From positions 248,001 to 312,000 of the forward strand of contig NC_042999.1 in the NCBI RefSeq assembly GCF_006345805.1: a stretch of DNA of 64,000 nucleotides, read 5' to 3'. The position numbers were made by a program, and so were the translations under genes. The notes below the pieces were generated by a model that saw only the letters and a program-made list of their open reading frames with translations, did no database searches and had not been told where the DNA came from. Within the stretch, counting starts at the first letter, position 1; every line of letters begins with the position of its first letter. The DNA comes from Octopus sinensis (taxonomy: Eukaryota). Shown in pieces: positions 1-64,000 of the stretch.

Positions 1-307
1 CATATACATATGTATATATATCTAATATATATACATATGTATATATATATACACATGTATTATATACATACATATATATGTATACATACATATATACATA
101 TATTTATACGTATATATATATACATATACACACATATATATATACGTATATACATGTGAATTTATATATAAACACATATATATATATGCATATATATACA
201 CATACATATTTATGTACACGTATATATATATATACATATATATATACAAATATATATATATATATATACATACATGTATATACATACATCCATACATATA
301 CATCCAT

Positions 308-363
<56 letters not shown>
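1..363. repeat. Compound (TA)n/(CA)n/(GA)n microsatellite
   Basis: Dinucleotide repeats read directly; the overlapping YIYI-type ORFs are translations of them. Confidence 0.97.
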
Positions 364-365
<2 letters not shown>

Positions 366-1999
366 GTAGAAACCTATGATTTTCTACATTTGCAAATGCT
401 CGCTCCATGCCTTAGACTTAGGCAAGACATTTTTGCATTATTGTAAATATTTAGATTTACTGTTTGGTAGTTGAATGGGTTCCTGTTTTTGCTTTTAAGA
501 TATTTTCAAGGTTTCTATTCCATCACACACACACACACACACACCATCATATACACCATCATATACAACGTACCATATTGTAAGCCTTCTGTCCATTATG
601 TGAAGTGCGAGGCGTTGGGTGTGTTGGTTATGAACGGTACAAGTAACCGAATACCGAATATCGAGAATCTCTCGGCTTAGATTATCAAAGTTCTCTATTG
701 GCCCCGACAGTTTGCAATCTCATACCGTGATATAAAAGAAGGAAAATCGAACAAGGAGGGAGAGAAAATGATGTAAGTTTAGAGGAGTATTTGATTAAAT
801 ATTAATGATTACGATGGGCATATTTATTCGCTATAATCGGACAAATGTAGGCACAAGTAAGTCTGTAATTTAGTTTCTGAACTGTTGCTGTGTATTAGCA
901 GCTTCCGATATGGTTTTCACAGTCAGTCATGGATTTATGCCTGCAGACATGCAATTGTACATCAATAATGCATAGGCATATTACAATTATATCTTTCTAC
1001 ATAGCTATGCACATTCTGTCTCAAACACACATGAGCATATATAAAGCTTCTCTGAAGGAAACAACCATACGGACTCGAGTAAAATGTGTTTATATATCTG
1101 GAGATAATATAGGTGAGTTGAAATATGTACAGGCGTCAATAAAAAGGACATTCACGCATAAACGCACGCACATGTATATACATAAAGCACACGAATGTAT
1201 ACACTCTTTCTCTCTCTCTCTGTTTCTCTCCCCTCTTCTTTCTCTCTCTGTCTCTCCCTCTCTCATACACACACATACAAGGAATATATTTGTTCATTTA
1301 TAGCATAAGCAGAAATAAATGTGTAAGTACGTATATAATTATACCTACAATAAATATACACAAATATTAATACAAATATTCATACGTTTACACACTCCAA
1401 CTCGCAGAGGTATAATTACACACATAAACGCAGCTATAGACGCATATACAAGCACAAACATACATATATATATACATATATTTATTACTATTTTCTATTG
1501 ATATTCTGTTAATCGCATGTGTGTGTGTATATGTCTATTTAAGTACATAGGTCTTTTGGGAGACAGGCAGACGTTTTAGTGTGCGTGCATATGGCCACTG
1601 CTATTCAGACTATCGGCTCTACGACATATGTACCTTCGTGATAGTTGCTAATGAATACTCTCAACACATTTACATATGCATATATCTAATGTTAACTATG
1701 TACAAAGATAAAAACCTGAACAAAATGGCTCTTGCTCACACAAGATTTGTTACAGAGGCTGAAAGATGTGCATGCACTCCCCATCCTCTCACTCCATACT
1801 CACACGCACATATATGGCGTCTATTCACACGCACATATATGGCGTCTAAAGGAAACCATTGCGTGCATCAAATGTGTACATATTATAGCTTGGATCAAAT
1901 TCACAGACACTCCTACTGATTCTTACTTGCAATCTTATACGCCTATACAGACATACGTATGTATGGGGAATATATAGGTCTTGCTTATAGTCAGCACGC

Positions 2000-2300
2000 C
2001 GGAGTAAAAACTATGTGAAAAAAAGTCTGTCATGGTTCCAAGTTAAATTGCACACCGACTTGTGGTATTATGATAATAATTCAGTTTTCTTGATAGAGGA
2101 TACGGTTGACTTTTGGAATATGTGGAGTATCTTTTTTCCGCAGAGAGAGAAAAAGGAAGCTCTGAGCTCTGAGCGAATAGGAAAAACGCCTGGTAAAACG
2201 TGAGAAAGATCAGGGCAAATTGTGCGGAGGCCACGGGAAAATATTGACGAGGCTGCAGACGAATAAAGAGGAGGATCCAAAGCAAAGGGGAGTAGGTACT
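2000..2300 (+). mobile_element. Highly decayed Tx1/L1-like ORF2 C-terminal fragment
   Basis: Frameshifted translation REKKEALSSE..W.NVRK....EATGKIL resembles RAEMQVLSSECFKKRWANVARM...EATLSIIL of the 17 kb fragment. Confidence 0.35.
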
Positions 2301-2535
2301 TTCGAGGATGTTCCTTATTTTACTGGGTTAAGTAATTTCCTTTTTGTAAACCTCAAGTAGTATATGTGGCAAGTGGACCCTGCCTCGATATCATCAGCTG
2401 TATGTTCTGTGTAGAATATTTGGAACGCCATCACAGAGAGTGAGAATCGCCCTACACATCACAGCTATGAATTGTTGGGATCACTTCGTTGCGTAGGTCG
2501 TTTGATTTCGGTTGTTGCAGCGATAGTTGAATGGG

Positions 2536-2593
2536 TATACATACACACATACATGCATACATACATATATACATACATATATAAATACATACT

Positions 2594-2639
<46 letters not shown>

Positions 2640-2770
2640 TATTTATTTAAATTTATATATATGGTGTGTCATATATATATCTATATCTATATATATACCT
2701 ATATATATATAATATATATACCTATATATATATATATATACCTACTATATATATATATATATATATATAT

Positions 2771-2806
<36 letters not shown>

Positions 2807-2813
2807 ATATATA

Positions 2814-2866
<53 letters not shown>
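2536..2866. repeat. (TA)n microsatellite
   Basis: Seen directly. Confidence 0.97.
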
Positions 2867-2867
<1 letters not shown>

Positions 2868-5800
2868 CTTAGAATAACTTAGAAAGGTTTTGGCCAGTAT
2901 TGGCCCAGGCCATGTCTAACTTAATAGCACCACCTGGCGAAGTCTTTCAGTTCAGGATTTAGGCACCAAGGCCCATTCGAGCAGAGAGTTATTGTTTGCG
3001 GAGACATATCCGGGTGTGGGTGGTTTGTCCGTACTGTTTGAAGGAATTTGTCCAAAGACTTTTGTCTGGTCAGTTTCTTTTTTGACGTGCCCTGGTGTAA
3101 TGTTGAAGAGAGCAGGTCCAATTGAGGTGAAATAGTTGTGCCGTATTGTCGTTATGTGATGCGATTTAGATTTTTGTTGTGGACGGATGGCACGTGGTCC
3201 AAGCCTTGGATGCATTTTGAAGGTGATGCCAACATCATTCGGACAGTGCTGGTGGAATATTTTCCACATCATACAGATAATGTAGCGTTCACGCTCGTCG
3301 TGGAGTGAATACAATTTTCAGCTTCTCTAGTCCCCCAGTAGTCAAGGTCTGACATGCCATCTATCTTTTTGTGATTGACCTTTGGGGAGCTTAATTCTCA
3401 TAATATTTGTTTTGTGTAGGGAGACCACAGTGGACAGCAGTATTCAAGGTGGGGTCGGGCAAAAGTGGAGAAGAGAAGGATAATAGCGTGGGAATCTCTC
3501 GACTGGAAGGTTCTGAGAATCCAGGAACACATTCTGCGGGCCATGTCAACTTTGCTGCTTATGTGTAGCCCAGCTTATGTTGTTGTCCACTGTTACTCCC
3601 AGGTCTCTGATGTTGTTGGATGCCATGAGAATTTCTCCAGAAGGAAGAGAGTATGGGAGTTTCAGAGCGTCCTCCCTTCCAAAGTGGATCAGTTCAAATT
3701 TGTCTTCATTTAGCAACATGTTATTCTTTTACGCCCATTGGACAACAGCCAGTAGGTCTGACTGAAGGTTTATTCGGTCATCCCCCGCCATTGATGACCT
3801 TCTGGAGCTTGGAATCATCAGCGAAGGTTCTGATGTTACTGTGTTTGATGGTGTCAGTAATATCATTTATGTAGATGATGAAGAAAAGTGGGCCCAACAC
3901 AGTGCCTTGTGGGACACCACTGCTGACTTTGGCTGGGCTGGATTTGACTCCTTCGACTACAACATGTTGGGTTCTGTTAGACAGGAAGCACTTGATCCAC
4001 TGCAGCAGCTTTCCAGTGACACCAATATTGGACAGCTTTCTCAGAAGGGTCTTATGATCAACCCTGTCAAAGGCCTTGCTGAAATCAAGGTAGATGACAT
4101 CAGTGGGAACCTTCTCCCAAGGCTCTGAAAATGTCATCAAAATGATGCAGTAGCTGCGTCAGGCAATCTCTCCCATTACGGAATCCATGCTGGTTGGGGT
4201 TCAGCATATTATGACTCTCAGGAAGTGAGTCATACGCGATCTCAGCACCCTCTCAAATACCTTGATGATATGAGAGGTGAGTGAGATTGGACGGTAATTC
4301 ACGGCAAGCGATTTGTTTCCTTTTTTGAAAACTGGGACAACAGACTGGGATAGAAGGTCTTCTGGTATATATCCAGCATCCAGTGAGTTCCGCCACAGAT
4401 TGGCTAGAGGGGGTGCAAGTTGGTTTTGACACATCTTCAAGACACAAGCAGGGAACCTATCGGGACCTACTGCTGAATTATGCTTCATTTCCTTTATTGC
4501 TGCTAAGACATCAGGAGCGCCAAATGTTATGTCCGATAAAGTGTATTGGGGAGTAACATCACTGATACAGTCCAGATCAGTCATATCAGGATTGCTGAAA
4601 ACAGAGCAATATTGTTTCTGCAATATCTCTCCCATGGTTTTGGCATTGTCTTGAAGAGTACCATTTTCATCAATCAGAGGGCCAACAGTAGAACCAGTGA
4701 CTCTGTGTTTTTTTGCAAATGAAAAAAACACTTTGGATTGAGTTTGATCTTCTCAATGGCCCAGGCCTCTTCAGCTCTTCGCTGACTATTGATGATAGAC
4801 ATCATGTTGTTTTGGAGTTTATGTTTTTTAATCTCTAGACGAGACGAGATGGCAGTCAGGTTGGTGTGTTGCTGTTGACAGTATTTCAGCATGTTGATCT
4901 TTTTGTTGATTCTTTTAATTTTCCTTATGAGAGATTTTCTATTTCTAGGGATTCGACACTTAGATTTGTTTGCAGATCTTAATGGGGTGTGTCTTGCACA
5001 TATGTTCGTGATGGTGTCTACAAGTGACTGCCAGGACTTTTTGATGTTAGTGGGTGTGTATGTGTGCGTGAAGGACCAATCGACTTGTGCAAGATCATTA
5101 TTGATCGCTTCCCAGTTTGCATTGGAAATCCATAGTGTCAAATGGATGAACAGGAGGGATGACATTTGTTTTGCATTTTGGCCAGTGAAATCTCAGATCA
5201 CAGAGAACCATGTCATGGTCGGAGAGTAGGGTTTTCTCCACTGCAATATTGTGGATAGTATCAGTGTGATTGCTGAAAATTAAGTCTAAGACGTTTTTGT
5301 GACATGTCGTTGGTTCGAGTACCAGTTGGGACAAGAAGAAGTCATCCATGAAGTCAAGAAGCGATTCCACTGCCTCCCTGTCAGGGGTTGAGAGAGAAGA
5401 ACCTGGCGGCAGACGGTTGTAGACCAGTCAACCCCGGGAAGGTTGAAGTCTCCCATCATTAAAATGTTGTCAGGTTGACACTGCTGAATGAAACACTTTA
5501 TGTGTTGAGGCATTCCTTGAAGCATGGTAGGGGCGTTTGGGGGTGGTCTGTAGAGCCCAACTACTGTAAGTTGTTGGTTTGGCTGAATACAGCGACTGCT
5601 TCGCAGTATCCATTGGAAAAAATGTTCATGGCTTCTGTTGAGAATGAATCATGGACATAAATGGCAGTCCCACCCTTTCTTCTGCCAGCACGATCAGCAC
5701 GAAAGGTTTTGAAATTTTTAACTTTCACCTCGGCTTCCAAGTGGAGGTCACTAGATGGGTTTCAGTGAGGACGAAGAAAGGGATGTGGTTTGGATGGGCC

Positions 5801-6308
5801 TCGACCCAGTCCTCCAGGAATCTTATCTTCCATTTTTGTGTATTGGTGGAAGGGCTGATGCCTTGGGCATTAAGCAGAAATGTTGAGGCGAGAGTGGATG
5901 GTTTTAATTGTTTTGGTGATTTGTTTATTTGATTGCTTTTTAATGGTATGTGCAGTGGTGTAATAGTGGTGGATGGGGGGTTGTGATAGCTCGGATGTTT
6001 TTTCCAGTTCTTTTGCTAGATTCATTATAGCTAAAAAAGAGGAAGAAGAGGTGGTTTCCTGTCTAGGGAACCGCAGGTGACTGTGGCCGCGGCTATTTTT
6101 ATATGAGTGGTTATCTTGAAATGTCCGACGAGTCCCCGGGAGATGGGTAAAGGGGCAATCCCTGTGCAAACACAATCTGTCTCGCTGGGAATAGCGGCAG
6201 ATTTGGGGATTCCTTGTTTGAGATATTGGTGGTTGTGGTGGTGTTGTATTATGGTGGTTGCTGTTGTAGTTTGTGGGGATAGAGCGTTTTGTTCCAGGTA
6301 GATGGGTC
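2867..6308 (-). mobile_element. Near full-length decayed CR1-group LINE (CCCH finger, APE endonuclease, RT), frameshifted
   Basis: APE motifs LNAQGI, FFVLTETHL, MGDFNLP, LDLIFSN, LSDHD. RT motifs GPDRFP, NYRPISLTS, YLDFSKAFDRVDH, SGVPQGTVLGP, FADDSKL. 3' tail ctaagttattctaagt. (TA)n on both sides. Confidence 0.93.
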
Positions 6309-6407
6309 TATATATATATCTATATATATATCTATATATCTATATATATATCTATATATCTATATCTCTCTCTCCTATATATATATATATATCTATCTAT
6401 ATATATA

Positions 6408-8661
6408 CTCTTTTACTCTTTCAGCCATCCGGCTGAGGCCATGCTGGGGCACCGCCTTGTTGCTACCCTCTCTAAGTCCAGTTTGCCGTGGCTGGCCACT
6501 GATCTAAGAGAGAGTTTGTAGCTGCTGCCCTTAGGTTACCTTCGTACCTTGCAGTGGGTTCATGGGATCCCGGAAAGCAGCTTGTCTAGATGTTTTTTGA
6601 AAATGTCCACATCCGCATCACGTAGATCTCTTAGTTTTCTTGGCAGTTTGTTGAACAGCTGAGGGCCCCTGAACCCCAGGCTATTACAGTATCTGCTCCT
6701 TACCCTGGATGTGGAAGACGGGACCTTTGGCACCACACAGTGACGTCCTGTACGGGGATTGGAACAGCTCTCAATTCCAAAATTGGTGTGCTAGTCCCTC
6801 CCGGATTTTCCATATATATATCACTGCATATCTCTCTCGTCTTCGTTCCAAGGAGTACAAATTGAGTTCCCTAAGCCTCTCCCAATAGTTCTTTTCTTTC
6901 ATGGTGGAAATCCTCTTGGTGAAATGTCTTGGATTGTCTCAAGCTCTGTGGTTAGTTTGACACTATGCGGTGACCACAGTTGGGAGCAGTAGTCCAGGCG
7001 GCTTAGGACAAATGTCCTCCATAGTGTCAACATGGTCTCGCAGTCTCTTGTCCGGAATGTCCTCAGGATCCAGCCAGTGAGTCGTCTGCACATTGTCGCC
7101 ATCTTCGCGATGTGTGAAGAAAAAGATGCATCGTCACTCATGTCTATCCCCAGGTCCCGTATTGATTTCGATACTGGGATTTCGATCCCTCCTGAACCAG
7201 TATAGTTGTGTTGTAATGTATATGTGTTTACAGCTTGATATTGTAAGGCTTGAAATTTACCAGCATTAAATTGCATGTTGTTGTCTTCAGCCCATTTGTA
7301 TATGGCATCCAGATCTTGTTGTAAAAGGTCAGCATCAGCTGGGTTTTTGATTGCCTGTGCTACCTTTGTGTCATCAGCATAGCTAGTGAGGGATGTTGTT
7401 TGTGCTACCAAGGGCATGTCAGGAGCGCCACCAAAAACAGCAAGGGTCCCAAGACTGGCCCTGTGGCACCCCGCTTGCTATTGGTGTCTTTCCCGAGAGG
7501 GCTCCATTGGCTGCAACCATCTGGCTTCTGTCCTTCAGGAAGTCATGTATCCACTCACCTACTTTTCCTGTTATGCCGAGTCTGAGTAATTTGTGACATA
7601 TCACTCCGTGGTCGACTTTGTCAAAGGCCTTCGCAAAGTGGAGATATACCACATCAACTGTGAGCGATCCAGTAGTTGTTTCAGTACCCAGTCGTAGTGT
7701 TGTAACAGCTGCGTAAGGCAGCTTCTTCCTGGGCGAAAGCCATGCTGTGTGTCAGTGAGACGGTTAGTTTCTTCGAGGAACGTGATCAGTTTTTTTCTGA
7801 TGATTCGTTCCATGACCTTACTTATGTGTGACGTCAGGGAGACTGGCCTGTAGTTTTTGGCCTCTGCTCTACTCCCTCCTTTGTGGATAGGGCATATGGT
7901 GCCTTCTTTTAGCGCCCTGGGCAGTTACCGTTAGCCAAGGAACCACTGAAGAGCCTCTTCAGTGGTCCCGCTAGGGCATGCCTGCATGTATTTAGGAGGA
8001 CTGCTGGGAATCCATCTGGTCCAGCAGCTGAGTTTATTCTCATTTCTTCTATGGCAGATATTACATCCCTCTCTGTTATGTCTATGTGGTCGATGGTTGT
8101 TGGTTTTTTGGAGTGTTGTGGCATCAAAGAAAACTTCTGGGTTTGTGATTTGCATGTGCCCCAGAGGGGATGTGAACACACTTTTATACTGTTCCTTAGT
8201 ATTTCACTTATCCCTTGGGGGTCCTCAGTTAGAGAGCCCTTTTTATCAAGAGTGGGCCAATCTTGGAGTGTACCGAGATGGTTTCTTTCGCAAATTTAAA
8301 GAAGGCTTTAGGGTTTGTTTTAATATTCTCTATGGCCCTGGCTTCTCTCTCTGCCCTCTCCTTCTCATAGGAAAGTTGAGTGCAGTTTCCGTTTCAAAAA
8401 GTTTCAGGTGGAGTCCCTCATTGTTTCTCTGCCGTGCATTCAGTTGCTTCGAGAGCTTAGCTCTTCGCCTCATAAGTATTTTCCTGTCTCTGGGAATAAC
8501 GTTCCTATGCCCGCTGGCTTTTTTCTCCGGGACAAACTTATGGCATATGTTCTGTATTGTTGTCATGAAATGTTGGAAATGTGTGTTGGTGTCTTGTGTG
8601 GTGATGAAGTCACTCCAGTCATGTTTTCGGATCTCTTCGTTGATCTTCTTCCAGTTTGCCT
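6408..8661 (-). mobile_element. 5'-truncated decayed CR1-group LINE, second family (RT region plus 3' end)
   Basis: Motifs AAGPDGFPAVLL, QHGFRPGRSCLTQLL, YLHFAKAFDKVDH, SGVPQG, YADDTK, LDYCSQLWSP. Tail ggcggtgccccagcatggcctcagccggatggctgaaagagtaaaagag. Confidence 0.93.
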
Positions 8662-8919
8662 TATATATATATATCTATATCTATATATATATAATATATA
8701 TATATATATAATATATATATATATACATATCTATATATATATATATTATATATATCTATATATATATATATTATATATATATATATATAATATATATATC
8801 TATATATATATATATATATATACATATCTATATATTATATATATATATATATATAATATTATATAATATTATATAATATTATATATATATATCTATATAT
8901 ATATATATATCTATATATC

Positions 8920-9001
<82 letters not shown>

Positions 9002-9040
9002 ATATACATAAATATATATATTCATGTATATGTGTGTGTA
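8662..9040. repeat. (TA)n microsatellite
   Basis: Seen directly. Confidence 0.97.
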
Positions 9041-9139
9041 GTGTCAGCTCGTTGCCTTTGATCCTCCTATTACATTAATCTTGCATAATTTTACAGACAT
9101 CTTTTCTTGTTGTTGTTTTTGTTATTTCTTAAGCAGCAT

Positions 9140-9552
9140 AGGCACAGGAGTAGCTGTGTGGTAAGTAGCTTGCTTACGAGCCACAGAGTACGGGGTTCAA
9201 TCCCACTGCGTGGCTCCTTGGGCAAGTGTCTTCTACTATAGCCTCTGGCTGAAAAGCCTTATAAGTGGATTTGGTAGAAGGAAACTGAAAGAAGCCCGTC
9301 GAATATATGTATATGTATATATATCTATGTGTGTGTGTGTATGTTTGTGTCTGTGTTTGTCCCCTCATCATCGCTTGACAACCGATGCTGGTGTGTTTAC
9401 GTCCCCGTAACTTAGCGGTTCGGCAAAAGAGACCGATAGAATAAGTACTAGGCTTACAAAGAATAAGTCCTGGGGTCGATTTGCTCGACTAAAGGCGGTG
9501 CCCCAGCATGACCGCAATAACATGACTGAAACAAGTAAAAGATTAAAAGAGT
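9140..9552 (+). mobile_element. SINE family A (tRNA-like head, CORE-like ccttgggcaagt, internal microsatellite, CR1-like tail)
   Basis: Pol III A box tagctgtgtgg and B box ggttcaatccc; many similar copies in the window. Confidence 0.9.
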
Positions 9553-11067
9553 GAAATAGGGGGAAATAAACTGAACGGTGTCTAGTTTGCATCGGCAAGC
9601 ATGAATTCATTAAAATGTGTAACATATAAATTAATGTGTTGGTTTTATTTTTGAAATGGTGGTGTGTTAGTTGCAACGAGATGGTCGTTTATTAATTGTT
9701 TAAAGCAGATTCCATTTCGCTCAGGGGATGGGTCTGGTGGTAACATTTGACATTTCTTATCTTCAAACAAATCAAGCAAATTCATATTTGCGTTTCAAGA
9801 AACTGATTTGAAATATTCATTTGAAGCGAATTTTTTTTTATTTGCTACGTGATACTTGCAGTTTTACATGTGACAGCTTTTCCTACGCCAAGATGGACGA
9901 AAATAAAAATAAAAGGCAATAAAATATATCTGTGATAAAGTTGGGGTCATCAAAGAAAAATGTTGATAAAATCATTAATGCTTAGATTGAACGTGAGTTC
10001 GTTAGCATAGCAGTAGTGCCGGATTGAATTAAGCGTGTACTGTTAATTAAAAGTCTTGTTTGAACAATCAAACTGTGTACGTGCAGTTAATTGATGTAAT
10101 ATGAGTGCTGACTAATTGGCGAGTTGACAACTCATCTGACGATTTGACAGAGTGGAATCTGACGGCAATCTCGAGTACCGAACGGGATTATAGTAACCAG
10201 AGAGATTTTTCATAGGTTTACATAGCATATGAAAACTATAAGGGTGTATGAATGTAAATATATGTATACAAGCGGAATTAGTAAGGGGTTTCTGAAGCGA
10301 GTGGGTATAAATAAATAAAATCGTCTTAGAATGATTGACTCTTTGAAAATATTTTTTTCTAATTTTGGGGCTTCACTTGAAGCGATAAAGTGGAGAGATT
10401 CTTATTATCCGAAAAGAGAATTAATAATTTCTCAATTCCTAAGATCCATAATATAACAATTACTTTTATTTTATTATAATGGCTTTTTAAAGTTCTTAAC
10501 ATCATCATGCACAATCGTATATAGCCGGATTTGAAGAAACCCTTCGTAAAACGAGAATGGATTAAGAAATAATTATTCAAAAGCTCGACAAATACTGTCT
10601 GACGAACTACAGTCACGAAGAAGAACCTTTAATTCCTTTCATAAACATATATACTCTACATATGCAATGCCAACCTTGAAAATATGGCTAACATTGACAA
10701 AATATAATCGTTTGAAATCGTTCATTTGATTAACCATTTGTCTAGATATGGAACATTTTACTGAAAAATCTAAAGCCTGCCAGAATTTTCCCACAACCTA
10801 GGCGTCATCCTATGATAATCTCTGACAGAAGTTCACGGGAAGAGGACGGCAAACGATGTGTTCATTTTCAAGACCAGACTAATTTCTTTGTTCCATTCAA
10901 CCAAGAGTTACAAATATCCCTAACAACTGAAATGAAATATTGACTGTGAATGTGAGGTCATGTAGCAACATATGTTTTATTTTTAAAATAGGGGCCAGAG
11001 CTGAAGTGTCAATCCAAATTTTTCGAGAAACAAATGCTTATAATCAATATTAGGGCGGCGAGTTGAG

Positions 11068-11131
11068 TATATATATAAATATATATACACACATATATAT
11101 ATATTTATATTTACATTACACATATATACAG

Positions 11132-11164
<33 letters not shown>

Positions 11165-11238
11165 TATATTTATATTTACATTACACATATATACAGTATA
11201 TATATATATTTATATTTACATTACACATATATACAGAT

Positions 11239-11292
<54 letters not shown>

Positions 11293-11510
11293 TATACATA
11301 TACATGTATGTAATTATATCTATATATGTAATATGTATTTTTGTTTATATATTATATATATATGTGTGTGTGTATGTGTGTATGTGAATATGTATGTATA
11401 TGTATACCCAGATGGTGTGGGCTGATAACGGCCAAAATCAATCTAAGTTATCTAAGTTATATATATGTGTGTATGTGTGTGTGTGTGTGTGTGTGTGAAT
11501 GTATATATAA
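11068..11510. repeat. (TA)n/(TG)n microsatellite block
   Basis: Seen directly. Confidence 0.93.
11408..11460 (+). mobile_element. Extreme 3' end of the first CR1-group LINE family
   Basis: agatggtgtgggctgataacggccaaaatcaatctaagttatctaagtt resembles the reverse complement of 2867-2920. Confidence 0.6.
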
Positions 11511-12247
11511 ATATGATTGCATGCTTACAAACCAACTCTATTACGTGGGGTATGCAAGATGTCGAACAAACTATATCGTGCCATTTAATTTCTCCTCCAT
11601 AGCTCAAAGTTTAAATTCCACTGGAGTGGACTTTGCCTCCCTCAGATCTTGAACAAAAGTAGAATAAGCACGACTAATATTGAAAGACCAATTAAATCAT
11701 CTGTATACCTCTAGTACACAATTTGGCTTCATACCAAATATGTGAAACTTTAATATAATATTTCCTGGTGGTCCTAAGTAGCGTAAATGGCTGCGGCAAT
11801 GCCAGATTAAACGCACTGCAGTATTTATTTCCCTTCGAGAAGTTTCCATCTGGCATAAGAAAACACGAAACTGCACTCCCCTGTATTCCCCTGGCTCTAC
11901 TAACATCATCATTCATCGCCATTATAATTAGAAGTACTAAATACTTGTTTATAGTGTAACGGTTCCTTTATCTACATATACTTACAGCTTTGTATACTTA
12001 CAGATACGTATACGTCAATGAAGAGTCTCAAATCGACACCTACATATACGAACAGACATACACGTACACACATACTCATATACATGTAATTACACGCATA
12101 TAATCACACTTATACACAATTATAACTATATAATCACTGTATTAAATTCACATTATGGTTTCACGTTCATTAAGCAAGCGGATGTCTTTGATATTTCGAT
12201 CTACAAAGTATGGCAATGATACCCTTGTCTCCTGTACTCACTGGGGC

Positions 12248-12248
12248 A

Positions 12249-12297
<49 letters not shown>

Positions 12298-12486
12298 CTG
12301 TGTGTGTGTGTATGTATGTATCTATGTTTGTGTGTATGTATATATATATAATATATATAATCTTCATATATACATACACATATATATGCATACATATATA
12401 TAAATATACATTCATACATATATGCATACATACATGCATACATATATATAAATATACATTCATACATATATGCATACATGCATGCA

Positions 12487-12522
<36 letters not shown>

Positions 12523-12710
12523 TCTGAAAATACGCACATATATATATATATATATATATATAATATTCATATATATGTATATCTCTCTCTCTATATATAT
12601 ATATAATATATAATATAATATAATATAAAATATATAGATATATATATATATATGCATACATATATATAATATAATATACACGTGTATGTAACAATGTATA
12701 TGTCTTTGTA
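12248..12710. repeat. Compound TA/TG/CATA microsatellite
   Basis: Seen directly. Confidence 0.93.
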
Positions 12711-13885
12711 TATAATTGTGACTATCTTGTTCTTTTATACGTTTGTATGAATTTAAATATACATTCATGTATACACTCCTTCATACATATTTACAGAAAT
12801 ATCCATACTTCTTAGCGACCTTGTGTAAGTGTACACGCACCTGTGTATACGTGTGTGATTGTATTTATGTGCGTATATGTATTAATGTTATGTGTGTGTA
12901 TGGGTGCGTGTGTTTGTGAATTCAAGTGTGTACATGTTCAAAGACCAACGTACTAAGAACGTTTTAAAGGAAAGTTTTATAGATTTTAACAATGCATATT
13001 TTCCCCAAGTTACTGCTTGATGTTTCGCCATTGTTGATGCTGAATGGAAATATCATTAAAGCTGCTTGATGTGTCCGAAGGGCTTCCAACGTCTTAATTC
13101 CGCTAATTATTTTACATTTAGCACGTCCTACTTTAACGTCTGTTATATAGGAAAGAAGCGAAGTGGCATTGAAACTTATTGGAAACGGCAGCACTCTAGA
13201 ACAATCAACTAAAGTCGTGTAGCATTCAATTAGTTTTAATAACTGTCTCTAGCCAAGCAAATAGCAAGCAATGTCTACCGATTTTCGCGTCTGAAATATC
13301 TGGTATAAGTAGACTAAATGCATTCAAGCAGAGCTCTGCAATTTGGAAAATTCTTACGAAGAACTATTGACATAAAGAGTTAAGTACTTTTAACGCCAAG
13401 ACCTTAATTAGAGATAGAGAGATAGAGATAAATAGATTGATTGATAGAGAGAGAGAGAGAAGAGGTGAAAGAGAGAGAAGGGGAGAAAGAGAGAGAAAAC
13501 GGACGGCATATGTAGAGAATTGGTAATAAGCAGAGATGCGGTCAATTAATAACAGAATAAGAACGAATGAGACAGAAAATGATACAGTGATATATAGACA
13601 TAGGGATGCACAAGTACATAAATACATATATAATTATTTATTTACACGCATACACGCGCGTACACACACACACACACGCAAACACATTTATATATATATC
13701 TCTGTATGTGTGCATGTCTATCTATCATCTCTCTAGCTGTCTGTCTGTCTGCCTACTTATATACGTATGTGTTTACATATATATATATGTGTGTGTACAT
13801 ATATATATATATATATATATGTATGAATATGTATCTATCTATCTATATATATATATATGTGTACATATATATATATATATGGCGG

Positions 13886-14002
13886 TTTTTTTACTTTTTT
13901 TTACTTTTTTTACTTTTTTTACTTTTTACTTTTTTTACTTTTTTTTACTTTTTTTTACTTTTTATTTTTTATTTTTTACTTTTTATTTTTTACTTTTTAT
14001 TA
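13886..14002. repeat. T-rich (TTTTTTAC)n tandem repeat
   Basis: Seen directly. Confidence 0.9.
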
Positions 14003-14064
14003 AAATTTTATGTATTGATTAAGTCTTATTGATTAAGTGTGTACATATATATATATATATATAT

Positions 14065-14470
14065 AGGCGCAGGAGTGGCTGTGTGGTAAGTAGCTTGTTT
14101 ACCAACCACATGGTTCCGGGTTCAGTCCCACTGCGTGGCACCTTGGGCAAGTGTCTTCTACTATAGCCTCGGGCCGACCAAAGCCTTGTGAGTGGATTTG
14201 ATAGACGGAAACTGAAAGAAGCCCGTCGTATATATGTATATATATGTATATATATATGCGTGTGTGTGTTTGTGTATCTGTGTTCGTCCCCCTAGCATTG
14301 CTTGACAACCAATGCTGGTGTGTTTATGTCCCCGTCACTTAGCGGTTCGGCAAAACAGACCGATAGAAAAAGTACTGGGCTTACAAAGAATAAGTCCCGG
14401 GGTCGAGTTGCTCGACTAAAAGCGGTGCTCCAGCATGGCCGTAGTCAAATGACTGAAACAAGTAAAAGAG
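14065..14470 (+). mobile_element. SINE family A, full length
   Basis: Head aggcgcaggagtggctgtgtgg through tail gactgaaacaagtaaaagag. Confidence 0.92.
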
Positions 14471-14509
<39 letters not shown>

Positions 14510-14574
14510 ACATATATATATATATATATATGTTTGTGTGTATGTATATACACACACACACGTATATGTGCATA

Positions 14575-14725
14575 TGCGTGGCTGTGTGGTAAGAGGCTTG
14601 CTTCCCAACCACTTGTTTCCAGGTTCAGTCCGACTGCGTGGCACCTTGGGCAAGTATCTTCTATTATAGCCCTGGCCTACCAAAGCCTTGTGAGTGGATT
14701 TGGTAGACGGAAACTGAAACAATCC
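14575..14725 (+). mobile_element. SINE family A, 5' half
   Basis: Head and core only. Confidence 0.8.
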
Positions 14726-14744
14726 ATTCATATATACGTATACC

Positions 14745-14991
14745 CTTTTATTTGTTTCAGTCATTTGACTGCGGCCATGCTGGAGTACCAATTTGAAGGA
14801 ATTTAGTCGAACAAATCGATCTCAGGACTTATATTTTCAAGCCTAGTACCTATTCGATCAGTCTCTTTTGCCAAATCGCTAGCTTACGGGGATATAAACA
14901 CATCAACACCGTTTGTCAAGCGGTAATACAGGATAAACAAAGACACACAGACATACATACACACACATACATACACACACACACACACACA

Positions 14992-15030
<39 letters not shown>

Positions 15031-15034
15031 ATAT

Positions 15035-15068
<34 letters not shown>

Positions 15069-15205
15069 CGACGGGCTTCTTTCAGTTTCCATCTACCAAA
15101 TCCACTCACAGGTCTTTGGTAGGCCCGGGGCTATAATAGAAGACACCAGCTTAAAGTGCCACGCTGTGGGACTGAACTCAGAATCACACAGCCACGCTTG
15201 CGCCT
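14745..15205 (-). mobile_element. SINE family A
   Basis: Reverse-complement match to the family. Confidence 0.88.
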
Positions 15206-15427
15206 CTATATTAATATACTCCGTACTGACAAAAAATTTTACATAATAAGATCTCGGATGTCATTATTCCTTGTAGACATAAATATTTATCAACTTTTAA
15301 ATCATCTTCTAAAAATAATTAGCTTATATGATTTTAACCTGTTTACCCTTTGTGTGCTTGAATACATCTTAAAACACTGTTATCTACAGCTTCATAATCT
15401 ATTTTAACATGTAAATTTAGCTCATTA

Positions 15428-15996
15428 TATTGGGCTGTCCAGAAAGTTCGTGCCGATTTTAAAGGAAAGAAAACGGTCAATAAATACTTACCATTACATT
15501 TTTAATCAACCAAATACAAACCATTTTCTTGCACAATGCGTCTCCATCGTTCCTTTAACTTGAAAATACTCTCTTCCCAGAATTGAGGTGGTTTCATGGC
15601 AAAGAATTCATCAAGGTATCTTTTTACGTCGTCCAAGGAATTGTAATTTTTACCATTAAAACTATTCTGCAGAGACCTGAAGAAGTAGAAATCCGAAGGA
15701 GCAATATCTGGTGAATATGGAGGGCAGGGTAACACATCCCAGCCGAGCTGCAGCAACTTTTGTCTGGTGCCCAAAGCATCAAGTGCCGAAAATGAAATTT
15801 TTTATCTTCCATTTTAAAGGGTTACAGAATTAACACAGGTTATAGGAACATAAACCTTCTTCCTCAAAAAGATAGCTTAAACTGTGCTCTAAATGGAGGT
15901 GTAGTCAAATCCCATTTTATGGACTCAACCATGTTCTATAATAAGTCGAAAGGTAAGCTGCTATAAATCGGCACGAACTCTCCGGACAACCTAATA
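15428..15996 (-). mobile_element. Internally deleted mariner transposon with both TIRs
   Basis: TIRs tattgggctgtccagaaagttcgtgccgattt and aaatcggcacgaactctccggacaacctaata with TA flanks. N-terminus MEDKKFHFRHLML is joined to C-terminus PYSPDIAPSDFYFFRSLQN. Confidence 0.93.
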
Positions 15997-16302
15997 TAAT
16001 CGCTTTAACAGTATGTACCGACACAGCTTCCGAATGGTTGCTTAAAACTTCAAATTTAAATAACTCTTTTATAAATTCTTTTAGATTAGCTCTCATGAGA
16101 GAAATGTAGATGATTGTTATGTTTAGAATTAGCTCAAACATACCAACCTATATTTTCTCGAAACGGCCGTCGGACATTGTACCTGCTGAAGAGTCTTTTA
16201 AAATCATTTTATACCAACATTCTCATCTATTTGGATTACCGCTATACATTCACCATGTACATATTTTAATATCCTCATTAATTTTAAGACTTTTACGTTT
16301 TA

Positions 16303-16346
<44 letters not shown>

Positions 16347-16997
16347 TACGTATGTATGTATGTATAGATATTACATGAATGTACGTATGTATAGCAACAG
16401 AAAGAGAGAGAGAAAAGGATAGAGGGAAAATAGTTACAATGATGATTAATTTCTATTAAAAGAAAATAATAATGTAGATGCTAGCAAATTTAGCACAGCT
16501 AGTCTAAAATATTTAACTAATTAAAACTCAACACCTTATTTCCTCAATACACACCTACCATACGGCCTTTTTCTTCTCGACACATACATCTCTCAGCGGT
16601 AATATTTAGCCCCACTTCAACGTGAATATTCTTTTAGAACAAGCTCTACAATTCTAGCGCAGTTTTACTGCTATCTCCAGGAGGGGAGTGACCGTCATTG
16701 ACGAGCCCAAGGAGGTTCAATATCACATGATCTTGAGATTTCGGTGCCGAAGATGGCAGGAGTTTCTCTCCCCACTAGCGATATAAATAAGAGTACATTT
16801 GCGCCAAAAGCCATTATGTGAGTATCTCTCATGGTATCTACCGCAGTATAGTTTGTTCTAACAGAACATCTATGTTGAAAGGGAGATAAATATTACTTTT
16901 CAGCATTAATATAGCCGCTGTCGCTAATCTATATGTATTAATCTCTTAATCCCTAATTTCCACGAATCTTAGCGGTAAAGGTTAAGTTCTATCTTCC

Positions 16998-17666
16998 ATG
17001 CTGTCGCGTGTGGGACGAGTCGATTTATCAGCCGAGTCTATTGTCAATATCGTCACGCCTCCTTCCTTCAAACGGGAAGGAAGAACTATTTCTATCATAC
17101 TTGTGGCTATGGCGAAAGAATGTATCTGGTGGATGCGTCTGAAAGGATTACAGACAAACACTTTCTTCTCTGGTCAATCTCTCATCAGCTTTTTCAAGTA
17201 TCACTTGAAAAGGAAAGTGAGAGCAGAGATGCAAGTTTTGTCTAGCGAATGTTTCAAAAAAAGATGGGCGAATGTAGCAAGGATGGCACGTATGATTGAC
17301 GAAGCCACCTTGAGCATAATCCTATGAACCCGGAAAAATTTAAAACAGAGAGTTACTTACTTGCAAATAAGTATGTTTACATGTAGCATTATTGACCGAG
17401 GTTACCGTGGTCTTTTCCGTAGGCTTTTCTTTCCACGGATAAACTTTATCTGTTTCCCCCTTTACACTTTACATCATGACACTTCTGCGATACATGATCC
17501 CTATTGATCGTTTTTTTTCTTTCTTTTTTACGATCTCTTTTAATCGAAAGCATACCCCACTTTTTGTTTTTATTTTTTATCTTTTAATTTTTTCTCCCCC
17601 AAAAGAAAAGCTCTACTTTGTAATCTGTCCCCTCTGTGTTCAGCCTTGTGTGGCTAATAAAGAAAC
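16998..17666 (+). mobile_element. 5'-truncated Tx1/L1-like LINE 3' end (ORF2 C-terminus plus 3'UTR)
   Basis: ORF 16998-17327 (ILVAMAKECIWWMRLK...FFKYHLKRKVRAE...FKKRW) has the pattern of Tx1/L1 ORF2 C-termini. T-rich UTR ends aataaagaaa. Possible TSD atcttcca. Confidence 0.72.
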
Positions 17667-18164
17667 ATCTTCCAACGTCAGCTCAGAATTTTTTTCACTC
17701 TTATTCATCTCTTTCATTCATGTATCAGCAATAATGATAAAATATTCTCCCTTACCACACGCGTTCTGAATACAGATGCACCCTCTGTTGCTCTCCTAAC
17801 TATATGAGTCTCATCGGGTCAACGACCAAGTTTTCTCTTGCATTGAGAACATATTTACATCATTTCCAATCAAAGTCGAAGTTCTCGTGGATATTAACAT
17901 TCAGAACCACCAACGCCATTGGTGCGGAAACCGAATCTTTCTTAATACACAACTCTCTTCGTCAACTATATATCTCTTTATACAATAAGGAGTTACTCGT
18001 TGCCATATCTAATAATCAACAATATTCTAAACACTTAACAACACACGCATTATCCATTCAGACCAGCAATTTGGAAGGAGAAAGCATTTGATTAGGTCAA
18101 CACGAGACCGACATCATCACAACTCCCGATGAAGATATATATACATATATACATCTAATTTTTT

Positions 18165-18285
18165 CCTCTCACACCGTCTCCGATGAAGGGATATTATTAA
18201 TTAATATCCTAGGAACAGCTGTAAGATCTTCTGCCTATAAATGCTCTAACATCTATATAGCCTTGGTTTTTTTTTATCGTATAAC
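18165..18285 (+). ncRNA. Repeat module with hammerhead-like fold (CCGAUGA core), degenerate
   Basis: gtct-CCGATGA-stem II ggatatta/taatatcc-GGAA-cagctg-TA-agat; homologue at 34340. Confidence 0.65.
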
Positions 18286-18430
18286 GCAAAAATTCTTATA
18301 TACATCTATATATACATTATAAATATACATACATAGATACACACACACACATACACTCACATATACGTACCATAAACATACGAGTGAGTGGACAAATGAA
18401 ACAGGGCAATCAACAGATTTAATGGGGGTT

Positions 18431-18607
18431 ACATATGGGTCAAAAAAAGTTTGATTCAAATTCGTTGGTAATGTCGAGTTTCAAGTGCGATGCTACTTGT
18501 CAGCCATTTTGCATTTGAATTCAAATTCAAAATGACTGACGACTGGCATAACGCTTGAAACTGAAGAGTACTGACAAATTTGAATCAAACTGTTTTGAGG
18601 CATATGT
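18431..18607. mobile_element. Imperfect palindromic (fold-back/MITE-like) element
   Basis: Outer arms acatatgggtcaaaaaaagtttgattcaaatt / aatttgaatcaaactgttttgaggcatatgt; inner arms ttcaagtg..tcagccattttg / caaaatgactga..cgcttgaa. Confidence 0.65.
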
Positions 18608-18637
18608 GTGTTTGAGTATGTGTGTGTTTACATATCC

Positions 18638-18662
18638 CTCTCTCTTTCTCTCTCTCTCTCTC

Positions 18663-18747
<85 letters not shown>

Positions 18748-19150
18748 CCTACCTACCTACCTACCTATCTCTCTATCTATCTATCTGTCTGAATATGTAT
18801 GTATGTATGTATGTATCTGCCTGTCTCTTTCTATTTATCTATCTGTCAATCTATCTATCAGTTTAATTTTATATTTGCAAATTATAAGATTATAATTACA
18901 AATGCAAACACACTTTAAAAGAAAATTGCCAATTCGAAAATACGTTCCATACGTGTGTGTATACATACATACATATATGTATGTATGTATGTATATGTAT
19001 AAATATATGTATGTATGTACATGTATAAATATATGTATGTACATGTATAAATATATGTATGTATATATATATATATACATGTATATACACACACACACAT
19101 ATATATATACGCAGTTGTATATGCGTGTGTGAGCGTGTGTGTGTGTATAC
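18638..19150. repeat. (CT)n/(ATCT)n/(ATGT)n microsatellites
   Basis: Seen directly. Confidence 0.9.
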
Positions 19151-19393
19151 AGTGATATATGTAATAAATTTTTTTATTAGAGTTTATATAAAATGACATG
19201 TTCGTCAAAATTCAATTATAGATAACATTCTCGTCTCTTTGGAAGATAACAAATAAACAAGTGAAGATAGACATATACCGAAACATTCACAGACGCATCT
19301 AACATTGTCTGTATATTCATATGTATGTATTTATTTATATACACACACAAACACGCGCACTCTTAAAAGATATAGCCATATATGTATATATAA

Positions 19394-19458
<65 letters not shown>

Positions 19459-19707
19459 AACAAACATACAGATATATAGATACACACGCACATATATATT
19501 TGTACATTTATGTATTTGTATGTACACATATATGTATATATTGGTGCATTTGTGCACATGTGATTATATCTTAAAAAATAAAGAAAGGAGGTTACATTCG
19601 CAAGGCACCGTTCAAATATATTTGCCATGCCACTTCGGATACATCCATAAGCATAAAGAATACACGAGTGTTGAGGTGTATGAATGTCGGTGTTCAAACG
19701 CTGTTCA

Positions 19708-20253
19708 GCGGCGAGCTGGCAGAAACGTTAGCACGCCGGGCGAAATGCTTAGCGGTATTTCGTCTGTCGTAAGGTGGCGAGCTGGCAGAAACGTTAGCAC
19801 GCCGGGCGAAATGCTTAGCGGTATTTCGTCTGTCGTAAGGTGGCGAGCTGGTAGAATCGTTAGCACGCCGGGCGAAATGCTTAGCGGTATTTCGGCTGCC
19901 GTTACGTTGTGAGTTCAAATTCCGCCGAGGTCGACTTTGCCTTTCATCCTTTCGGGGTCGATAAATTAAGTACCAGTTAAGCACTGGGGTCGATATAATC
20001 GACTTAATACCTATGTCTGTCCATGTTTGTCCCCTCTATGTTTAGCCCCTTGTGGGTAATAAAGAAATAGGTATTTCGTCTGTCGTTACGTTGTGAGTTC
20101 AAATTCCGCCGAGGTCGACTTTGCCTTTCATCCTTTCGGGGTCGATAAATTAAGTACCAGTTAGGGACTGGGATCGATGTAATCGACTTAATACCTATGT
20201 CTGTCCTTGTTTGTCCCCTCTATGTTTAGCCCCTTGTGGATAATAAAGAAATA
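19708..20253 (+). mobile_element. SINE family B compound (3 heads, 2 bodies); Meta-domain-like core, Tx1-like tail
   Basis: Core gtcgactttgcctttcatcctttcggggtcgataaattaagtacc; flanking duplication ggtgttcaaac. Confidence 0.9.
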
Positions 20254-20350
20254 GGTGTTCAAACTGAATCTATAAGGATTATCCTTATCAATATTTACAC
20301 GTCATACTAGTATGCTATTCCAATTAATATACATACATACATACATACAT

Positions 20351-20548
20351 TTGGGATAGAGAAGAGAAACTGTGTACAATTGAGGAAATTATCTGCCCAG
20401 CCGATGTTAACATAAAGCTGAAGATCTGTGAAAAAGGGAACACCTATGCTGAACTACTGAGAAATCTGCAGTTATTCGATCCATATTATAAATTCGGGTT
20501 TAGACCTGTAATTATTGGGGCCCTGAGTTATGTAACACACTCCCTAAA
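20351..20548 (+). mobile_element. R4/Dong-like LINE, restriction-like endonuclease fragment
   Basis: WDREEKLCTIEEIICPADVNIKLKICEKGNTYAELLRNLQL...PVIIGAL; starts in (CATA)n; cut by the mariner element. Confidence 0.8.
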
Positions 20549-21045
20549 TACGAGGGTGAGTCAAAAAGTAATACTATTTTGTTTAGGACAGGTATAATTA
20601 CCAACATAGGAACATGTATCATACATCAAAAGGAAGCTGGTCTTCTGTGGCTCACATCTCTACTTCTCAACATAGTCACCGTTTCTCTCAATAGCAATAT
20701 TCCATCGTCTAATGAGAGCATGTATCCCTGCGCCGTTAAATTCTGTTGACTGTTCTATAAGCCACTTCTTCAATAGAGTTTTCACTTCTTCGTCACTGGA
20801 ATAATGTTTGCCTCTCAAACCCTCTGTCATGGGGCCAAAGAGATGATAGTCCAGTGACGATGATAGACTAGTGACGAAGAAGTGGCTCATAGAACAGCCA
20901 ACATAATTTTACGGGGCAGGGATACATGCTCTCATTCGAAGGTGGAACATTGCTATTGCGAGAAACAGTGACTATGTTGAGAAGGAGGGATGTGATCCAC
21001 AGAGGACTAGCTTCCTTTTGATGTATGATACATGTTCCTGTGTTC
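20549..21045. mobile_element. Mariner-derived fold-back element made of two inverted transposase 3' ends
   Basis: TA-cgagggtgagtcaaaaagtaa terminus; LDYHLFGPM..LRGKHY..RRWNIAIERNGDYVEK on minus; 20905-21045 is an inverted copy of 20605-20745. Confidence 0.85.
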
Positions 21046-21372
21046 TTCGACTATAGCCAGGGGCCGACCAAAGCCTTGTGCGTGGATTTCGTAAACAGAA
21101 ACTGAAAGAAGCCTGTAGTATATATGTATATATGTGTGCGTGCATGTGTATGCGTGTGTATGTGTATTTGTGTGTCTGTGTCTGTCCCTCCACTTTCGCT
21201 TGACAACCAATGTTGGAAGTGTTTACACCACTGTAAACTAGCGGTTCGGCAAAAGAGACCGATGTAATAAGTACTAGGCTTACAAAGAATAAGTCCTCGA
21301 GCGGATTTCTTCGACTAAAGACGTTGCTCCAGCATGGCCGCATTCAAATGAATGAAACAAAAAGTAAAAGAG
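21046..21372 (+). mobile_element. SINE family A, 5'-truncated
   Basis: Family match. Confidence 0.85.
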
Positions 21373-21749
21373 CACACACACACTCATACATCTATATGTA
21401 TATGTATATATGTATGTATATATTCATACATACACATATATACATATGCATGTGTCGAAGTTAAATTTAAAAATTTCAAATTTACCTGTTAGGTAAGTCT
21501 CCAGCAGTAGGCTCATAAGGCACGTTCACTGCCTATGACTACCTGTCGTCATCCACGGTCATTGTGCAGTCGTCACTGGATCTGCCGCAGGGATTCCACT
21601 GTGTACGTTGAGTATAACACAAAGGATAGGGACAGAAAATTGAACATAATGTATGTGTGTAAATTGAACATAATATATGCGTATGTGTATATACACACTA
21701 ACTTACGTACATATATACATACATGAATATTGACCTGATATAATGAATT

Positions 21750-22140
21750 GGGGGAAACTATGCACAGTTTTGGAAATCAGCTGCCCATGGGATGTTAATA
21801 TAAAGCTGAAGATCAGCGATAAAGAGAATACCTATGCAAAACTATTGAGAAATCTGCAGTTACTCTATTCAGATTACAAGTTCAGGTTTATATGTGTAAT
21901 TATTGGTGCACCTGGATATGTAACACACTGCCTAAATACCAATCGTGAGAAATCAAGCTTCTCAAAACCAGAAGGAGAAAGCTAATTCGAAGACTACAGA
22001 TCCAATCCATCACTGAAACTGTAAAAATCTGTAAAACTTTTCAGAAGTTTAGCATTTAAATATATATGAGCATATTTAGACATCCAACTATATTCATGAG
22101 AATACATACATAAAGCAAAACATACAAATCTGCACACATA
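21750..22140 (+). mobile_element. R4/Dong-like LINE 3' end (endonuclease C-terminus plus UTR)
   Basis: KLCTVLEISCPWDVNIKLKISDKENTYAKLLRNLQLLY...IIGAPGYV; ends in (CATA)n. Confidence 0.82.
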
Positions 22141-22255
22141 CATACATACATACACACATACACACACACATACACACACATACATACACATACACACATA
22201 CATACATACATACATACATACATACATACATACATACATACATACATACATACAT

Positions 22256-22545
22256 AGCAATCTTGAGAAATTTAGGTTTCTCAAAACCAGAAAGGAGAAA
22301 GCTAATTCCAATACTGGAACTGTAAAAGTCTGTAAAACTTTCCAGAAGTTTATCATTTAAGTGTATATGAGCATGTCTCGATGTGTAAGTACATGCATGA
22401 GAATACATACATAAAATAAAACATACAAATCTACTCATGTACATACATACAAAAGTACTCTGTGATGTTGAAATTCCAATGAAGGGGCCTTGGATCCAGG
22501 TTATAAACCGGCCCTTCCTATATTGGCATCTTGAAATAAAACTGA
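22256..22545 (+). mobile_element. Second, shorter 3' end of the same R4/Dong-like family
   Basis: Repeats 21940-22140 and continues into UTR ending gaaataaaa. Confidence 0.78.
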
Positions 22546-22562
22546 CTGACTGACTGACTGAC

Positions 22563-22626
<64 letters not shown>

Positions 22627-23728
22627 ATAGTTGAGTCGTTGGTTTTGATTATGACCAAGAACTTCATCTAGGAGAGAATTGGGTACCATATGTCCGGCTA
22701 TGGCCGAACAATCTGATGCGTGCTCGGAAGGCTCTGCCAAAGGTCAGGCAGTGGTGTTCTGCTGAGACTAAAAGGGAGGATGTGTCTCTGGACTTGCTTA
22801 GTTCACATTTCCTTTGTGCCTCTGAAATCCTGCTCTTTTCGTAAAGGGTGACACTTCTGTAGGTGCCGCTTCACCAGGCGGGGCATTCTTGCATACATTT
22901 ATACACAGATATACTCAACATTTATACACACAGATGTGTGTATCTGTGGGTGTCTGCGAATCAGGGTGTGTGTGTGTGTGCGTGTGTGTGAGCGCTTGTC
23001 CTCTTTCAGTTTGATTCCTTCTTTTTCTTTCTACTCTTTTCATATGTTCTCTCACTCCCTTACTTTCTCCTTCCTACTTCTTCCTTATTCTCTCTCTCTC
23101 TCTCTCTTTCTGTAACTGCCTCTCGCTCTCCCTCATGCTTGCTCTCCACTCGTTCTCCCTTATCAGTTCTCATTAATAATCCTCTCTCACTGAATTAAAC
23201 ATCGAAGTAATCAATTAAACATTTCTCCTCGTTTAATCTTTGTCATTAAAATTCTTTTTTTTCCCTTTTTTTTTGTGGATTTTTATCTTTATTTTATTTT
23301 ATTTCAGTTTAGCAGCCTGAAGCCGTCTTCGATTAATTTGAGCAACATTATCACCAGCTTTCGATATCAGATCGAATATTTGATATTGACGGTGACGAAT
23401 AATGTAATTAACAGAATTATCCGATCTTGCTAAACGCAAGAATCACACATACACATACACACACGACACACACACACACACAGACGTGCACATTCGCACA
23501 ACCATGTATTAGTGCAACTATACATGCGTGTGTATATCCATAGATATGTTTTGAAGATCTTGTGTAACTGCCTTAATTTCAAGGTTTTTAAGTACATATT
23601 ATATAGACATACATGATATATACATAGATACACATACACATATATGTATGTGTTTCTACTTATATGTATATCTATCTAACTGTCTGCTTGTCTATCTCTC
23701 TATCTATCTATATATAAGTCTGTTTGTG

Positions 23729-23775
<47 letters not shown>

Positions 23776-24289
23776 ATATATACATATATATATACATATA
23801 TATATATATATATGTCTGTTTGTGTATCTATCTATATATCTATCTATGTCTATATCTATCTATATACATACAAATATATATATATGTCTGTTTGTGTATT
23901 CCTCTCTATATATCTGTATGTCTGTATATGTGTATACATACATACATGCATGCATGCATGCACACACACACACACACACACACATTGAAACGCCATCTTC
24001 TGTCGTGGATTGTAATTTTCTTCAGTTCCACGAATGCTCGACCAATATGGATTGTACCAAAATAACGTAACTTAATGTAAGATGGGACTGGAAGCTCAAC
24101 ATTTCTTAGATAAAACAGATTACATGATAAACTCGTAAAACAGCGTTCATATTGAGTAATTTTGCGGTGACTCCTTTGAGGAAGTGAACTGTAACTGACT
24201 TTATTATAACAATGATTGTCGTTCAATTTCTCGCATAACCCGTCTGCAACCAAGACCAATTTTGGAATATATATTCTCTTATTCTTTTA

Positions 24290-24684
24290 ATTTTTTATTT
24301 GTTTCATTCATTTGACTGCAGCCATGCTGGAGCACCGCCTTCAGTTGAACAAATCGACCCAGGACTTATTCTTTGTAAGCCTAATATTTATTCTATCAGT
24401 CACTTTGCCGAACTGCTAAGTTACGGGGACTAAGCGCACCAATATCGGTTGGCAAGCGATAGTAGGGGAACAAACACAAACAAACATACATATATAAATG
24501 TATGTATGTATGTATGTATGTATACGACGGGCTTCTTTCAGTTTCCGTCTACCAAAACACTGACAAGGCCTTGGTCAGCCCGAGGCTATAGTAGAAGACA
24601 CTTGCCCAGAATGCCACGCAGTGGGACTGAACCCGGACTATGTGGTTTGTAAGCAAGCTAGTTACCACATAGCCACGCCTGCGT
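24290..24684 (-). mobile_element. SINE family A
   Basis: Family match. Confidence 0.88.
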
Positions 24685-24704
24685 CTCTCTCTCTCATATA
24701 TATA

Positions 24705-24749
<45 letters not shown>

Positions 24750-24834
24750 ATATATATATATTGTTGAAATTTACAGAAAAACAAAAGTCGAAGACAGGTG
24801 TATATGTGTATATCTATCTATCTCTGTATACACA

Positions 24835-24887
<53 letters not shown>

Positions 24888-25013
24888 CACTCTGCACTAT
24901 GCATTCATTTATGCATGAAGAACGGTGTTATGTTGGTGCCATGATCTTTTTCAATAAATGTGACTTCAATTCGTTTATAGTGTGCTATCTATCTATATAT
25001 ATGTACATTTGTT

Positions 25014-25222
25014 AAAATGAATAGAAATAGTTGTTCTAGTAATTTTTCCACCTTCATAATTAGATGTTTACAAAAGGTGACTGTGATCGGAGTTTCTGGC
25101 TTAAGAGCGGTTCTCAAACTGTTTAGAGACTGTTTTTAAGTGTGAAACTCTAGAGTAATATTTTGTAAACATCTAATTATTAAAGTGGAAGAATTATTAG
25201 AAAAGCCAATTCTATTCATTTT
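25014..25222. repeat. About 210-bp imperfect palindrome of two hammerhead 3' halves
   Basis: Arms aaaatgaatagaa..ataattagatgtttacaaaa / ttttgtaaacatctaattat..ttctattcatttt; GAAA-ctctagag-TA on the plus strand. Confidence 0.75.
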
Positions 25223-25282
25223 CTTAAATATATAATACTGTACCAAAGATTATTTATTCCTTATTCTACTATATATATATAT

Positions 25283-25335
<53 letters not shown>

Positions 25336-26249
25336 GAATTAGAAAAAAACACCTTTTATCAATTCAAAATGAAAAATTAAATTCCGCCATCTAGAAAATT
25401 ACATATAATAGAGAAAGAAATATAATATATATATATAAATAATAATATAGATATATATACGCTTATATATGAGTTGTGTGTGTGTCTGTGTCTGTAGTGT
25501 ATGCATGTGTGTATATGTATGTATTTCTATTCGTCACTTATCTATGTTTTCGGGTATTTTTTAATATTAGCAGATTTTAATTAGCAATCTATCTACCTAT
25601 TTGTCTGTCTGTCTTTCTGTCAGGATATTTTCTTTCTCTCTTTCTCTCCTCCTCCTCCTCTCTCTCTCCCCATTCACTCACACACACACACGTGAACACA
25701 AACGCAAATACACCTTGGAGTATCAACAGAAATAAACTTAAAACATCGTCACGTACGCTCAAGCCTATCACATACTTGCTCACACACACGCACACACACA
25801 CACACACACACATACACACACACCCATACACTCACGAAAAACAAAGCATACACACAGTGGTAAACTCTAAACGCAACATAGATTAAAAGCTATGCATACA
25901 CACGAAGACAAATCTTCCACGTTACATGAGATCAAAAAATAATAGATAAAGATTATGCAAGTGTCTTTACTTAGATCGTTCGCACAAAATATCGTCAGTG
26001 CATCAAATATATAATAGCGAAGAGAAGAGAGATCCGAATCGTGACTAAAGACTCATTAAAATGGAAGAAGAAGACACGAAAATAACATTAAACTGAAAAA
26101 TGTAAATGTTGTCACTTAGAATATTACGCATTCTTAAATAAAAAAATTAATAAAGATGTCAGTCTTCCGTCAGTTTCGAAGATGATAATTCCAAGATTTT
26201 AATGAAGCAGTATATTCCGATTTGGAATCATTTAAACGAATGGAATTTA

Positions 26250-26452
26250 CTCATTTACTCTCTTTTACTTGTTTCAGTCATTTGACTGCGGCCATGCTGG
26301 AGCACCGCCTTATTCTTTTTTGTAAGCCCAGTACTTATTCTATCGGTCTTTTTTGCCGAACCGCTAAGTGACGGGGACATAAACACACCAGCATCGGTTG
26401 TCAAGCAATGCTAGAGGGAAAAACACAGACACACAAACACATACATACACAT

Positions 26453-26497
<45 letters not shown>

Positions 26498-26657
26498 CGA
26501 CAGGCTTCTTTCAGTTTCCGTCTACGAAATCCACTCACGAGGCATTGGTCGGCCCGGGGCTATAGCAGAAGACACTTGCCCAAGATGCCACGCAGTGGGA
26601 CTGAACCCGGAACCATGTGGTTGTTTAGCAAGCTACTTACCACATAGCCACTCCTGT
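26250..26657 (-). mobile_element. SINE family A
   Basis: Family match. Confidence 0.9.
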
Positions 26658-26842
26658 TTATTTCGCAAAGGAAACTTACTCGAGGCAAAGTCATTGAGGC
26701 CATTTGTATTCTTCCCAGCCAGAAATTGCAGATCTTAACTGTTTTTAAGTTGAAGTCACTCTGTCATTTCAACTCTCTTTCTCCCTCTCCCTCTCTCTGT
26801 CTCTCTCGATTAGCTCAATATTGCAAAAAATTGGACTTCGGT

Positions 26843-27590
26843 AAGGCGGTGAGCTGGCAGAAACGTTAGCACGTCGGGCGAAATGCTTAGCCGTATTTCG
26901 TCTGCTGCTACGTTCTGAGTTCAAATTCCGCCGAGGTCGACTTTGCCTTTCATCCTTTCGGGGTCGATTAAATAAGTACCAGTTACGCACTGGGGTCGAT
27001 ATAATCGACTTAATCCGTTTGTCTGTCCTTGTTTGTCCAGTCTGTGTTTAGCCACTTGTGGGTAGTAAAGAAATAGATATATCGTCTGTCTTTACATTCT
27101 GAGTTCAAATTCCGCCGAAGTCGACTTTGCCTTTCATCTTTTCGACGTCGATAAATTAAGTACCGGTTGCGTACTGGGGTCGATCTAATCGACTCCCCCT
27201 CCCCCAAGAAAAAATTTCGGGCTTTGTACCTAGAGTAGAAAAGAATATTTCTAACATTTTACGTTGAGGTCGACTTTGCCTTTTATCCTTTCGGGGTGGA
27301 TAGATTAAGCACCAGCTGCGTTCTGGGGCGATCTAATCGATTGGCCCCCTCCCCCCAAATGTAGGTCCTAGTGGCTAGAGTAAAAAAGAATCTTTAGCAC
27401 ACCGGTGGAAATGCTTAGCGGCATTTCGTTCGTCATTATGTTCTGAGTTCAATTTCCACCGAGATCAACTTTGATTTCATCCTTTCGAGATCGATAAAAA
27501 TGTACCAGTTGAGCACTGGGGTCGATGTAATCGATTTAATCTCCCACCCAAACCTGCTGGCCGTTTGTCAAATTTGAAACCAATATTGGT
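26843..27590 (+). mobile_element. Cluster of SINE family B units (about 4, two tail types)
   Basis: Repeated gtcgactttgcctttcatcc cores. Confidence 0.87.
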
Positions 27591-27689
27591 CTTCACTCGA
27601 GTTACATATAACATGGTTATTCTATATCCCTCTATATATCAATTTATAGTATTCTATATTCGTGTGAGTAGGAGCTTTATTATGTTGGA

Positions 27690-27935
27690 ATGGTGTTCTC
27701 ATCTTGATGGCTGCTTTCACTGAGTTTCGGCTATGAACACTCCAGCCTTCTTCAAGTGTTTGTGGTTCCCTTTAGTGCCTTGCCTGCGATTGAACTTAGA
27801 ACTTCTAAGTTAAAGTACTGCATTAACCAGCGTCTTTATCCACTATGCAAAGCATACAAGACACCTGAAAAACGCTGGAGCCTACACAGCCAAAAAGTAG
27901 AAAAAGCAACAAAGTTAAAGGCTCCACTCTGATAT
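27690..27935. ncRNA. Inverted pair of degenerate Penelope-type hammerhead modules
   Basis: Minus strand cac-TTGAAGA-aggct..agcc-GAAA; plus strand cac-CTGAAAA-acgct..agcc-AAAA; flanks align as an inverted repeat. Confidence 0.55.
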
Positions 27936-28064
27936 ACATAATCAGAAACAAATGAGAGAAAATAATCAGAAAGAAATTAGAGAAATTAAACAGAGAGAGA
28001 ACAATAAAAAAAAAAAACTTTAAGATTTAGCGGTCCAGCATGGCGAAATAATACATCCATAGTT

Positions 28065-28487
28065 GGGATCTTTTCGGTTTGGCCGGCAGTTTTTTAAAAT
28101 AATTTCCACGTAACTAAGCACTTTTAAACTTCGTATACTGGTAGAATGTGTTTATAAAACATATTTTTCTCTTGGCTTTATTGAGAAAATGTTATAGTTT
28201 GTAAGATATTTGCTGTTTTTTTCTTCAATTTCTGCAATTTCAACCGATCAATGACGTCTATTGAGGTGAAAACATTCTGTGCCGTATGAATATGTCCCTC
28301 GTTTAAGAAACAGATTGGGTTTATTTACATTTCTGAAGAAAAAAAAGATACCCTTCCCCCCACCCCTAACCCTAACTAACCCTAAAACAGATTGAAATGC
28401 AATAGATCGATATCAGGGTCATAATTATGGGTGACAATTTCATATGACACCGCTAGAAAAAACTGCCGTTCAAACCGAAAAGATCCC
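28065..28487. mobile_element. MITE with about 31-bp TIRs, 6-bp TSD and internal CCCTAA repeats
   Basis: TIRs gggatcttttcggtttggccggcagtttttt / aaaaaactgccgttcaaaccgaaaagatccc; TSD atagtt on both sides. Confidence 0.9.
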
Positions 28488-29119
28488 ATAGTTGGACTAA
28501 TAAACACGTATCGGGACAATTACCCCCACCCCTAGGACAATGCTCCCCAACCAGTTACTGCAATATTTGTCTTAAGGATAACATATTTTGTGAATGTGCT
28601 CTGTTAAAAATACAAGAAATATTAGAGGCGGACGGATGTTCGACCCAGCAGTGGTCGGCAAGAACGCTAGATGAATTTCTGCCTTTTTAATAGCATGCTC
28701 GCTCAGTCAGCCACGTGCTCGGACGAGAATTCATCGTCACTGACGGAGGTAAAGGTGAATTAAACATTCTCTGATGTAGTGAATAACTTCTCGACTGATT
28801 AAAAATCCCATATAAACAACTGAGTCAGTATTTAATCAAAATCGCCATCTGTATATCATACTGTTATGTCGCACGTTCGGATGCCTCTACTACTCAACTC
28901 GACTCTCTCTACTCTGTTCTAGTCTCCCTTGACGTCTAGACTCCTCCCTCTATATCTACGTATTGGGCTAGCCTACTTCATCGTCTGGGGGCGTCCACAC
29001 AACACATACTTAATGTATGCACATGGTTAATAAAATATTCACCGCAGTATTTGTCCTGAGATAGCAGCAGTCGCATTATCTATAAACCATGTGAAAGCGT
29101 ATGGAAATGGTTGAGGAGT

Positions 29120-29425
29120 GAAGGAGCGTGGCTTCGTGCTTAGAGGTTTCGACTAGCGATCGTAAGGCGTTGAGTTCAATTCCAGACGGCACGTTGTGTC
29201 CTTGAGCAAGATACTTTATTTTTACCTTACTCCAGTCCACTCAGCTAGCAAAAAGAAGCAACCGTGTGACATTGTGTGTCACGCTGAATCACTCAGAGAA
29301 CTACGTTAAGAGAACGCGTGTTTGTAGACTGTTCAGCTTCTTGCTCGTTAATTCCATGTGCAAGCTGTTAAGTCGATCAGATCAACTGGAACCCTCTTCG
29401 TCGTAACCGACAGAGTGCCAGTTAT
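29120..29425 (+). mobile_element. SINE family C (tRNA-like head, V-domain-like gttgtgtccttgagcaag), diverged
   Basis: A/B boxes; similar to 37957 and 40702. Confidence 0.75.
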
Positions 29426-29559
29426 TTCTTTTAATGGTTGATAATTCCTGAGAGAACCAGCGCTGCACATGTAACAAAGCTTGCATTATCATTTCCAAGT
29501 AGAACCCACTCGACGATCCTTCAAAGTTTCTTTCCATCAGGAGAAGAAACATTCTACAT

Positions 29560-29915
29560 ATCACCAAATGTTAAGAATGTGTATGGATATTAATATTGAC
29601 AGGAAGTGTAGCCTGTCTTGGACTTGTGAACGTTGTATCACATTACACTTAGAAGGTTACGCTTTTGAAATCCATGAACAAGAGATAGTTACTAAATACC
29701 TGCTGAAGAAAAGAGACGGTGAATCACTTAAACTCAGAGATGTGACTGAAAATATTGATTATGACACAAATTTGACATCAACTGGAAGTGATATTAAAAG
29801 ATTCGGCGAAATCAATAATAGAATCAACGAGAGAGGCGCTGTAGCACTTAACTCCTCTAGAGACCGAAAATGCAAATCTAACAAGCCTAATACAATTGCT
29901 TGGGACAGAGAAGGA
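29560..29915 (+). mobile_element. Decayed R4/Dong-like LINE fragment
   Basis: HLEGYAFEIHEQEIVTKYL and KCKSNKPNTIAWDREG; the latter overlaps the WDREEK start of the 20351 fragment. Confidence 0.65.
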
Positions 29916-30016
29916 AATTATGTAGTTAGAGAGGTCATCCACCGAGCAATTGCGAACACTTCTTTCGAAATTAGAAAGAAAGGAAATATTTATGGAGAAT
30001 ACTTATGGAATATATA

Positions 30017-30190
30017 GATGCAGGTATAGCTGTGTGGTTAAGAAATACGTTATTTGATTATGTAGTTTTGGGGTTCGGTTCCACTGTGCGGTCATTTGAT
30101 TAATTGAGATAGGTTTTCTACTATTGCCTCACGCTGAACAATGCCTTGTGTATGAACTTTGCAGATGGAAACTGTGTGGAAACCCGTCGG
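30017..30190 (+). mobile_element. Diverged SINE family A head
   Basis: tagctgtgtggt..ggttcggttccactg..gatggaaactgtgtggaaacccgtc. Confidence 0.65.
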
Positions 30191-30301
30191 ATATATACAT
30201 TAGAGTTCTATGTGTTATTCAGATATATGATACATTGGAGATCTGTCTGTCTGTATACCTATCTGTCTGTCTCTCTGACTATCTATCTATCTATTTATCT
30301 T

Positions 30302-30369
<68 letters not shown>

Positions 30370-30370
<1 letters not shown>

Positions 30371-30475
30371 CTATATATAAAACTGATAATGTGAGTCTGT
30401 CTGTGTTTCCCTAAAACTTGAGAACTACACAACCAATTTCATTCAAATTTTACACATGCCTTACTTAAGGTCCGC
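30370..30475 (+). mobile_element. Probable Helitron-like 5' end
   Basis: Starts TCTATATATAAAA, then tctgtctg and caaccaatttcattcaaattttacaca, as in non-autonomous Helitrons; no 3' CTAG hairpin found. Confidence 0.5.
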
Positions 30476-30548
30476 GGAGCTCGCTGTGGGCGCCATTGGG
30501 GCGACTGTACACAGCTACTGGCCCACAGTCGACGCTATGGCGACCAGA

Positions 30549-30730
30549 GTTCGGTTCGGTTCGGTTCGGTTCGGTTCGGTTCGGTTCGGTTCGGTTCGGT
30601 CCGGTCCGGTCCGGTCCGGTCCGGTCCGGTCCGGTCCGGTCCAGTCCGGTCCGGTCCGGTCCCGTCCGGTCCGGTCCGGTCCGGTCCGGTCCGGTCCGGT
30701 CCGGTTCGGTTCGGTTTGGTTCGGTTCGGT
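30549..30730. repeat. GC-rich pentanucleotide satellite (CGGTT)n-(CCGGT)n-(CGGTT)n
   Basis: Seen directly. Confidence 0.97.
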
Positions 30731-30744
30731 AGACAAACAGACAC

Positions 30745-31143
30745 GTATCAGGACAATTATACCTGCCCCTAGGACAATTGTCTCCGACCCCAACTACCCC
30801 CTAGGACAATTACTGCCCTTGGTTAATTACTGACCCTCTAATATATATTTCTTTATTGCCCACAAGGGACTAAACACAGAGAGGACAAACAAGGACAGAC
30901 AAACGGATTAAGTCGATTACATCGACCCCAGTGCGTAACTGGTACTTAATTTATCGACCCCGAAAGGATGAAAGGCAAAGTCGACCTCGGCGGAATTTGA
31001 ACTCGGAACGTATCGACAGACGAAATACAGCTACGCATTTCGCCCGACTTGCTAATGTTTCTGCCAGCAAGAAGTTTTAAATAATCATCTGTTGTCCTTA
31101 GGGAGTCATTGTCCATGGAGTGGGGGTAAATGTCCTAGACTCA
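30745..31143. mobile_element. Non-autonomous DNA element with repeated ggacaa subterminal motifs, interrupted by SINE B
   Basis: caggacaatt/ctaggacaatt on the left, ttgtcc/gggggtaaatgtccta on the right; similar left end at 28505. Confidence 0.5.
30845..31068 (-). mobile_element. SINE family B
   Basis: Family match. Confidence 0.9.
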
Positions 31144-31214
31144 ATAAGCATTAGGACATTTTTAATGTTACAATTACTTTAAATAGTAATTTCGAAAAAA
31201 ACTGGGGTTTTCGT

Positions 31215-31555
31215 ACGCAGACGTGGCTAAGAAGCTTTCTTCTCAACCATATGGTTCCAAGTTCAGTCCCACAGCATGGCACCTTGGGGCAAGTTTCTTT
31301 TACTATAGCCGCGGGTCGACCAAAGCCTTATGAGTGGATTTGGTTGACGGAAACTGAAAGAAGCCCGTCACACACACACATGCACACACATGCTCACACA
31401 TGCATACACGCACACACACATACACAGACATGCAGACACGCACACACACACGCATTAACACACACCCACACACATACACGCGCGCGCAGCTGTGTGGTAA
31501 GATGCATGCTTCCTAACCACATGGTTCCATGTTCAATCCTAGCGTGCGGTACCTT
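31215..31555 (+). mobile_element. Two partial SINE family A heads around a (CA)n tract
   Basis: Family match at 31215-31370 and 31487-31555. Confidence 0.7.
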
Positions 31556-31634
31556 AATTATAAAAAAAAAGGAAATCATTTGTCTATGCTAATATATTTC
31601 ACTTTGTTAAGCTCCCATTTCAGTGTGTAAGATA

Positions 31635-31836
31635 CTCTTTTATTTGTTTCAGTCATTTGACTGTGGCCATGCTGGAGCACCGCCTTTAGTCGAGCAACTC
31701 GACCCCGGGACTTATTCTTTTGTAAGCCCAGTACTTATTCTATCGGTCTCTTTTGCCGAACCGCTAGGTAACGGGGACATAAACACACCAGCATCGGTTG
31801 TCAAGCAATGCTAGAGGGACAAACACAGACGCACAA

Positions 31837-31873
<37 letters not shown>

Positions 31874-32022
31874 CGACAGGCTTCTTTCAGTTTCCGTCTA
31901 CCAAATCCACTCACAAGGCTTTGGTCGGCCCGGGGCTATAGCAAGATGCCACGCAGTGGGAGTGAACCCGGAACCATGTGGGTGGTTAGCAAGCTACTTA
32001 CCACACAGTCACTCCTGCGCCT
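31635..32022 (-). mobile_element. SINE family A
   Basis: Family match. Confidence 0.92.
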
Positions 32023-32467
32023 ATATATAGAAATTTAAATATAATAAAATGTTTTAAAAGAAAGTTATCGTACTTACGTGATAACTATAAACCTACTTTG
32101 GGGCCACCCTGTACAATGCGTTATCGAAAGATGAAAAATATACAATTATTCTCTGAGTATTAAAATCTAACACCTTACCGCTTGTGTCACCTAATTTCTT
32201 CTAAGAAAGCTTTCCTTCATTAGAAATGAATTCCTTTTCTATAAGTACTAAAATAATTTCTGAAGAAAGCTAACTTGTATGCATATATACGTACCTTCAA
32301 AGATGGCGACTGGAATGATCAGATAGATTTTCGGATATAGATAATTACAACTTATATGAAGACAGAGTATTATATAATAGAAAAATTGAACTACTAAATT
32401 TTGGTGAGGTTACATCAAATATATTTATATAAATATCTAAACGTTACAAGTACACTTAAATACATAT

Positions 32468-32524
<57 letters not shown>

Positions 32525-32798
32525 CGTGTGTGTATGTGTGTGTGTATGTGTATGTGTGTGTATGTGTGTCTATCTATGTCTCAGCGTGTGTGTGTGTTTA
32601 TCTTATACAAATAAGTCAAACAGCACCACTCTATACACTCACCACATGTAACAAATTAACTATGTATGTATGCTCAGAAATATTTGTGGAGTTGAAATAA
32701 TCCTATAGAAAAGAAATATCAAACTGCGAATAACTTTAAATTCAATCACGACCAAAATCTGCCGCAACTTCTAAAGAATATAATCGTCTGCTTCAAAT

Positions 32799-32873
<75 letters not shown>

Positions 32874-32874
32874 C

Positions 32875-32910
<36 letters not shown>
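32799..32910. repeat. (TATC)n microsatellite
   Basis: Seen directly. Confidence 0.97.
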
Positions 32911-33539
32911 GGAATGTATGTATGTATCTGTGTTGCTAGGACATATATATGTAAACGGACAATTTACAGGAAAAACAAGCATGATATAATTTTCCGTGAG
33001 TCTCAATTGCAACTATAGTCGTAGCAGACAGTAGAGTTATTCCATCAATAAAGAGTTGTATGAGGCGTATTTACAGTATACAATCTGAAACGGAACGTTT
33101 TCGTTTTATGCAACGACTAAAACATCTGTGGAATACCAAGTAGCCAGGTCTAGACTTAAATCCCAAACACCTTAACGAACAGGCTAAACTAATTATCAAG
33201 TGTAAAATTGATTTATATAAATGAATCTGTCGAAACAACAGACTACTGATATTGCCGTGAATATAACACTGAATAGCAAAACACTCTCCCAACGGTGTGG
33301 CCGTCGGCGACTAAGCAAGCAATGCCTACAAAGCTTGCTTGACAAGGAGGGTGATTTTGCTGACCATCCGGCTGCAAGGCGGATGAAATCTGTTGAGTCA
33401 AGGACAGTCCAACAGTTGGGAATAAGAGACCCTTAACCTTTGTTTTGGTCTCTATCTAAGATAAGGATGTGTCTAATATAACACCTGTAACTTTGTTTGC
33501 ATTCAATGATGTCGAATAGTTTATATTGCACTCTATAAT

Positions 33540-33752
33540 TCTTTTCAACTCCAGGCACAAGGCCCGATATTTTGGGGGACGGGGCCAGTTGATTACATCG
33601 ACCCCAGTGCGTAACTAGTACTTAATTCATCGACCCCGAAAGGATGAAAGGCAAAGTCGACTTCGGCGGAATTTGAACTCAGAACGTAATGCCAGACAAA
33701 ATACGGCTACGCATTTCGCCCGGCGTGCTAACGTCTCTGCCAGCTCGCTGCC
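33540..33752 (-). mobile_element. SINE family B with the alternative tail
   Basis: Family core; tail ggccttgtgcctggagttgaaaagaat. Confidence 0.9.
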
Positions 33753-33769
33753 ATGAAAAATAGTAATAA

Positions 33770-33870
33770 CGATACAATATCAAGCAGTGGCTCTCATGAC
33801 GTCTGATCTTAGCCGCCTGGAAATCTTATGCACATGTTTTGTACTGATAAAAAATGATGCACTCTATAAT
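33770..33870 (+). mobile_element. Diverged fragment of the (AAT)n-associated 47-kb element
   Basis: cagtggctctcatgacgtctgatctta resembles 47255-47290. Confidence 0.55.
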
Positions 33871-34339
33871 TACTACAACTTTAATGCCAAAAGCGATGTA
33901 GTGTTGCACAGGAGTAATATCCCTGAAGCAAGTAGCCTACCAATGCTTCCTCTTACATTCAATAACAGTTCATCTAAAACTCTAGCTTTGGCTACGCGAA
34001 CAGATAAATAGCAAAAGCTCAAAATTTCTTTGCTAGCCTACGAAGTACTTGAGACGGCAATATAGTATTAAAAATGAAATAGATGTGTCGCTTGACTGCT
34101 GTAGTCAAGCTTCTATAAAAATTTTTACACATTATCTCTCTCTCTCTCTCTCCTCTCTCTCTGTATGCATATGATATGGGTATATATGTGTGTGTGTGTG
34201 TGTGGGGGTGTGTGTGTGTGTGTGTGTGTGCGCGTGTCTATGTAGGGATATATATATATCCCTATATGTCTTGCATCTATTTTCTTTCCTCCACCTCACT
34301 CTGTATTTTGTATCACATCTAAACTATGACTTAACCATC

Positions 34340-34460
34340 ATCTCACACCGTCTCCGATAAAAGGATATAATTAATAAATATCCTAGAAACACTGTAAGAC
34401 CTTCTATCTATAAATGTTCTAATATCTGCACAGCCTTGGTTTTTTTTTATCTCATTAGGC
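34340..34460 (+). ncRNA. Second copy of the CCGAUGA hammerhead-like module, degenerate
   Basis: gtct-CCGATAA-ggatat..atatcc-GAAA-cactg-TA-agac; about 110 bp similar to 18165-18285. Confidence 0.65.
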
Positions 34461-34467
34461 AAAAAAT

Positions 34468-34506
<39 letters not shown>

Positions 34507-34524
34507 GTGTGGTGTGTGTGTGTG

Positions 34525-34555
<31 letters not shown>

Positions 34556-34566
34556 GTGGTTATATA

Positions 34567-34615
<49 letters not shown>

Positions 34616-34771
34616 TGAAATAGAAAGATGAATAATCTTGTTGCAGATTAATCAAAAGTTTAACCGATACCTTGTAGCAAAAATCACAGCAGAAGACAGC
34701 ACGGTTGGAGGTACAACCATATGGTGTTGCAACCGTGCGTTGGGCGGATAATTGAATTTTAATTTATTATG

Positions 34772-34968
34772 GAATTGAAGAAATGGAGTTGAACGAAGAT
34801 TGAACAGAAATCGTTTATTGCATTCTACACGTGTTTCGAAGGGCACAATTTACCAAATTCCGATTGGAATTTCAATCGGAATTTGGTAAATTGTGCCTTT
34901 CGAAACACGTGTAGAATGCAATAAAACGATTTCTGTTCCATCTTCGTTCAACTCCATTTCTTCAATTC
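34772..34968. repeat. 197-bp near-perfect palindrome containing a mirrored hammerhead 3' half
   Basis: Arms of about 95 bp with few mismatches, centre near 34870; GAAA-cacgtg-TA on both strands. Confidence 0.92.
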
Positions 34969-34971
34969 ACT

Positions 34972-35018
<47 letters not shown>

Positions 35019-35042
35019 TATACGGTATGCATATACATATAT

Positions 35043-35837
35043 TGGGTGCGGTGAATAAACTGTCGTCTAAATTACGTAAAAACGAAAATAACAATGACAT
35101 CTCATTTTAACAGACATATTTACCAAAATTTACATATCACCATTGGTTTCCTGCAACTCTTCTGGACGGGTCCTTGTTTAAGTTGGTGAATGCTGCCATA
35201 ATCCTTGCTTTCAGTTCATCTTTGGTATTACCCGGAGTTTTGTTGGTCTCTCGTTCAACTATTCCACGCATAATAATCGAAGGGTTGCAGTTAAATGTGG
35301 GGTTGCGTTAAGGTGGCCAGGTGTTAGGGTTGATGTGGTCGCAGAAATTGTCTGGCAGCCATGACTGGGTTTCTCCTGCTTGTGTGGCATGGTGCAGAGT
35401 CCTGTTGCCAGACATAGGGTCTTCCAGCAGTTATCCTCTTGATCCAAGTCAGCACTACCGCCTCCAAGCACTTGATGTAGGCCCCCGTGTTGAGTGTGAG
35501 GCCGTGTGGGAAGATGACTGGAGGCATAACATCGCCATCACTAGTGATCACTTCAAACACCTTGATGTTGACTAGATGTTTGATTTTTATAATTTTCGAT
35601 ACATGTCCTCAGATTGACATCCAAACACTCTGAAATGTTTGTATTGGAGCTTCCGGTGCGAATGCCATGCAGTATACCGTTTCCAAATTTCTGGCAGAGT
35701 GATTTGCATCATGGTGTTGTTTTTCTTTACAGACAGCGCCCAACTGACCTATACTGTGTAGTCGACAAATTAAAAATCAAACAATGCGCATGCGTGAAAT
35801 TGAGACATTAAATGGCAAGTTTACCCATCGCATCCTG
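35043..35837 (-). mobile_element. Internally deleted DD37D (maT) Tc1/mariner transposon
   Basis: VITSDGDVMPPVIFPHGL...RPYVWQQDSAPCH; degenerate cagggtgc-type TIRs; same family as 51578. Confidence 0.88.
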
Positions 35838-35855
35838 TGTATAGATATATATATA

Positions 35856-35955
35856 NNNNNNNNNNNNNNNNNNNNNNNNNNNNNNNNNNNNNNNNNNNNN
35901 NNNNNNNNNNNNNNNNNNNNNNNNNNNNNNNNNNNNNNNNNNNNNNNNNNNNNNN
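35856..35955. other. Assembly gap (100 N)
   Basis: Run of N. Confidence 1.
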
Positions 35956-35969
35956 TATAATTGGTATGG

Positions 35970-36185
35970 TGTGTATGTTTGTGTTGTGTCAGTGATTTTC
36001 CCCCAACATCACTTGACAACCGATGCTAGTGTGTTTACGTCCCCGTAACCTAGCGGTTCGGCAAAAGAAACCGATAGAATAAGTACTAGGCTTACAAAGA
36101 ATAAGTCCTGGGGTCGAGTAGTTCGACTGAAGGTAGTGCTCTAGCATGGCCGCAGTCAAATGACTGAAACAAAGAAAAGAATGAA
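35970..36185 (+). mobile_element. SINE family A, 3' half
   Basis: Family match. Confidence 0.85.
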
Positions 36186-36459
36186 ATAATAGCTGCTTAG
36201 ATGGCCGCCGTGTGATTAAGCAGTTAGACTTGCAACCACCTAGTTTCTGGTGCAGTTCCACTCGAGTCGTACGTTCGGCAAAAGTATGCTGCCGAAGCCT
36301 CAGGCCGATTAAAGTCTTGTAGACCGACACTGTGTCGAAGCTTACCACTTATAAATGTACATATATATATAAACACAAACACAACCGCACACAGAATATA
36401 CGTACACACACGTATGTAAACAAGTGACAGGTTTGTTCTGTTACCATCTGCGAAATATG

Positions 36460-36503
36460 TAGATATATATATCTATATCTATTCTATGTCTATATCTATA
36501 TCT

Positions 36504-36534
<31 letters not shown>

Positions 36535-36925
36535 TTATATATATATAATATATATATATATATATGTATATTATATACACATATGTATATATATATATAT
36601 ACATATGCGTATATATATATATATGGCATATTATATAGATATGTATATATATATATTATATAGTATGTATATATAAATGATATTATATCTATATATATAT
36701 ACTCTGTATATATATATATTATACATATATGTATAAAATACATCATATGTGCATATATATATACCTATATATACATACATTCATATATATGTATATATAT
36801 ATATATGCACATACATATATGTATGTCTACATAGTTACATGTATGTATGTGTGTGTGCGTCTATGTATCTATGTACACGCACACATACACACGCACGCAC
36901 ATATGTATGTTTATATATATATATG
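36460..36925. repeat. (TA)n-rich microsatellite
   Basis: Seen directly. Confidence 0.93.
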
Positions 36926-37130
36926 TGTGTCTCTGTTCTTGTGTTTGTCCGCCTGAACCGCTTGACAGCCGGTGCTGATGTGTTTTTATTCTCGTAACCT
37001 AGCAGTTGGGCAAAAGAAAATAAAATAACCACAAGACGTAAAACGAAGCAGCGGGATCGATTCCATTCGACTAAACACTTCAAAGCGTTGCTCCAGCATG
37101 GTCGCAGTTCAAAGACTGAAACAAAAGAGA
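36925..37130 (+). mobile_element. Diverged SINE family A, 3' half
   Basis: cttgacagccggtgctg..ctccagcatggtcgcagttcaaagactgaaac. Confidence 0.72.
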
Positions 37131-37505
37131 TAGACGACAACATAAATCTAACGACGAACGTGATTCAGTTTTGGCCTCTTTCGATCCGTGAAGCTGACAT
37201 AGAAGAGGAAATCATGAATTTAAGAGTCGTTTAATGTTTGACATTACGATAGATTCCGTTTGTGCGGTTTCTGTGGTTAATGTGAAGTAAGGAAGTGTAA
37301 AGCAGTGTAAAGAAAGCCATAGGCTACAAAAGCTAGGTGAAAGGTGAGAGCGCAGCTGAAATCTCTGACCAAAGAAGCAACGTTTCATTTCGCTGTACTA
37401 ATATTAGTAATAGTCTTTGCAAAGTTAGCACAACACGCCATCACGTCATGTCAAATGTAGTCGTAGTGGTTGTGTAAAGTTGCTTACTCTTGTACTATCT
37501 TTCCT

Positions 37506-37896
37506 CTTTACTCTTTTACTTGTTTCAGTCATTTTGACTGCGGCCATGCTGGAGCACCGCTTTTAGTCGAGCAAATCGACCCCAGGACTCATTCTTTGTA
37601 AGCCTAGTACTTATTCTATCGGTCAATTTTGCCGAACCGGTAAGTTACGGGGGCGTAAACACACCACCATCGGTTGTCAAGCGATGTTGGGGGGGACAAA
37701 CACAGGCACACAAACATATATATACATATATACGACGGGCTTCTTTCAGTTTCCGTCTACCAAATCCACTCACAAGGCTTTGGTTGGTTCGAGGCTATAG
37801 TAGAAGACAGTTGCCCAAGGTGCCACGCAGTGGGACAGAACCCGGCACCATGTGGTTGGTAAGCAAGCTACTTACCACACAGTCACTCCTGCGCCT
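37506..37896 (-). mobile_element. SINE family A
   Basis: Family match. Confidence 0.92.
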
Positions 37897-37956
37897 AGAT
37901 AGTATGTAGTAGATTGTGTATAGACTTGTTTTACTTTTATGTTGCCAGTATTGAAG

Positions 37957-38275
37957 GTCCGTGGCTTAGTTGTTAAAGATATTCGGCTCACCATCGGAGG
38001 GTCGTGAGATCAATTCCCTGAGGTGTATTGTTGTCCTTGACCATGATACTTTATTTTATGTTGCTCCGGTCCACTGAGCGGGCAGAAATGAATAGTATCT
38101 GTATTTTGAAAGCCAACCTTATCACATTCTGTTGCACGACGAATCTTACTGAGAACAAACAAACCTCAAGGGAACGCGTGTCTGTGGAGTCCTCGACCAC
38201 TTGCAAGTAAATTCCGTGAGCAGGCTGTACCGCTGATCATTTAAACTGAAACCACATACGTTGTTTTAACCGACG
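37957..38275 (+). mobile_element. SINE family C, diverged
   Basis: Similar to 29120. Confidence 0.72.
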
Positions 38276-38299
38276 GGCGGTAAGTATGATTTGTAAAAA

Positions 38300-38880
38300 A
38301 CAGTGAGTTGGCAGAAACGTTAGCACGTCGGGTTAAATGCTTAGCGGTATTTCGTCTGCCGTTACGTTCTGAGTTTAAATTGTTTTTTATCTTGTTTTTT
38401 ATCCTTTCAGGGTCGATAAATTAAGTACCTGTTACACACTGGGGTCAATATAATCGACTTAAACCATTTGTCTGTCCTTCTTTGTCCTCTCTGTGTTTAG
38501 CCCCTTGCGGGTAGTAAGGAAATAGGTATTTCGTCTGCCGTTACGTTCTGAGTTCAAATTCCGCCGAGGTCGACTTTGCTTTTCAACTTTTCGGGGTCGA
38601 TAAATTAAGTACCAGTTACGCACTGGGGTCGATGTAATCGACTTAATCCGATTGTCTGTCCTTGCTTGTCCTCTCTGTGTTTAGCCCCTTGTGTGGTAAT
38701 AAAGAAATAGGTATTTCGTCTGCTGTTACGTTCTGAGTTAAAATTCCGCCGAGGTCGACTTTGCCTTTCATCCTGTCGGGATCGATAAATTAAATATCAA
38801 TTGCGTACTTGCGGTGATCTAACTGACTGGTCCCTCCCCCAAAATTTCGGGCCTTGTGCATGGAGTAGGAAAGAATATTG
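38300..38880 (+). mobile_element. SINE family B compound (1 head, 3 bodies)
   Basis: Each body restarts at ggtatttcgtctg directly after a tail ending aaata. Confidence 0.9.
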
Positions 38881-39104
38881 AGAAAAAATTCGTCAGAATT
38901 TTGGTAAAGAAACTTCTTTTTATTTCTTTCTTATTATTAGCGATTTTGTTCTTTTCTCGAACTTTTCAAATAGAATTTTGTGAATGTGCAAACAGCTTGC
39001 TCATTTATATAAAACAGATGTTCTTTTGTGGGCGGCGTTGTTTAGAAGAAAAGAAGATCGTTTTTTTTTTCTTGAGTGGGTGTGTGAGTTTCCATGACAA
39101 TGGA

Positions 39105-39189
39105 GATAGACAGATAGAAATATAGGTAAAGAGGCTGACAGACAGACAACTAGACAGACAGAAAGATAAATAGATAGACAGATACACAC

Positions 39190-39253
<64 letters not shown>

Positions 39254-39317
39254 CACATATATATATATACGTGTCTGTCTACCTGTATGTATGTATGTAT
39301 GTATGTATGTATGTATG

Positions 39318-39354
<37 letters not shown>

Positions 39355-39545
39355 GTGTCTGTCTGCCTGTATGTATTATGTATGTATGTATGTATGTATG
39401 TATGTATATATATATATACGTGTCTGTCTACCTGTATGTATGTATGTATGTATGTATGTATGTATGTATGTATGTATGTATGTATGTATGTATTGATGGA
39501 TGGATGGATGGATGGATGGATGGATGTATGCATGTATATACGTAC
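39105..39545. repeat. Compound GACA/CA/TATG/GGAT microsatellite
   Basis: Seen directly. Confidence 0.93.
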
Positions 39546-40029
39546 GTAGGTATATCACGTAGCTTTAAATAAATTATATTTGTGTAAAGTCATATATAAT
39601 AAGCTCAAATACTTAGACATGGGAAGACTTTTCACTGCGGAAATAATATCGGAAGAAAATTCACTTTCTAGACGACGTGTGTGAAAACACGTTGGACTAT
39701 GAATGACGTCATAGCATAGTAGGCTGTATGCGCTTCAGTGGTCTTTTGCATCGTTGGCTACGAAACCGCACATCTGCCCCTCTCAACCAGAAAACAACGA
39801 ATTCGCTCTTATATTAGAATATCAAACCGTGCGGTTACTGGCGTGTGTATAGCTTGGTCACGAATTTATTTTATTCAACACTGCTTCGTGTGTGTTTCAT
39901 TTACTTAGTTCCAACCTGACCAATCTGTATGGACAAGGTGCTAGTAAAACGAGGCTGTTGGTAATGGTGTCCTTGTGTACTTATTTACTTATACTTGTGG
40001 CGACATTCACCCTGGGCGGGTTGAGTCGG

Positions 40030-40335
40030 CTTCTTCTACTCATGGAAGAAGTTTCGTGGGAATATGTGGATTTTTACAAGCGGTCCTCAACAATCCCGCA
40101 TGTAGAGACATCATGTTTGCCGCAGATTTTCCCCAGATGCAGGGACAGAACGACCGAGGATCCGCCGGTTGCCGAAACAGACACTCCGAGGATTTCCACC
40201 AGAACCCTCCGTCTGCCGGGTTGTGGCCCTAATACCACTCGGTTTCACACAAATCCGCCTTGGGTGGCCCTACCAGGAACCGAAGTTCCCGACGGCATAG
40301 CTCTGACACTACCCGTTGCCTGCGTCCCCACCTCG
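40030..40335 (-). mobile_element. GC-rich RTE-like LINE 5' region fragment
   Basis: Minus-strand gagctatgccgtcgggaacttcggttcctggtagggccaccca resembles the leader motif of RTE-clade elements (recalled, not searched). Confidence 0.5.
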
Positions 40336-40701
40336 GTGGGGAGGGGATGTAGCTAATATTTGACTGTTTATATTTTTATGTCAGTTACCATCATAGTTTC
40401 AATTGGTGGAGACCGTACGGTTGCCTTTGTTACGTTTGTCAACCTCTAAAATTTATAACTCTTTTGGTCACATTCTATAGTTCGACTGGATCAATATTGC
40501 AATGTCAGTTTATAAAGAGAATGGTTTAAGAGGAAGACTAAATTCAACAGAGGAACTTATGAATAAAAGAAATACAAGAACTTAAAACGTGGACTAACGT
40601 AAACTCCTACTCAAGCTGCACGAATAACGGCCCTGAAGAATAAAGGAATGGAACAGGGCTTTGCATGAAATTCCGTTTACGGAAACTTATTACTGATATC
40701 G

Positions 40702-40950
40702 TGGAGGCGCGAGGCTTGGAGGTTAGGGTGTTGAGCTCATGATCGTAAGTTTGTGGTTTCGATTCCTGGACCGGGCGATACGTTGTGTTCTTGAACAAAA
40801 CACTTCATTTTCACGTTGCTCCAGTTCACCCAGCTGGCAGAAATGAGCAATCCTGCGACGGACCGGCGTCCTGTCCAGGTGGGGAATTTCTACGCCACTG
40901 AAACCGGGAAACCGGCCCTTATGAGCCTGGCATGGATTGAGAAGGAACAT
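40702..40950 (+). mobile_element. SINE family C
   Basis: tggaggcgc..ggttagg..ggtttcgattcctgg head; reverse complement of the 59098-59351 type. Confidence 0.85.
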
Positions 40951-40992
40951 TTATTTACTATCGCAACACACTTTGAACAAAACACATATCCT

Positions 40993-41400
40993 CTGCAAGG
41001 AGTGGGTGTGTGGTAAGTAGCTTGTTAATCAACCACATGGTTCAGTCTCACTGCGTGGCATCTTGGGCAAGTGTCTTCTGCTATAGCCACAGGCTGACCA
41101 ATGCCTTGTGAGTGGATTTGGTAGATGAAAACTGAAAGAAGCCTGTCGTATATATGTATATATATATAAGTGTGTGTGTGTGTGTATGTTTGTGTGTCTG
41201 TGTTTGTCCGCCTAGCATTGCTTGACAACCGATGCTGGTGTGTTTACGTCCCCGTCACTTAGCCGTTCGGCAAAAGAGACCGATAGAATAAGTACTGGGC
41301 TTACAAAGAATAAGTCCCGGGGTCGATTTGCTCGACTAAAGGCGGTGCTCCAGCATGACCGCAGTCAAATGACTGAAACAAGTAAAAGAGTAAAAGAGAG
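40993..41400 (+). mobile_element. SINE family A
   Basis: Family match. Confidence 0.92.
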
Positions 41401-41608
41401 TATACCCATCCAGTATAACAACACAAAATATCTTCTATTGAATGACCATCAAACAATATTCACAGAATATATTCTTCCCAATGAACAGGTAATAAAACAA
41501 CGCCGTCAGTCACGTAATTGATTCACCACCTTAAAGCACCCAAAACCTATATGCTACATCGTTGCCATTTATTAATATAAGACACTCCATAAAGCCCATA
41601 CTCTACGC

Positions 41609-41863
41609 CAGTGGTTCTCAACTGGGGTTCATATGGCCTTTAGGGGTCCATATAAGATTATTTGTTAAAATTTATGAGCAACAAATTCGTTATTTTTCTA
41701 CAATGCACCAAATATTTTAACATTTAAAAAAAAATATAGCTCCAAATAATAGTTAATTCTGAAAATATAATAGGATTTTTTTAACAGCGAATAAATATGA
41801 GGGCCCAGTAGAGTAAAACAGGAATGAAAGAGGTCTATAGGCAGAATATGATTGAGAACCGTG
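41609..41863. mobile_element. hAT-like MITE
   Basis: cagtggttctcaa ... ttgagaaccgtg termini; a similar end lies at 62760-62774; TSD not clear. Confidence 0.55.
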
Positions 41864-42965
41864 TTATGCAATCAACGTTCTGTTCTATAGATCACAGAAC
41901 ACAGATTATACAACACATACGAAACATTATCTTCCATCTAAATACAAATTGTATATAATCTACAAAACATAGAAACACAGAAGCAAGATCCTTGTCAAAG
42001 CAACGCTAATCTAGCAATAACTACAATTCTAAGATATTCAGTAACAAGATGCACACGCGTCAATGACAAGGCGCAGAATCTGGAAGTGTAGGGGAAAAAA
42101 ATTGCATACAAATATACTCGCTTTCAGCGATGTATGAGTCTACGGAACCACATGGGGCTTTCGAAGCACCGGGATATAATCAGGAGAAAATCAGCAAAAA
42201 CAAGCAACAACCAATGAATTGAAAAGTGCAAAACAACAAAAAAATGGGAAATAGAGAAATATTGAGGTGTAAATGAAACGAAAGTTGTTACCATGGAAAA
42301 TGTGCAATCAAAAATAATTCCTACTTTTCAAAAACAATTTCTATGACCTCAGTATTGATTTTTTAAAATATATTCCCTCGGGCTTCAAAGGAAATTTGCA
42401 AGTAAAGCGATGAATTTTGTTATTAACTGAGATATTTATCTACAAGACTGTCGATGGCATTGTTCTTGCAATGAAAGGGAAAATTTTGGCATTGATATTA
42501 ATATTAATTTTATCATAAGTTGTTTGTTTACTTCAAAACCATGGACGGCTAAACCTTGTCTGCTTAATATATTGACAAAAACAGCCTAACATCGACTGGT
42601 GACAACATAGAAATGTATACAGGATATGTTAAATAAAGTTTAATAAGATTTTAGAGCTAGAGTTGTACCGTATATGAATGGTAAAGCAATCCCCAAATTC
42701 TTTATATTCTAAAAGTAAATATGGAAAAAGGAAAATTAACCAAACAGAAACACGAAACTGAACTATATAGAACCACGTAACAAGAAGAATCTCTCTATGT
42801 ACCGCTAAATTAAAAAAATATGAAAGGCGCAAACAAGTTTAGCAGAATTAGAGTAGGGCAATATTATTTGAAATAACGGGCCCTTTTTACTTTTAAATGA
42901 AACCTATCATGCATTTTTCAAGAAATTAACTTAGGAAATGTAGCGGGAAAGATATCTCAAAATAT

Positions 42966-43181
42966 ACTCCTTTACTTGTTTCAGTCATGTGACTGTGGCC
43001 ATGCTGGAGCACCGCCTTTATTCGAGAAAATCGACTCCAGGACTTATTCTTCCTAAGCCTAGTACTTATTCTATCGGTCTCTTTTGCCGAACCGTTAAAC
43101 TACGGGGACGTAAACACACCACACCAGCATCGGTTGTCAAGTGATGTTGGGAGGACAAACACAGACACACAAATACACACA

Positions 43182-43213
<32 letters not shown>

Positions 43214-43413
43214 TACACACATATATATATATATATATATACATATATACGACGGGCTTCTTTCAGTTTCCGTTTACCAAATCCACTCACAAGGCTTTGC
43301 TCGATCCGAGGCTATAGTAGAAGACACTTGCCGAAGGTGCCACGCAGTGGTACTGAACCCGGAACCATGTGGTTCGTAAGCAAGCTACTTACCACACAGC
43401 CACTCCTACACCT
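42966..43413 (-). mobile_element. SINE family A
   Basis: Family match. Confidence 0.92.
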
Positions 43414-43871
43414 ATGTACACAATGGAATAGTTTAACATTATCAAACGTACGAAGCCATTAAAAAATGAATAACGATAGTTCAGAAGGAAAATCTGCAAC
43501 GGAAATATTACAGCAAGGTGATGCTAGTCAGCTCAAGAAACAATAAAAGCAGGGACTATGAAAACTACACAACAAACTGTATCTCAAAACAGAGATGAAG
43601 TCACAATAAGCAACTAGTAGACAGGTCTGAACCTAAACAGCCAATCAATAATCTTACAAAAACAATGCAATTAGTGCCAATACGAATGAATGAAATTAGT
43701 AAATATAACAGACAAAATTGTAATAGAAAAAACTTTTGAAATGGTAATACTTGAAGACAGACGACTAACCTGCAAAATGTCAAGTAACAAAAAACAAAAC
43801 AAAAATCTAATCAAATAAACTAACTGTATATTGGATAATTACCGAGCAAAATGATATAATGAATTAATAAC

Positions 43872-44103
43872 TATTTCTTTACTACCCACAAGGGGCTAAA
43901 CACAGAGGGGACGAACAAGGACAGCCAAACGGATTAAGTCGATTACATCGACCCCAGTGCGTAACTGGTACTTAATTTATCGACCCCAAAAGGATGAAAG
44001 GCAAAGTCGACCTCGGCGGAATTTGAACCCAGAACGTAACGGCAGACGAAATACGGCTACGCATTTCGCCCGGCATTCTAACGTTTCTGCCAGCTCGCCG
44101 CCT
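43872..44103 (-). mobile_element. SINE family B, full length with TSD
   Basis: tataatgaattaata duplicated at 43855-43869 and 44104-44118. Confidence 0.93.
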
Positions 44104-45024
44104 TATAATGAATTAATATCTTAAAGCAAATACTGGGTACCACCGATGTATTGTAACATAGCGACAAGCATCAAAATAAAGGAAGAAGTCTAGGAAATCT
44201 AAAATAGGTGCAGTTTTGAAACTAAAGATTCAGCAGTAATATTGTAAGGGAAAGAATACAAGTAAAATAAACGGGGCTGAAAACAAAAGCTCTGTGATGT
44301 CTTCTCACAAAAAAATAGTTATAAAGAAAGCGTAAAATTGAAAACGAACTGTAAGTTAAATGTCACGGAAAAATTATTTATTCAACAATAGAAGGTTAAA
44401 ACCAAAGTTTGGACAATGAAAAGGTAAGAGAAAGGAATCAATTAATTTAAACAAAATAAAATAACATTTCGATAAAAGAAGCCATTACGGGAAATTATAT
44501 GACAAAACACTCCGCAAGTAAAAAGAAACTAGAAACCTTTAGAAGGAAACTAGAAAAGCGCCATAAAATGAATAAATAGCTCATAGAACAAAAGAACGGT
44601 AAATCTTGTGGCACCACAAGAATGGTGAATAAAATGGAAGCCATAAGAGAAAATGACAGTTGGAAAATCACTTGTGGTAGACAAATTATAAATTATTTAG
44701 ATAAAACGTCCGCATGACTTATACCCAAATGTGTTATACACCAAATGCTTTAATATAATAATAAAATGCACATTTCAAGTACTAGAATGGATGACGTAAG
44801 GAAAAATCGTTTTAGCTCAAAACAGAGACGGCTGACTAAAAATGTTACATCCAGTCAGCTTCTTCTGACTCCTACAAAACGCCACAATCAGGAAAAAAGA
44901 AAGCAAAATGTCATATTACACTTGAACAGAAAAGTTGCAGGAATCGGTAATTTTGCTGTAAAACCCAGCTTGTGATGAACACGACAATATTAAAGGGAAA
45001 TAGGTAAAAACAGAAGTGTTTACA

Positions 45025-45190
45025 TATTGGTTTCAAATTTTGGCACCAGACCAGGAATTTCAAGGGAGGGAGTAAGTGGATCCCATTGCTCAGGACTGAC
45101 CACGAAAGAACGAAAGGCCTATCGACCTCGGTAGAATTTGAACTCAGAACGTAAAGCATTTTGCCCTGCGTGCTAAGGATTTTGCCTGAA
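45025..45190 (-). mobile_element. Diverged SINE family B
   Basis: tcgacctcggtagaatttgaactcagaacgta. Confidence 0.7.
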
Positions 45191-45499
45191 TAGATTATAA
45201 AAATGGGTTTTACATTATGTCACATTCATGAAACGTGGAAATAATCACCATAAAGACTAGGTGTCATTAACATGAATGAAAGTTTGTTTCGTTGTTAGAT
45301 CAAAAGTTAAGTGTCTTACATTCTGATGTGACTGGGATCTTTCGTCATTTCAGTGAATGAAGTTCAACATTTGCTGAACCACTTACATGTTATTACAGTG
45401 AGCATGGTTTGTGCAGAAGAAACCTCATTCTCACTTCTGTCAAATTTGTATTGATCTGATGAAACAGGTGCACCGGCCCCATAATGATCAGGATGTAGG

Positions 45500-45782
45500 A
45501 TTTGTATGGCGTTATCTTCTCCTAGACGGTCAGCCAAAGAGAAGAAGGGCTACCGCTGCCCTGGGTCTATTGGGGTGACTTCAAGTAATCTTCCTCCGGA
45601 GGTAATCCCACGACATGCTAATTAGCCCACAGCTGGGACCCTGACAGGTTCTATTACTCCGAATCAGGGTAGACTTGGAAGCAATAGTGACTAAAACGGG
45701 GTTCATCACTCCTCAAAACCCTGGGACTGTCGAGTCAGAGCCCCACGACCAGATGCAGTTTAAAGTCAAACTCAGGACAAAC
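45500..45782 (+). mobile_element. RTE-like 5'UTR-related fragment
   Basis: gggaccctgacaggt..actccgaatcagggtagacttggaagcaat..cagatgcagttt..caggaca resembles RTE leaders (recalled, not searched). Confidence 0.5.
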
Positions 45783-45989
45783 AATCGGATGTAATCCATA
45801 ATTCCATAATTATAACGGAATTATTTTAATAAGATTTGTTTCACCATTTTGTTATGTTAGGCTCCTTCCCCGCCAATTATCTTTCTAACCTGTGTAGGGA
45901 AAAGGAGCGGCCATAATTATCTCTAATGAATGTAATTGAGATGAAATTCGTGAGACCGCTTGACCATTTTTGCCAGGCTGTATAACTTT

Positions 45990-46400
45990 ACAGTTGCGAT
46001 ATCTGTTTGTACTTGGAGATTGAAAATGCGCCAGGGAAGCTTTCAAAAGAGGAGAGCTAAACATGTTCGTAAATAATTGGAATTAAATCAGACAAACGTT
46101 AAAGGACTTGAGAACAAATGGCACATATGCATATCTAGGGATCTGCTGAGATGAATAGGTTCAGGACGCTAGCATGACAGAAAGAAACTGAAAGACAGAG
46201 AACGCAACATGAAAAACAATATGGGAGCAATATGAGTCCCAGCAGCGTGCTAAGGCTTTAATATAGTAAACTGGATTGAGTAAGAATAATAATACACCTC
46301 AAAACAAAGAAGAATATTGAAAACATTTGACATTACTTCAAAGAAAAAAGATACCCTCTGCGTTATGAGATGGTATGTAAAACCGGTACAACTGGAGTAT
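45990..46400 (+). mobile_element. Decayed R4/Dong-like RT C-terminal fragment
   Basis: Remnants KCA..FKRG, TYAYLGI, TRRIL across frameshifts. Confidence 0.55.
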
Positions 46401-47175
46401 GCGCTTATCTATAAATAAAGGCAAAATATTCTTTGATATGAAATAGTGAAACACACACATATACACAAAAATATATAAATAAATAAGAGTTGTTCTCAGC
46501 ATACAAAGACATACAAAATTGTTTAGTAGAAATACGCACTTCTACGACAGACTCTTCAAAACTATGAACACAAATATACGTGTAAGAAAAGTCATGCATA
46601 CGACAACAAAAAAATCAAGTATATAACTATCTTTTTTTACTACACAAACATGTGGAGCCATGTACAAGGTACAGATACAGCCTGTCACTTCACCTTATCT
46701 TCGATCTTGAAAACCATACATGTAGTGCCATATGCTTTTTTACTGACGAATGAGAACCCCAACATTCACTATATCGACCCTGTTTTCTTTCAACAATTAT
46801 TTATACTAAAATCCCTTTTTTTTAAATTTTGGTAGTCAAACATATGTCTTTTCCCCTTACTTTTCTTTCATGAATTGTAAGTCGAGGTGGCTTAAAATTT
46901 CGTGACAAATCTATCTCACATTTTTTTTTTCAGAAAGTTGACGCATATTTAGTATCATTTTCTCTCAGGTAACGTTGGTAAAAGATTTACTGTTTTTGTG
47001 TTGCCTGTAAATCTTTATTTCATTGTTATTTACCGTTTTTGAAATTGTAATTTGTTGTGGACTGTACACATTTCTGAGTTTGCTTGTTTATGACTGCTCA
47101 TATTTTTTCATTATGCTTTTCAAATTTGTTTGCTCGCTTTTTGCACAAAAGCCAGACGTAGTGTTGCCAGACAAG

Positions 47176-47237
<62 letters not shown>

Positions 47238-47238
<1 letters not shown>

Positions 47239-47797
47239 GCCCTGATGCAGTACCAGGCAATGGCTCTCATGGCTTCTGATCTTAACTGATTGGAAGTGTT
47301 ATCACGTACGTTGTTTTGTCTTGGTATAAAAGATGGGCTACAGCAAATATTCTGCTCAATACCATAGATTTGCTTGTCAGTTGTTTGACCTTAACGAGTT
47401 GAGTATGTCCCTTAGTGGCTGACGATATGTGCATCTCTGATCACGAGCAGAAGTAGTGGGGGAGCATCATAGCCGTGTGTTGAAAGGAATTCTTGGAGGT
47501 TTGGATAATTCACCTTTGGAAACATGGGTGGTTCGTTCAACATCCTCGAACAACCCTCATTCAGGGACCTTTTGAGCGGGATGGGCTACTCGATCAGAAG
47601 AAAATTCTATCTGGGCCCCACCTGCAAGGTCATGTGCTGTTTATCTTGATATGAGGTCACCATGTCGTGCACATATGGTTGTGATGCATGTGTCTGGTGT
47701 ACCCTTTATCAGACGGGTAGTCATGATGGGTATATTGGGCTTCGTATATTTTACCCCAGTGTCACTTTGATGGCATGCACTGCTCTCTCACTCAATA
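47238..47797 (+). mobile_element. About 560-bp non-coding element embedded in (AAT)n, probably a retroelement UTR or derivative
   Basis: (AAT)n on both sides; tandem truncated second copy follows; orientation assumed from the truncation. Confidence 0.7.
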
Positions 47798-47800
47798 ATG

Positions 47801-47852
<52 letters not shown>

Positions 47853-47895
47853 CAACAACAACAACAACAACAATAATAATAATAATAGTAAAAAC

Positions 47896-48326
47896 AAGAT
47901 TTGCTTGTCAGTTGTTTGACCTTAACCAGCTGAGCATGTCCCTTAGTGGCTGACGATATTTGCATCTCTGATCACGAGCAGAAGTAGTGGGGGAGTATCA
48001 TAACCATGTGTTGAGAGTGATTCTTTGGGGTTTGAATAATACACCTCTGGAAACATGGGTGGTTCTTTCAACATCCTCGAACAACCCTCATTCAGGGACC
48101 TTTTGAGCGAGATGAGCTACTCGACCTGAAGAAAATTCTATCTGGGCCCCACCTGCAAGGTCATGCGCTATTTATCTTGATCCGAGATCCACATGTCGCG
48201 AACATATGGTTGTGATGCATGTGCCTAGTGTACCTTTATCAGACGGGTAGTCATGATGGGTATATTGGGCTTCGTATATTTTACCCCAGTGTCACTTTGA
48301 TGGTATGCACTACTCTCTCACTCAAT
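47896..48326 (+). mobile_element. Truncated second copy of the (AAT)n-embedded element
   Basis: Closely matches 47366-47797 with the same end ctctctcactcaataat. Confidence 0.75.
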
Positions 48327-48400
48327 AATGATAATAATAAATGATGATGATAACGACAACAATAACGACGTCGACGACAACGACGACAACGATTACTGAA

Positions 48401-48453
<53 letters not shown>

Positions 48454-48460
48454 CAATGAT
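48327..48460. repeat. (AAT)/(GAC)/(GAT)n trinucleotide repeats
   Basis: Seen directly. Confidence 0.93.
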
Positions 48461-48469
48461 CCTCTATCA

Positions 48470-48700
48470 CAGCCTGAAAATTAAAAAATATCAGGACTCA
48501 GTCAGAGAACTGAAGAGAGTGTGGGAGATTAGAGCAACAATTATTCTTGTAGTAATTAGCGCACGTGACACAACACCCAAAATACTATCTGGACTATATT
48601 TGAATTGAGACTCGAACCGTCGACCTGCAGAGAAGTACCATTGTTTTTTTCGGTAAGAATTCTAAGAAAGATTGTTGAGATTTTTTGAAACTTGTCGTCA
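48470..48700 (+). mobile_element. R4/Dong-like endonuclease C-terminal fragment, another family
   Basis: KIKKYQDSVRELKRVWEIRATIILVVISA...DLQR...RILRKIVE. Confidence 0.72.
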
Positions 48701-48987
48701 CAACGGTTCTCTTCATATAACTTGCACTAAATTACTGCTGCTTAAAGACACATCCGTTGAGTGGCTAATGAATCTCGCCTTCATTATAAATTACAATATT
48801 AATATGCAGATTAAAGACTAGAAAACTAATAATAATCTTAAGAGGCTTTTGTATGACTAAAACGAAAAGAGTTCGCACCACTTATCAATATATCATTATC
48901 AAATGTCCGAGCTGTAGCAAAGTGAATTGAAAAGACCTAAGGCGTATACTGAGCTTGTTCTTACATTGTAGATAATTTGTTTTTAAA

Positions 48988-49195
48988 GTTTCAGCTCAGA
49001 GCTGCGGCCATGCTGAAGCACCGCCGTTTTACGCTACACTGTTATTACTAGGAGCCTCCACTAATATGTGGCTCTCTACAGGAAGAGGTCCAGCTTTGAT
49101 TTAAAAACCCCTACATCTACTTTGTGCAAGTTCCTCAGACTCTTTGGGAGAATATTAAAAAGCTGTGGGCTCTTGAAACTCAGGTGGTTAAGGAT
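48988..49195 (-). mobile_element. CR1-group LINE 3' end with SINE-A-type tail
   Basis: LSFKSPQLFNILPKSLRNLHKVDVGVFKSKLDLFL, homologous to the 6.6-kb LINE end; tail ggcggtgcttcagcatggccgcagctctgagctgaaac. Confidence 0.82.
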
Positions 49196-49520
49196 TGTGG
49201 CGATCATTCTGTTTTTAATTCATACAACTTGACTCGTGCTCAACTATTTCTAAGAGACATCGATCGATTATCTGTAATGAGTGACAAAATAAAATCATAT
49301 TCCAGAAAATAACAGTTCTATGGTCTTAAAGGACACTCTGATACAATAATTAACAACCAAGTATTAAAGGTTATAATGTGTGGAAAGAGACCCTGTGAGA
49401 CCTCTGACAGCAGGCTGCTGTCCGCTCTTATAGAGACTACCACAGCAAACAAGATCGAGCGCTCTGAGAAGTAAAAGAATCATAGTAAATTTAAGAAAAA
49501 GTAAAATAGATATCACAGAC

Positions 49521-49707
49521 TTTGTCAGTGATCAGATCGCGGTCTCAAAGCGACGAAAATATTTTGACAAATTAAATTTAAATGTTGAAGTGAATCTAAC
49601 GGTTTTGTGTGTTTCTTAAGTGGTTTATAAACACCTTCCACGTTGCAATTATGTTGCAAGCACACGATCTCAGATCCAGTGACTCGCTATGCAAGTACAT
49701 TTCCGTA
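49521..49707 (+). ncRNA. Hammerhead module copy 1, G3-C8 core (ribozyme fold 49521-49571)
   Basis: tttgtca-GTGATCA-g(a)tcgc/gcgac-GAAA-atat-TT-tgacaaa. Confidence 0.8.
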
Positions 49708-49715
49708 ATATATAT

Positions 49716-49750
<35 letters not shown>

Positions 49751-49762
49751 GCAGCAAGGAGT

Positions 49763-49953
49763 TTTGTCAGTGAACAGATCGCAGTCTCAAAGCGACGAAA
49801 ATATTTTGACAAATTAAATTTAAAAGTTGAAGTGAATCTAACGGTTTTTGTGTGTTTCTTGAATGGTTTATAAACACCTTCCACGCTGCAAATGTTTTCG
49901 TTCCAGCAAACGATCTCAGATCATATCACTTGCTATGCAAGTACATCTCCGTG
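49763..49953 (+). ncRNA. Hammerhead module copy 2, G3-C8 core (ribozyme fold 49763-49813)
   Basis: tttgtca-GTGAACA-g(a)tcgc/gcgac-GAAA-atat-TT-tgacaaa. Confidence 0.8.
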
Positions 49954-49989
49954 AAATAGATATGTTAATAAGCAATTTAAATGGAAGGA

Positions 49990-50690
49990 AAAATACAGAA
50001 AGAATTTGATAACCTGAGAGGTGAAATGTTATTAGTTGGAGCGGAAACCAGAGGTGTGGACGTAAAGACTAGAAATGCATGGACATTTAAAAGAAGTATG
50101 AGATCACACATGAAGAGACTTTATTGAACTCCAAAGCGACTCTGAAACAACGCATCCTGGTCAAAACACTTTGAGTTAGACGATACGACAAGGGAAGTAA
50201 GTTCTACAAACAACATAAAAGCTTTGAAGCTGATGCAAACAAATTTTACCGGGAGATAGGGAAACACCCAATTGAGATCAAGGAACCACAACCTACCATG
50301 AACGTGGTTTAACAGTTCTGGGAATATATTTATGAAACAGTAAGAAAACATGCAATAAAGAAGTTGAATGGATTAATAGAGAAATAAACAAATTCATAGA
50401 TATTAACCATCAAGAATAGATATTAACCATCAAGAATAGATATTAACCATCAAGAGAGATATTAACCATCAAGAGAGATATTAACCATCAAAAATAGGGC
50501 TGCGGGAGTTAAGGCAGGCACTTAGAAAAGCATGTAACTGTTAATCCCCTAAGTAGACAAAATCCCTAATTTTTGGCTAAAGGCACTTACAGGGATACAT
50601 AAAGAACTTGCTTATGAGATTACGCCTATAATATAAAACCAGAGCGAACCCAGGGGACTGGTTGACAGTAGCAACATCATTTATTTTCTG
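49990..50690 (+). mobile_element. Decayed R4/Dong-like ORF fragment (pre-RT region and RT start)
   Basis: LKQRI..VRRYDKGSKFYKQ..DANKFYREIGK..QFWEYIY; DKIPNFWLKALTGIHKELA; DWLT. Confidence 0.75.
50396..50497. repeat. 19-20 bp minisatellite, 5 copies (agatattaaccatcaaga)
   Basis: Seen directly. Confidence 0.95.
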
Positions 50691-50929
50691 CACTCTCTGC
50701 TTGCGGGAGGGGTGCGCATTAACACGGGTTAGTTGCCTCTGTTTTATGAAGCTATAGTATTAGACATATCTCATGTTAGTTTTGTCAGCTAACATGGGGT
50801 ATGTTAGATGGCTTAGGGTACGTGTTGCTGCAAGGAATGTTTGAAGTAGGCATTATTTTTTGAGTTTTCCATCTCCTAGACTGATTGCTTTCGCTGTAGT
50901 TAAGGAACTCAGTCTACTCCTTACTATTT

Positions 50930-51353
50930 TATTTTACTTGTTTTCAGTCATTTGACTGTGGCCATGCTGGAGCACCGCCTTTGGTCGAGCAAATCGACCC
51001 CAGGACTTATTTTTTGTAAGCCTTAGTACTTATTCTATCGGTCGCTTTTGCCGAATCGCTAGATTACGGTCACGTAAACACACCAGCATCGGTTGTCAAG
51101 TGATGTGTGTGGGTGTGTGGGGGGCAAACACAGACACACAAACATATATACACACACGCACACACACACATACATATATATACATATATACGACGGGCTT
51201 CTTTCAGTTTCCGTATACCAAATCCACTCACAAGGCTTTGGTCGACCCGAGGCTATAGTAGAAGACACTTGCCCAAGGTGCCACGCAGTGGGACTGAACC
51301 CGGAACTATGTGGTTCGTAAACAAGCTACTTACCACACAGCCACTCCTACGCC
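50930..51353 (-). mobile_element. SINE family A
   Basis: Family match. Confidence 0.92.
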
Positions 51354-51577
51354 CATTAAAAAATTAATTCAATCCATAAATAGGACCCTGACAAATACTA
51401 CCGACGAATACTACCAGCTTAGTTGCCAACCCAATATAACAAGAGAGGGGGATAATAGGAAGTATAAGAGAATGTAAAAGACGTGAATTAATTTTGCATT
51501 GAGGATACTTGAATAATATTAAATATCGGTTCAATTTACTATAAAAATTGAACCAGAAAAGTTTGTGAGTTGACATA

Positions 51578-52490
51578 CAGGGTGCGATGAGTAAATTGTC
51601 ACCATTTATATTTTTAATTTTGCGCATACGCATTGTTTGTTTTTGATTTTGTCGACTACGCAGTATAGCAAGGTTTGTTGAGCATCGTCTGTGAGAAAAA
51701 CAGCGCCATGATGCAATTCACTTTGCCAGATATTTGGAAACGACATGTTGACCTGCTTGACATTCGTGTCAGAAGTGATAAAAATCGCGCCGGAAGTGAT
51801 AAAATCACGGCGGAAGTGATAAAATTCGTGCTGGAAGTGATAAAATCGCACCGGAAGTGATGAAAATCACACCTAGATTGATAAAACACAAACGTCCAGT
51901 CAACATCATGGTGTTTCTAGTGATCACCAGTGATGGCGACGTAACGCTTACATTCATCTTCACACATGGCCTCACACTCAACACGGAGACCCACATCAAG
52001 TGCCCGGAGGAGGTAGTTCTACCCAGGGTGAAGAGGGAGTATGTTGGAAGACCTTATGTCTGGCAACAGGACTTTGCACTTTGCCACACAAACAGGAAAA
52101 CTCAGTCATGACTGTCAGACAATTTCTGCGACCACATCACTCCTAACATCTGGCCACCTAACTCTCCAGACTGTAACTCCCTTGATTATTATGTGTGTGG
52201 CGCAGTTGAGCGAGAGATCATCAAAATTTCTTGTAACACCAGATGAACTGAAGGCAAGGATTATGGCAGCATTCAGCAACTTAAACAAGGAGACTGTCCA
52301 GAAGAGTTGCAGATGATTCCGAAGTTGTCTGAAGGCCGTGGTTGATGCCAATGGCGATTTTATTGAATAAATTTACTCTAGTATTTCAAGATATTTTTAT
52401 GTAATTTTGGTAAATATATCTGTTAAAATGAGATGTTAGTTTTATCTTCAATTTGTGTAATTTAGACGACCGATTATTTATTGCACCCTG
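51578..52490 (+). mobile_element. Internally deleted DD37D (maT) transposon with TIRs and TA TSD
   Basis: TA-cagggtgc ... gcaccctg-TA; 37 codons counted between the D of WQQD and the D of NSLDY; WPPNSPD motif; in-frame stop. Confidence 0.93.
51765..51873. repeat. About 20-bp minisatellite, 5 copies (cggaagtgataaaatcgc), at the deletion junction
   Basis: Seen directly. Confidence 0.92.
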
Positions 52491-52494
52491 TATA

Positions 52495-52635
52495 TCACAA
52501 AGACAAAAATTTATGAAGTATGTGGCCGATTCTTGTTAGATCTGTCTTTTGTATTTCATAGACGCTAAGTTTACCGAATATGCTTTCTAAAAACTTTTGA
52601 ACTTCTTTCTTTATGATACCTAAGAGGGTTGCTGA
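52495..52635 (-). mobile_element. R4/Dong-like ORF extreme C-terminus
   Basis: LGIIKKEVQKFLESIFGKLSVYEIQKTDLTRIGHILHKFLSL*. Confidence 0.65.
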
Positions 52636-52730
52636 GAAATTCCTGGCCTTAAAAGGTATTGCGAAAAGCCTGGTTGAAAGACAAAACTTCCGACTTCTTT
52701 TACGACAACAACAACAACAGCAACAGCAAC

Positions 52731-53075
52731 GTGGAGGCGCAATGGCCCAGGGGTTACGGCAGCGGACTCGCGGTTTCGATTCCCGCACCGGGCGTTGTGT
52801 GTGTTTATTGAGCGAAAACACCTAAAGCTCCACGAGGCTCCCGCAGGGGGTGGTGGCGACCCCTGTTGTACTCTTTCGCTCCAACTTTCTCTCACTCTTT
52901 CTTCCTGTTTCTCGTCCCCGACTTCCTACGCAACCGCTGAGCCTGGATGCACATTCATCCATCCGTCGATGCTCTCGGTGTCGGGGGTTGACCTGCTTTC
53001 TCTTCTGCAGGTCTTACGAATAGCAAAGGACCACGTTTCGCACTCCTCCCACTGGACGAAGACCACTACACTCAA
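52731..53075 (+). mobile_element. SINE with family-C-type head and a distinct structured body, copy 1
   Basis: tggaggcgcaatggcc..ggtttcgattccc head; (CAA/CAG)n flanks. Confidence 0.8.
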
Positions 53076-53087
53076 CAGCAACAGCAG

Positions 53088-53468
53088 TGGAGGCGCAATG
53101 GCCAAATGGTTAGGGCAGCAGACTCGCGGTCGGTGGATCGCGGTTTCGATTCCCAAACCGGGCGTTGTGTGTGTTTATTGAACAGAAACACCTAAAGCTC
53201 CACGTGGCTCCAGCAGGGGGGGGCGACCCCTGTTATACTCTTTCGCTCCAACTTTCTCTCACTCTTCCTTCCTGTTTCTCGTCCCCGACTTCCTACGCAA
53301 CCGCTGAGCTTGGATTCGCATTAATCCATCCGTCGATGCTCTCGGTGTCGGGGGTTGACCTGCTTTCTCTTCTGCGGGTCTTACGAATAGCAAAGGACCA
53401 CGTTTCGGACTTCTCCCACTACAGACGGAACGAAGACCGCTTCGCCCGACAGCAACACCAGCAACAAT
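53088..53468 (+). mobile_element. Same SINE, tandem copy 2
   Basis: Closely similar to copy 1. Confidence 0.8.
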
Positions 53469-53699
53469 GATGTTAACAATAAATTAAAGCCGAAAGCTAG
53501 GTTTCGTTTCGCGTATCATAACGCAGGTCAATCACTTTGAATTTCTGAATGTAAAACACTTCTTGGATTGCATTAATTCAATTTGTGTTTGTAGACAGAT
53601 TTTCTAATTCCTAACGTGAAAAAGTTTAAAATAAAAATAGAAGGAAAATACTCGATGAACCTCGTACATGCAAAATCAATATTCTTCTCAATCCAGTAC

Positions 53700-54179
53700 A
53701 CCACACACACACACACCACACACACACACACACCACACACACACACACGCACGTACACACACGCACACACACACACACACATACACGAGTGTGTTACATG
53801 CTCATATGCATACATATTATGTGTATGTAATTACACACACTCACACACTAACACACACACGCAGGCACACACACACATACATATACATCAGTGTGTTACA
53901 TACATATACGCATACAATTATGCATATGTATTTGCACACACTCACACACACACATGTCTGTATCCACAAACACGTGCGTGTTACATGCTCATATGCATAA
54001 AATTATGTGTATTCAATTACACACACTATAGAGCTATCATACACACTCACACACAAACATACACTCACACACACACACGCACACTCGAATGCACACACAT
54101 ATACAAATACATCAGTGTGTTACATACCTATACGCATATAATTCTGCGTATGTATTTGCACACAATACAGAGGCATCAT

Positions 54180-54223
<44 letters not shown>

Positions 54224-55097
54224 ACACACACACCCACACTCTAACGCACATGTCTATATACATATACACGTGTGTGTTACATGCTCATATGCATACAATT
54301 ATGTATATATAATTACACACACTATAGAGCTTTCATACACACACACAGGCACACACACACACACACACACACACAAACTCAAACGCACATGTCTATATAC
54401 ATACACACGTGTGTGTTACATGCTCATATGCATACAATTATGTTTATATAATTACACACACTATAGAGCTATCATACACGCACATACACACTCACACACA
54501 CACAAGTCTATATACATATACACGTGTGTGTTACATGCTCATATGCATACAATTATGTTTATATAATTACACACACTATAGAGCTTTCATACACACACAT
54601 ACACACTCACACACACATGTCTATATACATATACACGTGTGTGTTACATGCTCATATGCATACAATTATGTATATATAATTACACACACTATAGAGCTAT
54701 CATACACGCACATACACACTCACACACACTCACACACACACAAGTCTATATACATATACACGTGTGTGTTACATGCTCATATGCATACAATTATGTATAT
54801 ATAATTACACACACTATAGAGCTATCATACACGCACATACACACTCACACACACTCACACACACACAAGTCTATATACATATACACGTGTGTGTTACATG
54901 CTCATATGCATACAATTATGTATATATAATTACACACACTATAGAGCTTTCATACACACACATACACACTCACACACACACACACACATGTCTATATACA
55001 TATACACGTGTGTGTTACATGCTCATATGCATACAATTATGTTTATATAATTACACACACTATAGAGCTATCATACACACACACACACACACGCATA
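53700..55097. repeat. CA-rich minisatellite, about 110-130 bp unit, about 10 copies
   Basis: Recurrent cacgtgtgtgttacatgctcatatgcatacaattatgt..ctatagagct. Confidence 0.95.
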
Positions 55098-55961
55098 AAC
55101 AAACCATTCTCTGATGTTATAGTTTGGGGAGTAATCCGTCCATTTCCTGTAGGAATTAGATCATCTTTGCTATAATATTCCCCATCACGCGATGTTGCTA
55201 TAATTTCGGAAGGAAACATCATCTCTCGTCTCGAGGCGAACTTCTTTGATTAGATATCTACTTTGTTGTTAGCCATTTAGTTATTTGGCCAGTGGAGATA
55301 GAGAAATCAAGAATTTAAAAGGAATGCCAAAGCAAGACTTTCGTAAACTGACAAGCAAACTATCATCTGAAATAAAAATAATCCGTTGGATGGAGAAAGT
55401 TGATTGTTATTATGTGTAAGATATCGAAAAATTGCCAGTTGTCTGGTTGTGGAATTATAAACCCAAACACTCTGATGTAATCCGCCTTTTACACAGGAAA
55501 ATATTTCGTACGAATGAATTGATACGTGTAAGAAGGTGAATGCATATCTACCATACACATACACACAACATACACAACACACACTTATACAGATAAACAG
55601 AGAAGCACTCGCCGATAGTTACACACGGACAGACTAGTGCACAAGTGTGTAAATATTTACCTATCTTCCATTCATTCTTAGTAGATGTTTCTCTTCTCTT
55701 TGCTTCTATTTAGTGATCTTCTATTTTCCGTCTCTACTTCGTCATCAGAAATTCCTCATATTCTTTTCTTTATCTTTCTCCATTTATATATTTTTGCTTA
55801 TATCTGCCTGTCCATCGATCACTTTCTACGTTTATGTGCATACATGTTATGGAAGCTTGTACACACAAATACGCACATATATACGAATATAAACACACAC
55901 ATAAACACACACACATATCCATACATTTATATATATATATATATATTATATATATATATAT

Positions 55962-56156
55962 AGGCGTAGGCGTGGCTGTGTGGTAAGAAGCTTGCTTCCA
56001 AACGTCGTGGTTTCGGGTTTAACCCCACTGCGTAGAATCTTGGGCAAGTATCTTCTACTATAGCCTCCAGCCGACCATAACCTTGTGAGTGGATTTGGTA
56101 GACGGAAACTGAAAGAAGCCCACTGTATTATATATATACATACATATATGTGCGTG

Positions 56157-56194
<38 letters not shown>

Positions 56195-56411
56195 ATATAT
56201 ATGTATATAATGTTTCTGTTTTTGTTCACCCAACATCACTTGACGAACGTTATTGGTGTGCTTACATCTCCAAAACATAGCAGTTCGGCAAAAGACCGAT
56301 AGAATTAGTACTAAGCTTACAAAGAATAAGTCCTATTGTCGATTTCTTCGACTAAAGCTGGTGCTCCAGCATGGCTGCAGTCAAATGACAGAAACAAATA
56401 AAAGAATAAAA
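55962..56411 (+). mobile_element. SINE family A
   Basis: Family match. Confidence 0.88.
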
Positions 56412-56423
56412 GAATATATACAT

Positions 56424-56788
56424 AGGCGCAGGAGTGGCTGTGTGGTAAGTAGCTTGCTAACCAACCACACGGTTGCGGGTTCAGTCCCACTGCGTGGCAT
56501 CTTGGGTAAGTGTCTTCTGCTATAGCCCCGGGCCGACCAATGCCTTGTGAGTGGATTTGGTAGACGGAAACTGAAAGAAGCCTGTCGTATATATGTATAT
56601 ATATGTATATGTGTGTGTGTCTGTCCCCCTAGCATTGCTTGACAACCAATGCTGGTGTGTTTACGTCCCCGTCACTTAGCGGTTCGGCAAAAAGAGACCG
56701 ATAGAATAAGTACAAAAAGGCGGTGCTCCAGCATGGCCGCAGTCAAATGACTGAAACAAGTAAAAGAGTAAAAGAGAGTAAAAGAGTA
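56424..56788 (+). mobile_element. SINE family A with a small internal deletion
   Basis: Family match. Confidence 0.9.
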
Positions 56789-56869
56789 ATATGTGTGTGT
56801 ATGTGTGTGTGTATATATATATGCATATACGCACAGAGTCATATAGAAATACGATAATCTTTCCGTCTA

Positions 56870-57271
56870 CATTTATTTCTTTATTACCCAAAAGGGGCTA
56901 CACACAGAGGGGACAGACAAGGGGATTAAGCCAATTACATCGCCCCCAGTGCGTAACTGGTAGTTATTTAATCGACAAAGAAAGGGTTAAAGGCAAAGTC
57001 ACCTTCGGCGGAATTTGAACTCAGAACGTAACCGGCCGACGAAATACCTATTTCTTTATTACCCACAAGGGGGAAAAGATACAGGGGACAAACAAAGACA
57101 GACATGGGCATTAAGTCGATTACATCGACACCAGTGCGTAACTGGTACTTAATTTATCGACCCCGAAAGGATGAAATGCAAAGTCGACCTCGGCGGAATT
57201 TGAACTCACAACGATGCGACAGACGAAAAACCGCTAAGCATTTCGCCCGCCGTGCTAACGTTTCTGCCAGA
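56870..57271 (-). mobile_element. SINE family B compound (2 bodies)
   Basis: Junction gacgaaatacc|tatttcttt. Confidence 0.88.
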
Positions 57272-57294
57272 TTCAGACTACATTGAATATCTCC

Positions 57295-57419
57295 AATGAT
57301 TTCGATCCCTTTTGATTGTTGTTCTTTTTATTCGTTTTTTCGCCACCCCACTCGAATAGAAAAACTCCACATTATAATTGTCCCCTCTGTGTCTAGCCCT
57401 GTGTGGCCAATAAAGAAAG
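57295..57419 (+). mobile_element. Tx1/L1-like 3'UTR end
   Basis: gatccctttt..tgtcccctctgtgtctagccctgtgtggccaataaagaaa resembles 17495-17666. Confidence 0.68.
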
Positions 57420-58296
57420 TTATCTATATATACATTCATACATACATACTTCTATATACACATATATATGTATGTATGTATATATATATCTGTGTGTATG
57501 AGTATATATATATATAAATGTATATACATTTGTACAGGTATGTGTACATGTATGCATGTATAGATGCACACGCACAAGTTTCATCAGTAACGTTTTTATT
57601 GATAAATACCAATGGAAGGTTGCCATGCACGCAATTTTCACCTGAACCTTCACCTATTTGACACTTATTCACAACGTAATAACACCAAGCTCATTCTACT
57701 CTCCTTTCACCTGTTGCGTTCAGTTGATGTCTCGATACTTGTGGCCGTCTCTAAGTTCATGTTTCTCTCACAGAGTAGTTAAAGAGGTCTGGAACGGCTC
57801 ATTAATTTGGTACGAGAGAATTAGAAGCTGACAATTTAGAACGGTTGACAGGATGTTCAACCTGTTTTGATGGCAATAGTATTTCATACCGGACGGAAAC
57901 ACGTGCATGTATAAATATCCATGTACAGCTGGAAAAAGTGAGGAAGTGAGAGAGAGAGAAAGAGGGGCGAAGCTAGAAAGACAGTGAGACATTACAATTT
58001 ATTAACTGAATACGACTGAGAAACACTTCCCTACTGCTCATCCACACAAGGAAATATTCTCGAATATCTAAATCCAGAGGGGTAAAGAGAAGAGATGAAG
58101 GGAATGAGAGAAACAGTAAAAGATTTGGTGTCAACTAAACCTGCGTCTAGTCAGTGATCACAAATAAGAGGTTCCAAAACAGCAACGCCAAAGCGTCTCA
58201 TGCCATCCTTGACTGCATTTCTTTCGTTATATTTATGACGATAGCCATTCGCAATTAATACATTCATACACATGTATATGTATGTGTGTGTATATG

Positions 58297-58480
58297 ACCG
58301 CGTTTGTATCATTGGGGATTTTTTTTTCTCCGTCTTCCCTTTTTGTATGTTTCTGACGAAGAGCTCCGCTCGAAACGTTAAGTCCTTTATTTCCTTTCCT
58401 GAGCGTCCAATAACACTGTACTTGTTCCACGTCCTCGCGTTGTTGTGCTTTCTCTTTGTGTTTTCATGTTTGGATTAACC
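58297..58480 (+). ncRNA. About 185-bp module with an intact canonical minimal hammerhead (58349-58383)
   Basis: gttt-CTGACGA-a-gagc/gctc-GAAA-cg-TT-aagt; homologue at 60357-60548. Confidence 0.8.
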
Positions 58481-58483
58481 ATA

Positions 58484-58531
<48 letters not shown>

Positions 58532-58859
58532 TATATATATGTATGTATGTATGTATATATATACATGTGTGTTTGTGTGTACATATATATATATATATAT
58601 ATTTGTGCATATGTATGGAGTGTAGACTCATCGTTCGCTGATTGCCAACGTCTCCCCACATATACAGATTAACAACCAACTCATATTGAACTAGGCTTCA
58701 CTCTCATCCGTTAAGAAAACCCTCTCACATACAGTCATAAATCAACACACACACTCACGTACACACACACACACACACACACGCACACATACACACGCAT
58801 ACATACACACGCACTTTTATATGCTTTTTGTTTAAATTATATACTTTTAAGTACTGTTT

Positions 58860-59070
58860 TCAATTTAGTCACAAGTCAAGTATTCGGAGGGAAGATTGTT
58901 AATCGATATCGCCAACCTCAGAACTTTATTGGTATCTATTTTATTGGCACAGGAAGAAGGACGAAAGGTACATAATTTAACCGCGGTGGGTTTTGAACGG
59001 GATCAGAACGTAAAGAGCTGGAACAAATATTACAAAACATTTTTACCGACACTTAACGATTCTGCCAGCG
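58860..59070 (-). mobile_element. Strongly diverged SINE B-like element
   Basis: ggtatctattttatt..gaaaggtaca..tttgaac..cagaacgta..aacgattctgccagc. Confidence 0.55.
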
Positions 59071-59097
59071 TTGTATGCATCCATAAAAAAATAATAA

Positions 59098-59351
59098 GTA
59101 AATGCGCCCTTTTAAAGCCTAGCCAGATTCATGGGCCCGGTTTCCCGGGTTCAATGGCGTATGTGTTCTCCAGCTGGACGGGACGCCAGTCCATCGCAGC
59201 GTTACTCATTTTTGCCAGCTGAGTGGATTGGAGCTACGTGGAATGAAGTGTTTTGCTCAAGAACACAACGCGTCGCTCTGGTCCAGGAATCGAAACCACA
59301 GTCTTACGATCATGATGCTGACACCCTAACCACTAAGCCACGCGCCTCCAC
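59098..59351 (-). mobile_element. SINE family C
   Basis: Reverse complement tggaggcgcgtggcttagtggttagggtg..ggtttcgattcctgg. Confidence 0.88.
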
Positions 59352-60125
59352 GTGCATCCATATACAAAGTCATTTTTCATTGGTTATATTTTGAAACGCT
59401 GAAACTTCGTCGGACATGCTTTTTTTAATTTTTACAACTTTCCTCGCCAATCTTCTACTGGCTTTCTCTGTTTCCTTCTCTCCGTCTCTCTCTTATTAAA
59501 TAATTAAAAATAATTGAAAACGATATCTTTTAATACATTCAATATTTAACATTTATCTTTCCTGTAATCACAGTCAGACGGTTTCAAAAATTGCATTTCC
59601 CATCATTGAGATGGCGTTCAAAGAAATAAACGAAAAATATTTTAAAGTGTTTATGAAAGAACATCTGAAACGATTGATGGATTTCTTCCTTTTCCTTGCT
59701 AGATAAAAGTTTCCAAATAAGCATTTGGAGACGTTTAAAGAATTCTGATAAAGTTCTTGGTGCATTTGACAGGAAGCTAATTTTGCAAACAGCTGTACAT
59801 TTTCCGCCACGTTTTCCTCATTCGAAGGCAGACCGTCTTATCGTTCAGTTTTCTTCGTATTTTAATTTTACTTTTTCACATTTTCGAGATAAATGCTAAA
59901 TATTAAATAACGTGAAAAATAAAATACCGTCTTCAATTTTATCAAATTTATGTTATACGAAAGAGGAAGATCAATATAGACCATTTGCAACACGAATATG
60001 AAAAAAAAAACACAAACATACAAACAACCAATCAATCAAGAAGGAATGATTTTTAAATGGTGTTGAGTGATGCTTGTGGTGTTTGCAAACAGCACAAAAC
60101 AGAATTTTGTTTTATGTATAGATAT

Positions 60126-60293
60126 AGGCGTAGGAGTGGCTGTGTGGTAAGTAGCTAGCTTACCAGCCACATAGTTCCGGGTTCAGTCCCACTGCGTGGC
60201 ACCTTGGGGTAGTGTCTTCTACTATAGCCTCGGAGTGGATTTGGTAGACGGAAACTGAAAGAAGCCCGTCGTATATATATATGTATATATATA

Positions 60294-60356
<63 letters not shown>

Positions 60357-60792
60357 GTTAATTCAAACATGAAAACACAAAGAGAAAACACAACAACGCG
60401 AAGACGTGGAACAAGTATAGTGTTATTGAATGCTCACGAAAGGAATGAAAGAAGGAGGATTTAACGTTTTGAGCGGTGCTTTTCATCAGAAACATAGAAA
60501 AAGGAAGGGAGGACGGAGGAAAAAAATCGCCAACGATACACACGCGGTCCCCCCGCCCCACATATATATGTATGTATGTGTGTCTATGTTTTGTTTGTCC
60601 CCCCAACATCGCTTGACAACCGATGCTGGTGTGTTTACGTCCCCGTCACTTATCGGTTCGGCGAAAGTGACTGATAGAATAAGTACTAGGCTTAGAAATA
60701 ATAAATTCTGGGGTCGACTTGCTCGACTAAAGCCAGTGCTTCAGCATGGCCGCAGTGAAATGACTGAAACAAATGAAAGAGTAAAAGAGTAA
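60126..60792 (+). mobile_element. SINE family A with a hammerhead module inserted in its internal microsatellite
   Basis: Head 60126-60272 and tail 60575-60792 are separated by (TA)n plus the insert. Confidence 0.9.
60357..60548 (-). ncRNA. Second copy of the canonical hammerhead module (G12A, probably inactive)
   Basis: gttt-CTGATGA-aaagc/gctc-AAAA-cg-TT-aaat on the minus strand at 60458-60493. Confidence 0.75.
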
Positions 60793-61319
60793 AAGGATGT
60801 GTGTGCTGTAATGGAAGGAGTGTGGCGTTTAAGGAATGTCATTTTGACTAACATGTAGAGCTATCGAACTACACCATTCGCGAGAGAATTTATATGAAAT
60901 CCGAGTGATATTTCTCTTTCTTTAAACATGGTAAATGTGATTGCTAAATTTCTGAGATCACGGTCAAAGTAATTCAAGAGAAATAGACGCGTAGGAAGCC
61001 AGAAACACTATAGTGACCTTCCCACGCAGGCAGCTGTTTCAGCTGAATATATTTCTGTTTTTACGACATATTTCTGTTCCTCATTCTGTGTGTGGGTGTA
61101 TGTGTGTCTACATGTAAATATATATATAACGGAGGGCAATAAATGTGCATAAATACGCATACATATACACGCACACACACAAACACGCACATACATACAT
61201 ACATACATACATACATACATTCATACACATCTACATGTACAAATAAATATAGAAATACAAGCATATTCGCATAGGTGCACACACATTTACACTGAAGCAC
61301 ACACATACAAATCTCTAAA

Positions 61320-61321
61320 TC

Positions 61322-61367
<46 letters not shown>

Positions 61368-61369
61368 AG

Positions 61370-61415
<46 letters not shown>

Positions 61416-61417
61416 AG

Positions 61418-61483
<66 letters not shown>

Positions 61484-61592
61484 CATCCGTCTGTCTGTCT
61501 GTATGTCTGTCTGTCTGCCTGCCTGTCTGTCTGTCTGTCTGTCTGTCTGTCGGCATGTCTGTTTATCTCAATATATCTATGTATCAGTCTAT

Positions 61593-61678
<86 letters not shown>

Positions 61679-61708
61679 TCTGTGTGTGTGTATGTGTGTG
61701 TGTGTATG
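61320..61708. repeat. (ATCT)n/(GTCT)n/(CT)n/(TA)n/(TG)n microsatellites
   Basis: Seen directly. Confidence 0.95.
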
Positions 61709-61879
61709 AAGATTACGTGGGGTGTAGTCCACTGGTGATCTAAACGAATATGTACGCCGTGTGAGTGCTTTAAGTGGTCTTCATTTAAGTTCCAAGTTCA
61801 CAGCTGAGACTGGAGCTAGGGATCCGATAAGGCTTCCGAATTAGCAGGTACATATTTGGGGGGAAAGGAATATATACAT

Positions 61880-62197
61880 GCACTGAAACCCCCTTCGGTC
61901 ACGACACTGACTATGGGATTGCACCTAGAAAGTTACCCTCCGAGGCACAAGTCCGGGCATGGTTGTTTATGGAAGACCAGCAGTTGCCCATGCATACCGG
62001 CCTCCCCTCTCCGTGCCACCAGTGTCATCCAATGGAAAGGCAAAAGCACCTCTGACTCATTCGTACAGCTGAGTAAACTGGAGCAACGTGAAATAAAGTG
62101 TCTGGTTCAAGAACACAACACGCAACCCGGTCCGGGATTCGAGCTCACAACCTCACGATCGTAAGCCCGACGCTCTAATCACTGAGCCATGCGGCCC
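61880..62197 (-). mobile_element. SINE with family-C-type head and a third tail type
   Basis: Head ggccgcatggctcagtgattagagcg..gagctcgaatcccgg; core gtgttcttgaaccagacacttt. Confidence 0.8.
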
Positions 62198-62894
62198 CCA
62201 CACACACACACTGCGAAAAACCGTTTACCAGGAATGATAGTATGCACACACGCGCACATACATATAACTGACTAGCTAGCTTACTACATAGTTGTCTAGC
62301 TGTCTGTCACTCAGTCTGACCGATTTTCTGCGTGTCTGTCCCTGTGTGTGTTGGTCTGTCTGTCTGTTTGTATGCATATATGTGTGTCTCTATAAGTATG
62401 TATGTGTATGTGTGTGTGTGTATGTGTGTGTGCGTGTGTGTGCGTTTGCGCGAGTATACTGTCATCTCTGGTAATCAGTACATCACGGGCGCTGGAAAAT
62501 CAGCATTAAAAAGATGCAGTGTTTCTGAACTATATATTTTTTAAACTATGGGTTCCTTTGATTCCAATTTTACTCAGATCGACCTGCATGGACATTCCAT
62601 GCTTCAGAAATTCCTAGTATACTTTTATAATCAAATATTAGAAATTGTAGACGAATAATTATTAAAATATTTTATGTATTGTAGAATTAAAATCAATTTA
62701 TCGAAAATATATTTTGACAACACAATCTTAAATGGGGCCCCCAGGGTTATAGGGACTCCGGTTGAGAACCACTGGCATAAAATATAAAATCACTAAAATA
62801 CGCAAGAACTATGATTCACAATGTTTATTGCATAGCAGTTGCGCTCCCTCTGTATTTGTTACTCAGACTTTCCATCACTTATGACTGTTCAGGC

Positions 62895-62896
62895 AT

Positions 62897-62928
<32 letters not shown>

Positions 62929-62966
62929 ATATATGTATATATATATATATGTACATATATATATAT

Positions 62967-62997
<31 letters not shown>

Positions 62998-63005
62998 CTA
63001 TATAT

Positions 63006-63059
<54 letters not shown>

Positions 63060-63073
63060 TATATACATATATA

Positions 63074-63158
<85 letters not shown>

Positions 63159-63190
63159 CATATGTACATACATATATATGTATGTATATA
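62895..63190. repeat. (TA)n microsatellite
   Basis: Seen directly. Confidence 0.97.
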
Positions 63191-63270
63191 GGGAACAGAA
63201 GAAAGAAGAAGAAAGAAGACAGCACTCAACACCAGAGCTGAAGACACCTCCGAAAGTGTGGGGGGGGGGC

Positions 63271-63394
63271 GCCACGTCAAAACGGTAGAGGAGTAGGGGC
63301 CGAAACCGGACGTGGTTCCTCCTGATGATGTCTTGAGCTAACTGGATCCTATAAAGGAGCTGTTGTGGTAGCAGACCACGAAACACGGTTGAAA
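63271..63394 (+). ncRNA. Two adjacent degenerate hammerhead-like folds
   Basis: gccac-gtcaaaa-..ggt/gcc-GAAA-ccgg-aC-gtggt, then CTGATGA-long stem II-GAAA-cacgg-TT. Confidence 0.4.
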
Positions 63395-63844
63395 TTCCTC
63401 CATGGGTACAGGAAGTCACAAAACGTGAACAACATGAAATACGAAAATAACGTTGGGTACGCAAAGAACGAGAGAAATAAATGAAAAACGAAACAAGTAA
63501 CATAAAAAAAGTCCCTTTCATCAGTTGCGGGCTGTCCTTCTGCTCCTTATTTGGAGCAATGAACGACAAGACAAGATTTTAAAGGCAGTTGCTTCTGTGA
63601 AACAAAATAAAATTTGGGATTTGCGAAGGGTCGAAATTGGTATCAAAAACAGGACATACAACAAACGAAACGAAACGAATACAAACAGGGGTGGGGGGTG
63701 CGTTAGGCTCAGACGAGGTCATCGTTCTTTTCCTGCAGCCTGTTGTGCAGTGAAGACGTATTCCTGTCTGTTTCCTCTCCTATCTTTTCTGTTATCAAAG
63801 AATCTTCTTCCAGCGTTCACTATCTTACCTCGTCTGAGACCTTC

Positions 63845-64000
63845 CCTGTTTGTATTCCCAAGGGAAAGTCAAACGCCGATACAGCTTGGCACCAGTGACG
63901 TCATAACACGTTTCTACAAATGAGTGAACTGGAGCAATGTGAAATATAGCGTCTGGCTCAGGAACACAGCTCACTATCTCGTGATTGGAAGCCTAACACC
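63845..64000 (-). mobile_element. Diverged SINE C-type element cut by the window end
   Basis: tgagtgaactggagcaatgtgaaata..gctcaggaacaca resembles 62070-62120. Confidence 0.7.

What the first reader, a model, noticed from the sequence alone, without database searches (positions are those of the whole stretch)
49521..49953. Tandem hammerhead ribozymes with a swapped G3-C8 catalytic core
Seen: two direct repeats of about 190 nt separated by (TA)n. Each begins with 7-bp stem I tttgtca/tgacaaa, core GUGA(U/A)CA, stem II g-tcgc/gcga-c, GAAA, a loopless palindromic stem III AAUAUU and a UUU site. The two cores differ only at position 7, the freely variable hammerhead position. Known: the canonical core is CUGANGA, C3 and G8 form a tertiary Watson-Crick pair, and minimal hammerheads with palindromic stem III occur in Penelope-like element repeats and are thought to cleave as dimers. 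Inference: this is a non-autonomous retrozyme/pLTR-like family with a compensatory C3G/G8C core that standard motif searches would miss. The tandem layout could allow dimeric cleavage releasing a unit of about 240 nt that might circularise.
Basis: partly seen in the sequence, partly recalled or inferred. Interest (0 to 1): 0.85.

Follow-up and report, generated by a model that had tools for sequence, protein, structure and literature searches.

The report
Swapped-core hammerhead in octopus Penelope transposon
The two repeats are short end-pieces of a Penelope-type jumping gene found in over a thousand copies in this octopus genome, and they carry a likely self-cutting hammerhead RNA whose core base pair is reversed (G-C instead of the usual C-G), a natural variant I did not find in print and whose cutting is untested.

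Summary
The motif is real; the retrozyme reading is not supported. Each ~200-nt repeat is a truncated pseudo-LTR of an autonomous Penelope-like element (RT, CX3CxxC linker, GIY-YIG) found elsewhere in the genome. The G3-C8 core is the family state: 1123 of 1245 pattern matches, none C3-G8. It is unchanged in a younger subfamily in which loop II changed. Related families carry the motif at the same place with C3-G8 or U3-A8, in this genome and in metagenome contigs, so the 3:8 pair covaries in nature. Copies are mostly single or head-to-head; direct tandems are rare and this dimer folds poorly. Both window copies have lost G10.1 and are decayed. Most insertions keep the whole hammerhead, so uncut RNA is the usual template. 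The predicted cut is the commonest 5' start nearby (12 of 62), which is only suggestive. Ten literature searches found U3-A8 in nature but G3-C8 only as a laboratory mutant; one key paper was unavailable. The scan noted G3-C8 candidates twice before on other genomes. New variant of a known kind.

The parts
49514..49707 (+). Copy 1: 5'-truncated solo pLTR of the Penelope-like element
   Evidence: 85.6% identical to the pLTR of full element L150; 17 differences from the family majority in 191 positions
49521..49571 (+). Hammerhead-like motif 1: stem I 49521-27/49565-71, core G3 49528 to A9 49534, extra G 49535, A in place of G10.1 at 49536, stem II to 49554, GAAA 49555-58, palindrome AAUAUU 49558-63, U17 49564
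49620..49707 (+). Relic of the first ~30 codons of the parent ORF in copy 1 (start codon reads GTG, indels)
   Evidence: parent ORF starts MAYKHLPRC inside the unit
49708..49748 (.). (TA)n spacer, the usual flank of this family's insertions
49749..49952 (+). Copy 2: solo pLTR from the family's common 5' end (ATGCAGC) to its long 3' end (CATCTCCGT)
   Evidence: 87.9% identical to L150 pLTR; 11 differences from majority in 199 positions
49763..49813 (+). Hammerhead-like motif 2: G3 49770, C8 49775, A in place of G10.1 at 49778, U17 49806
49863..49952 (+). ATG and first ~30 codons of the parent ORF in copy 2; the last ~57 nt (about 49896-49952) are the optional 'tail' between the two 3' end sites
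   Evidence: ATG 93 nt after G3; 3' ends bimodal, 57 and 83 of 164

Best explanation
The two repeats are decayed, 5'-truncated pseudo-LTR copies of a Penelope-like retrotransposon whose pLTR carries a minimal type I hammerhead motif with a natural G3-C8 core pair, likely a weak self-cleaving ribozyme in the active element. Shown: the unit lies at both ends of a 4.36-kb element encoding RT and GIY-YIG, holds the ORF start, ends at two sites in the ORF, and forms head-to-head pairs in (TA)n. Inferred: the element's RT starts inside the ORF (about +30 or +90) and copies back to the RNA 5' end about 20 nt above stem I, giving the ~200-nt unit, usually from uncut RNA. Inferred: the hammerhead cuts after U17 slowly, as a dimer through the AAUAUU palindrome and/or with help from the element's protein, and G3-C8 restores the tertiary pair that single changes destroy. 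The window's direct pair is likely one local event (re-priming or duplication), and both copies are likely weaker than the master because G10.1 is lost.
For: Parent: L150 has motif (G3 2065), ATG 2157, RT (YVDD), CQSNCAVC linker, YIGETSR, stop near 5371 and the motif again (G3 6426), with one frameshift. L155 has the same layout for the window's subfamily. GIY-YIG PF01541 scores 26 bits, cut-off 22.6; Atlas neighbours carry RVT_1, HTH_animal and GIY-YIG. Core counts: 1123 of 1245 G3-C8, 51 non-G3, 71 non-C8, 0 C3-G8. Subfamily A (82 copies) versus B (11 copies): 0 of 42 core and stem positions differ, loop II has 4 changes and an indel, flanking UTR 8 of 87, fourfold sites 41 of 196 in one pairwise ORF comparison. 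Same position in relatives: family C C3-G8 with C9, family D U3-A8. In 25 of the 37 metagenome loci scanned without a 3:8 constraint there were 4 hits, all Watson-Crick (3 U-A, 1 C-G), all with palindromic stem III, 106-137 nt behind the ORF; 0.02 expected from shuffles and 0 on minus strands. A/B are sister to C on the RT tree (quick tree). C3G/G8C partly rescues a Penelope hammerhead, which needs the protein and is dispensable for insertion in vitro (PMC11167929). The cut position is the commonest 5' start among positions 51-63: 12 of 62 against a mean of 4.2.
Against: No cleavage assay. Among copies the core decays like flanking DNA. C8-to-G occurs in 31 of 1245 against 6 for G3-to-C, which may mean that a mismatched G3-G8 source also made copies. 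G3 pairs with U17 in the predicted ground state, extending stem I. UUU is a poor cleavage triplet (recalled). The 0-of-42 conservation is modest evidence (p about 0.02 at the UTR rate). The 5'-start excess sits on an uneven background (9 at position 55, 8 at 61), and an earlier single control position showed no clear deficit. None of about 20 truncated arms began at the cut. Guessed-RNA contigs showed no end or splice joint. Several relatives with room behind the ORF showed no motif (L183, L187, L205, L206, L208), and one group has G12A.
Confidence: 0.7

Rival explanations
1. The motif is a hammerhead descendant that no longer cuts; the fold is kept for another job in the element's RNA (protein binding, translation or splicing control), or has not yet decayed.
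For: The hammerhead is dispensable for insertion in vitro (PMC11167929). Most copies come from uncut RNA. There is an excess of G3-G8 copies and a G3.U17 wobble trap. Related elements tolerate C9, U15.1-A16.1 or G12A.
Against: Reaching G3-C8 from C3-G8 or U3-A8 takes two changes that restore exactly the catalytic tertiary pair. The core and stems are unchanged in the young subfamily B. The cut is the commonest nearby 5' start.
Confidence: 0.22
2. The pair is a non-autonomous retrozyme unit that is cut out as a ~242-nt monomer by dimeric cleavage and circularises.
For: Two cut sites lie 242 nt apart, the dimer is topologically possible, and the size matches metazoan retrozymes (PMC7229834). One 7-copy array with a 201-nt period exists (L232).
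Against: The unit is a piece of an autonomous element. Direct pairs are 2 of 60 loci. The spacer is (TA)n and is not shared with other copies. The dimer is about 15 kcal/mol above the ensemble. Both copies lack G10.1. The L232 array has a decayed motif and looks like local amplification.
Confidence: 0.05
3. The resemblance to a hammerhead is chance within an AT-rich transposon UTR.
For: Folding z-scores near -1; no Rfam hit.
Against: 0 of 60 shuffles reach this strength; it occupies the same place as the canonical and U3-A8 motifs of related elements.
Confidence: 0.03

Closest known systems
Minimal type I hammerheads of Penelope-like elements (Cervera & De la Pena 2014, PMC4209133)
   Same: In the pLTR; extra base between 9 and 10.1; G10.1-C11.1 (family state); palindromic stem III; mostly single or opposite-strand copies
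   Different: G3-C8 instead of C3-G8 or the reported U3-A8; stem I is 7 bp rather than 4-5; U17
Poseidon element PAc of the anole (Frangieh 2024, PMC11167929)
   Same: ORF start inside the pLTR, two 3' end sites in the early ORF defining a tail, AT-rich targets, insertions from uncut RNA
   Different: PAc has C3-G8 and C3G/G8C only as an engineered rescue; its ORF starts within the hammerhead, here 92-93 nt after G3; the tail is ~57 nt against 30-40; this element has a linker Zn finger
Neptune/Nematis-type EN+ PLEs (Craig 2021, PMC8557442)
   Same: C-terminal GIY-YIG with cysteines between the two motifs, CX2-5CxxC linker, (TA)n targets, inverted 5'-truncated arms, tails
   Different: Clade not fixed for lack of reference sequences; long CA-rich 3' UTR; non-canonical core
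Metazoan non-LTR retrozymes (Cervera & De la Pena 2020, PMC7229834)
   Same: Unit of 200-240 nt with a type I hammerhead
   Different: Retrozymes are head-to-tail arrays with canonical hammerheads and give circRNAs; this unit is a dispersed fragment of a coding element

Membership tests
EN+ Penelope-like element | Single ORF with RT and C-terminal GIY-YIG | tested here: met
   longest open frame 1042 aa at C16; P0001 alone has no Pfam RT hit, 4 of 32 aligned relatives do
EN+ Penelope-like element | pLTRs at both ends, inverted 5'-truncated arms, optional tail | tested here: met
EN+ Penelope-like element | Spliceosomal intron in the pLTR (in some families) | tested here: inconclusive
   Branch-point and acceptor-like CTAAC..TTTCTCAG just upstream of the unit; no matching donor or spliced joint seen
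Neptune or Nematis clade | CX2-5CxxC linker before GIY-YIG and CCHH motif | tested here: met
   CQSNCAVC; VYQIKCQEGAC..YIG..H..H, definitions
Neptune or Nematis clade | RT phylogeny with named references | not testable with these tools
Hammerhead ribozyme (type I, minimal) | Three-way junction with U4 G5 A6 A9 G12 A13 A14 A15.1 U16.1 H17 | tested here: met
Hammerhead ribozyme (type I, minimal) | C3 and G8 identities of the consensus | tested here: not met
   G3 and C8 in 1123 of 1245; the Watson-Crick 3:8 pair itself is kept
Hammerhead ribozyme (type I, minimal) | G10.1-C11.1 pair | tested here: inconclusive
   Met in the family majority; not met in the two window copies unless the extra G takes its place
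Hammerhead ribozyme (type I, minimal) | Self-cleavage after position 17 | not testable with these tools
   Indirect only: 12 of 62 5' starts at the site; no raw reads available
Non-LTR retrozyme | Non-coding head-to-tail arrays of hammerhead units | tested here: not met
   one decayed 7-mer array
Non-LTR retrozyme | Circular RNA monomers | not testable with these tools
   Only contigs of guessed-RNA runs

The most novel reading that the evidence does not exclude
A recently active Penelope lineage runs on a naturally swapped G3-C8 hammerhead that cuts in the germ line: sister families in one genome use three of the four Watson-Crick pairs at 3:8, and insertions beginning exactly at the scissile bond are a fossil record of in vivo cleavage. 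Penelope elements scored as lacking hammerheads may hide such cores.
Probability: 0.4. Interest if true: 0.75.

Novelty: new variant of a known kind. Interest (0 to 1): 0.55.

Why it matters
G3-C8 was, in what I could read, only an engineered partial rescue. A natural high-copy case, beside C3-G8 and U3-A8 sisters in the same genome, would show that evolution selects the tertiary pair and not the letters, and that CUGANGA-based searches undercount hammerheads. What Penelope hammerheads do in vivo is open: reads ending at the cut were not found for PAc. A family with many copies lets the share of insertions that start at the cut be measured directly, and young near-identical copies with long open frames make the assay easy to set up.

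Tried and rejected
Rfam: no hammerhead hit for the window or for 5 relatives. Naiad origin: considered because Naiads target (TA)n and lack canonical hammerheads; four element words had no match in Naiad sequences of Craig's supplement (line breaks could hide matches), and the parent has a C-terminal endonuclease. MITE with GAGATG ends: dropped once the ORF was found. Copy-level invariance of the core: no signal. Relatives in viral and prokaryote collections: none; first metagenome scan empty. Solved structures: only weak RT hits. MAFFT alignment of the ten motifs was unusable for pair counts, so the cross-family table rests on scripts. Guessed-RNA contigs cover the parent but show no ends or introns; contigs cannot. 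Shared diagnostics among G3-G8 copies: none evident in the 4 printed, one of them an alignment artefact. The careful tree did not finish; the quick tree is used. Lunse et al. 2017 on dimeric Penelope hammerheads could not be read, and file 1 of Cervera's supplements was not searched; either may already hold a G3-C8 case.

Full report
Observation. The window holds two direct copies at 49514-49707 and 49749-49952, 87.6% identical over 201 nt, with (TA)n between them. Each carries stem I TTTGTCA/TGACAAA, core GTGA(T/A)CA, stem II, GAAA, the palindrome AATATT and U17; the predicted cuts are 242 nt apart. A descriptor allowing any Watson-Crick pair at 3:8 finds only these two sites in 64 kb. Sixty shuffles gave about 0.1 weak hits per window and none of this strength. 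Folding z-scores are near -1. Rfam has no hammerhead hit, and none for 5 of 5 relatives either, so that miss is not due to the swap alone.

The family. G000 is a 2.7-Gb genome; a sister element in it matches a protein labelled Octopus vulgaris at 99%. The unit gave 3054 candidates and 1245 exact matches to a 34-letter pattern with positions 3, 7, 8 and two others free, 0 for the reversed control. Of these, 51 lack G3 (by my hand count 31 A, 14 T, 6 C), 71 have G3 but lack C8 (32 T, 31 G, 8 A), 1123 are G3-C8 and none is C3-G8. The family majority has one extra G after A9 and a perfect 5-bp stem II. Both window copies carry A at 10.1 (4% of 178 copies) and share one more rare variant (3%), so they likely come from one event and are decayed. 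Near-identical sequence occurs in runs of five coded organisms; four of them were laid.

Arrangement. Among 60 loci not chosen for arrangement, 47 are single, 11 head-to-head and 2 direct (the window and one fragmentary case). In inverted pairs one arm typically ends near GCTGCAAT and the other at CATCTCCGTA. Of 164 copies, 57 end at the first site and 83 at the second, about 57 nt apart (the second site is also the query end, but flanks diverge there). This is the Penelope tail and inverted-arm pattern (PMC8557442).

The parent. Walking upstream through a shared CA-rich region (197 matches to its last 25 nt) led to a GIY-YIG end and an RT. L150 reads motif, ATG 92 nt after G3, RT, CQSNCAVC linker, GIY-YIG, 3' UTR, motif again 4361 nt later, then (TA)n; it has one frameshift. 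L155 shows the same layout for the window's subfamily A. Subfamily B is young: its motif is identical in the copies seen but for one deletion in stem I, its proteins are about 97% identical, and one frame is open for 1042 aa. Pfam GIY-YIG passes its cut-off. The linker and CCHH motifs fit Neptune or Nematis as defined in PMC8557442; the clade was not fixed by a tree. The 200-nt unit is therefore the 5' UTR and first 30 codons of this element.

Is the swap under selection? Not visibly among copies: core positions vary like flanks (sample partly selected by pattern). Between subfamilies A and B, 0 of 42 core and stem positions differ, loop II has four changes and an indel, the adjacent UTR 8 of 87, and fourfold sites 41 of 196 (p about 0.02 at the UTR rate). 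The only frequent variant inside a stem, A49809G at about a fifth of depth, keeps pairing as U.G. Between families, at the same place before the ATG or behind the stop: family C has C3-G8 with C9 and family D U3-A8. Of 37 metagenome loci, 25 were scanned without a 3:8 constraint: 4 hits, three U3-A8 and one C3-G8, all with palindromic stem III; 0.02 expected, none on minus strands. Looser scans added L186 and L182 (C3-G8), L199 (U3-A8) and a G12A group; five loci with room showed nothing. A and B are sister to C on a quick tree. In these motifs position 17 is never Watson-Crick complementary to position 3, which fits the inhibitory 3-17 pairing discussed in PMC3884650; G3.U17 remains a possible wobble trap.

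Does it cut? Untested. Most insertions keep the whole motif, and 12 copies without upstream parent sequence start GAGATGCAGC where the parent has CAGATG (110 matches, 57 without the upstream parent end, about 20 of those from other sequences). This extra G suggests a capped 5' end copied by RT, though a short spliced exon is not excluded. Uncut RNA is thus the usual template, as for PAc. Fifteen loci of 46 matches begin exactly at position 1.1; one control position gave an estimated 10-12 of 238, no clear contrast. A wider pattern gave 150 matches, 100 listed; 68 were examined and 32 were left out by eye as point mutants, internal deletions or stem-I flips. Of 62 classed as not continuing the parent, 12 start at the cut, then 9, 8 and 7 at other positions, mean 4.2 over the other twelve (Poisson p 0.001, overstated because the background is uneven and some rows are deletions). 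I take this as suggestive only. Against activity: 31 G3-G8 copies, a UUU site (poor triplet, recalled), and an in-cis dimer of the window pair about 15 kcal/mol above the ensemble.

Literature seen. PMC4209133: text parts 1-2 of 4, supplement file 2 searched and part 1 of 3 read, file 1 not searched; reports U3-A8 in Cercyon. PMC3088659: passages and section 8; natural U3-A8 and U15.1-A16.1. PMC11167929: parts 1-2 of 4 and passages; C3G/G8C partial rescue, protein-assisted cleavage. PMC8557442: passages and supplement searches. Passages only: PMC8495972, PMC3884650, PMC6765202, PMC7229834, PMC6155905, PMC13725137. Lunse et al. 2017: not held, recalled only. Ten searches found no natural G3-C8; the library lacks most subscription papers. 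The scan itself noted G3-C8 candidates behind Penelope-like RTs in two other genomes, unchecked here.

Verdict. A Penelope pLTR fragment with a natural G3-C8 minimal hammerhead: about 0.92 that it is hammerhead-derived, 0.7 that the family form cuts under some condition, 0.05 for the retrozyme circle. New variant of a known kind; interest 0.55.

Noticed in passing
L161:6865-6915 (family C, about 30 copies seen): Sister Penelope family with C3-G8 but C at position 9 in nearly all copies; position 17 is U or C. L181 also has C9, with U3-A8.
   Followed up: partly
L182:4973-5020: Penelope hammerhead-like motif in a metagenome contig with U15.1-A16.1 in a palindromic stem III; single locus.
   Followed up: no
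L191-L193, L195, about 130 nt behind the ORF: Motif with canonical CUGAAGA, stem II and palindrome but A in place of G12, in four near-identical contigs.
   Followed up: no
L004, L009, L015, L022, L028, L030, L224 and others, 5' ends: Twelve copies start with a G not present in the parent, as expected from reverse transcription of a cap; the same site also looks like a 3' splice site with a branch point.
   Followed up: partly
L232 (G000:C5:19323580-19325050): Seven head-to-tail copies of the unit with a 201-nt period and a decayed motif, next to an inverted arm.
   Followed up: partly
G000:C1:14181671 and four more rows: Insertions that switch strand inside stem I, the inverted arm running through TGACAAA into the forward copy; may show that the stem forms during insertion.
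   Followed up: no
window 49953-50700: Broken reading frame (..FYREIGK..FWEYIYE..) recalling an RLE-type non-LTR retrotransposon; resemblance recalled, not tested.
   Followed up: no
window 4204-7477, minus strand: Fragments of a LINE-type RT ORF; weak RVT_1 hit for 6902-7477 (E 0.0018).
   Followed up: partly
window 19710-20256, 26841-27140, 38290-38793, 43866-44105; 9354-9556 family: Dispersed 200-300 nt repeats in both orientations, SINE-like.
   Followed up: no
window 30552-30730 and 53900-55120: A (CGGTC/CGGTT)n array and a 125-139 nt CA-rich tandem array.
   Followed up: no
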